From: Rhina ancylostomus
Taxonomy: Eukaryota
Assembly (NCBI GenBank): GCA_030265395.1
Contig: JARFYF010000119.1
Coordinates: 18,749,811 to 18,813,810, forward strand
Direction of reading: 5' to 3'
Length of the DNA stretch: 64,000 bases
The translations under genes and the position numbers were made by a program. Within the stretch, counting starts at the first letter, position 1. Each line of letters opens with the position of its first letter. The notes under the pieces are model-generated. The model saw only the letters and a list, made by a program, of their open reading frames with translations. It did no database searches and had not been told where the DNA came from. This document shows positions 1 through 64,000 of this stretch, piece by piece.

Positions 1-325
1 TATCTCCATCTGCCTTTTTTGTTCTTTTCTTATATTTCTACCTTTCCCCCTACCAACCTGTCTCAACACTCCTGTATCCCCTTCCTCCTCTGGCTCCATC
101 TGCTCATCATTCTTCTCCCCTTACCCTAGTTCCCCTCGTCTGGTTCTGGCCTCTTTCTCACCCCTCCCTCTCACTTCCATTTACTGGCTATCTTCCCTCT
201 ACACTCTGAATTTTGACCCAAAATGTCAACCATTCCTTTGCCTCCACAGATGCTTCTTGACCTGGTGAATTCATCCAGTAGTTTAACTTTTGCTCCAGAT
301 TCCACATCTGCAGTTTCTTGTATCT
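1..325 (+). mobile_element. Penelope-derived 3' segment: pyrimidine tract, decayed hammerhead and tail
   Basis: Same layout and tail (gatgct..tgacctg.tga.tt..tccag...tgctccagattcca.catctgcagt) as 37900-38250 and 54995-55225. Confidence 0.65.
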
Positions 326-1721
326 CTATTTTATACAAGTTCATCACAAATTACTTGCCCTTATATTTGTCATGATTTATAAAGCTATTCATTCTCAATG
401 TTATTTTAAACATTTTGTCAACCTGCTTTCAAAAACAACTGTGCACATATAACCTAATTTTTCTCTATTCTTGTATTCATTTTACAATTATGCCCTCCAC
501 TTTTCATTGCCTCTTCTCATTCTTAATATTTATTTTTTTAGTATAAATATTAGAAAATACAGTTCCTTGCTCCCCCTTGATTACCTGGAATTAGAAGATG
601 GTATCTTACGTCAGGATCCGAAGATTTTGCCTGGAAAATGGGATGGTGCTATTAGGCAGAAAAGCAATGCAAGAATTTCCTTGGATTTTAATAATGATCT
701 TTATGGAACAACAGTGGTACTAAATTGGAGGAATCATAGGTGCATCTGAAATGGAAACAGGAGTTGGCTTTATAGTCCTTTCAGCCTGCCCTACTTTTCA
801 GTGATATCATAGTTGATCTTCAATTTCAATTCACTTTCCTATCTGATCTCTATATTCCTTGATTTCATTTGACAAAATAAGTTATTGTGATTAATTGTGG
901 TTATTAAAGCATCTGTTTAGCTGAGTTAAAGATAGATTTAGAACTGATGTCAGGAAGTTCCTTAAATGAAAATATATTAATGCATGTGCAATTTTTCCTT
1001 CAGCAAGGAATATGCTGTCTTCTTTCTGTCTGTTTCCCTGTACTTATGCCATGATTCTCTTAGATGGCAGAATGATGTGGTGTACCTGTTTCTCAAATGA
1101 TGTAACGGTTTCACACACATTTGGTTTGCATCAAGGGCTTAGTAACTCTACATGTGAATAGTTAGTGTGCTGCTTTGTAAATCAACCTCTACCTCTCTTG
1201 GACATATAAATGGTGTGAATCAATGAATTCTGAAGACCTTACAATGTGGAATGGATACATGGGAAGCAACAACCCTGGATTAATTGAAGAAAATGCTAGA
1301 TAATTTGATGGAATAATGAAATAAGATGAACTGATAGGCTTCTTCATTTATATTTGCCTCAGGAAATTAATATTACACTCCTCACTGTGGTGCCTGACTT
1401 GCTGAGTGTTACTGGCATTTTTAGTTTTTATTTTTAATTTCCAGCAAAGCAGTTTTGTTTTATTTTCAAGGATATGCCATTTGAGTTCTTTGCTTTTTAT
1501 TTAAGACTGTGACAAAGGAACATGATGAAAGTAAGGCTGTGGATATGCTGTGAATATACTTGTTTTCCAAGAAGACGTGATATAGTTATGCAATGCCTGG
1601 CACTAGAAAACAAAAGTAGGAAAGTGTGGGAGTATTTTATATCAGCTACATGAATAGAGGTTGCACCAACATTCAGGTGATAGTAGTTATTACTTTGGAA
1701 GATTGTTTCTAGTAGGTTCTT

Positions 1722-2125
1722 AGAGAAACATAGAAAAACCTACAGCACAATTCAGGCCCTTCAGCCCACAAAGCTATGCCGAACCTGTCCCTACCCTAGT
1801 NNNNNNNNNNNNNNNNNNNNNNNNNNNNNNNNNNNNNNNNNNNNNNNNNNNNNNNNNNNNNNNNNNNNNNNNNNNNNNNNNNNNNNNNNNNNNNNNNNNN
1901 TTTGACACCGAGTACAGGAAACCACACTCCTACTACTTCCTTTCCTCAAGTCACCCACCTTTCCTCGCTCCTTTACACCTAAGCCCGTTGAGCCAAAGCT
2001 CAACCACTCTGGTCCCTCTCTCCACTGCCTGCTCCGACGCCCGCTGGATATGGCGGTTTGTTTTTTTAACTGCCCACATGTTACCTGCTAGTGTCACGCG
2101 CCTGTGCAGTCCTGCCCCCACTATT
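1722..2125 (-). mobile_element. CR1 LINE with 3' tail and 5' UTR/ORF1 start on either side of a 100-N gap
   Basis: 3' tail (catagaaaaacctacagcac...aggcccttcagccc) at 1722-1800; CpG-containing 5' end at 1901-2125 reading VVSCTRCQ (CxxC start of ORF1). Confidence 0.7.
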
Positions 2126-2574
2126 CCCAATGAGAATTTGTTTTAAAAAATCTCAAAAAAACTTATTTAAAAAAAACTTATTTGTTCCAAAGTCCCAATG
2201 CCTGCTGAAAGGAAACCAACGAAACCTTATGTGGGACTATTTTTATTTTTTTCTTTATGTCATATATGATCTGAAGCTTTGGGTCATAATTACATTGGCT
2301 AAGCTTGCTGACAATGCAAACTTGGTGAAGATAAAGAATTTAAAGGTAGAAGATGGTAGGTAGTAATTTAAATATTACTGGAAATTGAGAAAACATATTG
2401 CGGTAGATAACCACAGTGGAGAAAATGGCAAATATTATATAGGGGCTAGAAATCCAGAAAGCAGTTATTCACTCAGAAATAATGCACCTAAAAATTAAAT
2501 TAAAAAAGAACTTGCATTTCTGTGGCAGTTTTTACATCCTTAAGACGATTCAAAGTCCGTCTTCCATTCCTCCA

Positions 2575-2770
2575 AATCTACCTTGTTGCAGCCCTTGCAC
2601 TTTATTTGTTTACCTCCATGCACTTTCTCTGTAGCTGTACACTTTATTGTGCATTCTGTTTTCTTTCTCTTACCTCAGTGCATTTATGTATGGCATGATC
2701 TGCCTGGATGGCACACAAATAACATTTTTCACTGTATTTCGGAACATAATAATAAACCAATACCAATACA
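2575..2770 (+). mobile_element. L2-type LINE 3' end
   Basis: tgcactttctctgta.ctgta...tttttcactgta..tcgg..cat...aataaaccaat; related copies at 9770-9941 (+), 32089-32190 (-), 60372-60490 (-). Confidence 0.6.
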
Positions 2771-2795
2771 TTTGGCAACATGCTTGATGCTTACA

Positions 2796-2967
2796 AATTT
2801 GAAAACACAAAATGCTGGAAATACTCAGCAAGTCAAACTGCATCTGTGGGAAGAGAAACAGAACTAACATTTTAGGTCAAAGTCCCCTTGGCAGAAGGTT
2901 TTGTGTATTTCCAGCATTTTCTGTTCTTATTTCAAATTTCCAGCATCTGCAGTTTTGTTGATTTTCA
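2796..2967. mobile_element. Penelope-derived insert made of two inverted tail segments, with 13-bp TSD
   Basis: cttgatgcttaca at 2783-2795 and 2968-2980; internal inverted repeat aaaatgctggaaatac / gtatttccagcatttt. Confidence 0.75.
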
Positions 2968-3132
2968 CTTGATGCTTACACTTGTTATACTGCCATGAGA
3001 TGGCACTGGATGGTGCTACATTATCTTACATTTTTCATGACATTGAAAAGCCAAAGGCTGCAGATGCTGGAAATTTGATATAAAGAGAGAAAATACTAGA
3101 GGTACTCAGCAGGTCGGGCAGCATCTGGAAAG

Positions 3133-3176
3133 AAAGAATTGACATTTCAAGGCTATGGCCTTTCATCAGATTCTTC
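3133..3176 (-). ncRNA. Minimal type I hammerhead ribozyme motif at the head of a Penelope-derived short element (about 3050-3172)
   Basis: Minus strand reads GAAGAAU CUGAUGA AAGGC-CAUA-GCCUU GAAA U GUC AAUUCUUU: intact core, 5-bp stem II, GUC cleavage triplet. Confidence 0.7.
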
Positions 3177-4749
3177 ATGTTATATGTTGAAGAGTATTCT
3201 AATTTATATATTCAGTGCAATGTTCAATACACACACTTATTGTTTCAATACATCCAAAAAAATGCACACCTATTAGCATCCATGCAATTTAAACTGCTTA
3301 ACTTTAGTTTAAATTAATGCAAACAATTTTCCCAGGTCTGGTCATTGCTGATTTTAGCTATAGCATGGTTGAGCTGTGGAATTCTTGTTCTACAGCAGCG
3401 GGTGCTGTTCATCCCTTGCTGGGTCAACCTCAATTTCACTGTCCTCGTGCTCTTCCACAGTCTTCCTTAGATGACATTTCCTGTGGTAGGAACATCTTCG
3501 CCCCATGGGATCTAGATCATGACAAATTCCAGTAACTGTAGTTTACTGCCACCTTTTCTGTTTAATGGTTGAATCCCTAACATATCAATTGGTTTAAGGT
3601 GTTTAGCTGACCTATCGTAGAAGAACATTGCTTTTCCTTTTCTCTCTCCCATCTGTGGATTCTATTTGGACTTTTAGGTTTCATTAGCCTTGTTCAATTA
3701 CAGTTCATCAGACTCTTGACTGGCCTAGAAGTGAACCCTGAGATTAGCAATGTTCTATGTGCCAAAAGACTGAAATATGCACTTGTGCATTCTTCTTCTA
3801 TCTTGCACTGCAGAAATTCAGGTGCTTTAACAGCATTCTCCATTTTTAATTGTCTGGTGAACAGTGTGGTGACACAATTGGATAAGTGGATTTCTACTTA
3901 CCTTCAAACTTTGTAAACTTGACTGCCGAAAATTGTGTGCCTTGTCTGAGCCACTGCATTGGGTAAACTGAGCCTTCAGCTTGTGAATGATAGCTAAAGA
4001 TGTGATTATATTGTGGTAGCCAGGGAGTATAGCATAGCCAGTTGTCCAAGTTTGTTTTGCCTTTCTTGTGAGTAGGATTTGCTATTCTGACTTGCCAGTT
4101 TGATGACAACATTGCTTTGTACAAGTCCCTGCTTCTATCAGGAACCTCACTATTAAGGATCAGGTTGGCCTGGGAATGCATATTGATAAGAGGATCTGCA
4201 AGTACTTACTTTAGAAGTTTTGATGCATTAATTGTAAATCAGTTGAGCAAAAAATGGTAGCTTGCTATTGTCCGCAAATTTTGGTGCAATAGTTGTAAAA
4301 GCTAACTTCAGTGGACGCTGTGAGAGTTATGTTGATGGAGGGGGAAGCAGAGACAGTTTCAGGATAATGACTTTCATGAGAACTGATCTCTTTTGAGGAG
4401 AGTTCTTAGGTTCTTGACTAAGCTTGGGTTGCTGGGACTAGAGGTGGGGTGTTTGGCAATTAAGGAGTGGCCCTAAAGAACTCAAGTTATTGGTAGGTGG
4501 CTTCACTCTTGGAGAGAGTGAGCAGCCTGTAGCTGAGTAGAGTTGCCTAGAGTGGGGCTGTGTGGCAGGCTGGGGGCTGTTGGAGGAAAGAATGGGGAAT
4601 CGAGGGGGAAAGGAAGGGGGCTGAAAGGAAAGGAAGTATGAAATTGGAGAGGGGGAGAGATGTGTGGGGAGAGTGGAGATTGTGGGGACCGAGGAACCCA
4701 GGAAAATGAGGCAGTTAGAGGTAAGGATTTTTATCAGTGGGAGAGTCAC

Positions 4750-5045
4750 GAACAGGGGGACATTGTTACAAAATAAGGGGCTTGTCGTTTAAAATGAGTG
4801 CAGAAAAATTTCTTCTCTCAAAGGGTAGTGAATTTCTGGAATATCCCTGCCTCAGAGGGTGGTGAAGGCTAAATCATTTGATATATTTAAGGTGGAGATG
4901 GATAAATATTTAAAAGATTGAAGAATTGAGGGTGATGAGCACAGTAAAGGAGTTGACGGCAGCATCGATCAGCCACGATCATATTGAATGGTGGGGAAGG
5001 CTTGAGGGGCATGGTGGCCTACTCCTATTTCCTTATGTTCTTGTG
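4750..5045 (+). mobile_element. CR1 LINE 3' fragment
   Basis: ORF2 C-terminal FFSQRVVNFWN-type sequence and CR1 3' UTR (cagccacgatcatattgaatgg...ggcctactcct). Confidence 0.8.
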
Positions 5046-5454
5046 TGGGAACAGAGGGAGTCTGAGGTTAGACTTGGAAGGAAGTCATTTTGGGCAAGAT
5101 TCTGCGTATCATCAGAATGTGTACTTCATATGAGTGCCCACGTAAATGTGTGTGCTAAGTCTATACAGTGAAATCTGATGTCCTGGCACCTGTTGACATA
5201 ATCTGCTCAAACTGCTTCCTGATAACATGTTGTATTACACTGTCACCATTAGCTAGTTCATACTTATAATTAAGTACCTCTTGTTACAATCTTTGGGTCT
5301 TGACAAATCACGTTTTAAGATACTTTTGAGCTGCTTGCAAGCCTAAAATGTTGTTATCGTCCATATTGGCAACATACTATGCCCTCTGTTTGATGGTTAC
5401 AATTGTTGCATTACCNNNNNNNNNNNNNNNNNNNNNNNNNNNNNNNNNNNNCTG

Positions 5455-6260
5455 CTACTTCTACAATATACTTTTGAAGTGCTATACTAAAAAAAACATT
5501 GCAACCAATTTACCCACATTATAATTTCACAACACAATGGTGGTTATATGTAGATTTATTGATGTTAGTTGAGAGATAAATTGGCCAGAACTCCCTGCTC
5601 TTTGAAGTAGCATTAACTTTCATTGAGGCACAAATAGAGCCTTAGTTTAATGCCTTTTCAAAACAGTGCTGCATTCAACAACGCACAACTTCCACTAAGT
5701 GTCAGCATAAATTTTATGCTTAGTTCTCTGAAATGATACTTAAACCCCATAATCTTCCAATTGGAGATTAAATTTCTGCCATTTAGCAATCTTGACTGNN
5801 NNNNNNNNCTGAGAGCCTTGAAATAATATATGCTGTTCTAATCCTTGTGTTTGTAGCAATTAAAGGGAAAGGAAAGAAATGATTTGCATTTACATAGCTT
5901 CTTTCCTATCCTTTCCTGGATGTTTAATAGTCATTGATTTACTTTTGAAGTATAGTTACTACAATAATGCAGAAAATTTACTGGGCAATTTTCCACAGTA
6001 AACTCCAAGAGAGAGTCAAGTGATAATGACTAAAGTAATTAAGTAGTAATGCATGAGGTACAAAGAATGAGTAAGATGTTGGGCTAATTCCACTGCTCTC
6101 CTTAAATGAACCCATGAGATCTTATATATCCAGCTGAGGGGGCAAATAAGGTTTTGGTTGAACATCTATTCTTCATTAATCCACCATTGCCTCAAAATTA
6201 GCCTATATTTTTATAGTGGACCTTGAACTTGCTTCTTCCTCACATTAGCCATAGTCAATA
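5455..6260 (-). mobile_element. Two old Deu-domain SINE relics (SacSINE1/AmnSINE-like)
   Basis: cttttgaagt.tag..act...gcaatttt.cacag.aaactcc...ggccagaactccctgctct motifs; related relic at 44760-45350. Confidence 0.55.
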
Positions 6261-6640
6261 TTGTATAAAGGTTTTCCAGAAAATTTGAGAGGGTGGAAAA
6301 CTGGATTGAAGATCAAATAATATATCATGCTTGTTCCTACAGAAAAGCTGAGAGTTCAGATTGTTTTTTTTTGAGACTCCTGGATGAGGTATCGTTGATG
6401 TTATTTCACCTTGTCCAGAGTGATACTCCAGAGGACACCACCTATCCTTGAAGTGCTTAAATTCAAACTAATCATATTAAAAATACTGCATTGTGGGACA
6501 TATATCTATATTATAGGCTTGCTTAGGAGACGGTGAATGTTTTATCACTGAAATTTCCCACTTTAAGCATATTGTGGGAAGAGAAAGGATATTGGGAAGA
6601 TNNNNNTAGTCTACCAAGAAATTAGTTTGACAGCAAAATA

Positions 6641-6770
6641 TAGTTGTCCTGATGCAGGGTCTTGACCTGAAATGTTGACAGTTCCTTCACCCTCACACAG
6701 ATGGTGCTCAGCCTGCTGAGTTATCCCAGCAGATTGTTGCTCCAGATTCCACATCTGCAGTGTCTCATGT
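6641..6770 (+). mobile_element. 130-bp hammerhead-headed Penelope-derived element with 10-bp TSD
   Basis: cagcaaaata at 6631-6640 and 6771-6780; head tgtc-ctgatgc-agggtcttgacct-gaaa-tgtt-gaca. Confidence 0.8.
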
Positions 6771-7750
6771 CAGCAAAATAGGATTACTTGGCATCCTATA
6801 ATATAAATTTGGTTATTTTTGTGTTTAGAAATGTGCAGTTTAAACATGTTAATGTACAACAGCTGTTATTAAACATTTTATGAACCTTTGAATCCTTTTG
6901 TCAAATAGTTCTTTATAATTTGATATAGTGATGTGCTTCACAGTGTTTCCATCATATATTCAGGAGTGTAATGCTTTTGGCAACGTGCAATTTATTTGTA
7001 TTTAAAAGTTTTTGTCTTTGTTCCCTTTAGTGAGATTTTCTAGTGAGACATTATTAGTCTGAATTTTTTAGAAAATGTGTCAAACCAGCTGGGGTACTGA
7101 ATTCCTTTAATCTTCCTTCTCTGTGAGAAGGCAAAATGAATGGGTGAGATAATCATAAATACTAGAACTCTCATATTTTTGTGCTTACTCCTTTGCATTA
7201 ATGATAATCTAAGAGGTGCATTCTATCAGGGAAGATGCACAAAAAATATTAAAAGGGAACACTAGTCTCCAAACCATTTTTACAGTCTAGAATCCAACCC
7301 TGAAGGTTGTACTTTGAAGTGTTTTCTTTTAAAAATAAAAAAAATCAGAATTTACATTTAAGAGTGTTTAAAGGCAGTGACCAATAAAACATTGATTTAT
7401 TATGTCAGTAAAACTTTTATAATCTTGCATAAAGAAAACTATGTTCAATATTCCAAAAATTAAAATATTACTGACAATATGACCCATTTCTCATCAAGAA
7501 TTTAAGCCATGTTTCTGGTATGTTAATAAGAGGAATGTGTATTCATATTCACACACATCTTTGCAATGTCCCAAAGCACTTTAGTGCTAGAAATTATAGT
7601 TATAGAGATGATGCATGTGGTTTAATGTAATTTATAGAATTTTTGTATTATCTATTGTGTTATTGAAAGTTATTCAAATGACATGGTTGAAATTTTGCTT
7701 TCATTAGATTGTTTTATTGCGTAGTTTAAAAACTGCAAGTTTTATAACAG

Positions 7751-7766
7751 GATATCTCCAATAATC
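7751..7766 (+). other. C8orf88: 5' UTR part of the first coding exon of C8orf88 (upstream non-coding exon and promoter not located)
   Basis: Acceptor ttttataacag ends at 7750; ATG at 7767 in strong Kozak context (A at -3, G at +4). Confidence 0.7.
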
Positions 7767-7848
7767 ATGGAAACCACCAGGAAGGTACCAGTAATCCGCA
7801 AATCCCTCAAACCAGCAAGACCATTGCATCGTTTATCTGCTGAGACAG
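7767..7848 (+). CDS. C8orf88: C8orf88 orthologue, first coding exon (METTRKVPVIRKSLKPARPLHRLSAET, ends phase 1)
   Basis: Hand translation resembles the human C8orf88 N-terminus as recalled ([20 protein letters not shown]); consensus donor CAG|gtaagt. Confidence 0.9.
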
Positions 7849-8054
7849 GTAAGTGGCACTGTTTATAGCTTTGGTAGAACATGCTAAGTGCTCCATTTAT
7901 TTTTACTACCATTCTGCCAAGGTTTTATTTAAATAAACTTGCAGAAACAATTTAATATATATGCAACATCAAAAGAATGTAGGGCATCGACCACATGTAT
8001 TCATTATGTAATTTGTTGTTGGACAGTATGACCATAACAATAAGATGAGTTAAA

Positions 8055-8380
8055 GTCATAAAGCTGTACAGCATAGAAACAGGCCCTTTGGCCCAACTGG
8101 ACCATGCTGATCAAGATGCCCATCCAAGCTGTCCCATTTCTATGTTTGGCCCATATCCTTTTGAACCTTTCCTATCCATGTACCCATCCAAATGTCTTTT
8201 AAAAGTAGTTATTGTACCTGCTTCAACCATTTCCTCTGGTAGCTCATTCCATCTACGTGCCACCCCTGTGTGTAAAAAAAGAAAAAGATGCCCTTCAAGT
8301 TCCTATTAAATCTTTCTCCTTACCTTAAGCCTATGGCCTCTAGTTCTTGATTTTCCCAATCCTGGGAAAAAAGATTGAGT
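8055..8380 (-). mobile_element. CR1 LINE 3' fragment
   Basis: Tail cagcatagaaacaggccctttggccc followed by reverse-complement ORF2 C-terminus. Confidence 0.8.
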
Positions 8381-8988
8381 TAACTCCCCCTATGGATTGC
8401 CAAATTTTATAGATACACCATGAAAGTGTGCCTTTTGCGATTTTGAAAACTAATTGAAGGCTTTGTATTTGAATGACAAGTACAAAACACTAATTGTGGA
8501 GACTCTACCTGCAGTCTTAGTAATTTTTGGGGTAGGTCAGAGGACTTTAGATTTCAAAAGATGCCCTCCCACCTGTTGAAAAAGAAAGAAAAATATGTGG
8601 CCAGCATGGTAAGCATAATGTTGATAATAGAGAAACTTTTAAGAGCAATAATCAGTGATTAAAAATTAAAAAAATCAACTTGGGAAAAGTAATCATTAAT
8701 GAAGTCAACTTAATGTACCTTGCTGCCTACACTCAACACGAAGTTCACAGATGTTCTGTACTTAGCTGTAAGAAAGTAATTGTTGGACAAAAAATTCTGA
8801 GGCCTAGGTGGCAAGGTCCTACATTTAATTGGGTTACATGGCAGTTTTATGAGCAGAGCTTCCTGGTTCAGCAATGAAAACCATTGTCAGACAGTAAAGT
8901 CATAGCCCTAGCTTTCAGTTCGTGGTTTTAAAGTGCTTCCTTGATACTTAGGAGCATTCAGAAATTAAAATTGAAATGAACATTATTT

Positions 8989-9710
8989 AGAAACCATAGA
9001 ACAATACAGCACAATACAGGCCCTTTGGCCCGCCATGTTGTGCCGCCATCAAACCACATCTCACACCATCTAACCCTTTCCTCCCGCATACCCCTCTATC
9101 CCACATTCCTCCATGTGCCTATCCAACAATCTCTTGAACCTGTCTAATGTATCTGCCTCCACCACCCACTCAGGCAGTGCATTCCATGCACCAACCACTC
9201 TCTGGGTGAAAAACCTCCGACATCTCCCCTGAACTTCCCACCCATTACTTTAAATCCATGCCCTCTTGTCTTGAGCATTGGTGCCCTGGAAAAGAGGCGC
9301 TGGCTGTCTACTCTATCTATCCCTCTCAACATTTTATACACCTCTATCATGTCTCCCCTCATCCTCCNNNNNNNNNNNNNNNNNNNNNNNNNNNNNNNNN
9401 NNNNNNNNNNNNNNNNNNNNNNNNNNNNNNNNNNNNNNNNNNNNNNNNNNNNNNNNNNNNNNNNNNNTCATAAGACATGCTCTCCAATCCAGGCAGCATC
9501 CTGGTAAATCTCCTCTGCACCCTCCCTAAAGCTTCCACATCCTTTCTATAATGAGGTGACCAGAACTGAACACAATACTCCCAAGTGTGGTCTAACCAGA
9601 GTTCTACAGAGCTGCAACATCACCTCGCAGCTCTTGAACTCAATCCTCTGACTAATGAAGGTCAACACACCACATATCTTTTTAGCTACCCTATCAACTT
9701 ACACCTTTGA
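8989..9710 (-). mobile_element. Young CR1 LINE 3' portion (ORF2 C-terminus), with internal gap
   Basis: ORF 9144-9362 MRGDMIEVYKMLRGIDRVD...TRGHGFKV is the typical CR1 ORF2 end; tail agaaaccatagaacaatacagcac. Confidence 0.92.
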
Positions 9711-9769
9711 GGCATCTATATACCCAGTCCTATCAAATTGACTTAGCTTCTCAAATTTATATCCCATTG

Positions 9770-9941
9770 TGAGCACTGCACTTTCTCTGTAACTGTAACA
9801 CCACATTCTGCATTGTTATTGTTCTTTCCTTGTACTACCTCAGTGCACTGATGTGATGAAATGAGCTGTATGGGCGGCACGCAAAACAACGTTTTTCACT
9901 GTACCTCGGTACATGTGGGAATAATGAACCAATTTACCAAT
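9770..9941 (+). mobile_element. L2-type LINE 3' end
   Basis: Similar to 2575-2770, with CpGs retained. Confidence 0.6.
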
Positions 9942-10049
9942 TACACCTCTGGCCAGTGCACAGAACCACAGTCCAGCACCATTATCAGCAGCTTGGGACC
10001 CACTCTAGGTATTACAAGATAAGGCAGGACAGTGCAGGCAGGCCACCCA

Positions 10050-10620
10050 GCGACATTCATTGATAGAAATCTTAACGGGCTGAACGGCCCGAGCACTGAC
10101 GGACCGCAGGGGCGGAGCGCCGGGTCGGGTTTGATGGTGGAGCGACCACCGGCTCCGTGTGGTGTTATTTAAGTGGCCATTGCCCAGGGCAGCAGCTCTT
10201 GTCGGACGGACTCGTTCTGTCCACCCCCCCCCCCCCCAAGCACTGGATCCTTGGGCTCCGGTGCGACTGATTCGGGGGGTGGGGGCAGTCTCTGGGCCAC
10301 GGCTGCCGTGCTGAGTTTAGAAACGGACATACTGTTCCATGAAGCCCCGGGTTACGTAATGCGGAATGTGATGGTGCGGAGGACGGACGGACACGCGTCC
10401 TGTCCCGTTCTCTGTGCTCTGTTTACTCTGTATCTGCCGCCATCGATTGCTGGTGGACGTTCAAGTCACCGCGCTTACACAAACTCTGACCGGCAATGCC
10501 CACAACAGGACAATACCCAAACCGGCAGGGTTATCAGCCGTGGGTTCAGCGACCCGTGACCTTCGAAACCAATATTTCGTCACAGTTTGTTTGTCAGATT
10601 AAAATATGTTTGTGACCGGG
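10050..10620. other. CpG-rich, GC-rich island of unknown origin inside the first coding intron
   Basis: Dense CpG compared with the CpG-depleted window; GC box ggggcggag; gttacgtaat at 10351-10360. Confidence 0.75.
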
Positions 10621-10780
10621 CAGATCTCCCAGTTACTTCATCTGAACAACACGACAAAGCATGCAACAGGTTCCCCAGTACAGGGAACAAAAGACTTGCA
10701 TTTCTGTAACCCTTTGCACTTTTTGCACTAAAGTCTTGCTTTTGCACAGTTCTCACTCGATGGTACAGTTTATGTATATT

Positions 10781-11135
10781 TTCTTTCTTTTTCAATCTTT
10801 TTACTGAATTTCAAATTAATTTGAAATTAATATACACAACATTAGTGATTATACACATGGTGCGAAGATATCGGAATAACAGTTAATATGTACACTAACA
10901 GGGAGTAGAATAGATAATCTGGACCTCCCGCTCTCTTGTTAAGTGAATGTGATACAAAAAAAATTGAAAAGAAATTTAATTATATGAAAAGAGAAACCCC
11001 CAAATAAAAAAAATAAACAAAAGCAAACCAAAAACTTCAAAAACAAAACTGGACTGATATTTCTTCGGATAAAAAACACATTCTTATGTCGTTAGCTCCG
11101 CTCCTCTGTATTCAAAGGCTATTTAAAGGGATTCC
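10781..11135 (-). mobile_element. L1/Tx1-type LINE 3' UTR fragment
   Basis: Minus strand is T-rich and ends AGTAAAaagattgaaaaagaaagaaaa (poly(A)-signal variant plus A-rich tail). Confidence 0.55.
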
Positions 11136-11483
11136 ATAGGACCATAGAACAATACAGGCCCTTCAGCCCACCGTGTTGTGCCACCCATCTAACCACACCT
11201 CACACCATCTCACCCTGTCCTCCCGCATATCCCTCTATCCCACACTCCTCCATATGCCTATCCAACAACCTCTTGAACCTGTCCAACGTATCCGCCTCCA
11301 CCACCACCCCAGGCAGCGCATTCCATGCACCTACCACTCTCTGGGTGAAAACCTCCCTCTGACATTCCCCCTGAACTTCCCACCTATTACTTAAATCCAC
11401 ACCCTCTTGTCTTGAGCATTGGTGCCCTGGGAAAGAGGCGCTGGCCGTTTACTCTATCTATCCCTCTCAACATTTTATACACC
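11136..11483 (-). mobile_element. Young CR1 LINE 3' fragment
   Basis: FTQRVVGAWNALPGVVVEADTLDRFKRLLDRHM; very similar to 8989-9345 and 58638-58824. Confidence 0.92.
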
Positions 11484-12399
11484 TATTTAAATTATTAAAC
11501 ATTTTAAAAAATCACCTAAAACACTGAAATAATTTAGAACATCACTGGATTTATAAATAACAAACAAAATCTTATTCTTAGCTTTTCTCCTCAGCTTTAA
11601 AAGCTCCTTTCAAGCAAATGGACATGGATTCTAACCAAGTGCTAGATGATGAGAAGATTTCCAGCTTAAATTTTGGAAAGTTACTGCAAGCTTGTGCTTC
11701 TCCTTGGAGTCCAATAATTGAGTATAGTGACTGATTTGCTCACACAATATTCAGAATTTCTGTGTTTAGGTATTCGTGCAGCAAAAGTTTGAACTTGCTG
11801 CTTTGTGTATAGGTAACAGCCAGCAATTTGCTGCAGTAGTGTTGATAGTACCAGGGCATTATGTTTCACTGACTTATGTTTAACAGAGAGGAAAGATGTG
11901 GACATATACCTAATGTGTGCATTGAATTTCAAAGGCTATTCATTAAAACACCAGACTTAGCAAAATTGAGTATACTTGTAGACATTAACAGAGCAGAGCC
12001 AACAACACAACAAGAGGGTGGTTGTGAAGACTTAGCATTAAGATATGAGGGAGGTGTACAATATTCCTCAGCTTTTTATCCACCACCCAATGCTTCTGTG
12101 CTCTTACCATAGTTATCCTGGCAAATTATGGAAAAGTGGGGAAGTCCCAAAATCCTGTTTAAAATTGCACCTATTGAACAACTAGCAGACTGAAATTAAC
12201 AACCCATGTCTCAGTTTTGATAACTTTTGTTACAATTTGCAATAACTTAGTGGACTTTGTTCAATTTGGAAGTTATTTGAACTTCTTTTTGTTGTGCTTT
12301 TCAATTCTAAGTGACGACACTATCATGATTGTTGCTTATTAAGTGAGTGTGAGAAGGGCCATAATGAAGAATGGCAGGAGCTTTAGGAGCAATAACAGA

Positions 12400-13345
12400 A
12401 TGTTCATTGCATATCTGCAGCTACTTAGGAGCAAAGGACCATCAGAGAAATCCACTTTGCTGGAACCACACTAAAATTATAGACAGAAGCTGTGTTTCCT
12501 TGGTATGTCTAAATATCAGTGTCTGAGAAGGCTAAGAAGACCTCATCGGATGGTGACATATGTGCAGAAATGCTGTCTGGATTTGGTGCCAAACTTAAAC
12601 AGCAACTATTAGAATAATTACCCTAATTCTCTCAACTTATTTTTTTAAACAATGCTTTTGCCAGCGGTGTATGCAAGGTCTACCAGTGAGTTGTCTTAAA
12701 TAGGTAACTGATGTCTTTTTTTCCAGATCAACCAGCCTAAACCATCTTTTCCACTAATGGGGCCAGTTTAAATGAGTGGACTTTCAGATTTACAACTCTG
12801 GCTGTTTTGCCGGGGATGCAAGGTGCCATTGACTCGATACATGTCCTAGATAATGTAGGAGTGTCCGTCAATTTGAAAAACTCCCACTCTATTAATGCAT
12901 GCCTGGACTGTAACCACTTTTTTCTAGCAAATGTGCACAAGATATCTGGGCTTTTACCACCATCTATTCAACTCGTGGCAGTTCATTTTACCTGATCTCT
13001 ACTCGCCTTTAAGGTTGTTGGAGCTGCGAGGTAACAGCTGTACTAGCTATTGCCACTGTTAACTGCCCATCTTTAATTATCCTTGAACTGAATGGCTTGC
13101 CAGGCTGCTTGAGAAAGCATTTAAGAGTCATTTATCCTTGTTTGAATGAGTGTAGCTGCATAAAAAGCTTCTTCAGAGACCTCTTCCATGAGGCATCTAA
13201 ATGATGAAGCTCAGAAGTGGTATAACTAAAGTTACTGTCAACAAGAAATCTGATTGAAGATGTTTTTCAGGGGCCTTGACAAATCTTCAATATGCACTTG
13301 ACTGGTTCTCCAGAATCATGGTGGCCTGCTGTGAGCTACGTATTT
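12400..13345 (+). mobile_element. Decayed PIF/Harbinger (HARBI1-like) transposase
   Basis: PGMQGAIDSIHV (cf. PGVIGAIDGTHI), VNLKNSHSINACLDC (cf. NRKGFHSINVQ), upstream QCLRRLR and downstream SRIMVACCEL (cf. IIVACCVLHN); many disablements. Confidence 0.75.
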
Positions 13346-13599
13346 CTTACTGAAATGCGAATACATCTAACCTGGTATATGTGAGGCAAGAGTGTGTAGG
13401 CATACCCTTAAACATGGTGATCCCCACTTAGTGTAAATCATTGTCATCCAGCAGTACATCTGAGGCCCCATGTAAAATGTTAAAACCACACAAGAAGCTC
13501 ATATGATTGGCAATCATCCATCACCTGAAATGTTCACTACCTCCACCAATGGTGCTCTTTGGCTGCAGTGTATTTATACCATCTCCAAAGTTGTTGGCA

Positions 13600-13890
13600 G
13601 TTCCTCATCTACCTACTGACAGCATCTGTAACAAATCTGTATCCTCTACTAACAAAGAGAACAAGTGCAGCAGGTTCAAGCAAATACACCATATGCAAGT
13701 TCTACACAGCCTGATTAGGAAATGTATCATTTTTCCTTCAATTGTCAGGATGTTCAACTCGGAATTCACTACACAACAATATGAGAATACCTTCACTAGA
13801 ATGATTTAAGTGAGAGTTCACCACCACCTTCTCAAGGGTGATGAAAGTATGTTTTGGGACCAATGTCCACATCTTGTAAATAAAATATAT
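13600..13890 (+). mobile_element. Ancient LINE (L2/CR1 type) 3' relic
   Basis: ccttca.ttgtc..ga...tcaa.tc.ggaattc.cta...caccaccttctcaaggg...ccacatc.tgtaaataaa; reverse-strand relatives near 57540-58200 and 61150-62300. Confidence 0.45.
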
Positions 13891-14749
13891 ATAGTGCACT
13901 TCGTAGAGGAGCAATGAGTCACAGCAGCTTATGAATTTTTGTGTTTGACAATGGTTGTGTAGACTCCAAAAGTTGCTCGTCATTTTCGTGGTACAGTGAC
14001 ACCAATTGCTGATGGCTTTCCCGTTATTAGAACCACGTAATGGGGTGCTTAATAACTGTTTGCACAACTCTGGTTTGGCCTCTGCAAGGAATAAAAAGTC
14101 TAAAAGAGCAAAATCAAATCTATTCATTAAACAATCAATTGAATTCACTACATGCTCATCATAACTACTCAAACAAATATTAGAAGAAGAACCTGTCGTT
14201 TGTTCATTTTGGAAGGATGAAAGATAGCCCTAGGCTTCAATTGCACCGACAACATTTTTAATTCCAGCAAGATTCAAAAGTCAGTAACCGAAACAAACTA
14301 TTGACATATCAGTGCCATAAGTTGATTCCATTCTGGAGCTGCATTTAAGCAATTAGTTGAGCTGGAAATGAATTGGTTAGTTTTTTGCATATTGGCCACA
14401 ACATAAGGTGAGAAAATCATTTTTGCATGTGAACAGCCCCTATCAGGAAAAGGAACTGTAATAAGAAGTCAACTAATACAGTGATAATTTAATGAAGTAG
14501 CAACAAATTTAATATGAAATAGTGATCAATTACAGAAGCATAATTGCTCTGAATAAATGCATCATTCTTCAAGGTGGACAAACTTTCCAAGCTTGATTAG
14601 GAGCTGCAATACCTAAACTGGATTCCCCCCACCCCTCAATTACTGATTGTACAATTGCTCTGCCATTTATATTCAGAATGCTGCTAACGCCCTTAATATT
14701 ATGGATTAATAATATTATTTAAGTTCATTTAATTTACTTTTGAAGTAAG

Positions 14750-15000
14750 GGCAGCACAGAATGTGAATGAGTAGCGGCACGGTAGCGTGACACTATTACA
14801 GCGCCAGCGATCGGGATTCGCTTCCTGTCGCTGCCTGCAAGGAGTTTATATGTTCTCCCGTGTCTGCGTGGGTTTCCTCCGGGTGTTCCGGATTCCTCCC
14901 ACATTTCAAAGACATATGGGTAGATTAACATGGGTTTAAAATGGGTGGCGTGGACATGTTGGGCCGAAAGGGCCTGTTACCACGCTGTAAATAAAATTTT
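14750..15000 (+). mobile_element. tRNA-derived V-SINE (HE1-like)
   Basis: A-box-like ggcacggtagcg, B-box-like ggattcgcttcc, V domain ttctcccgtgtctgcgtgggtttcctccggg, CR1-type tail gggccgaaagggcctgtt. Confidence 0.88.
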
Positions 15001-15669
15001 AATTTTTTTTAAAATCTACATTCTCCTGTTTTTTTAAAATTTTTGATAAAAAGTAGCAAAGGTAAATTTTTTGATGGCAGACAGATCCTTTTTGTAGACT
15101 TTTGGAGTAGTACCTATTGCTAGATATTACAGGAATTGTGGATAATTTGATATTCCTTAGTCTAGTATTTTCTGTTCAAAATGTACGTCAGTAACTGCAG
15201 GAAGATGAGAATCACCTAAATGAACATAAAATGAAATTATTTTATTTGCAAAGAATGCTTTTTTTTCTATACCTCCTAAATCACAAGAACTCAAAATCAA
15301 TCTTAGATTACAATTTTATTTTCACCAATCAGTAAGTACTGTCATTGTCTTTTGCAAACCCAAGCAGCATAATTTATATTTCTATATTATTTTAATGGCT
15401 AGTTGACCCTTTTCCTTTTGGTTGTGATAACAAAATTAAATTGTATTTTCCAATGAATTTCTGTTGTCTTGAAAAATTAGAATTAATATTTTATGTTACT
15501 TTGGTTGATTACTTCAAAAAAACTGAATATGAATAATTTGTAAGTTTTTATTAGTGCATTTGTTAAATTTGTGACATTGTTTAAAAGTTGACAACATTTT
15601 AAAAAAAGTTCCTTTAGTAAATACTTTGGAAAAGGAATCTTAAGTTTTGCTAATCTGCAACTGTTATAA

Positions 15670-17455
15670 GGGAACTTCAATGGGATAGAATTTGTTAGGT
15701 GTATCCAGCAGGTTTTCTTGAAGCAATATGTAGATAGTCCAAGGGGAAGGACTGTACTAGGCCTAGTCAGGTGATTGAAGTTTCAGTGGGGGAATATTTT
15801 GAGTACAGTGATCATAATTATGTTAAAACTTACAAAATTATGGATAAGACTGGTCTTTGGGTGAAAGTATTAAATTGTAAAAAGGCTAATTACCACAGTA
15901 TTAGGTAGGAACTGGCGAGAGAAGATTAGGAATGCCGTATGACATGGAGTCCTTTAAAGGCCAGCTGGTTAGAGTTCAGGATGAGCATCTTCCTGTGAAG
16001 ATAAAAGAGAAAGATGGCAAGGTTCAGAAACCTTGAATGACAAGAGATATTGTAAGTTCTGTCAAAAAGAAAAAGAAAGCATATCTAACCTTCAGAAAGC
16101 TGAAACAGGGCCTTTGAGAAATATAAAGGAAGCAGGAAAGAATTTAATGAATTACGAGGGCTGAAAGGAGCCATGAAATGTCCATGACAAGTAGCATTAA
16201 GGAGAATCACAAGACATTTGATACATATATTAAAAGTAAGAGGGTACCTAGGGTAAGGTTAGGTCCACTCAAGGACAAAGGAGGGAATCTATGCCTGGAG
16301 ACAGGAAGTGGGTGAGGTTCTAAATGAGTACTTTGTGCTGGTATTCAACAAGGCGATGGACATGTATGATGACAAGATTGAGAAGGGATATGTTTTTATT
16401 CTAGGGCATGTTAATATTAAGAAATTATTAGGCTTCTTGAAAAACATTAAGGTGGATAAGCCACTAATGGAATATCTCCTAGGATACTGAGGGAAGCAAG
16501 GGAGGAGATTTCTGGGGTCTTACTCAGATCTTTGTAGCCTCTTTAACTACAGCTGAGGCCCAGAAGACATTAGCCATGCTGTTCCTTTATTTTGGAAGGG
16601 CAACAGGGACAAACCAGGAAATTATAGGCTGCTGAGTCTTCCATCTGTGGTAGGGAAATTATTGGAGAAGGATATAGATCAGTTGGAAATTTGGGAGGAG
16701 AAATGGCAGATGTTGCATTTTGGGAAGTCAAATACAAGCAGAAAGTATACAGGAAATGGCAAGATTCTTAGCAGCATTGATGTAGAGAGGGATCTTGGAG
16801 TCCATGGCTTCCTGGAAGTGACAACACAAGTGGCTATGCTAGTAAAGAAGGCATATGGCATGCTTGCCTTCATCAGTCAGGCATTGACTATAAAAGATGC
16901 ATCTGTGTAAAACCTCGAGTTAGGCCATATTTGGATTATTGTGAGCTGTTCTGGTCACCACATAATAAGAATGTGCAGGCTTTGAAGATAGTGCAGAAGT
17001 TGTTCACTAGCATGTTGCCTGGATTGGAGTCTATTAGCTATAATGAGGGGTCTGATAAACTTGGATTGTTTTTTCTGGAGCATTGGAGGCTGAGGGGCAA
17101 CCTGATAGAAAAATGCAAAATTATGAGAGGCATCGAAAGGGTAAATGGAATCTTTTTACCAGGAAAATGTCAAATACTAGTGGGAATAGATTTATGGTGA
17201 GAGGGGGAGAGTTTAAAGGAGATTTGCGAGGCAAGTTTATTTTTTTTACAGAGAGTGGCACCGCTAGAGAGGTGGTAGAAGTAGATGTAACATCAACATT
17301 TAAGAGGCATTTATATAGACACAAGAACAGGCATGGAATAGAGGGATATAGACCTTGTGCAGGCAGATGGGTTTAGTTAGATTGGCATCGTGGTGGGCGT
17401 AGACCTGGTTGGCCAAAGAGCCTGTTCCTTTGTTGTATTGTTCTGTGTTCTATTT
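15670..17455 (+). mobile_element. CR1 LINE ORF2 fragment with internal deletion and 3' end
   Basis: MGEVLNEYF, NYRLLSL, VVGKLLEK|DIDQLEIW, KKAYGMLAFI, RLRGNLIE; tail ttgttctgtgttctat. Confidence 0.93.
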
Positions 17456-17548
17456 CTTTTACCCATTTCATTGTATGAAAGTAAGAAAACATTTAATTTT
17501 CTGCCTTTTATTAATTAAAGCATTAATGTTCAATTACCTTTCCACCAG

Positions 17549-17622
17549 ATTCTACAATATGTGTTGATTACCTTCCTCCACTTTTACATCAAAATGAAGT
17601 TTCATGGAATGAAGAGAACTGG
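17549..17622 (+). CDS. C8orf88: C8orf88 coding exon 2 ([D]STICVDYLPPLLHQNEVSWNEENW, 74 nt, phase 1 to 0)
   Basis: Acceptor ttacctttccaccag, donor TGG|gtatga, stop-free, phases fit both neighbours. Protein similarity is weak in this region. Confidence 0.7.
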
Positions 17623-18119
17623 GTATGATTAATTCCATGCCGATATAAACTCTCACCAGTTGTTTGATTTCTTAAGATTAAAAATCTAAAGGACTTAGAT
17701 GCTGTTTTTTTTAAAAACAGATTTAACATTGTCATCATCTTTCATTTATATAATGTAAATAATATAAGCAATATTCCCTTGAGCTTTACAAATACAAGTA
17801 AGGAACATTTACTATGAGCCGGAAATCTAAAGTTTAAAATTGGTGACTGAAAAGTTGTCCAAAGTTTATTTGATACCATTCCTAAACGTGAAGAGCAGAA
17901 AGTTTGAATATTTCCATCCGTGAAATTTGCCAATATATTTACCTCTTAAAATGGAAAACTTGAGATTGTAATCTGTACTTGTGTTTGGGGATTCTTTGTG
18001 ATCATATTAATCATTATTTTCAAATCTTTGATTATCTGCAATTTAATGTGTGTTATGTATTTCTTTTAGAAAATATTTTTTCTTGAACTGTTTATAAATG
18101 TCTCTGATCATCAAGGACA

Positions 18120-18400
18120 TTTGCAAAGGATGAAAAGGCCTTCTGGCAGCATGAACTGTCAAAAGCCATCAGACGGGTTTATTGATGGGGCCTCAGGGCT
18201 TGTTTGTGAGCCACTCTTCTTCATAGATAGGTCACATTGGCAGGGCTTCAGAGTTGTTTGGAGCCATGCAGCACAAAAAGATTAGTGTGATTGGAGGCCA
18301 CCAGTAGGAATGACCATGAGGCATGTCCAGCATGACCAATCATGCAGGTCCAGCATGATTTGATCTGTTTTGTTCAATATTTTATCATTTGATTTTTTTG
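18120..18400 (-). mobile_element. Possible RTE-clade LINE 3' relic
   Basis: Reverse strand has degenerate W.GH..M and LKP..W..L..EEEW pattern; heavily decayed. Confidence 0.3.
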
Positions 18401-19132
18401 GTGCTTCAACACATTAGATCTTTTATTTGTTGTTAATTATTGAGGAGTGGTCAACCCCTAACCTTTTGTGGTAGTATAGCCCCCTTCGCAGTATAACTCG
18501 CTTCGTAATATTTTACAGTCCAGAGAAAGATATTGGAATGTTGTTATGTTGATGCCAGCTCTCTAAGAATGCAATGTCTGCATCCTTTAAACAAGATAAT
18601 TGCTTATTCAAAAGGAAAATACTGTGGATTATAGGAACTTTGAAATAAAGAAGAAAAAGCTTGAAATACTAAGCAGAGATCTGTAAGGGCAAGGAAAATG
18701 GATGGCTACATTGCAGATGGAGCAATGTAATTGGCAGCCAGCAGTTGTTCATCATGTGACACTTTTTAATTCATCTATCAAGATTCCTGGTTGACATAAC
18801 TTCAGCAGTTTTTGGAACTTGCTAGGTTGGGTGAATGTGGTTGCATGTTGCATTCACACCAGGACAGATAACAATGACTTGCTATCAAGCTAGTCATAGC
18901 TTATTTAAGATGGGAATAGATGACATTGGCATCATATTACAATTAAGTCATAAAGGGTTTTTACACCAGGAGTACCTATTATCTTGCAATCTGTGGACAG
19001 AGATATACAGGATGAGAAAGCACTAGACTTCATTCATATAGAAGGCTTCCTCAATTGCAAGCTTCCAATCTCCAGGATGTCATCTTTATCAATTGTAAGG
19101 AGTTTGGAAACACAGACACATGCAATTCTGTG

Positions 19133-19283
19133 GAAACACAGGACTGCAGATGCTGGAATCTGGAGCAACAAATAACCTGCTAAAGGAATTCAGGAGGTTG
19201 AGCAGCATCTGTGAGAGGAAAGGAATTGTCAATGTTCAGGGTTGAAGCCTTGCATCAGGACTGTTGATGCCAGCTCTGAAATG
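19133..19283 (-). mobile_element. Hammerhead-headed Penelope-derived element with near-perfect 12-bp TSD
   Basis: tgcaattctgtg (19121-19132) vs tgcagttctgtg (19284-19295); minus head cagtcctgatgcaaggcttcaaccctgaacattgac. Confidence 0.7.
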
Positions 19284-20859
19284 TGCAGTTCTGTGCCTAG
19301 CTTTCTGGCAGTGATTTTGACTCTTATTTGGCACCTATCCTCATGCTCCCCTTGTGTAACTAAGATTTAGGTCTGACTAGTTGTCAGCAAGGATATATCC
19401 TTTAAATGTTCCTTGTAATTTTTGTTAAGAGTACATATGGTGCTGTACGATGGGTTAACAAGTACCACACTGTTGACAGTGTGTCATAAAACAATCAACA
19501 ATATCCATTAAGTTGGAACAAGACAGTTACAAAGGAGTTTTGCTATTCATCTGGATTTCTAGCTGTCTGCTAGATGCTCTGCAACATGACTATTTGGAGA
19601 GATGGCCTTTACTAAAAGTAAAGTAACCAGATTTACAGAAAGCATACTAAAAGGAGCATCTAGAGATGGAGGAGAAGCATCATCTTCTAACGGTAATGAC
19701 TGCTGGAATACTAGAATACTAGTTAATTAAAGAATGCTCCATCCAAACTCTACCCTCCACCCCCAATATACTAACTGCAATTCTGATCAGCATACTTGCT
19801 AACCTGTCCAAATGCACCTTTCACTAAAATTTATGGACTTTACTTTCAATTCACTACGTGTAAACAACACCAAATCCAGAGTTATCAAAAGGCTTGAATA
19901 CATCCCAATTTATCATTTCATGTAAATAATCAAAATTGCCCTCAGTGAGACCTTGTTTTATTGTTCATTTCTCCAGTAACTACTGCCGAGGAAATAGAAG
20001 ATTGCTAAGCTTTCTTCAGGGACTCTATAGATAAATCAGTGTGATTTCGTCCCTGCTTGGTAACCACACTGGAATCCAGTCCAACAGGCTTCAGAAATGA
20101 TTAAACATGTTAAGATGGTCTGTTTTGTAACCTTAAGCAGCACAATGTGCCAGTGCTATCGGGTTGAAGTGAGGGCATGGTAGAGTGGCTACCAGAGGAA
20201 CAGGCATGGTATTCCCCTGAGAGAGGCTGCAGTGTTACCTACATAGTCTAGACTATTATCTTGGCAGGACACCTCAACACATCTACAACACTGTAATGAG
20301 AACAGAATGTAGATTGCTATGTTCTTTCAGCAGTGTCTTCTAATTTTGGTCCCATAACTAAACTTCCTAGCTTTCCAGAGATGGCAGTATATGTTGCTAT
20401 GGAAGCTGTCAGAGTTATCAGTGAAGACATCATCTTCATATTAAAGGAATTAAATGCCCATGTTGGTCTCCATTCTCTGAATAAATTCCTGTCTCAATTT
20501 AGGCTTATCATTTTCCATCCTTTTCTTGACACCAACCTTGCACACAATACCACAATCTCGTGCACCTAATGTTTATTGGCAAAAGCCATATTTCGTGGAT
20601 TGAGCACCCAACATGAGCATCTGAGTATTCTTCAGTATGGCCTGTTTGTGATCTCAGTTTATATTAGTTGGTATTTTATTTATTGCTTCTTATTCTTATA
20701 CACTTTTAAAACTTTGAGTATCATTTCTTCCATAATTTTTAGTAGCTATGGCAATGGTTGTTCACTCTGTCTGTGGTAGCCTGCAGGTTTTCTTTTGAGG
20801 GACATAGTGTGCAGGCACCCTTGATCTTTTTAGTGGAATTTTTTGCTAAGGGTTTCATT

Positions 20860-21660
20860 GCTGTTTCTTGTAAGAAAGAGAGTTTCAAGAAAGGAGAGAA
20901 ACAGAAAGCAGAAAACATTAGATCTGTTAAGCTAGCATGTGTCATTGGGAAAATGCTGGAATCCATCATTAAGAAGGTAGTAGCAGGACATTTGGAAAAT
21001 TGTAAGACAACCATGCAAATAACATCATCTTAATGAAAGGGAAATCATGTTTAACAAATTTGCACANNNNNNNNNNNNNNNNNNNNNNNNNNNNNNNNNN
21101 NNNNNNNNNNNNNNNNNNNNNNNNNNNNNNNNNNNNNNNNNNNNNNNNNNNNNNNNNNNNNNNNNNNNNNNNNNNNNNNNNNNNNNNNNNNNNNNNNNNN
21201 NNNNNNNNNNNNNNNNNNNNNNNNNNNNNNNNNNNNNNNNNNNNNNNNNNNNNNNNNNNNNNNNNNNNNNNNNNNNNNNNNNNNNNNNNNNNNNNNNNNN
21301 NNNNNNNNNNNNNNNNNNNNNNNNNNNNNNNNNNNNNNNNNNNNNNNNNNNNNNNNNNNNNNNNNNNNNNNNNNNNNNNNNNNNNNNNNNNNNNNNNNNN
21401 NNCCTGCAAAGGAATATAGAAAGGTTAGCTGAGTGGGGAAAAAATTGACAGAGTGTGTAATGGAAAAAATGAGGTAATCCACTTTGGAAGAAAGAATGAA
21501 ACAACAAATTATTATTTAAACAGAGTGAAATTACAAGATGTTGCAGTCCAAAGGGATATAGGGTTCTCACACATGAAATACAAAATATAAGTACAGCAGG
21601 GAAAATGGAATGTTGGCCTTTATTGTAAGGGATATAGAGTATAAAAGTAGGGACATTTTC
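20860..21660 (+). mobile_element. CR1 LINE RT fragment spanning a gap
   Basis: FKKGEKQKAENIRSVKLACVIGKMLESIIK, MKGKSCLTNL, LQRNIERLAEW. Confidence 0.88.
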
Positions 21661-22289
21661 ATGCAAGACTTTCAGTTGACACTGACAGGTTCTCTTAAAG
21701 ATATATTTGTGTGAAAGTGGTTGGGAGGTTTAAAAAAAACTGTTCTGCAATGTGTTATAGCCCTCTTTGGGAGAGAAGCTGTGGACTATTGGCATGGAAG
21801 ATTCAATGGAACTCACTGATGTACTGGCTTAAATTTTAGGCCAGTTAAGAAAGTGAGTTTATGGACAAGGTATAGCTGTCAAGGTAGTTGTGAAAACAAT
21901 ATATTGTCTCCATAAGCATTTTTATTATTCTTTAACAATGCATCATTGTGATTTAAGAAGGCAATAAATTCTATCAATTGCCCAATGAAAAATGGAACAT
22001 GAGTGAAAATTAATTGCAAGTGATTTAACTTGAAGCTTGGAGTTCCAGCGCGAGAGTTTCTACAATTAACTATGAACCAAAATTCATTGATTGAAGCTAC
22101 ACAGACCTTTATCTCTTGCTCATAGCAAGCTGCCTTGTCTGTATTCATTGGATGGAAATTTGATAGAAATAATCATGATACAGGTGTGGGATCCAAGGTC
22201 AAATTTGAACCTGGGTCTTTGGTGCTGTGAGACGGTATCTCTGCTAGCTGCACCACAATGCAGCCCACTGAATTTTTTTTCTGAAACAA

Positions 22290-22845
22290 TTTTGAGACCC
22301 TGCAGCTTTATACAACTTTGGTTAGGCCACAGCTGGAATGCTTGTGTGCTGTTCTTATGGCCACTCTATTAGAAAGAATGTGATTGCATTGAAGAAGCAG
22401 CAAAGGAGATGTACCAATATATCATCTGGGATGGAAAGCCTCAGCTATAAGGATGGACTGAACAGGCTGGGTTTATTTCCTTGGAGAAGAGGAAGCTGAG
22501 AGGTGACCTGAAAGAAATATACAGTATTATAAGGGGCATAAATACGGTAGACAGTGAGAAAACGTTCCCCTATAACTAAGATGTCAAAAGCCAGAGAGCA
22601 CAGGTTTAAGGAATATTGGAGGGAATCTAAGGAATTTGTTTTCACCGAGAGGATGGTTGCAATCTGGAATGCACTGCCTGGGAAAATCATGGAGGCAGAT
22701 GCTCTCACAACATTTAAAAAGTATCTGAATGAGCACTTGTATCATGAAAACCAAGCACCAGTAAATGGGATTGGAATAGATGGGTACTTGATGGTTGGCA
22801 TGGTGGGCTGAAGGGTCTGTTTCGGTGCTGTATGACCATATGACT
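22290..22845 (+). mobile_element. CR1 LINE 3' fragment
   Basis: LVRPQLE, RKLRGDL, FTERMVAIWNALPGKIMEADALTTFKKYL; tail gggctgaagggtctgtttcggtgctgtatgac. Confidence 0.88.
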
Positions 22846-23759
22846 CTTTGATCTCATTTTCTCCTTGTTTTAATCTCCATCTCACGTTGAAATTGGATTC
22901 GCTTTTGTGATATCAAAGTACAGTATTGATCAGCTTTTAATTTGGATCAGTCTGAGATATTGCTCTTTTTGTGGTTGTAATAAAGTTGATTTGATAGGGT
23001 GTTGAAATGAACGTGAAATAAGCATTTTGGGGCCAATATCAAACAAATGGTATTAACCATTTGCATTTAGCTACAGACTTTCTTTGGGCTTTTACATTGT
23101 GACTAGCAGTTATAGAAGAACTAAAACAAATTGATGGTCTCTCCAGGGCATGCGGAACCTGAATGAACAGAACAAGCAATGGTGTGTCACCTTAACCAAT
23201 CTAATTAAAGAGTTCTTTAAAGAGTGGAGGCATAGAAATCAGAACATACAGTGTTATGCTTTGTAGTGCTATGTGACTGAATTTAATATTTTTAGGTGAA
23301 TGTAATTGAAACACCATAATTCTGTGCAAAATTGTTCAGTTATCAAAATTCAACCCTGGACCAACAGGCAAGGTACATTATATGTAGGACATGCACAGAA
23401 TAATGAAGTCTGCTTTGTAACAGATATTTGGAGTATTTGCTGCTGAATTTATTTCCATAAAAACATTGTTGGTCAATCACATTTTCATAATGTACTGCAG
23501 CTGTCTATTTTAATAGCTCGGCCATCTGTGATTTGCTGTGCTGCAGTTTGGAGAGTGCTTGGGGAACTAGAAGGTGACTTAAACCAGCTGCAGTGGCTTT
23601 TGATGAAGTACACTGCCATTTTTTTTGTAGCTATTATCTCTTCAATGTAATTTTCATAGCATTTATCTGGGTATGCATGCTTATGACAATAAACTAGAAC
23701 TTGCATGATGCCAGTGGAGAGGCATCAGCAGTAGGGCTGTCATGCCCAGGGATGAGATG

Positions 23760-24345
23760 CCCAGGGACATAAAAGCAAGGATGTACTGCTGACGCTTTAT
23801 ATTGGTTAGGCTGCATTTGGAATATTGAGCAATTTTGGGCCCCATACCCAAGGAAGGATGTGCTGGTTCCAGGGAGGGTCACAAGAATGATCCCAGGAAT
23901 GAAAGGCTTAACACATGAGGAGCTTTTGATGCATCTGGGCCTGTACTTGATCAAGTTCAGAAGGATAACGGGGGATCTCATTGAAACCGACTGGATACTA
24001 AAAGACCCGCATAGAATGGATATAGGATGTTTTCATTAGTGGGAGAGTCTAGGATCTGAGGGTATAGCCTCAGAATAAAGGGACATCCCTTTAAAATTGA
24101 GATGAGGAGGAATTTCTTCAGCCAGAGGATGGTGAATCTGTGGAATTTGTTGCCAGAGAGGGCAGTTGTGGAGGCCAAGTCAAGGCAATTAAGGCAGAGA
24201 TGGATAGGTTCTTGATTGGTAAGGGGGTTAAGGGTTATTGGGAGAAGGTAGGAGAATGAGGTTTAAAACAAAATCAGCCATGACTGAATGGCAGTGCAGA
24301 CTCGATGGGCTGAATGGACTAACTCTGCTCCTATATCTTATGGTC
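23760..24345 (+). mobile_element. CR1 LINE 3' fragment
   Basis: RNFFSQRMVNLWNLLP; 3' UTR cagccatgactgaatggc...gggctgaatgg.ctaa.tctgctcctatatcttatggtct. Confidence 0.88.
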
Positions 24346-26370
24346 TAATAGGATATTAGGAAGAGGGAAAAATGAACATGTCAGCCAGCCTTCTCCTCCA
24401 TAAGTCTTCAGAGACCTATGTATTTGTCTCCAGCACATTTTAAGGGGCAAAAAATTTCTGGTGACCAAGAGTTTCAAAGCTGGTGGTGACAGAGGCACAT
24501 GGTCTTTTGCACAAAGAGCTCTAACCATGCTCCTCTGACTGGATTGCTGGATCTATGTAGGTCAAGATCATTGTCTCTAAATAATTTCAGGCAGTAATAG
24601 CTGATCTTTGTAATGTATCCCAGTTTTCTGAGCACCATAGGTCACCATTACCCCTGATTCAAGCAAAATAGTCTATGTCCTTGAACAGGAATCATTATGC
24701 ATAATAAATACAAGTATTTCTGAGAATTATAAGCTTCCTGAATGTTTAGGGAATAATAATCTGTACGCATGAATTGTTTCATGCTTCTCTTTGGAAAGAA
24801 GAATTCCATGTGCATTGCACACTGAACATACAATTCATAGATGACCAGGAGAGGAGAAAAAAATCTGTTATGCTCATTGACATGTACTTGAGGTTCACCT
24901 GACTCATTCTCAGGTAATGGCCAATGTCACTGTAAGGAGGGGCCAGATCTTTGGAATAAGGTATATATCTCCTCTATGATTATCTTCTGATTCCTGCTGC
25001 AATTAGTATAGGAAGAGCACATTTGTTTCAGCCACAGGATCACCAAAACCTTAGAGGAGATGGCTGTTGGAGTCCCCAAGCTGGGGTTCCAAAGCAAAAG
25101 CAGAACCCCCCTGCTGGGGAGATTATGATGGGGACAGCAGACAACAATAGAGTCTAATGAAAATTGCATGCTTTTTCACCTTAGCCATTCTCAGCTCTGT
25201 CACTCATTATCCATGAGGATGAGGTAATTCTTCTTGAGCAAGGTGAGCTTCTGTGGCCTGAAGGGTATTTCCCCCATCATTTTGTTAGGACAGGCATCTA
25301 TTGTGGGCAAGCTTATCCTGCCAGAAAAAAGGGGAAACTAACATCACAGTTTCAGTAATCATGTGATTTTCAATACTCAATTTTTGATATTAAGCTTGTG
25401 CTGTGACCTGCGAGTTGTTCAGAATGGCTGATGTGGACAGCTGCTATCATGATGTGTGTGTATTTGTATTTGTGAGATGGGAAGACGTGCAGAGGCAGTG
25501 ACTAGAGTACAAGGATGGCTGTGGACATGGCACAGTTGTTTGTGTGCATATGTGTATCTGTCACAGTCAGGATTACCAGCAGAGCACAGGATAAACACTG
25601 CTTTTTAAGCACAATGCAATTTGTAGGCTGCAGTTTCATGATACAATGTTAATTTATGTGCAGAATAAAATGAGGAAAACTAAATAGGGTTGAGAGAACA
25701 AAAACAGACATAAATTTAAAAACAAATACTTTAAATTGGCCACAACAATTATAACTTAAAAGGAGAATTCATGCTTTTTTTAAAGAGAGTGAATTTGCAA
25801 TGCCAGAGATCTCATTTGGCACTAATTAAGCCTTAAGGTCACATTAAAAATCATTTGCTCTTCAATGAACAGGCCATGACCTTTTCCTGGCATATTTAGT
25901 GGGTAACTACACTAACTCCATGCATTTCGTTTATTTGAATGCTGAGTCGCTTGGAAAGCCAAAATCACCTGGTGAGCTAATTTGCTTCTTAATAATCCTG
26001 AGCATTTCTTGTAGTTATATGGCCAATGTTATTGTTGGGGGCTAAATTTTATTTTTTGCAGAAGGAGAAAATTTCTTTTAAATTTGTTTTTTAGTTAAAG
26101 GCATCACCAATACCTTTGTATTCTGAGAAGACAAAATTGTAATTATTTTTGCAGTCAAATTAATTGCAAAATTTGTCAGGTGGGGTAACATTTTCATTTC
26201 ACCTAGATATAAAGGTGCATTAGTAAACCAATTAGGTGTTAATGAGAGTTCAATAGTTATCAGAGCTATTTTCCCTGATACCAGACCACAAATTACCATA
26301 ACTATTAAATTAAGAAGAGCAAAAAGCTAGACAAATAGGTCAATAACACTGACAGTAGTGGAATGAACAG

Positions 26371-26449
26371 GGTATTTGACAAACTGATGATGGGCATCAT
26401 AGGTTTAATTTCTTTAAACCTATGATGCCTATCAGTTTGACAAAGTGCT
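26371..26449. repeat. Long inverted repeat (hairpin)
   Basis: ggcatcataggtttaa (26393-26408) pairs perfectly with ttaaacctatgatgcc (26414-26429); outer caaactgat / atcagtttg and tttg / caaa extend the stem. Confidence 0.9.
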
Positions 26450-26611
26450 ATTCATCAACTGGGAGTAGAGCCGATAGGTGCATTAGAAATTCTTTTTAAT
26501 CTCCCGGTATATTTTTTCTGCTCTACAGCTTTGTTTTTCTTTGAGCAGCAAAGCAAATACATAAAATATGCAATCTATTATGACAAGTAACCAGTGTTTA
26601 AAACTTTGCAG

Positions 26612-26747
26612 ACTATTTCAAGTGGATTTGCACAACGGGAAACCAAGTGGAGTAATAATCCATCATTTAGAAGCAAACACGATCTTAAAGGACAAGAACG
26701 GCCAATTGAAAGACGCCATTCTGGTCAGGGAGATGGCACAAAGAAGG
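26612..26747 (+). CDS. C8orf88: C8orf88 coding exon 3 (TISSGFAQRETKWSNNPSFRSKHDLKGQERPIERRHSGQGDGTKK, 136 nt, phase 0 to 1)
   Basis: Acceptor ctttgcag, donor AGG|gtaatt, open frame. Ends in KK directly before the ERI-Y exon, as in the recalled human sequence (PVKK|ERIKY). Confidence 0.72.
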
Positions 26748-27769
26748 GTAATTGCATTGTTTATATGTTCAGTTAGTATTAAGAAGTCTTTTCAATATGA
26801 AAATAAATTGCAATGATTTACCACTTCAGCCCCCATTCCAAAATAAGTGACCAAAGAAGAACTCAGTTAAAATTATTATAGTCTTAAGGAATTTTCTGTC
26901 TCTTGTGCTTTCTTTGTGACATTAATGAATGTTTTAGCTTAGATCAATTGTAAAAATTTACCAATATTTGTATTGAATCATTGATCCAAAATTGAGTTAA
27001 TTCTGATCTGACTTTGCCCACTCTCTGGTGGAATAGGAGGGAGGTAAATCATAGCCAAGAGCCATTTTGTTTGTCATTGATGAAAAGCAAGGAACCATTT
27101 AGGTTGGTGATTGATGGCATACGTTTTTATACTACACAAAGTTAAAGTGCAACAGTTCTACAAATTATAAATAAACACGTTTAAATGAAGTTGCATATGA
27201 AAGGGCACATAATTTATCTTTATAGTACAGCAGCTACAGAAAAAAATGAAGACTAATTTTTGAATCTGTGTTTTGTTTCACTGGATAACTGAATATAAGG
27301 TAACATTTAAAAATGTCAAATTATGTGATGTTTGTCACAGATGTTGGGCTTCGCCAGAGAAAGATACCTCCAGACAATATGGTAAAATGTGTTGGTAGAA
27401 TTTAGGAAGCCATCCAATGGAGATTGAGAAATTCTTGGGATGGGAGAATGTAAAGGTGGAGAACCAAGACTTGGTTGCACACTGCAGGCTAGATGGCTGC
27501 AGAAACTGTTTAACTAAAGAAAGCTGAATGCTGCACTAAGGTTGTGAGATGGCAACAATAGATAAAGGTAATGGTTTTGTTATTAGGACTGATTAGAACT
27601 ATGTAGATGTTACATTTAATAGCTGATATATTGCTATTGCTTAATTTTGATCTCATCAAAATGGCATAGTATATGAGGCAAGAAAGAGTACTTGATAGAT
27701 ATGAAGGCTTTGAAGTTTACTTTTCCTTGGATTACAACTTTGCCTGAATTGCATTTTGTAATATAGATA

Positions 27770-28440
27770 CAATATAGAACAGTACAGCACTGGAATGGCC
27801 ATTCGGCCCATGATGTTGTGCCGATCTTGATGCCAATTTATACTAAATGTTCTCCTCTTGTGTATCATCCATAACCCTCCATTCCTTTCACATGTATGTG
27901 TCTATCTGAGAGCCTCCTAAACAACTCCAAAGTGCCTACTTCCACCTCTATCCCTGGTGACCCATTCCAGGCATCTTCCACTTTCTGTGTGTAAAATCAA
28001 AAGAACAACTTGCCCCTTGCATTGCCTTTTAAACTTCTCCACTCTGACCTTAAAAACATGTCCTCTGGTGTTTGACATTTCTTCTCTGGGGACAAAATTT
28101 CTAACTGTCTACCTTATTTATGCCTCTCCTAATTTTAAAAACTTCTATCAGGTCTCCCTCAGCCTCCAACACTCTGGGGAGAACAATCCAAATGTGTTGA
28201 ACTTTGCCTTACAGCTCATACCCTCCAATCCAGACAGCATCCTGGTAAGCCTCTTCCAGACCCTCTCCACATCCTTCCTATAATGGGGTGACCAGAATTG
28301 CATGCAAAAGTCCAAGTGTGGTCTGACTAAAGTTTTATATAGCTGCAGCATGACTTCCTTATACTCAACACCCCTACCAAGTATGCCATATGCCTTCTTG
28401 ACCACCTTATCCACTAGCACAGCCACTTTCAGTGAACTAT
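27770..28440 (-). mobile_element. CR1 LINE 3' fragment
   Basis: ORF 28148-28426 VVKKAYGIL...LYKTLVRPHLDFCMQFWSPHYRKD. Confidence 0.92.
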
Positions 28441-29234
28441 AATAATAATCCTGAGATTATTATTTTGCACACAAGGTTTTTGATGGTTGGGAGTAGGGTG
28501 GTGGTAAATGGTAGGAGGGCATAGTGAAAATACATAAGCATAACCAGGAGAACAACAATCTCCACATATGGGGAAAAATCAGGAGGCTAAGATTTTCTAA
28601 ATAAGCAAGTCCTTACTGAAATCTATCACCTCTAGCAACAGGCAGAGCTCTAGTCACAAACCTGCATGTGGAAAATGCTCATTCTTGGAGGAAACAGTCA
28701 CAGTGAATCTGATTAACTTAGCTTGTGGATCAACTCTCAGTACAGCTGACACCACTGCATTCATACTGTGATAGAAGTTCTCCACCTGAATTTATTCTCT
28801 CTTTTAAATAGTGAGCAGCAGGCAGCACTGACATGCAGATTTTACCAGATAGTGGACTGCTTGAAGTTTTGAGGGTGGTGATTCACAGGCATGGCATTAT
28901 GGGATTAATATGTAAACTCTAACCTTTCCTGGAATCGTAAAAGCAATCCAAAGAATTCTGTGCACAAGACAGCTTCTGTGAATTCTTCATTCTGAGCCTC
29001 ATCTCAGTCTGATCAGACAGACTGAGAGCTTTTAGAAGATGAGCTATTCCTTGAATTCATAGCTTCTGATTTCTTGTGTGGGGTCCTGAATGTGATGAAG
29101 AGTGTGAATAAAAAGAAAGGCATGGTGTCCTTCAGGTAGGTATGCATGGCTTTCTGCAATACACCGCAGAGAATATTTGCTTCATTCTGTCTATTTTATC
29201 CTAGTAATCTACAATAATGTGATATAGCCTTTCT

Positions 29235-29530
29235 TCAATGCTCAATACAAGAGGGCATGGCTTTAAAGTAATGGGTGGGAAGTTCAAGGTAGATGTCAGA
29301 GGGAGGTCTTTTACCCAGAGAGTGGTTGGGGCATGGAATGTGCTGCCTGGGGCGGTGATGGAGGCAGAACATTGGTCAAATTCAAGAGATTACTAGACAA
29401 GCACATGGAGGAATTTAAAATAGAGGGATATGTGGGAGGTAGGGGTTAGGTAGTCTCAGGTGAGGTTTAAAGGTCAGCACAACATTTTGGGCCGAAGGGC
29501 CTGTATTGTGCTGCACTGTTCTATGTTCTT
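29235..29530 (+). mobile_element. Young CR1 LINE 3' fragment
   Basis: Close reverse complement of 8989-9290 and 35335-35454; tail ctgttctatgttct. Confidence 0.9.
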
Positions 29531-30594
29531 TGTTCATTTTGGAGTAACAGTTGAAGGAGTAGCCAAAATTGTGTTGTCGGTTGACACCTAATTGTCCTAT
29601 GGCTCAGACGAGAACAGCACACCATTAAGTAACGGCTCATACAAAGTGGCAGTTCATGTATTTGGCAAGAATTTATCAGCAATTGAACTTGGGTTGATGT
29701 CTCAATGTGCAAAGAGCATCTCCAACAATTTTCCTTTGACAATCAAAGGCATTATTGTTGTGCAGTTCCTCATCTTCAGCACATTGAGGGCCAGCAATGA
29801 GCAAATACTAACCTGGACCATGTACTGAGTTACTGAGATTACATATTCTGCAGCAAAGTTCTAAACTCTGATATAAATAGAAGCAAACATCATATGTCTT
29901 AGAATTTTGCAAATAATGCTGAAGTTGCCATTTTGTTGATAATGAAAAAGGAAGCTGCAGACTGCAGGAAGATATGAATGGATTAGTCAAGTGGCAAATA
30001 GAATTTGGTCTAGAGTAGCATGAAGCAATGCAGTTGGGGATGGCAAATCAAACAGAAACCTCTAAATGAAAAATATAGTGGGCAGGTACCTTACGAAATA
30101 TATCCATATTCATGAAAATAGCAAGACAGGTTGAGAAGATGGAGTTACAGTCCTTTACTAGCTGAGGCATAGAATATGAGAAGAGAGATTATGTTGCATC
30201 TGCATAAAATATTGGGCCACAGATGATGTACAGAAATCTGGTCAGTGTGATATAGAAATGAGATCATTGGATGGAGGACAAAGAAATGATGAGGAGTGTC
30301 TGTAGATATTGGCAGTGGTTCAAGATTGATGCTCATTAAAATGAATGAACAGGAAATTAGAGATTACGCTCCCAAGATTTACTACAGCACACTCCTGATG
30401 AAGATGGCTCCCTGCCTGCAGTGCATAGGTATTTTAATATCTGGGCTTCTGAAATCTTGGTAATTGCTCACCACCCCCAACAACAGCAATATTTGGGAGG
30501 AGTGAGTTCATCCATCCAAGCACTTCCTGTGATTTACACTTTTTTTTTAATCCATTCTACATAAGTAATGCTCTTATCCCAAATAAGGACAAAA

Positions 30595-30932
30595 TGGGTG
30601 GCACAGTAGTACAGCTAGTAGAGTTGCTGCCACCAAGTTCTAATGGCCTGGGTTCAATCTTGATTTCTGCTGATTGTATGGATTTTGTAAGCTCTCCTTG
30701 TCACTGTGTGTTTCTTCTGGGTGTTCTAGTTTCCTCCTGCATCCTAAAGATGTGTAGTTTGGTAGGTTACTTGGCCACTGTAAATTGCCCCCAGGTTGTT
30801 GGTGAGTGGTAGAATCTGGTGGGACTTGATCATGTGGAGGGAATAATATGGGATTAACATAGGATTAGTGGAAATGGGTGGTTGGTTTGGACTCAGTGGG
30901 CTGAAGGGCCTGTTTCTGTATGGTCTGACCAT
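30595..30932 (+). mobile_element. Older tRNA-derived V-SINE
   Basis: gtggcacagtagtacagctagtagag...ctgggttcaatc, decayed V domain, tail gggctgaagggcctgtttc. Confidence 0.8.
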
Positions 30933-31349
30933 AGGAAATAAGGTAGGTCAGTTATTTGTGAAGCAGTGCATATTTTCCTCTGTGTGCTTCTGATGCATGC
31001 ATCCAAGGTTCTCAATACCATTGAAAATGCTTCTTGATTTTGACTGGTCTTGGAATCAGTAAGGGTGTTGCATTTTCTCAAGGAGGTTTTGACCACATCC
31101 TTTTCCTCTGACCATCTTTCAAAATCTTCTCATAACAGAGTTCAACATAGAGTGTTTGTTTTGGAAGTCTGGTGGCAGGATGGGAACTACATGGCTTATG
31201 CAGTAGAGCCAAATGAGTGTTGTTAGGCCCTCAATGCTGGGATTGTTGGCAGCATTGTACATCAGGGGCAGATTGTTAGAGGACCTTTATCTAGCAGATG
31301 TTGAATGAAAGGCCTATCTTGGATTACTCTTTTACTTGCTTTTTATAAC

Positions 31350-31577
31350 ATGAAGCAAGCCATTGAGCCCACAGGGTACATGCTAGCTCTCAGTGGAGCA
31401 ATTCTATCTTGCCATTCCCCTTCTCCCTATACCCTAAAATATTTATCAATTTCTTCCCTACTCTAAAAGGTAATCTACAGTGATAAATTGCCCCACTAGC
31501 ACATCTTTGGGATGTTGGAAGAAACTTGAGGTCTGAGTGGAGACTCATCTGGTTAGAGGGAGAATATGTCAACTGCA
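31350..31577 (-). mobile_element. Decayed V-SINE
   Basis: catctttgggatgttggaagaaac...gggagaatatg..aact is the reverse V domain. Confidence 0.55.
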
Positions 31578-32214
31578 NNNNNNNNNNNNNNNNNNNNNNN
31601 NNNNNNNNNNNNNNNNNNNNNNNNNNNNNNNNNNNNNNNNNNNNNNNNNNNNNNNNNNNNNNNNNNNNNNNNNNNNNNNNNNNNNNNNNNNNNNNNNNNN
31701 NNNNNNNNNNNNNNNNNNNNNNNNNNNNNNNNNNNNNNNNNNNNNNNNNNNNNNNNNNNNNNNNNNNNNNNNNNNNNNNNNNNNNNNNNNNNNNNNNNNN
31801 NNNNNNNNNNNNNNNNNNNNNNNNNNNNNNNNNNNNNNNNNNNNNNNNNNNNNNNNNNNNNNNNNNNNNNNNNNNNNNNNNNNNNNNNNNNNNNNNNNNN
31901 NNNNNNNNNNNNNNNNNNNNNNNNNNNNNNNNNNNNNNNNNNNNNNNNNNNNNNNNNNNNNNNNNNNNNNNNNNNNNNNNNNNNNNNNNNNNNNNNNNNN
32001 NNNNNNNNNNNNNNNNNNNNNNNNNNNNNNNNNNNNNNNNNNNNNNNNNNNNNNNNNNNNNNNNNNNNNNNNNNNNNNNNNNNNNNNTGGTTTATTATTG
32101 TCACATGTACCAAGGTACAGTGAAAAACTTTGTTTTGCCTGCCATCCATACAGATCATTTCATCGCATCAGTGCATCGAGGTATAACAGGGGAAAAGGAA
32201 TTGCCCCATTGAAC

Positions 32215-32395
32215 TGAACTCCCTGTCCTCAACTCTCTTTCTCCTTCTCTCATCCCTCACTTTCCTCTTCCTCGTCCCCTCACAGTTGTTTCACCTTCTC
32301 CATCTCCCTCTTCACTTCCCCCATTCCTTCTCTCCTTCTCTGCTCTCCATCCCTCTGCCTTCCACACTTACATTCACCCTTTCTCCCCACGTTGC
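32215..32395. repeat. Polypyrimidine low-complexity tract
   Basis: About 180 bp of mostly C/T; a purine-rich counterpart lies at about 4560-4745. Confidence 0.7.
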
Positions 32396-32774
32396 CACGT
32401 AGATTCCATTGTTCTCCACTTCTAAGTTAGATGTGGAAAATGAATTGTAGTTTTGCCCATCCAGGTTGTCGCACACAACTGCAACCAGTCGGGTTTTAAT
32501 TCAAAGTGAGCCTGTGACCAGCGGTGTGTGTGAAAAGTGACCGTGATGGAACAGGAAAGTGGGCACTTCCAAGGCCTGAAGATTCATCACCAGCCAGACA
32601 CAGTGAGAATTCAGAAGTCTCATTATGCAGAGATTGGTTAGAAAACAAAACTCACGAATGTGGACAACTGGTTGAGATGCATTTAAGGGAAATTTTTTAT
32701 GAGGAGCAGATGAGAAAGAAAGGGAAAATATGTTGATTATCTGACAGGGAGATTACTGACTTACTTATTACAAT

Positions 32775-33105
32775 GCAGCCAGAAACAATTTGGTCCATTC
32801 TGGCTCCCAGTAAAGCAATGTCATCAGTTCCATTGCTCCTCATTTCCCCGTGGTCCTGCAACTTGTTGTCCCTCATCTTCCCATCAACTCCCCTTTGTTT
32901 CCTTTTGCCGATAACCTACACTAAGGGGTAATTTACAGTGGCCAGTTACCCTACTGTATCTTTGGGCTGTGGGAGGAGACTGGAGCACCCGGGAGAAACC
33001 CATGAGGTCACTGGGAGGGTGGGTGAGCTTCACACAGAGAACACCAGAGGTCAGGATTGAACCTGGTTTGCTGGAGTTGTGAGGCAGCGGAATAACTGCC
33101 ATACC
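32775..33105 (-). mobile_element. tRNA-derived V-SINE
   Basis: gtgggaggagactggagcacccgggagaaaccca, gtcaggattgaacctgg (B box), gtgaggcagc. Confidence 0.8.
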
Positions 33106-33145
33106 ATGGGATGAAGCTCAACTGGGCTATAAGCAGCAGTATTTC

Positions 33146-33183
33146 CAGTCCTGATGAAGGGTCTCGACCCGAAACATCAACTG
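33146..33183 (+). ncRNA. Minimal type I hammerhead ribozyme motif (Penelope-derived element, about 33141-33245)
   Basis: CAGUC CUGAUGA A GGGU-CUCG-ACCC GAAA C AUC AACUG; core intact; catca is consistent with CpG decay of cgtcg. Confidence 0.72.
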
Positions 33184-33244
33184 TTTATTTCCCTCCATAG
33201 ATACTGCCTGACCCGCTGAGTACCTCTTTTGTGTCTTTTGCTAA

Positions 33245-33640
33245 TGGTGCAGTCTTTTTGACAAAGTTCTGTTGTAGACCCATTGGTTTGCATCATGACT
33301 TTAATGCTATCATGATGCAAATATAAAATGGAGACAATTTTCTGTGGAGAGATAAATTTGAGGAAAGTTCTCCACAATCATGATGGAATCAAAGGTTTTA
33401 GTGAGGTTGACAAGCTTCCTGCAATTCTCAGAGCATTGTTGCTTGCTGAAGATTATCTCCACTCTGCTTTGGATGGATGGAATCCATACAATTTTGGAAG
33501 TTTTTTTGGCCACTGGAAGGATGGTGTTAAGAAGGACCCTGGAGATGACTTTCCTGGCAATTATAATGGTTGGATTATAGCATTTCTGAAGTCCCTTGTT
33601 GTACATCCCCTTCTTCTCAGATGTGAATGTTGAGTTTATG
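33245..33640 (-). mobile_element. RTE-clade LINE reverse transcriptase relic
   Basis: KVISRVLLN.ILP, EIIFS.QQ..ENCR, LVNLTKTFDSI, LKFISPQKIVSIL.L.HD...TNGS. Confidence 0.8.
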
Positions 33641-33756
33641 GATTTGTGATTGAATCTCTTCAATAATGAACTTTATAACTTCAGTAGGGATGTCACCTGT
33701 TCCCAAGGCCTTTTTTAAACTTGTTTTATGGTCTTTTTGAATTCATGTTAATTAGG

Positions 33757-34015
33757 AGCCAGGATGAATTGAATAGACTGAATTTCACAGCCAGGATGGA
33801 TTGAATAGACTGTTGTGGAATGAACGTATTGATATCAAGGGCAAAATCGTAGTTGAGAAGATATTGCCAGAGTTGGAAACAGAAACATGTTGGGGGCATA
33901 TGCCAGAAGCTGGAACGTGAGCCAGATTTGGAGTCAGGAGCTGGGGTCAGATATATGGCCGGAGCTGGGGATCAGGAATGTGGGCCAGGTATATGGATGG
34001 AGCTAAGGGCTAGGT
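33757..34015 (+). repeat. 24-bp direct duplication followed by a degenerate GCCAG..GCTGG minisatellite
   Basis: agccaggatg(a/g)attgaatagactg at 33757-33780 and 33789-33812; repeated gccag/gagctggg units at 33865-34015. Confidence 0.65.
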
Positions 34016-35334
34016 GAAAATGGAGAAATAGTGGGTGGGAGGATGGATGAGAGGCATGAGAAACAAGGGCTCATATGCCAAAGCCCACTTGTGCATGTGA
34101 ATGCATGATGAGGAGTGATGTCTATGCAAGTGCTTACCAATGTGTGAACATTAAATCCCAAATAATAGAACCTAGTTTCCTATTGCCTAGGATCCCCTTG
34201 CATCAAGACATTACTCTGTCGAGCTGGTTAAAATAAACCATGTACAGGTAACTTTTAGTCCACAAAAGAAGTTTGGGACCATCATGTCAGTTCCAACAAT
34301 GCCAGACCTGAGTGCTGCTCTGATGTCATAGCTTAAACTCAGGTGCTTTAATATCAATATCGTCATCCTGAATAAGATGCAACAGGCAAGAGACACGGCC
34401 TCTTGAAAGAAGAAATTGAGGGCGACNNNNNNNNNNNNNNNNNNAATTTGGAAAAGGAAAGTCAAAATATGCAACCATCTGTCAAGATACAAGTCGCAAG
34501 GAAGGAGTAGGGAGAGCTAGCTCCAGCAGGTGCTTTTCTTGGAAGTAATACATTTGGAGCACATTCTTGACATAATCAACACTCTTGTCAGAGGGACAAG
34601 TGCAAGACCTCATACAACACCCCAGGCATGAGCACCTTTTAATTCATGTAACTGTCTGAGCAAGGGGCCACAAAGATGTTGGAATCCTATGTGCCATGAT
34701 AGTTACTGATGACTGCAGGCTTGAACAAGTCTAATCTGCTCTGTTATCTCCATTAACCTGGCCCCAAGTTATCATTGTTAACAGAAATGTTACCATAAGA
34801 AGGTCAATGTTGAAGCTATCAAGGACCCCACAAAGGTCATCTCGTTTCTGATGGGGCCTCACAGGAAACTTGTCAATTCTCAGCCAATGGGAGCTACAGA
34901 GTATCCATAGGTGTGCTGCCTTGAAGTCCACAGTGATCAACACCTTGGTTTCTTTACTAAGATGAATCAGGACTAATATGACAAGAATAAGGAGCTAATT
35001 AACCATAAATGGTAGGTATTCCTGGATTGGGACCTCCTCCATTGTTCAAGGGAAAAGAAATAGCTCCATAGCTACGTAAAGGCAGAAGTCCAGCAGAGAA
35101 GCTGTGACCTAATGAAGACATGGTGGGTGAAAAGAATGCAGGAGGTCCATCAATTTGCTGATGGCCATGACATGCACTGTCAAGGCTGCATATGATCCAA
35201 TGCTCCACTGCATTGAGAGTCAAGAAATGAAGTGAATTTATCAAGGACAGAGAGGAAATCGGTGGTCTCTAATAGGAGCATTACATAGAATTTGTAACAT
35301 TTAGCAAGCCCAATTAGCCACTGTGACAACTCTT

Positions 35335-35454
35335 CCATAGAACAATACAGCACAATACAGGCCCTTTTGGCCCACCGTGTTGTGCTGACCTTCAAACCAC
35401 ACCTAAGACTATCTAACCCCTTCCTCCCACATATCCCTCTATCTTAAATTCCTC
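35335..35454 (-). mobile_element. Young CR1 3' tail running into a gap
   Basis: catagaacaatacagcacaatacaggccc... Confidence 0.85.
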
Positions 35455-36072
35455 NNNNNNNNNNNNNNNNNNNNNNNNNNNNNNNNNNNNNNNNNNNNNN
35501 NNNNNNNNNNNNNNNNNNNNNNNNNNNNNNNNNNNNNNNNNNNNNNNNNNNNNNNNNNNNNNNNNNNNNNNNNNNNNNNNNNNNNNNNNNNNNNNNNNNN
35601 NNNNNNNNNNNNNNNNNNNNNNNNNNNNNNNNNNNNNNNNNNNNNNNNNNNNNNNNNNNNNNNNNNNNNNNNNNNNNNNNNNNNNNNNNNNNNNNNNNNN
35701 NNNNNNNNNNNNNNNNNNNNNNNNNNNNNNNNNNNNNNNNNNNNNNNNNNNNNNNNNNNNNNNNNNNNNNNNNNNNNNNNNNNNNNNNNNNNNNNNNNNN
35801 NNNNNNNNNNNNNNNNNNNNNNNNNNNNNNNNNNNNNNNNNNNNNNNNNNNNNNNNNNNNNNNNNNNNNNNNNNNNNNNNNNNNNNNNNNNNNNNNNNNN
35901 NNNNNNNNNNNNNNNNNNNNNNNNNNNNNNNNNNNNNNNNNNNNNNNNNNNNNNNNNNNNNNNNNNNNNNNNNNNNNNNNNNNNNNNNNNNNNNNNNNNN
36001 NNNNNNNNNNNNNNNNNNNNNNNNNNNNNNNNNNNNNNNNNNNNNNNNNNNNNNNNNNNNNNNNNNNNNNNN

Positions 36073-36157
36073 AGATAGATCTTGGAGCAATATAAAATAT
36101 TGGCACAACATTGTGGGCCAAAGGGCCTATACTGTGCTGTAGTGTTCTATGTTCTAT
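36073..36157 (+). mobile_element. CR1 3' tail emerging from the same gap, opposite orientation
   Basis: ggcacaacattgtgggccaaagggcct.tactgtgctgtagtgttctatgttcta. Confidence 0.85.
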
Positions 36158-36318
36158 AGAAAATAGGAGCAAAAGTGGGCCTCTCAACCCATCAAGCCTG
36201 CTCTGTCATTCAATAGGATCATGAGTGATCATTCAAATTCAGCACGTTGTTCCTGTTTTCTCTTCATTGCTATGTTATATTTTTAAAGAATTGTTTACCA
36301 ATTCAATCTACTTTGCAG

Positions 36319-36431
36319 ATGCAGAGAGGATAACCTACAGCAGAGAATTTCTGATGAAAATTGCCAGCCTGCCGATCTCAAAAGAAAAACCTGAGTTTTT
36401 GCCATCTCTTCCTGTGGTGTTAGAGAGGCCA
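36319..36431 (+). CDS. C8orf88: C8orf88 coding exon 4 with the eIF4E-binding motif ([D]AERITYSREFLMKIASLPISKEKPEFLPSLPVVLERP)
   Basis: YXXXXL-phi motif YSREFLM; close to recalled human [36 protein letters not shown]; acceptor ctttgcag (second in-frame AG at 36323-36324); donor CCA|gtaagt. Confidence 0.93.
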
Positions 36432-37279
36432 GTAAGTTGTGTCCTTTGGCAGTATTTCATAAAAATTGGTCAACTGCATTTTCTGTAACAGTGGTGGAGC
36501 AATATTTGCAATTTTGATGGTTTTTTTAACATAATAAGTTAAAAGAATGCACCTGAACTTGTCTGTAAAGTTATGGTATGCCAATTCTAGCAATCCTTTT
36601 CAGAAGGATTTGAAACATTCTGTAGTACATTTTGAAAGCAAAAATCATAAACAGAACATCACATTTTATTAAATATCTACTTGTGACTTATTTCATACTT
36701 ATTTACTTGTTCATCAAAAAATATTTCTACTTTTCTCCATTTTCAACTAACAGTTCTCAGCATGAAATATTAGAATTTCAGCTCGCAGCTTGCATACTAC
36801 ATGAAAAATCTTTAGCAATTACTAACACATCAAAACTTTGAAAGTAGTTATAGTTTAGAACTAATGTTGACACTTACTAATTATCTGTAGTGATGTGGGG
36901 ATGGAGAATTTTGTATTTTTAACTCAACACAAACTGCCAGATATTGGCAGGAAGTGAAACCAAAACATGGAAGAATTAAGTGGGCTTGTTAATGTTTTAA
37001 TTGCTACCAAAAATATTTGTAGATTCTATTACATTTTCCAACTCATCAACATGCAATATGGCATATTGTCCCCAAATGACTGAGGATCATGGCCTAGGGT
37101 CAAATAAGTGAGCAAGGTAAATGGTCAAATAGCTGGTGCTTTGCCAGAATGATTGGAGGATAGGGAGGGCAGAAGTGATTAGTAATTGGTTAAGTGACCT
37201 GAGGTAAAGGCCATTTGATGGAGTCAGAATCTTGGATTATTTTTGCCTGTGAAATGAAGGTGGAATAGAGAAAAAGCCA

Positions 37280-38250
37280 GGGATAGTTCCCCTAGTCCTC
37301 GCCTACCACCCCACCAGCCTACACATCCAATGTATCATTCTTCTCAATCTGCCATCTACAACAGGAACCCACTACCAGACATATCTTCTCCCCACCCCTC
37401 CCCTCTGCTTTCTGCAGGGATCACTCTCTCTGTGACTCCCTTATTCGCTCATCCCTCCCTATCAATTTACCCCTTCTTCCCCAGGCACTGGCCTCTGTAA
37501 CTGCAAAAAGTGTTACAACCTGTCCCTACACCACCCTGTCTCACCACCATCCAGACCCCTAAACAGCTCTTCCAAGTAAGGCAGACTTTCATACGTGAAA
37601 CCCGCGGTATTATTTATTGCATCCAGTGCTCCCATTGCAGCCTCCTCTACATCGGTGAAACTGGACACAGATTGGCGGACCACTTTGCCAAGCACCTTTG
37701 CTCCATCCACCATGCCAGCTAGGATCTCCCGGTGGCCAGCCATTTAATTCCACTTCCCATTCCCATATCAGCATATCTGTCCACAGCCTCCTCCATTGCC
37801 AGGTCAAGGCCAAATGCAAATTAGAGAAAGAGCAGCTCATATTCCACTCTCCGATCTAATGGCATGAACCTTAAACTCTCAAACGTCAAGTTACCTCTTC
37901 CCTCTGCCTTTTTTTAACTTTTCTCTTTCCTCCCAATCCAACTGGCCCATGCACCATTGTCGTCTCCTATCGGATTCCATCATCTTCAGCCCTTTGTCAC
38001 TTTCACCCATCACCTCCCCACTTCTGACATCCCTCCCACTGTCCTTCCTCCCTCATCTGCCTATCACCCCCCTCACCTGGATCCACCTGCCAGCGCTTGT
38101 TCCACCTCTTCCCTCCACCTTTTTATTCCAGCTATCTCCCCACTTCCTTTCCAGTCCAGATGAAGATCCTCAACTCAAAACATTGACTGTCCATTTCACT
38201 CCATGGATGCTGCCTGACCCACTGAGTTCCTCCAGCGCCTTTGTGTTGCT
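37280..38250 (+). mobile_element. Penelope-like retroelement 3' part: GIY-YIG endonuclease relic, pyrimidine tract, decayed hammerhead
   Basis: RVPLVLAYHP, FQVRQTF, IIYCIQCSHCSLLYIGETGHRLADHFAKHL, PVASHF, LEKEQLIF; cagtccagatgaag...aaaacattgactg at about 38152-38189. Confidence 0.9.
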
Positions 38251-38264
38251 GTGGAAGAATATAT

Positions 38265-38560
38265 GGTAGTAGTGTGGTAGTTAATGCTATGGTCTCTCAA
38301 TCCTTGTGATCCAGATTTGATCCTGACTTTTGGTGCTGCCTGTGTGGAGTCTGAAGGTTTCCCCTGTGACAGCATAGATTTCTCCCACATCCCAAGTAGT
38401 CTGGTTCCTTCCCACATCCTAAAGATATGCTAGCAGGTTTATTAGCTCTGGTAAATTACCCCTAGTGTAGGTGAGGACAAAAGAATGAAAGGGGAATTGA
38501 TGCACATGTGAGGGAATAAATTGCAGGATTATAATGATATAGGAGGAGCATGAGATTGAT
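38265..38560 (+). mobile_element. Older V-SINE
   Basis: tttgatcctgact.tggtgctgcctgtgtggagt...ttcccacatcctaaaga...taaattacccctagtgtagg. Confidence 0.7.
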
Positions 38561-38789
38561 GGAATATATCTGCGGTGAATGGCAGAGCATTTCTAGGCAA
38601 AGCATCAGAGATAACTCTTAAGGATCATATGTATATACCAAGTGGTATGATATTTGATACATTATAGTGCAAGACATTGCCACTAGTTGAGCTTACTGCT
38701 TTCAATCAAGGATATTTGGTTAATAGCTCTATCTCTATTATTTGATTAGTAAGCAGCTATTACTAAAGACTGTACTGACACTACATTAG

Positions 38790-39070
38790 TCAAGTTGAGT
38801 TTATTGTCATTATGCACAAGTACATGTATGCACAGTGCAATGAAAAAATTCCTTGCAGGAGCATCACAGGCACATAGCATTAGAGACGCAACATTCACAA
38901 GAAAACATAAATTATACAAAATTATACAAGAAAGGGGTTATGTAGGTTGCTTTAAGAACCGAACGGTTGAAGGGAAGTAGCTGTTCTTGAAGCTGGTGGC
39001 ATAGCAGGCTTCTGTACCTTCCACCTTATGGTAGGGAAAGTATGATGATAGAATGTTCCTTCTTGAGGGA
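38790..39070 (-). mobile_element. L2-type LINE 3' fragment
   Basis: gagtttattgtcat...agtgcaatgaaaa..ccttgcag.agcatcacagg; gttgaagggaagtagctgttcttgaa.ctggtgg...caggcttctgtacct. Confidence 0.65.
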
Positions 39071-40169
39071 GTAACAACAGAGTGATCAAATGTGAAGTTC
39101 TGTAAATAAAAACAGGGATTCTGGGGGTACAGAAGTGATAGCAGGCAGTGGGTTTGACAGATACGTCACTAAGTATGAGAGATACCAGTGAATTCAGCTA
39201 TTTGAAACAAGTGGAAATTTTCTTAAGGGTGAACAAAATTGTCAAGATCCCAGGGGAGGATACAAAACAGAGCAATGTAACCATACATGAAGGAAGCCAA
39301 TATTGCTACTGGTGATTAGGCCAGAGACACACAAGGTGTTAGAGAATTAACTAGCACTACAAATTACAAACAAGGTTTCGTATAAGACCAAAATAAAAAT
39401 CCTGAAGAGATATTTTAATCTGGCATTGTCAGAGATTTTTGAGAACTATACATTTGGTGAGAACTATACATTTGTCAAGTACTATAAGGAAATGGTTGGC
39501 AACTATGAGGTCAAGATGAAGACATTGGGGAAAAAGGTATGCTTTCCAGATCTTTTATAGAATGAGTGTTGTGGAATTGTTTAGTATTGAGACTGTCAAC
39601 TGAAAGATTTCAAGCAAAACTGTTGGATATGCTGGACTTAATCTTCAAGCTACTAATTTGACAATGGTGTTTAAATAAAGTTTTGTTCAGGCATGGTTGC
39701 AAGAACCAAGCAGGGAACAAGCTCATAGAAAGGGTTATGGCAGCACAGTCTTCACAGCCATGTCATGTGAATATTGCAACTGGGTTTGGTGGAAAACCAT
39801 TACAGCATGTGAGACAAGTGGCAAGAAGGTTTGCCATGTATGTAATGGGAACCATCTACGCTGAGAACGTCCATTCAAGATGCCCCAGTGCTACAGCTGC
39901 CACGAGGATGCTAGTCCCTGCAGAAAGTTACCATTAGTAAAGACAGTAATCTCAAGTTTAAAAAAAAATGTACCCTTGGAGACAAAGAGAATACTGGGGG
40001 CATTCTACAAGAGTCATGGACTCATGGAGCTGAATGTTTGGATGTCTGCCAGCAAGAGTTGGGTGTATGTCCAATTCTTCACAGGTCAATGTGAAGAGGG
40101 TATTGGGTCACAATGGCAGTGAAATATTTGCTCAGAAGATGTTGATTACAGAAATGTCTATGGAGGCTG

Positions 40170-41200
40170 CCATGAGGCCAAAAGACAGATCTGCAAAATA
40201 AAATAATAAGTTAACTCAAGAATTAAACCAGAATGAGGTGTCTTGGGGGAAGGAATTTCTGAATTTGGGGCCAGTGAATTATGAGTAAATCAAATCAAAA
40301 GCATTATTTGGACAGTGATTTTGTCTCGGAATAATGAAATTATTCACACCTCTTGAAGGCAAGCAGTCAGAGGATTTCAGGATAACACAGTACTATTACG
40401 AGAGTGTGCAAACAAGATGAAAAATGAAAACGTTCAACATCAGATGCTGCAGTGAGCTAATATCATTTAAGCCTGGCACAGATATTACAGATGGAAAAGA
40501 TAAATCTGTACTAGTTCTGGGAAAGAACTCTGCCTTCAAGACTCTTGTTTACAGAATTGTTGAATGGCTTGAATCAAGCACAGATCAGGTTGAATGAGTT
40601 AAGAAAAAACTGCATTGCGTTTTGAAAGCAGGTCAAAAGCTCTGTCATTCCCTCCGGGGTGTCACGACAGGTATAGAATGACTAATATCAGTCCAGTGTA
40701 GCATATTCAGAGTGCAGAAAAACAGACTGGCGCAGTCATGGTAGAGTTGAAAGCCCGAGAGATGATTCAGATTTTTTTTAAAAAGTCAGAGGAGATGATG
40801 TAACTTTTAAATGAGACAGCAGAAAGAAAGTATGGTGTTTATGGAGAGTCAGAGTGGAAATCGGGATGCAAGATGGTGTGAAAGTAGTTGTGCAAAATTG
40901 GAGAGCCTTAAACAACCAAAGTACAGGTTGTTGCCACTGCATGCATTATTTTTGGCACATTACTGAATACCATTTATAACTGTAACTATTAGGAGTAAAG
41001 TGTTATTAGCCTTTTAAGTTCTATGTGAACAGTTTGGTGTTCATGGGTAACACCAGGAAGATGGTGATCAAGAATTTGTAAAATGATGTATTTACAGTTA
41101 TGAAGACAATTAATTTGAAGCAACAATTTCAGAACAGATATAAGGCCAGATGAGCACAAGGCCTGTCTGGAGATGTGACCCATTTGTATTATCAGTGCCT
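40170..41200 (+). mobile_element. Possible Gypsy LTR-retrotransposon pol relic
   Basis: Weak RNase H (TSDA) and integrase-like traces only; highly decayed. Confidence 0.3.
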
Positions 41201-41569
41201 GGAGTGTATATTTCAGAGATATCGATTGCAGTTTGCAATGAAAAATTCAATGAATGAAGAGATCGAGTGAATTTACAGTTAGTTAAATATACACCTGTAT
41301 ATTGATGTAAATTGTGAATTAATTGTATAATTTTATGTATGTAAATAATTGATAGTTTGTGAGTTTATCACTTTTTTAAAGGGGAAACGGTGGTGTATTT
41401 AAGTGAAAGAGAAAGCTGTTATGTGTACATAATAGTAAGTACAGATTATGTTATTTGCCTTTATAAGCAGCAATGCAAAGGAATTACAGTCACTATATTC
41501 CCAATAATTTGTTGAAAAACATTTCTGCTCATCCAGGACTGGATGTCAAGCAAACAATATGATGAGAAT

Positions 41570-42245
41570 AAAACAGCAGAAACTAGAAATCTGAAATAAT
41601 AAAAATCCTGCAAATATTCAGTAGGTCAGATAGCATCTGTAGAAAGAGAAATGAAGTTAACATTTTAATTGATTTTTCATCAGAACTAGAAAAAGTTAAG
41701 TGAGCGCAATTTAAATTTTAGAAGGGTGGAGATAATTAAGGGAATGTTATGAGAAACTGAATGACACAGATGGTGGTGTTGCCAGCTGAGAGAGGATAGT
41801 GAAAGCTTGATNNNNNNNNNNTTGATATTTGCAACTGACCTTTAAGTAGAAGGAGATGAATGAGAACTTAGGAGAGAGGTAGGAGAAAAAGCAACGCTGT
41901 AAGAGTGAGATATAGAACATCACTGTTGCAGGAAATCTGAAGTAAAAGAAAATGGTAGAAATGCCAACAGGTCAGGTAGAGTCTATGGAATGGAAAGAAA
42001 ATGAATTCATGCTACAGGAAGATTACCTTGCATCAGAACTGACTGGTTCTGATACATACTCAAAAGCCTAGTTATCTGATGTCATTGAATTCAAAGGGAT
42101 GTATCATGCCTAGAAGGAAGATGAGATGCTGTTCCCCAGCAGCCCAAAACAGAAGTCAGGGTGAGAGTAGAATGGAGAATTAAAGTGATAGGGTGACTCC
42201 AGTTGCCTAACTCAGAGGTGTTCTGTAAAGCAGTCACCCAATCTG
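41570..42245 (-). mobile_element. Old Penelope-like element with two tail/hammerhead segments and a GIY-YIG C-terminal relic
   Basis: Tails at about 41575-41690 and 41925-42040 ending catcagaact; gagatgctgttcc, ggagaattaaagtga and gaggtgttctgtaaagcagtcacccaatctg mirror 37670-37850. Confidence 0.65.
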
Positions 42246-43669
42246 AAACAGCACAGTATATTCTTAATGTGGCACGGAATTAATCTAGCAAACACCTGAG
42301 AATCTGGCTGACAGCCACACAGTCATGGAAAAAATACTAACTCCATTGAGACAGCACCTGAGGTCAGGATTGAACCTTGGTCCCCAGACCTGTGAGGCAG
42401 TAGCAGTGTCAGCTTTGAGAAAAGATGTCAGTTAGAGAAAGCATTGTAGGTGATTCTTTGGCTATGATGGGATAATTAAGAATGGAACCATGGTGAATAT
42501 GGTTTCACCTTGGACAAAGGTGGAGGAATATTTGAGGAAGATGGTATGATTAGCTGTATCAAAAAGGGTGAGGAGAGTTAGATTTGCTTTGTCACAGTAA
42601 CATAGAATGCTATTAATGATTTGGTAATGCTGAGTCAAAAGTCAGTTGGATGGATTCAAACAAGGAACGTGGGGTATAACTTCGGCAGTAATTTAGGATA
42701 CAATACATTCAGGTATTTTGCAGAAAGAGAAATTCCACAGTTCCCCTTTTGGTTATAGACCAGGACCTCTACCTCAGTAATTAGAGCGTTAAGATGAGAT
42801 AATCCTTTGTGCTTAAGACCAATGATGCTGAGATGCCATGCCATACACAAGTGGCATACACTTGTGGTGTTGCTCTCCTAACTAAAGAATCATCATGGAT
42901 TTTTATGGAATTTTTATGCTTTGCTTCTTGCTCATCTGCACACATTAGGTTACTTGATCTCCAATCCAAATATGTGATGTGAAACCCTAGATGCCTAGGC
43001 CAATAATTGTGAGGCTTTCAGCATTTAATTTCAAGTGTTGCTCTACATCTGTATATTTAAGGCAAATTTTATCAAAAATTTAATAAATGTGATTGATGCA
43101 TACTGCACTCCTGAAAGGTAGTCTGGTATCCTCCATTCTTACTACATGTATGTACACAGGCCAATGGCCAAATATAATGACAAATAGTATGCAGGTTTTG
43201 ATATCACTGCTACTAAATTCTTGTGCTCATTCAGGCTCACAAGCAGCACGAGTCACTACACGAAAGCAACCCTTATTTAGTAGGTTGACAACTGCTTTAT
43301 GCAATTGTTAAAGGGGGCCCAAACTTGTGGGAGATTCTACGATATTCACTGAGTTCCATGTAGGTCCACTTTTAAGTGGTTTTCATAGCAATAGCTCTGC
43401 AACTCCCTTCATTGCTAATATGTTGAGAGATTTCCAATCGCCTGGACCCTGTTGCATATTTTCCCACTCCAAGAGCTTGAGCTTAAGCCCACCTGACTTC
43501 TGATTGTTGATAACTGATTTGAACTCAGAGCAGTTGCAGCCTGATCCTCTAATCAAGTGATGCATCTCACACTCAGGCCAATCCATTCCACCTCCTATTC
43601 TGCCTCTACGTCATGAACCAATCTTATCCTAACACTGTGACCTGCAGACTAATTGATTTCTTTTGCTAG

Positions 43670-43694
43670 ATCCGCAAAGGTGTATCTACCAAAG
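43670..43694 (+). CDS. C8orf88: Candidate 25-nt micro-exon of C8orf88 (IRKGVSTK, phase 0 to 1)
   Basis: Branch-point-like gactaat, pyrimidine tract ttgatttcttttgctag, strong donor AAG|gtaagg; in frame after the exon ending at 36431. Confidence 0.55.
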
Positions 43695-44944
43695 GTAAGG
43701 CCTTTGTGGGTATCATGTATAAGAGAATCACAGTACTGCATATCTTTGCACAAAGTTGGTGTGGGCCCTTGTTCAGCACCTGTTCAACATGTATATTAGG
43801 TAAGTAAGTTTCTAGCGCATCATGTTGCACTAAATGAGTATTTAGATGAAGTAACAGAGATTTAATGTTGTGTATGTAGGCTTACAAAATATATTTGATA
43901 AATTTCACTGCAAAATTGAAGCCTGTAGAAAAGCCAGAACAGTGGCAGATGGATATGAAATTGGTAATGAGATAGGAAACAAAGAATGTGTTACTTGATT
44001 AAAAAAGATATAAAAACTTGATATACCACTACTTTTCTTCGTAGATATGAAGAAACATTTACTGGCTTTATTTCAAAACTGGTGGTAATTGTAATTGCTG
44101 TAAATAGTGAAGCACACTGTGATTGAAGTGATGAGGGCGAAGGCTGACGGAATGAAGGAATATGTTACTGATTAAAATTAATGCTGAGAAATGCAAAGTG
44201 TTGATTTGAAGAATGAGGAGAGGTAAAATAATTTAACACCACCAGTTTAACAAGAAGTCCAATGACACAGAAAGTCCAGGAACTTCATGCACACAAATCT
44301 TTGAAGGTGACAAGGCATATTGTAAAAATCGTTAAGAGTCCTGGGATATGTCGAGACATTAAAAACCAAGAAAGCCATTTTGAATCATTAAAGGCTAGTT
44401 CAGTCATAACTGGAATATAGTGTCCAATCTAAGCAGACTACTTTTAAAAGCATGAAAAAGACAGATTTACTAGAATGATTTCATGGATAAAGCACCGCAG
44501 TTTGCTTTGGAAATGTTTTTCAAATTACTAATTGATTTAAACCTCATGCATAGTTTTAGGTTTCCAACTAGGCTTTTTACTGCTAATTGTTATATTTTTG
44601 TCTATTTAATAACATTTAATGTTATTCAAGCCCTGAAATGTGCATGCAAATTAATTCCATTTAACCATTTTATGCACTTAATGTCTTGCGTTGTGGCAAA
44701 ATTGAATAAATAGACTATATACCTTATAAGTATTCAATGTTAACTTCACAACCAAGAAAGAGGCAACCTGTATTCATATAGGAATGTCTGTGATCTTTAG
44801 GTTCACCATGCACTTCATTGAATGTGAGGCATTTTTGAAATGTAGTCATAAATAAGTGATAAAAAAGCAAACATGGTAAACAATTTGGCAGAGCATATTC
44901 AATCAGCTGTGGAGTAATAACTAAATAGTTTTTAATAATATTAC

Positions 44945-45140
44945 AGAATCAGAGAAAGATATGACACCGAAACAGGCCTTTCCATCCACTGAATCCACGC
45001 TGACCATCAACTATCCATTTACTCTAATGTTGCATTAATCCCGTGATTTTTTTATTCTCCCCATGCTTTCATCAAATATCCCCAGATTCCTCCATTCACC
45101 CACCCACTAGGAGCAATTTACAGTGGTCAATTAACCTACC
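44945..45140 (-). mobile_element. V-SINE 3' half inserted in a Deu-SINE relic
   Basis: gaaacaggcc...cactaggagcaatttacagtggtcaattaacctac. Confidence 0.65.
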
Positions 45141-46719
45141 ATGTTAAAGGGATAAATATGCTTAAGGCTAATCAGTTCTCTTTTTTTAAAATTATGTTTT
45201 GAGATCTTTTGCATCCATCTCATGGGATCTTGCTGTATTCCATTAGTACTGCACTGACAATTTGTTCAAGTCTTTGGACCAGGCTTAAATCCTGCATATG
45301 TGACCACCTTATTCAAGTGAGGATGCTGCAGCTTGGCAATTGCTGATTGACCACTGACAAAACACTTCTAGCATTATTTTAAATTAATGTTGTGAATTGT
45401 TGTAATGTAAGAATAACTTGTTTTTCCCATCCCTACTTCTTCCAATCAAATGAATAAAAACAGAAAAATCAGGAATGGCGCATGATTGGTATGGACATGT
45501 ATTTATGCCCATACCAATCATGCAATATATTGGTATCTACTGTAAAGGTGCACCATTGTGCAAAACTGAATTTCCCTTAACACCATTAAAACAAATCTGC
45601 CAATTTCTCCTGTCCCACAACAATTAACGCCAAAATATACGGAGGAGGGCTTTTTGGTTTTGGACATTTCCTTAGCTTTGGACATCATTTGAAAGCCAAG
45701 GTCTTTGACTAGCAGCAGAGTGACTGTGCCATCCTTGCACACAATCATGAGTGACTTCTGGTCTGCTCTAGACCTTTTAGAAATTGACAGGTGTAAATTT
45801 TACCTTTCTTAGTGTCAAAGACTAAAGTGTACACTCAGTTTACTAACGATCATATACCTTTCATCATGAAGAACTTGAAGACAATCAAGCACTACATAAT
45901 ATTCATAGTATCTTTGCTTATCAGTAAACAATGATAAGACTCTATATAGGATTCAAAGTACTACCATCTTCTTTGGGAAACTGCTGCAGAGTGTCTTTAC
46001 TATCGGTGACCTGTGGAATAACAGCAAGATCCTGGTATGAAGCTAAGTTATCTTTCATAGACATGAAAATTGGATTTAATACCATCTAAATGTTTTGAAA
46101 GCATCACCAGTTACCCTCTGGAAATTTCTCTAAATCAAGTGGAAAGGTGTTACATCATGGAATGATCATCAGCTATCCGCTCCACTGGAATGACTGATCT
46201 ATTTGGAATACCGGCACATCTCGGACAACTCCTGGTTTGGTTGTGACCAAAGGTTCCATGACTCTCAAAAGCAAAGGCACCTTGTGGGCATTCCATGGGA
46301 AGAAACTACATTGATATCTGCCAGTTACCACTGATCTCAGTGGCAACACAGTTTCCTTCTAGCAGTTGAAGAGATTGTAGAAAAGAAACTTAAACCAATA
46401 AGCAGTTCTCTCACATGAAATTGTTCAACAGTGTAATCCTAGAGCTACAGAGATATCTGCAGAAATCAAACTTGCAATTCTTTGATAAACTGTAATAGAG
46501 ATAATTGAATAAAGGAATTGCTCCCATTGCTGGTGGGGAGACCTCTTTTGGGAAGTCCATGGGATGGACTGTTGAATGCCTTGTATATGAAATAACTTTG
46601 ACCTCTGATTATCTAACTTCTTTGTAATGTTAATTTAATTCTTCTATTGTCTACATAGAACTTGTAAACTCACATTTATTTCTGCAGTCAAGGTGATTGG
46701 GTTGAGTTTCATAGATTAT

Positions 46720-47190
46720 AGATGCACAGTGAAAGTGAACAGATTTTCTTGAAGTGAGATGGCATTTGCACATGTGATTTAAGAACAAAGGTGTAATAAA
46801 ATAATGGGTGAAGGTAAAAATAAATTATCCTAATAGACAGACAAATGATAGAAAAATGGAGGGAGGGAAGGATTAGATAGAATCTAGAGCAGGGTAAAAT
46901 GTCAGCACTATATCGTGGGCCGAAAGGCCTGTATTTTATGTTCTAGATATGTGAAAAGACTGGAGAGGATGGTGTTCTCATTTAGTGCAGGAAATGTTGA
47001 CAGGAGAATTGATTAAAATCTTCAAAATCATTAGGATGCAGGCAAAGCAAGTAAAGAGAAACTGTTGCTATTGCAGAGGGGTCGAGAACCAGAGGCCACA
47101 GATTTAAGGTGATTGACCAAAGAACCCAAGCAACGTGAAAATCCTTTTTACACAGTGAGTAGTTAGGATCTGGAATCATTCTTGTTTGGA
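46720..47190 (+). mobile_element. Decayed CR1 3' fragments
   Basis: gtgggccgaaaggcctgt tail; gagaaccagaggccacagatttaagg...tttttacacagtgagtagttaggatctggaat. Confidence 0.65.
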
Positions 47191-47499
47191 AACATTTCTC
47201 CCTTCCTCTCTCAATCATTCCCTATGTAACTGCTGGTCCCATTCCAGCAACTATGAGTTCCCTCTGCACAAGTATTTCAAGAGGTCCAGAGGGAAGCTAC
47301 TTCTCAAAAATGTGGGGAAAAAATGTTCTCTCCCTGAAATGACCAACAACCTACCAATTAATGAATAAAAGGAAACCCAATGACTCAGATATTGTGTATG
47401 TTCCCCCATAGTGACAATTTTGATGTCCCTGCAGCACAAAATATGACAGCTGGAACAAGAAATTCATCTCCTACAATGTTTTTATGCATGCAGTCAATA

Positions 47500-48060
47500 A
47501 GATTACTCTACATTGTGCACTATTTACTCTTGTGCAAGCACTTTGTGCCTATCTTCTAAGTGATTTTGAACATTTACTTCGACAGATAGGCATGAAAGAT
47601 GACTGTGAGCAGTTCTGAAGTGGCAGCATTCTGATTTAGCTGTGAGGGCGCTATCTCAATGACCACGATGGGAGTGCAAATGTTGTGATCCTGGGACAGG
47701 ACAACTGATTTTAGCTCCATGGACACACTAATGTTCACCTGGGTCAGAACATCAGATAGTCTTTCATTCTGATGAACCACAAAGCTTTTTCCACTGTCAT
47801 TTTGAGTTTGGCTAGCAATAAAGAGAGCTTGGATAGCAAAGACATGAGCCTCAACTGCAGCATTGGAACAACTGACCCTGTCTGTCTTGAAATGACATTG
47901 AGACTGAAGCTGTCATCTTAGCCTTCCAACATAAATTCTGCTTTCTTGCCACTCTGTTCATCTTCCTCCCTTGCTACTGTTTCAAACAGACAGCAGATTC
48001 TTTTGCATTCTCTGTCACAAAGGCTTCTTCCACTTAGCAAATATCGCCTTCCTGCTTGCC
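47500..48060 (-). mobile_element. RTE-clade LINE 3' relic
   Basis: Reverse strand ERLRKRRQ...CDRECKRIC-like C-terminal zinc knuckle; decayed. Confidence 0.4.
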
Positions 48061-50724
48061 GCCTCTTTCTCAGCCTCTCTGAAACACTAATAATTGCTTT
48101 CACCAGTTTTCTTCTATTTATTTGTATTGTCAGCATTGATTGTCCATTCTTGATTACCTCCTCAGTTCTAAGACAATTAAGAGTCAACCATATTTGTTTG
48201 TGGGAAATCACAATTTGAGCAGGGGAGGAGATTTCCTTAGTATACTAATGAACTATTCAACAGTTTTCAGTAGTTTTTATGAAAATCCAGTAGCTTCATG
48301 GTTACTGTTACTGATTTAATTTCATTTAAAAAAAATTTTTTAAATTCCATTTAGTATAGTATATAGTAAAAACATAGGAATTCCCATTAAATAGTATTTA
48401 ATCCTTTAAATTTCCCTGCTGCCATGAAGGGATTCAATCATGTTCTAGATCAGAGACCCAGAAATTTGGCTCCAGTAAATTAATCACCATATCCCTATTT
48501 CAGTGCTCTCATTGGCAGGCTGTCATTGCTCATCCTCTGTAAACTTTAACTTTGTCACAAATCTATTGTATGTATTAAGTATGACAAGATGTCTTACTTG
48601 CCCATCATCCCTGTTGTTACTAATATTTACTCATAATCACCTTCAATTTAAAATTCCAGCCGCATCTTCATATCCATTGGAATATTCATTTACTTTATCT
48701 GCACAGACCTCCACTCTTACATTCTTCTTTCCAGCTTGCAAATACCTTTTCCTCAAATTTTTCTCATTCTTCCAATTCTCCTTGTTAATGTGACCAAATG
48801 AAAGGTCATTCCTTCCAACCTTTTCTATTATTTATTTGCTGTAGAACATTCATTATATTAAAAACAAATATATAAAAATTGTAGTTGATTCTATGCTCAA
48901 ATAAAGGAAGCAGAAAGCTTTACAAAATATTTAAAAAGTTAGTAGACTTCAGCATTAAACTAAAGACAAGCCAAAGCCATTTTTTTTCTGAACAAAAACA
49001 AGCAAATAAAATCTTCATTGTAAGATTACTAGGGACCAGTGAAATAAAGACTTTTCAAAAATCTATTTGAAAAGGTTGAAATAAAGTAATGGACTAATTA
49101 AGATTAATTATGGTAATCTAGAATTCAGAGTAATGTTATCAAATGCCTTTCTGAATAGTTCTTTTCCATTTATCTTTCTGCATCAAAGTGGTAGAAAAAG
49201 CAGACTGTAAGAAATTGTAAAGAAGCTAGACCATATGCAGTAAATGACAAGCAAGAGCAAATTGTATTTAACTGGAAGAATAAGTTTAGGGATGGTATCT
49301 TTATTCAAAGTACTCAATGCAATATTAAAGTTCATGGGAAATTCACTTGGTAGTTTGCAAATTTCTGTTTTCTTGCTGGCATAACAGTTAAGGTATGTTT
49401 TCCTGATAGAATCCACTGGCTAAATTAATTTTGAAGAATGTACCTCAAGGATCTCTATCCTGCAAACAGAAGCAGCTGTTACTTCAGACTAACTCAAGAA
49501 TTGTCTGATCACAGATAACCATTCTTTTTGGGAACTTTGCTTTCCAACTGGGTGAAAACATGTGACTAATATTTTGTTTTAGTAAATGTAAGAAATCTTT
49601 TGGCCCTGTATATACTGAATTATCTTGTTAGCAATGGCAGTTGGATGACCATTCATTATTGCTTAAACCTGATAAGAACTCTTTGAACTTAATTTTTGAA
49701 TACAAGCCTCAATTTACAATATTTATAAAGTTGTCATGGTAAACTGGGCCAGCCAGTATTGCTTTTACAGTATATTTTGAAAGAATGGAAACCAGATGGA
49801 TAGAATTCACACAGAACTTCTCCAGTTGCCTGACATAAATTCAGTTGGAGAAGCCCCATAATAATTTTCCTCCATTCATGTTATGTAATGTACTTTTGAG
49901 CCTTTTCAGCTAAGTATAACATTATGATCTTTTGGAATGTTTCACCATTAAAAATGGAATAGTATGGAACATACTTTGTTTAAAAATGATAATGATGAGT
50001 ATGGGTTGAGTTTTACATAATCCTATATGACAGACTAATTGTTGTGTCTTCTTACTCAGAGAGAGAGGTTGTATGGAAGTGGACGGGGTTTATGTTTTGC
50101 TTACCAAAAGATGGCTACGAATCATCATGGAATTGCTGGCTGAATGACTGTGGTAAATCAAGTCCTGAACTCGCTTGGAAGGTGCTTATATTCTGTTTAA
50201 TATTTCTAAACATATCTACTGGACTTTTGGATCTTTATGGGAAGAACTCATCCAACTTTACTCAACAGCTGGAAGATTTTTTTTCAGTGATGAGGTTCAT
50301 GATTAATTTCCTTTGATTCTAATTAATCAAGATGGTGAAGTACCACATTTGTAAAACAGCACTTTTGGTAGAGTTTGTGCACTTGAAATAAATTGAAAAT
50401 GGGTTAACAAAGAATTTTTTATGTAGCAAATGCACTGTATAGAAAGGATGATTGTTATTCTAATTCTCTCTTTTAAGAAATGGTTATTGAACAGGCCCAT
50501 TTCACATTTTGGAAATATCAAGATATTCAAGGTCATGCCTAAAAATCTTGTTGCTTTAAATACATCATATACTGTTAATCATTCTACTCTAATCTCAAAC
50601 ATTTTAAGTTTGCAATTATGAGCCATGCCTTTTACTACAATGTTTATCATCTAGGAATGTAAAAAGGTGAATTTCATATCTCCTAACTGGGCCATGCTCC
50701 TCCTTTGATGTTATTCTTTAAGTA

Positions 50725-51922
50725 CATAGAACCATAGAACACTACAGCACAGAAAACAGGCCATTGGGCCCTTCTAGTCTGTGCCAAAACTTTATTTGCT
50801 AGTCCCATTTACCTGTACCCAGTCCAAAACCCTCCAGATCTCTCCCATCCATGTATCTATCCAATTTCTTCTCAAAACTCGAGTGAGCCTGCAGTTACTA
50901 CATCAGATGGCGGCTTGTTCCACACTCCCACCACTCTTTGAGTGAAGAAGTTACCCTTAATGTTCCCCCTAAACATTTCCCCTTTCACCCTAAAGCCATG
51001 TCCTCTCGTACTTATCTCTCCTAATCTAGGTGGAAAGAGCCTACTTGCATTANNNNNNNNNNNNNNNNNNNNNNNNNNNNNNNNNNNNNNNNNNNNNNNN
51101 NNNNNNNNNNNNNNNNNNNNNNNNNNNNNNNNNNNNNNNNNNNNNNNNNNNNCTAATGACCTTATGGTCACTGGACCCAAAATGCTCATCTACACACACT
51201 TGTCACCTGACCTGTCTGATACCCTAATAGGAGATCAAGTATTGCATTCTCTCTCACTGGTACCTCTATATATAGATTTAGAAAACTTTCCTGAACACAT
51301 TTGACAAACTCCAAGCCATCCGGCTCTTTCACAGTGTGGGAACCCCAGTCAATATGTGGAAAGTTGAAATCCCCTACTATTACGAATTTCTGTTTCTTAC
51401 ATCAGTCTGCTATCTCACTACAGATTTATTCCTCCAATTCTCTCTGACTATTGGGCAGATTAGTGTGTCACACTAGTGTGTCACTAACCCAATTAGTGTG
51501 GTCACATTTTCCTATTCCTCAGCTCCACCCATTTGGCCTCTGTAGACAAGCCTTCTGGGCTGTCCTGTCTACGCACAGCTGTGATACTTTCCCTGACTAG
51601 TAATGCCACTCCTTCCCTTTCATCCCTCCCCCTCTATCACATCTGAAACAACTGAACCCCGGAACATTAAGCTGCCAGTCCTGCCCCTCCTGCAACCAAG
51701 TCTCACTAAGAACGATAATGTCCTAATCCCACATGCCAATCCACACCCTTAACTCATCTGCCTTACCTACAATACTTCTTGCATTGAAATAGGTGCATCT
51801 GAGAACATTTCTATCACGTACAAAGCTTTGATTTCTATCTATACCTGCAGTTCTCGCATGACCTTTTTCCTCCTCCACCTCACTATCTGCTCTAACACTC
51901 TGGTTCCACTCCCCCTGCAAAT
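50725..51922 (-). mobile_element. CR1 LINE: 3' end and APE endonuclease start across a 100-N gap
   Basis: GNFFTQRVVGVWN; LRCTYFNARSIVGKADELRVWI; IVVGDFNFPHIDW at about 51345-51385. Confidence 0.93.
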
Positions 51923-54900
51923 GCATGATAAGATTATCTCAGTTATCTAATGAGAAAAATGACAGCCAGGATTCCTTTTAGAAATGTTAAGGAGTCATAC
52001 TATCTTGTCCTTCCTGTGCTATCAATGCTGCTTCCTGAATAGCTCAGTTATTTTCTGAAAAGGGGTTTATCAACTCTTGTGATGTGTTTTCAGTAGCCAT
52101 TTTTATGGTATGTTGGGATTTGAAACAAGCGAGACTTGGTATATTTCACTGTTGTGTATTGGAAGATGCATCATCATCCTTTACATATGATAGTGTAAAC
52201 TAATTTGTAATAAGAAATTTGAATATATAGGTCTGGAGACCCAAATAGAGTACTGAACCGAAGAGCAGATAAGCATGAAAAGGTCTAAATAAAGGTCTAC
52301 ATCTACTGATAAGATCTCGCAATATAGCCTCTGTAACACTTCTGCCCCTAAAATCATGAGATTATATGTAGACAGCAAGTAATAGGGCATTCAGTATGAA
52401 ATCCGGAAACCAATTTCAAGGCTTCATAAATTATATGTAACACCTCTATTCATTGTCCTTCCAAGGTTAATCTCCCATTGCCTTCAGTTTGTAGAGTATG
52501 TGGTAAAATGGGAAATAAGTGATAATAGTCACTTCATTACAAATTGATTACTAATAATTTGCGTGACTTAGAACACATGAATTCGTGTGGCTAACTTCAG
52601 TGAAGTGGACACTTTTGCATCAAGGGTTTTAAACTTTGAATTAATAGATTAAAATGTCATTTTATGTGAATTATGATCTCAAAATGAAAAGAAGTATGAA
52701 TATGTAGCATGCTCTGCTTGAAATTTAAATTGTCACCAGCTAGTCAGTAATATCACAATTACCAATTCAGCTACCAGAGCAGGCCAGCAGATAAACTATA
52801 CTGTTTAAAAAGCTCTGTATAGATCAAAAGGCTAAAAGGAATGAGCTGGCATGATAAGTGTTGCTTTCTGCGGAACTTGAGGATTTGACTACGTTGGGTA
52901 GTAACTCATAGCTTTTTGTGAACTGTTTCCTCAGTAAATTCTCCACAGTCACTGTTTGTGGAGAAATTGTACCTCAAGAACCAGAACAAAAATTTTGAAT
53001 CTTTCAATGAAGGGCTCATTCATTCAGCTACAATTTGGCTGGTTTAATAAATCCAAATTTTTACTCCTGATCTTGCTGTCTGAATTCTGCAACACTGATT
53101 GACTCAAATTGTATCCATGAACAGTGCAAGAGATTCTTTGGATTCTCTAAGCTGACTGTCACCAAAAGAGTGATGAAGGCATTAGCAGTGTTTAGAGTTA
53201 CTGATGTTTTAATTTATATAGCTTGACTACCTCTCCCAAAATAATTATGCCATTATTGCAGAATAACTGAGACATCATCATCTTGTGGCATTCTCTACAT
53301 GTATAAATGTTTGCAAGGTTTTCACCCTCGCCACTCTTCTAAATCCAAGAGTGAATTCCATGTAATGATTTTCTTGTGAAGAAAACTTCTTAATCAGTCC
53401 TAAATTTATCCTTATCTAGTAAGCTCCTGTGGTTCTTTCTCCCATTCTCCCATGATTTAATTAATTTTCCAGATTTACCTTTTTTAAACTGTTTATAATA
53501 TTGCAAAGTATTCATGAGACCTTTTGTATCTTTCTAGTCTTGTGCACTTAATTTTTTACTTTTATTCCTCATAATGAAGACCTTAAGATGAAGGTTCTAC
53601 TTTTTGATTCTTCAGCATTGCCTCTAGCAGAAATTGCATATGACCTCTCTCACTTCCCTAGGTTAGCTTCATTTGATCATGTAGACATTTACTTTGTGAA
53701 GAAGACATCCTCCTCAAAAGACTCCCCCAGTCTTTCAGTCAAGCTGTACATTGGTAGTTGACTGACAAAAATAAAATAAATGAGCCATACCATTAAAAAC
53801 TGCACCATGTTTCAGAAATTCCTTCTTCTGAATATCCCAATCTTAAATCCACTCACCAGCAAAGAATTCACCCCATCCCCCAAGTCTAAAGTAAAGTCTA
53901 TGCAGTTGAATCAGCCCAGAACTTCCAGTGCCATATTTGCTAATGTGTAAACCAACCCAATATACACACAAACAAAAACTAGCATATCCGACATTCTATC
54001 CTACCTGCTACTGTTTGCAAACTATCTGCTGCCTCCCAACCCCGACACATAGACACTCTACGCCGCTATCCAACATACAATTTCAGACATTCTATCTACA
54101 AATTGCTATCACCAAATTATTTCAATATTGTATAGCAAAATGTAATTTTCTTAACCAAGTATTTTAAGTTCCCCACAAAACTCTATTAGCAATCTTCATT
54201 CATTTGATGGCAAAAGCATCTATGATGGTTCAAGATATAAAAGGTTTACTCTTACAATAAAAGTTCTAGAAATGCTGCCTGAGTACTGTCCTTAACTGAT
54301 AAAAGATGCATTTGAGATAGAACACTTGTTTAAAGCAAAATCATGCCTTAATCTTTTAAATTTATTCTCAATTAAATGTTGTAGTAAAAGTTCAAGAAAT
54401 ATTATTCCAGGTGTTAGTCTGTGGCCAAACAGTGTTGTCTTGATGGTGAACAAATGAGAAAAGATTTGATCTTGATGGGTTTGCTTTACAGACTCATTGG
54501 TTTGTGCACTGGAATGAAATATGGCATAATAATCTTTATTTAACATTCGTCAATCTTTAGCAATGTGACAGCAGGGCACTTGGAAAGCACTAAGATTTGG
54601 TAAGGTCACCACAATTTATGAAAGAGGAATAGTTTTTAATAAATCAAGAGTTTTTTAAGGCTGTAACTATCAGGATAGCTAAAGTGAACCAGTGGATGTG
54701 GTACGTTTGAATTTTGGAAGGCATTTGGAATGGGAAATACGGTTGTTTCATGAAATTATCATGTTGGTGGTATTATATTTAATGACTGAATTGTCCTGGA
54801 TCCACTACCCACACTTGCCACCTGTCTGCATTTATTTTTTCCAGATGTAGAGGATGCATGAGCAGACGCATACAAAACTAATAGGTATCTTTTGTAACAG

Positions 54901-54994
54901 AAGGGGGCCCCATCAGGTATGAGTGTTGCTCCCAGAACCTTGACGGCCTTTGTCACTGCACCAGTTATAACGCAGAATGCAGAAGAATTGCTCA

Positions 54995-55225
54995 GGGAAC
55001 ACCCCCCTCACCTTGATCCACCTGCCAGTGCTTGTACCATCTTTTCCCTCCACCTTTTTATACCAGCTATCTCCTCTCTTTCTTTCCTGTCCCGATGAAG
55101 GGTCTCAGCCCAAAACATTGACTGTCCATTTTCTTCTATCAATACTGCCTGACCTGCTGACTTCCTCCAGCTTTTTGTGTGTTGCTCCGGATTTCCAGCA
55201 TTTGCAGTCTCTTGTGCCTCCACTC
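54995..55225 (+). mobile_element. Penelope-derived 3' segment with mutated hammerhead
   Basis: ctgtc-ccgatga-agggtctcagccc-aaaa-cattgactg (55087-55124) plus tail. Confidence 0.8.
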
Positions 55226-56758
55226 TACTTGTTCACGCTGTTTTAAGGCAGAACTTTTATTGCAATTGGAAAGTGAATCATAAGTATTATCTAACATATT
55301 CTTTTTTGCATATGGCATCAACAAAAGCATCCAGAAGAATGTCTGGGATGACATGATTCACTGTATCTGTATTAAAGTTTTTAATCATATCCCATAACAT
55401 TTGATTTATCCTGGAATAACTGGTTACTGTTACCTGAGCCAGATCTTGAAACTTTAGTTTACTTATTACAACTGTTGTCGCTTTTCATCAACTTGTAAAT
55501 AATTGTATTACCACTCAATGAAAACAAATAATATAAGTTCAAACTTCTCTCTCGCATATGGTTCTAGTATTGGATCATAATATGCTACTCTTTAACCTTG
55601 TCTAACACTTTTTTGGACTTGCATATTCATTTGAACCAAAACTTGATTAATTTTTCTATTAAACTCTCCTGATCTACTACTTGATGTACCTTAAACAAAT
55701 TTAGACATGGCACAGGGAAGAGTAATCAAATGACTCAGTGAGTACTTTCCAAATGGACTGTCATAGTAATTTCTCTTAGTGGACAACTGTGGTAATTCAC
55801 TTCGATATAGAATACAACTTTAATTTAGTGAGGATGATGCTATCAGGGATATGTGCTCAAATTATCCAGTTGTTCATATCAAATATGCAGAACAGTTTTG
55901 GTCACCATTTCCTAATGGATGCCTGTTGTGGAGTTGGTTCTAAGTTTACTCTTCAATCAATAATTGAAAATGTCCTCAAACAAGGATGAAGAGGCTGTAG
56001 ATTTTTATCACTTGCACATTTTCCATATTCGATATGTTACTACAGAGGACAGAAAGGTATGGCAGCATTATTGGTACCAGCATTTTACCAGCTTCATAAT
56101 AAATGAATTCTAGCTGCATTTAGAATTAATATGCACTTCATGTTTAATGGATAAATTTGACTGGCTAAATTTAGAAAAAAAATTGGACTTCTTCTAGATA
56201 ATTGCAAGAATTTTGGTTATATTCAAGTTAAGATTATTTTAACAGTAAACTGGTTATGAGTGCTGCCTGATCATAATGTGGAAAAATATCCACAGACTGT
56301 AAGGTCTTACCCCACAAGTGTTATGTGTCTGACAGCTTAGAAAGATCAGTAGAAATGAGGGGTAAGCAAACAACTGATCTATATCTGTTATTTAAATAAT
56401 CCTCAAGTCCTAGTCTTGAATAATTTTGTACACTATAGTGATAAGTAATACTAAGCTCAACAAGTTTGTTTGAAAATGAATTGGTGTGTAAGGGAAATGT
56501 GTAAGATCAAAACATTTTCAAATGACATGAAACTTCTCATTGGAGGTTCTATAAACCAAATTTGTTTGAAACTGGCTTGCAGTTTTAAAATATTGATACC
56601 CCTTTATTTTTTATAAAATTTTGAATTATTCTTATTAATAATTTGTACACATGACAACCTTCTCAATAACATTGATGTGAGGAATTTCAGCCTCTTCTGT
56701 CAGTTATGACCTTTCTTTGCCTTTCAATTTACAAGATTTTCATTTTGCATTTTTCCAG

Positions 56759-56779
56759 ATTGATGTGAAGTGGTACTAA
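56759..56779 (+). CDS. C8orf88: Candidate terminal coding exon of C8orf88 (D-stop after the micro-exon, or IDVKWY-stop if it is skipped)
   Basis: Strong acceptor ttttcattttgcatttttccag; TGA at 56761-56763 (phase 1 entry) and TAA at 56777-56779 (phase 0 entry); AT-rich unique sequence follows. Confidence 0.5.
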   Translation: MDVKWY

Positions 56780-57530
56780 TGATGTAAAAATTTCTTCAGC
56801 CAAAATACACATATGGTTTTCAAATTATTCATGGATATAATGATAAGCAATACCATTCATGTGGGTAGGAATGTTTTTGTATAGTTTCTGCTGTTCCATT
56901 AAATGTCATATTTTGATTATGGATGACTAATTCCTTGATGTTTGGACATAATTTTGTTAAATATTCAGTTCATTGAGAGTGAAGGGTATTAAAATATTGT
57001 CAATCTTGCCTTGGAGCTGTGAGGACTTTATCTCTTAGCTTGGCTTTATGCAAACAGTCTCATGGGCTTAAATTCATTTGCTTAGTTTGCTATTGGACTG
57101 TTTACCACGTGAAGTAACTTAACTCATTCTGACACATGATCATTATCATTAGAAATTTTGGTATTTCATTTTGTTGCGGTATTCCTTACTGAAATTTTTA
57201 TTATTTGTAATCTTTTATCTACCACTTATTTATCACTTTGATCTATGAAATGGCCTGCCAAGGGATTATATTAGCAATGCAAGAGAATTAAGCAAACTGT
57301 GAGGGGGAAGGGGGGGGAGCACTGGTGTGTGATTATTATTACGGTCTTTGATTTTTCCTAAACATTGGGACCAGCCGTACATGCCACAAGGGTTTCCTCT
57401 AATCCTGTGCATTTGAATGATTCATATTGTGTAGTAAAATATGTTACTCTTATATTTTTGATTTAAAACCTTTTTCTATTAAGAAAATGTGCACAAATTC
57501 TAATGTTTTAAAATTTGTTTAAGAATTGTA
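56780..57530 (+). other. Putative 3' UTR of C8orf88
   Basis: Repeat-poor U-rich stretch after the candidate stop; ATTAAA at 56898-56903 and 56988-56993. True end unknown. Confidence 0.35.
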
Positions 57531-57673
57531 ATGGCGCTAGTAGGACAAACATTTATCACTTAGTTGACCCATACAAGGTGTTAGTGGGTCATCTTGAACT
57601 GCTGCAGTGTACGTGGTTTCCATAGTACTGTTAATTGTGAATTTCCTGGATTTGGACCCAATAATAAGGAACA

Positions 57674-57776
57674 ATATCACAAAACACTGGAGGATCTCAG
57701 CGGGTCAGGCAGCACCTATAGAGGGAAATGAACAGTCTACATTTTGGGTTGAGACCCTTCATCAGGACCAGAAAGA
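57674..57776 (-). mobile_element. Hammerhead-headed Penelope-derived insert inside an older LINE relic
   Basis: Minus head ggtc-ctgatga-agggtctcaaccc-aaaa-tgta-gactg; flanking aaggaaca at 57666-57673 and 57777-57784. Confidence 0.75.
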
Positions 57777-58229
57777 AAGGAACAGTGATGTATTTTCAAG
57801 TCGGGATGATTTGTGACTTGGGGAAACAAGTAGTGGTAATTTTCCTTATCCTTTTGCCTTCAATCATCTTGATGGTTGAGGTAGGGGGTTTGAAAATGCT
57901 TTGGAAAAAGCCTTGGCAAATTGGGACAATGCAGCTAGTTATAGTACACTAGGGATAGAAAATCTATTCAAAATATTTGATGGAATATTAGTCAAATTGG
58001 CTATTTTCTTGATGTTGTCAAGATTCTTGAGTCCTGTTGCAGTTGCACTCATGTTCATGTGGAAAGCATTCTGAAATATTTCTGCTGTGCCTAACTGCAT
58101 AAAAACAGAATCAGGAGGTGAATTACCCACCTCAGAAAATGCAACCCATTGACTTGCTCTTGTAGTCCATGGTAGTTAACTAGTTAGCCAAGTTAAATTT
58201 CTGGTCAATTGTAATCACTCCAAAGGAAT

Positions 58230-59700
58230 TAAGATAAGAAGTAGTAGGACCAGTATTGCATCATTCAGCCCCTTGAGTCTGCTCCACTATTCGATATGAT
58301 TGTGGCTGAACTGACATTCCTCAAGTCCACTTTCTGTCTGTTCTTTATAACTTAGAATTCTAATCAGTAAGGGAATTCAATCTGTCTCGGCCTTAAGGAA
58401 ATGCCAGGACTCTGCCTCCACAGCCCTTTGTAGTAAGGAGTTCCACAGACTCCCAACACTGTGAGAGAGGAAACTTTTCCTCCTCTTTGTCTTAAATTTG
58501 TGTCCTCCTATTCTGGGACCACGGCTTTAATCCTAGATTTTCCCATAAGAAGAAACATCCCCTCAGCATGTACTCTATCTAGTCCACTAAAAATCTTATA
58601 TGTTTCAATAAGATCACCTCTCATTCTTAGCTTTAATAGAACCATAGAACAATACAGGCCCTTCGGCCCACCGTGTTGTGCTGCCATCAAACTACACCTC
58701 CCACCATCTAACCCTTTCCTCCCACATATACCTCTATCCCGCACTCCTCCAACAACCTCTTGAACCTGTCCAATGTATCCGCCTCCACCACCACCCCAGG
58801 CAGCGCATTCCATGCACCTACCACNNNNNNNNNNNNNNNNNNNNNNNNNNNNNNNNNNNNNNNNNNNNNNNNNNNNNNNNNNNNNNNNNNNNNNNNNNNN
58901 NNNNNNNNNNNNNNNNNNNNNNNNCAACATCCACTCCTGCCCTGACATCAGCCACGTCTCAGTTATAGCCACAATATCAAAGTCTCCCATACTTATCCAA
59001 GCCCTCAGCTTGTCACCCTTATTTCTGATGCTTCTTGCATTTACGTACACGCACTTCAGTCCTTCCACCTTACTACTTTGATAGCCTGTGCTCTGCTTCT
59101 TCCCGAAAGTCTCTCTACCTGTTTGATCAAGCTTTTTCCCCATCCCCTTCTTCCCCTGACCTACTCCTCCAGTTCCCTCCCCCCTCACTAATTAGTTGAA
59201 ACCCTCCCGAACCACCCAAGCAAACCTAGCCGCAACCTATTTAATCTTTCCTTGTAAAATAGCCACTCCATGTTCACAATCATCTCAGTGGACCCTTCTC
59301 TGGATTGCCTATAATAACATAATATCATTCCTTAAAAAGGGGAACCAGAATTGTTTAAAAATACTCTTGATATGATCTCACCAGCACCTTGTACAGTTGC
59401 AGTAACACTTCTCCACTTTTATATTCTTCCTCTCAACCCCTTGAAATAAGGACCAACATTCCATTAGCTTTTGTATGCTGATTTTCTGTGTTTTATGTAC
59501 AAGAACCCCAAACCACTTTTGTGTTGCAGTTTTCTCCAGTTTTTCCTCATTTAAATAATACCGTTGTCGTTCATTCCATTGTGGCTGATATGCGACTTGG
59601 TTTTTGCTCCATATCCGTCAATACCTTTTTAAAATTCCTTCATTTTTTTTCAGATTATAGTCTATTTGCCAACATTTTGACCATTCACCTAATCAGCATT
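58230..59700 (-). mobile_element. Older CR1 3' portion interrupted by a young CR1 (58638-59239)
   Basis: Host RMRGDLIETYKIFSGLDRV; insert has 3' tail at 58638 and endonuclease LKCVYVNARSIRNKGDKL...DIVAITETW; tttaat at 58632-58637 and 59240-59245. Confidence 0.88.
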
Positions 59701-60699
59701 ATGAAAACCAAGGGGAGGTGTAGAGATTTTCTTCTGTTGGAGATAATCATCGTCTGTGAGCCCAAACTTTTATGCCGTCCTTGTCTTGTTCCATGCAGGC
59801 ATTGATTGGATCATTTATCTGAGGAATTTTGAATGAAATTGAATGCTTTCCATTGGCAATTGTAATCACTTCTTAAAGTTCAGATAATTAGCCTCAACTA
59901 AGACAGTAATACATACCCTTTTATTACAAGATGTGATTCCACCCACTGAAGAGCTTTCCCCACAATTTCCTTTGATTTCCAGTTTTACAAGATAGCCTTG
60001 AAGCCACAGTTAGCCATAGCATTTAGTAATATTCTGTTCATATTCTATAGGAACACAACAAAAGAATGGAACATGATCAGACTAATTTGCCTTTCAAGAT
60101 TCATGCACCATTTACTAAGATTGTGGCTGATATGCGACTATTGGTTTTTGCTCCATATCTGTCAATACCTTTTTTAAAATTAATGATTGACTTAGCCATT
60201 TATGAGAATTCCAAACTTCTACCATCCTTTACAGTTAGAAGTGATTTGTAATTTCTCTCCTGTATGGCTTGGCTCAATGTATTGGATCCCTAGAATTGTT
60301 GCAGTTGTTTGTAATTTCCCCTTTGAACCTGATCATATTAATCATAATTAGATAAATTTTCTCTCTCCATAAGATAAGATATCTTTATTAGACATGTGTA
60401 CACCGAAACACACAGTGAAATGCATTTTTTTATGTCCAGTGTTCTGGGGTCAGCCCACAAGTGTTGCCAGGCTTCTGGTGCCAACATAGCATGCCCACAA
60501 CTTCCTAACCCGTATGTCTTTGAAATATGGGAGGAAACTGGACTGCTAACATTGGGCTGCTAACTAAATTTGAGTCATTACTCATCACTAAACCTAAGAC
60601 GCATACTTCTTGTTAGTTCTGAGACAAAGACACTCACGTTTAAATTTGGACCAAAGCTGTAATTATGTATGGAGCCACTTGGTCTAGCAGAACCCCAAG

Positions 60700-61160
60700 G
60701 AAAACCCTAAGGCATTCTACAAGTATGTGAAAAGCAAGAGGATAAGATGCGAAACAATAGGGCCTATCAAGTGCAGCAGTGGGAAAATGTGTATGGATCC
60801 AGAAGAAATAGCGGAGGTACTTAATGAATACTTTACATCAGTATTCACCACAGAAAAAGTTCTTGGTGATTGTAATGACAACTTGCAGCAGGCTGAAAAG
60901 CTTGAGCCTGTAGATATTAGGAAAGAGGAGGTGCCAAAACTTTTGGAAAGCATCAAGTTGGATAANNNNNNNNNNNNNNNNNNNNNNNNNNNNNNNNNNN
61001 NNNNNNNNNNNNNNNNNNNNNNNNNNNNNNNNNNNNNNNNNNNNNNNNNNNNNNNNNNNNNNNNNGGTAAGCCTAGTAATTTCTAGGGTAGGGACATGTT
61101 CAGCACAGCTTTGTGGGCTGAAGGGCCTGAATTGTGCTGTAGGTTTTTCTATGTTTCTAG
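60700..61160 (+). mobile_element. CR1 LINE ORF2 fragment and 3' tail across a 100-N gap
   Basis: NPKAFYKYVKSKRI...IAEVLNEYFTSVFT; tail gggctgaagggcctgaattgtgctgtagg..ttctatgtttcta (same subfamily as 1722-1800). Confidence 0.92.
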
Positions 61161-63149
61161 AGATCAAACTGAGTATCAGTGAGCAGGTTGTTGTTGTGGA
61201 ATTGGCAATTCTTTTCATCATTTTGTTGATGATTGATGATGGATAGAAGGAGTTACAAACAGATTTGTCATTTTATAGATAGGATATGCTTGGGCAATTT
61301 TAACCCTTTTTGGGTCCTTCCAGTATTGAGCCTGTGCTGGATTTTTTTTGGCTAGCAGGGCAGCCTCTTCTGGACCACAATCCTCACTACTGAAGCTGGG
61401 ATATTAGAGACCATTGTATTTACTGTATCCATTGCTGCCAGTTCTTTTTTGAAATGATGTGATAAATTGAATGGCCTATCATGTCCACAGAAAGAGGCGG
61501 ATATGGATCATTCACTCAGTATTTCTGTTTAAGATGGGTGTAAATGTTTCAGTCATTTTCTTTGGACCTGTGAGCTGAACTCTATTATTTTTAAGTGTGG
61601 TAATGGTCATTGTGCATTATCTATCCATTTCTCATTTAATTGTTCATTTTCATTCTCATTCATAACAGGATGTGAGTGGATTGCAAAACTTTAATCAAAT
61701 CGGTGCCTTGACTTATTTCAAGCTGCTTCAACTGTTTAGCACAGTGTAAGGTTATTCAGGTAACCTGGTAGTGACCTTTGCACATTCTGTTACAACTTCT
61801 TTGAACTACAGTTGCCTGGCTGAGAGAGATGTTGGGCCATGTGGTTACAGATTGTGGTGGAAAACAATAATACTGCTGCTGATGGGCCACAATGCTTCAA
61901 AGATACCTATTTTCAGTTTCTTTATCTCTTCTGGATCTATCCTATTTAGCATGGTGGCTGGGCCACACAACATGATGGAAGATGGTCTTAATTAGAAAAT
62001 GGGAGTTGCTCACTACAAGAATTGTGGAGTTGTCATACCCATCAATGCTGTAATTTTCAGATACCTCTGTGACCAGTAGATAGGTAAAAACAAAGTCAAA
62101 CAAATTTCCTTACACTTGTTCTCTCACTACCCCACCCTATTATGGTAGCTATGTCTTTCAGAACTACTTGTTGAATCAATTGTTATGAGATCAAGCAAAA
62201 TGATCAATCTTGAAGTCCACCCAGTTAAAAAAAACATTTCTGCATCTTTCAAGTAATTTTCATCATTAACTGATCCTTCAGCTGAGAAAGGTGAAGGATG
62301 TTTTCAGCAGGTTGCTTCCTTGTCCATTTTTGGCTTAATAAAAGCAGATAGAGCCAATGTAAAGGCGAAATCTAGTGATGTTCATAGGATATTGTCTAAT
62401 AGGTGTGCTCTCAGAATTACATCAATGTCAGGTTTGTGCTGTAACCATTTCAGTTTATATTCCCTAAATGTTCATGAGAATATTTCAGGGCTACTGGGCT
62501 TAGCATGTTTGCCTTCTTTGCAAGACAAAGGTTAATAGTAAGTAGACTATAGTGTTTTATTTTTGCAGTTATTTGTATTAAGTTTGTACAATTGAATATC
62601 TTGCCATTTCAGAAAGCATTTAAATATTAATCACTTTGCTATGGTTCAAATCAAAAAAACGTTTAAGTTCAGTAAGGATAGCAGATAATTTTCCCTATTA
62701 TAAGCTAGTTTGGTATTTGATGTCACCTTAACTTTATGCTCAATGTTATTTACAGATTTTTATTTAATTAATTAACTGAATTTACATCCTAAAATCCACT
62801 GTCATGATATGCAAATTTGTTTCAAGATGAGTATCCAGGACTCTGAAGTACTATACCAGCACATAACCATACCCTATACCCTGGTTATTAGATATTCCTG
62901 TAAAAATGCATGCCTAGAGAAGGGGTTCCACAACACAACCTTTTGTATGTGAGCTAACTGTAATGAAAAATGGAATGCATTTGAGAAAAGGGGACTTAAT
63001 GTGAGTTACAGTCTACAATTTTCATTGGAATTATCAGGTCTTTCACACTTGGATATGTGTGGAACCACACATGTATAGTTGCATTCAATAGCCTGGAATT
63101 TGGCCTGAAGGCCACTAGCATGATTTTCTTTTTTTAAATTCTTAAGAAA

Positions 63150-63386
63150 ATTTTATTTACAGCATGGTATCAGGCCCTTCGGGCCCAACGAATCCATACC
63201 GCCCATTTTAAACCCATGTTAACCTACCCATATGCCTTTGGAATGTGGGAGGAAACAGGAGCACCCGGAGGAAACCCACACAGACACAGGAGAATGTACA
63301 AATTCCTTACAGACAGCAACGGGAATCGAACCCCAATCGCTGGCGCTATAGTAGCGTCACACTAACCGCTACGCTACCGTGCCGTC
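63150..63386 (-). mobile_element. Young tRNA-derived V-SINE
   Basis: Reverse complement closely matches 14770-15000; CpGs retained; B box ggttcgattccc. Confidence 0.9.
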
Positions 63387-64000
63387 CAAATCATGCATGC
63401 GTGGTCCATGCCATCTGCAAGCTGCTTTGACAAATGTGGGTTAACAGTGATCTTGAGGTCTGCTGTTATGTTACTTAGAGGGTCTGCCAGAGCAGGTCTG
63501 AGAATCATGCTGGGTACGTTCAAGCATGGATGTGGCGGGTCAAACTGCATGACTCTATTAGGTCCCTTCCACAGGAAGTTAGATACACCAATACACCGAG
63601 AAAGATTAAGAGAAGTTTGAGGTCAATGATGCAGCTTTGTTTTGACACCGAACTTCACTAAGAATGAATTTGTTGTAGATTCCTGGATTAATATCATGGT
63701 TTATATGCCATTGAAGAGCAAGTGTAAAATGGAGATGAATTTCTGTGGGCAGCCACATTTGAGAAAGGTTTCCACCGTCTCTCTTGAATGATAGAGTCAT
63801 AGTTTTAATGAGGTCAGGCAACATCATTATTTTTAATGCTGAACAGCCTCAAATCTACAAACATACCAGCCAGAAGTGCTCATTCAGAATGAACTGGAAG
63901 TGTGCTGCTTGTCATTTGGGTGAAGGACCTAATAATTGATGGGCCTCACCATGGCTGAGGCCAGCACCACCCCAATTGACACTGAGCTGCTGACTACAGT

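What the first reader, a model, noticed from the sequence alone, without database searches (positions are those of the whole stretch)
6631..6780. Family of ~100-170 bp ribozyme-headed mini-retroelements with their own TSDs
This 130-bp insert starts 3 nt before hammerhead stem I and has an exact 10-bp TSD. Copies at 19133-19283 and 57674-57776 also have TSD-like flanks, and copies near 3170, 4385, 33141 and 41686 start at or near the ribozyme. About 12 heads occur in 64 kb, and the parent GIY-YIG element is in the window (37280-38250). Repeated starts at the ribozyme suggest either a non-autonomous retrozyme/SINE-like unit or RT stopping at the RNA structure. Hammerheads in Penelope elements are known; a TSD-bounded ribozyme-only family at this density in this lineage may be poorly described.
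Basis: partly seen in the sequence, partly recalled or inferred. Interest (0 to 1): 0.72.

Follow-up and report, generated by a model that had tools for sequence, protein, structure and literature searches.

The report
Penelope mini-inserts marking the RNA start
This 130-base insert is one of very many short, decayed copies of the ribozyme-bearing end of a known Penelope-type jumping gene, probably in a ray or shark; many begin at one spot that likely marks where the element's RNA starts, which hints at how these elements copy themselves.

Summary
The insert, its exact 10-bp TSD and 12 ribozyme heads in the window are real. The unit is the terminal module (minimal hammerhead, short leader, optional ~30-nt tail) of Neptune-type Penelope-like elements: five subfamilies, about 240 arms per Mb. 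5' ends are not random: 51 of 184 sampled arms start within 8 nt before the hammerhead core (6.4% per base against 0.8-0.9% elsewhere), with no excess at the ribozyme cut site. ORF-bearing copies start at the same spot, an AT-rich box lies about 30 nt upstream in every subfamily, an extra G often precedes the start (significant in two of three subfamilies), and solo copies starting there keep 9-18-bp TSDs while other solos rarely do. Best reading: reverse transcription primed inside the 5' end of the element's own RNA runs to its capped start, giving by-product mini-inserts. No separate SINE-like lineage and no tandem retrozyme arrays were seen. No RNA data were available. Solo and inverted minimal hammerheads, tails and TSDs of Penelope elements are published; this scan noted the same pattern in other shark or ray genomes. 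Five of the 12 window heads are long copies.

The parts
6631..6640 (+). left target-site duplication (10 bp exact; 6628-6640 with one mismatch)
6641..6645 (+). 5-nt filler between TSD and family homology
   Evidence: alignment starts at 6646
6646..6679 (+). minimal type I hammerhead, subfamily B, decayed: stem I 5' strand 6646-6648, core 6649-6655 (C where A9 is usual), stem II 6657-6668, predicted cut after 6676, stem I 3' strand 6677-6679
   Evidence: sequence; alignment and pair counts
6680..6741 (+). leader after the ribozyme with an upstream ATG at 6701; ends near the first (tail-less) 3' end class
6742..6770 (+). optional ~30-nt PLE tail (second 3' end class)
   Evidence: bimodal 3' ends
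6771..6780 (+). right target-site duplication
19133..19283 (-). solo B copy, homology from 19263 (-5), 20-nt filler, 12-bp TSD with one mismatch at 19284-19295 and 19121-19132
57676..57776 (-). short tail-less A copy, start -13 to -8, weak TSD-like 10-mer
2796..2967 (.). fold-back pair of family C arms (minus arm from -2, tail-less; plus arm from +67, tailed) with an exact 13-bp TSD at 2783-2795 and 2968-2980
3053..3170 (-). solo C copy starting at -1, weak TSD
4335..4387 (-). degenerate head, tail lost
   Evidence: E 7e-4
33100..33237 (+). A1 copy starting at -9 (33142); 33100-33227 including about 40 nt of flank is 96% identical to a TSD-bounded copy on contig C58
37286..38250 (+). 5'-truncated, frameshifted Neptune-type PLE (A2): GIY-YIG region, 3' UTR, AT-rich box 38120-38127, inferred start A at 38153, head from 38157
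41570..41801 (-). long C copy with upstream UTR (does not start at the ribozyme)
41916..42244 (-). GIY-YIG C-terminal remnant (42244-42075) followed closely by a head (42041): long copy of a short-UTR subfamily
55002..55216 (+). long A2 copy, start -96, tailed
77..323 (+). long B copy with deleted ribozyme core
1371..1456 (+). headless C fragment

Best explanation
The insert is a TSD-bounded copy of the terminal module of a Neptune-type Penelope-like element, likely made when the element's reverse transcriptase primed inside the first 95-125 bases of the element's own RNA and ran to the RNA's likely capped 5' end, just in front of the hammerhead. Shown: family identity, fixed 3' end classes, the 5' pile-up, the TSDs, and the same 5' point in ORF-bearing copies. 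Inferred: the 3' UTR of an upstream copy supplies a TATA-like box and an initiator-like YCAGTY, so transcripts begin at its A or G with the ribozyme first; the module therefore occurs at the RNA's 5' end as well as after the ORF; priming in the downstream copy gives ordinary 5'-truncated elements and priming in the 5' copy gives mini-inserts; both ends of a staggered cut (about 12-14 nt) can prime, one at each of the two start sites, giving fold-back pairs with one tail. Mini-inserts lack the upstream box, so most would be dead ends. Ribozyme cleavage plays no visible part in setting their ends.
For: Numbering: C3 of the core = 0. (1) 51 of 184 unselected arms start at -8..0: 6.39% per base against 0.82% at -60..-9 and about 0.9% at +1..+45, Fisher p 2e-17 and 1e-21; 5.45% after moving all doubtful solos to the long class. 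(2) Of 8 ORF-bearing copies that reach the head, 4 start at -3, -2, -3, +1/+3 without upstream UTR, 2 at about -4 to -15, 2 carry upstream UTR. (3) AT-rich island at about -31 to -25 from the A in long copies of A1, A2, B, C, D and in L401. (4) Base before the A, where it is not the family's C: G in 33 of 63 (A1) and 51 of 100 (B) against 30% background, p 1.7e-4 and 9e-6 (hand counts of listings). L1 full-length insertions show the same extra cap G and uniform TSDs (PMC11702581, passages). (5) TSD score >=9 in 22 of 85 solos at the peak against 2 of 86 other solos and 7 of 340 swapped controls. (6) 59 of 74 inverted pairs have exactly one tailed arm, 37 expected, p 1.3e-7. (7) Internal priming at two adjacent sites, extension of both strands and independence of ribozyme cleavage were shown in vitro for an Anolis element (PMC11167929, main text).
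Against: No RNA evidence here. The G excess is not significant in the old C family (36 of 100, p 0.12) and rests on hand counts of the first 100 listed matches of exact-pattern searches. The same spot also looks like a 3' splice site (pyrimidine run plus YAG), and in Drosophila virilis Penelope the intron ends at helix I while transcription starts 121 nt upstream (PMC4209133; PMC2377424). The peak is 4-5 nt wide. Most solos at the peak (63 of 85) show no TSD at the threshold. Only 8 ORF-bearing copies reached the head. The unselected-only TSD contrast is modest (6 of 33 against 2 of 71, p 0.012).
Confidence: 0.65

Rival explanations
1. The fixed point is a 3' splice site, as in D. virilis Penelope; spliced or otherwise processed RNAs are the templates and the AT-rich box is a branch point.
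For: Pyrimidine run plus YAG before the head in all five subfamilies; D. virilis precedent; the share of apparent starts at -2/-3/-4/-5 estimated by hand is roughly what exon-end base preferences (recalled) would give.
Against: No shared exon upstream: 116 solo upstream sequences gave 5 pairwise matches, none a common leader; inverted arms of variable length join directly at the peak; G exceeds A before the AG (33:20, 51:27), the reverse of exon ends (recalled consensus).
Confidence: 0.12
2. A non-autonomous, SINE- or retrozyme-like family with its own short master copies, mobilised in trans.
For: High share of short copies in one B variant (about three quarters of 100 listed, hand count); one likely second-generation copy carrying flank from a TSD-bounded solo on C58; two head-to-tail joins after about 240 nt; pLTRs suffice in cis for trans mobilisation in Adineta.
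Against: Short and long copies are not separated on trees: 16, 20, 21 changes against 19.1, 22.9, 18.7 shuffled, p 0.06, 0.09, 0.95 (low power, about 94 columns); similar divergence; every subfamily has long copies and EN-bearing ones; only 5 same-strand neighbour pairs under 400 nt among 113 heads and no arrays; core intact in 16 of 113 heads.
Confidence: 0.1
3. RT drops off, or a 5'-3' exonuclease stops, at the front edge of the folded or protein-bound ribozyme.
For: The peak coincides with the 5' strand of stem I; modal start is -3 in B (3-bp stem) and -4/-5 in A and C (4-5-bp stem) in small samples.
Against: Does not predict the extra G, the -30 AT box or the TSD contrast; RT meets the helix from the 3' side (inference) and +1..+45 shows no excess.
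Confidence: 0.1
4. The template is the 3' product of ribozyme self-cleavage, or the copies are random 5' truncations.
For: The hammerhead architecture covaries between subfamilies.
Against: The cut site is after +27; starts at +28..+33 are 0.84% per base, no excess; random truncation is rejected by the hazard test.
Confidence: 0.03

Closest known systems
EN+ Penelope-like elements, Neptune/Nematis type (PMC8557442; PMC3846280)
   Same: RT then CX4CxxC linker then C-terminal GIY-YIG with CCHH; partial tandems; adjacent inverted 5'-truncated copy; 30-40-bp tail usually at one end; TSDs; TATA plus Inr-like motif noted in an Adineta pLTR
   Different: Here a large class consists of the head module alone with a fixed 5' point; TSDs mostly 11-15 bp against 8-10 bp in Adineta; the main ORF starts about 167 nt after the core
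Solo and opposite-strand minimal hammerheads of metazoan PLEs (PMC4209133)
   Same: Type I minimal motif without loop 3, extra base after position 9, thousands of dispersed single motifs, pairs on opposite strands
   Different: Attributed there to truncation; no fixed 5' start, TSD or cap signature described in the parts I read; subfamily B has C at the usual A9 position
Anolis Poseidon in vitro (PMC11167929)
   Same: Two adjacent internal RT start sites about 100 nt past the ribozyme, both strands extended, cleavage not required
   Different: Other clade; its ORF starts inside the ribozyme; genomic mini-copies ending at the RNA start were not analysed in the text I read
Non-LTR retrozymes (PMC7229834; bioRxiv 10.64898/2026.07.22.740005)
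   Same: Short non-coding hammerhead units related to PLE pLTRs
   Different: Defined by tandem repeats and circular RNAs, mostly canonical hammerheads; here dispersed solos and fold-backs with minimal, mostly broken motifs
Full-length L1 insertions (PMC11702581)
   Same: Extra 5' G and uniform TSDs at complete 5' ends, irregular junctions at truncated ones
   Different: L1 primes at the poly(A) end, so complete copies are long; analogy only

Membership tests
EN+ PLE, Neptune/Nematis type | single ORF with PLE-type RT and C-terminal GIY-YIG | tested here: met
   L401 open frames of 738 and 212 aa overlap at the contig ends; RVT_1 hit below cut-off for L285; full-length relatives at 46-51% identity carry RVT_1 and GIY-YIG
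EN+ PLE, Neptune/Nematis type | CX2-5CxxC linker before GIY-YIG and CCHH motif | tested here: met
   CX4CxxC and CxxC..H..H read in L401 and other copies; definition
EN+ PLE, Neptune/Nematis type | RT phylogeny inside Neptune rather than Nematis | not tested
   no named reference set was at hand
EN+ PLE, Neptune/Nematis type | pLTR with hammerhead, partial tandem, inverted 5' copy, optional tail, TSD | tested here: met
Minimal type I hammerhead | core boxes and stems I and II with compensatory change | tested here: met
   38 copies: 83.6% of cells paired, 34 double changes against 16.5 shuffled, slid controls 16-43% (related sequences, structure drawn from them); the 6631 copy is decayed
Minimal type I hammerhead | self-cleavage as dimer | not testable with these tools
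   needs an in vitro assay
Non-LTR retrozyme | head-to-tail tandem repeats of ribozyme units | tested here: not met
   5 same-strand neighbour pairs among 113 heads, no arrays; two two-unit joins; sample is 1 Mb of a gapped assembly
Non-LTR retrozyme | circular or cleaved small RNAs | not testable with these tools
   no RNA run was listed
SINE-like non-autonomous family | own lineage distinct from the autonomous partner | tested here: inconclusive
   no separation on trees, but low power
SINE-like non-autonomous family | promoter inside the unit | tested here: inconclusive
   the candidate TATA-like box lies outside the short unit; internal elements were not assayed
Catalogued repeat (Dfam/Repbase) | existing entry with this structure | not testable with these tools
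   libraries not available

The most novel reading that the evidence does not exclude
Penelope-like elements routinely integrate a 'strong-stop' copy of their own capped RNA 5' end, with the two ends of one cut primed at two different internal sites; in cartilaginous fish this has produced on the order of 100,000 ribozyme-headed mini-inserts per genome, some re-mobilised with flanking DNA, forming a promoter-less route to SINE-scale repeats and a genomic record of the PLE mechanism.
Probability: 0.45. Interest if true: 0.55.

Novelty: new member of a known kind. Interest (0 to 1): 0.36.

Why it matters
The transposition cycle of Penelope-like elements is still largely open. If the reading holds, these inserts map the element's transcription start and both priming sites in vivo from DNA alone, link the published in vitro internal priming to solo, fold-back and one-tailed insertions, and argue that the ribozyme's cut does not set insertion ends. 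It also warns annotators that these abundant short repeats are PLE by-products rather than a new SINE or retrozyme class.

Tried and rejected
Rfam scan: 0 matches. Pfam found no family for the degraded EN piece or the second RT piece. Sequencing runs: no RNA holder listed; contigs of two unlabelled runs were laid on L401 and show the family in great abundance with some opposite-strand joints at the same A, but contigs cannot show RNA ends, so this is not used as support. A first search for full-length elements through RT DNA found none reaching the head among 30 loci; the N-terminal protein search did. The first count of earlier findings by sequence was empty. Artefact of unmodelled upstream UTRs: 3 of 168 peak copies have EN coding directly upstream; upstream pyrimidine content 0.47 against 0.73 in long copies; rejected as the cause of the peak. 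cDNA fold-back through stem I as the main source of inversions: inverted-arm ends are spread from -210 to +107; rejected. Which arm reaches further 5' did not depend on the tail (33 against 25). The paper on PLE hammerhead variants (Lunse et al.) was not held, so whether C at position 9 is a described variant is unchecked. Rows dropped: 15 of 200 sampled arms next to N or an edge, 1 duplicate; TSD tests used 218 of 320 arms and 171 solos. Literature searches for a published account of the fixed 5' start; none found in listings or the passages read; subscription journals, Repbase, Dfam and bioRxiv supplements were not visible.

Full report
Observation. The 130-bp insert 6641-6770 lies between two identical 10-mers. 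A profile built from window copies finds 13 arms in the window at E<=1e-3 plus a weak head at 4387; 12 include the head region, of which 7 are short and 5 long. The window lies in a 2.2-Gb genome; the only named protein relative came from the ray Hypanus sabinus, so a cartilaginous fish is likely. Positions below are relative to C3 of the hammerhead core.

What the family is. I fetched 100 evenly placed 10-kb stretches from large scaffolds (844,273 non-N bases) and found 200 arms, 237 per Mb, which extrapolates to roughly 4 x 10^5 in the genome. One exact 17-mer of subfamily B occurs 2,918 times, its reversed control 0 times. Five subfamilies (A1, A2, B, C, D) share the module but have their own upstream UTRs; short and long copies are 80-93% identical to their references. 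Long copies of A1, A2, B, C and D lead up into GIY-YIG coding sequence. A near-intact unit on contig C2762 (L401) shows the order: EN end, 3' UTR, head, leader with an upstream ATG at +51 in another frame, tail, then the main frame with an ATG at +167. RT, a CX4CxxC linker and a CCHH GIY-YIG place it with Neptune/Nematis-type elements; no tree against named clades was made.

3' ends. They fall in two classes, about +90-100 and +120-130 (the reference ends near +125-130, so the second class is read at its limit). This is the known optional tail (PMC8557442, passages), which in Anolis equals the distance between two internal RT start sites (PMC11167929). In 59 of 74 inverted pairs exactly one arm has the tail (37 expected, p 1.3e-7; sampled and pattern-selected loci pooled).

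5' ends. 51 of 184 uncensored sampled arms start at -8..0 (35 solo, 16 inverted). The stop rate there is 6.39% per base against 0.82% at -60..-9, 1.15% at +1..+27, 0.84% at +28..+33 (the predicted cut is after +27) and 0.64% at +31..+45. Hidden UTRs of unmodelled subfamilies explain 3 of 168 peak copies; a conservative recount gives 5.45%. Genome-wide pattern counts for A1 put the bulk of apparent starts at -4 and -3 with shoulders at -5 and -2 (396, 183 and 169 matches; partition by hand).

Why there. Of 30 loci found with the ORF's N-terminus, 8 reach the head: 4 start at -3, -2, -3 and +1/+3 with no upstream UTR, 2 at about -4 to -15, and 2 are partial tandems. So the mini-inserts begin where near-complete elements begin. 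In long copies an AT-rich island interrupts the C/T-rich UTR at about -31 to -25 from the A of YCAGTY, the spacing of a TATA box and initiator (recalled consensus; an Adineta pLTR has a similar pair). Where the base before that A is not the family's C, it is G in 33 of 63 A1, 51 of 100 B and 36 of 100 C matches (hand counts; script check on the 30 fetched loci each gave 14 and 10 G for B and C) against 30% in the neighbouring flank: p 1.7e-4, 9e-6 and 0.12. At junctions away from the peak G was 24 of 93. An extra G from the cap marks complete L1 insertions (PMC11702581, passages).

TSDs. With flank-swapped controls at 0.9% (score >=9, 650 trials), TSDs were found in 18 of 65 peak solos, 17 of 41 peak inverted pairs, 7 of 25 downstream-truncated inverted pairs, 2 of 9 upstream inverted, 1 of 40 downstream solos and 0 of 38 upstream solos. 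A wider window gave 22 of 85 against 2 of 86, control 7 of 340; in unselected copies alone 6 of 33 against 2 of 71. Lengths were 9-18, mostly 11-15. Pattern-selected copies are younger, which inflates the pooled contrast.

Independent family? Trees of the first 94 bases do not separate short from long copies (p 0.06, 0.09, 0.95), though power is low and the short share differs between variants. No arrays were seen, and 16 of 113 heads keep an intact core. One window copy (33100-33227) carries about 40 nt of flank from a TSD-bounded solo on C58 at 96% identity, which may be a second-generation copy, gene conversion or an assembly error.

Ribozyme. Stems I and II pair in 83.6% of cells with compensatory changes between subfamilies; there is no loop 3, as in minimal PLE hammerheads (PMC4209133, results and discussion read). 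The 6631 copy is decayed. Activity is untested.

Mechanism. Shown: identity, end classes, pile-up, TSDs, one-tail asymmetry. Inferred: a capped transcript starts at the front of the ribozyme; internal priming in its 5' module gives a 100-130-nt cDNA that is complete at the cap and is sealed with a TSD; priming from both ends of the cut gives fold-backs. A splice-acceptor origin remains the main rival because D. virilis has an intron ending at helix I.

What is known. Solo and opposite-strand minimal hammerheads, tails at one end, inverted copies, TSDs, solo pLTRs and PLE-derived retrozymes are in print (bioRxiv 10.64898/2026.07.22.740005 parts 1-3 of 5; PMC7229834 and PMC6765202 passages; whale shark preprint passages on Penelope expansion). 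I found no account of the fixed 5' start with cap signature in searches, but Repbase, Dfam, subscription papers and bioRxiv supplements were out of reach. This scan's unchecked notes record the same pattern in at least six other shark- or ray-like genomes; my start-site reading was noted before that look-up.

Verdict. A real, abundant, known kind of repeat; not a new element class. The added value is a testable genomic signature of where PLE RNA starts and how it is primed. Interest 0.36.

Noticed in passing
L401 (G000:C2762:1-3287): A whole small contig is one apparently unbroken Penelope-like unit whose two ends overlap, as a collapsed tandem would; CpGs in the head are retained, so the subfamily may be recent.
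   Followed up: partly
window 33100-33227 and L002 (G000:C58, about 26.02 Mb): Short copy plus about 40 nt of upstream flank shared at 96% with a TSD-bounded copy on another contig; possible re-mobilisation with flank.
   Followed up: partly
L123:7758 (minus) and L260: Two loci where a head is joined directly behind another unit that runs about 235-245 nt into the ORF start; possible template jump or short circular RNA.
   Followed up: partly
window 42244-41916, L118:668, L369: A further old subfamily with a very short 3' UTR between the GIY-YIG end and the head.
   Followed up: partly
window 6649-6656 and subfamily B generally: Thousands of copies have C at the usually invariant A9 position (or a C inserted before it); subfamily D has A at position 7.
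   Followed up: no
P0001: A ray protein annotated as a divergent protein kinase domain 1C isoform consists almost wholly of this element's RT and GIY-YIG sequence; likely an annotation or exonisation artefact.
   Followed up: no
window 58508-59191, 60688-61272, 16781-17200: Open stretches resembling CR1-type LINE proteins (by eye, from recall).
   Followed up: no
window about 32930-33095: Another very abundant unrelated short repeat, hit in most fetched loci, sits just upstream of the 33142 copy.
   Followed up: no
L355 and L356 (C1, 116.6 and 118.4 Mb): Two short C copies share at least 80 nt of upstream flank at 87.5%; likely duplicated with a larger segment.
   Followed up: no
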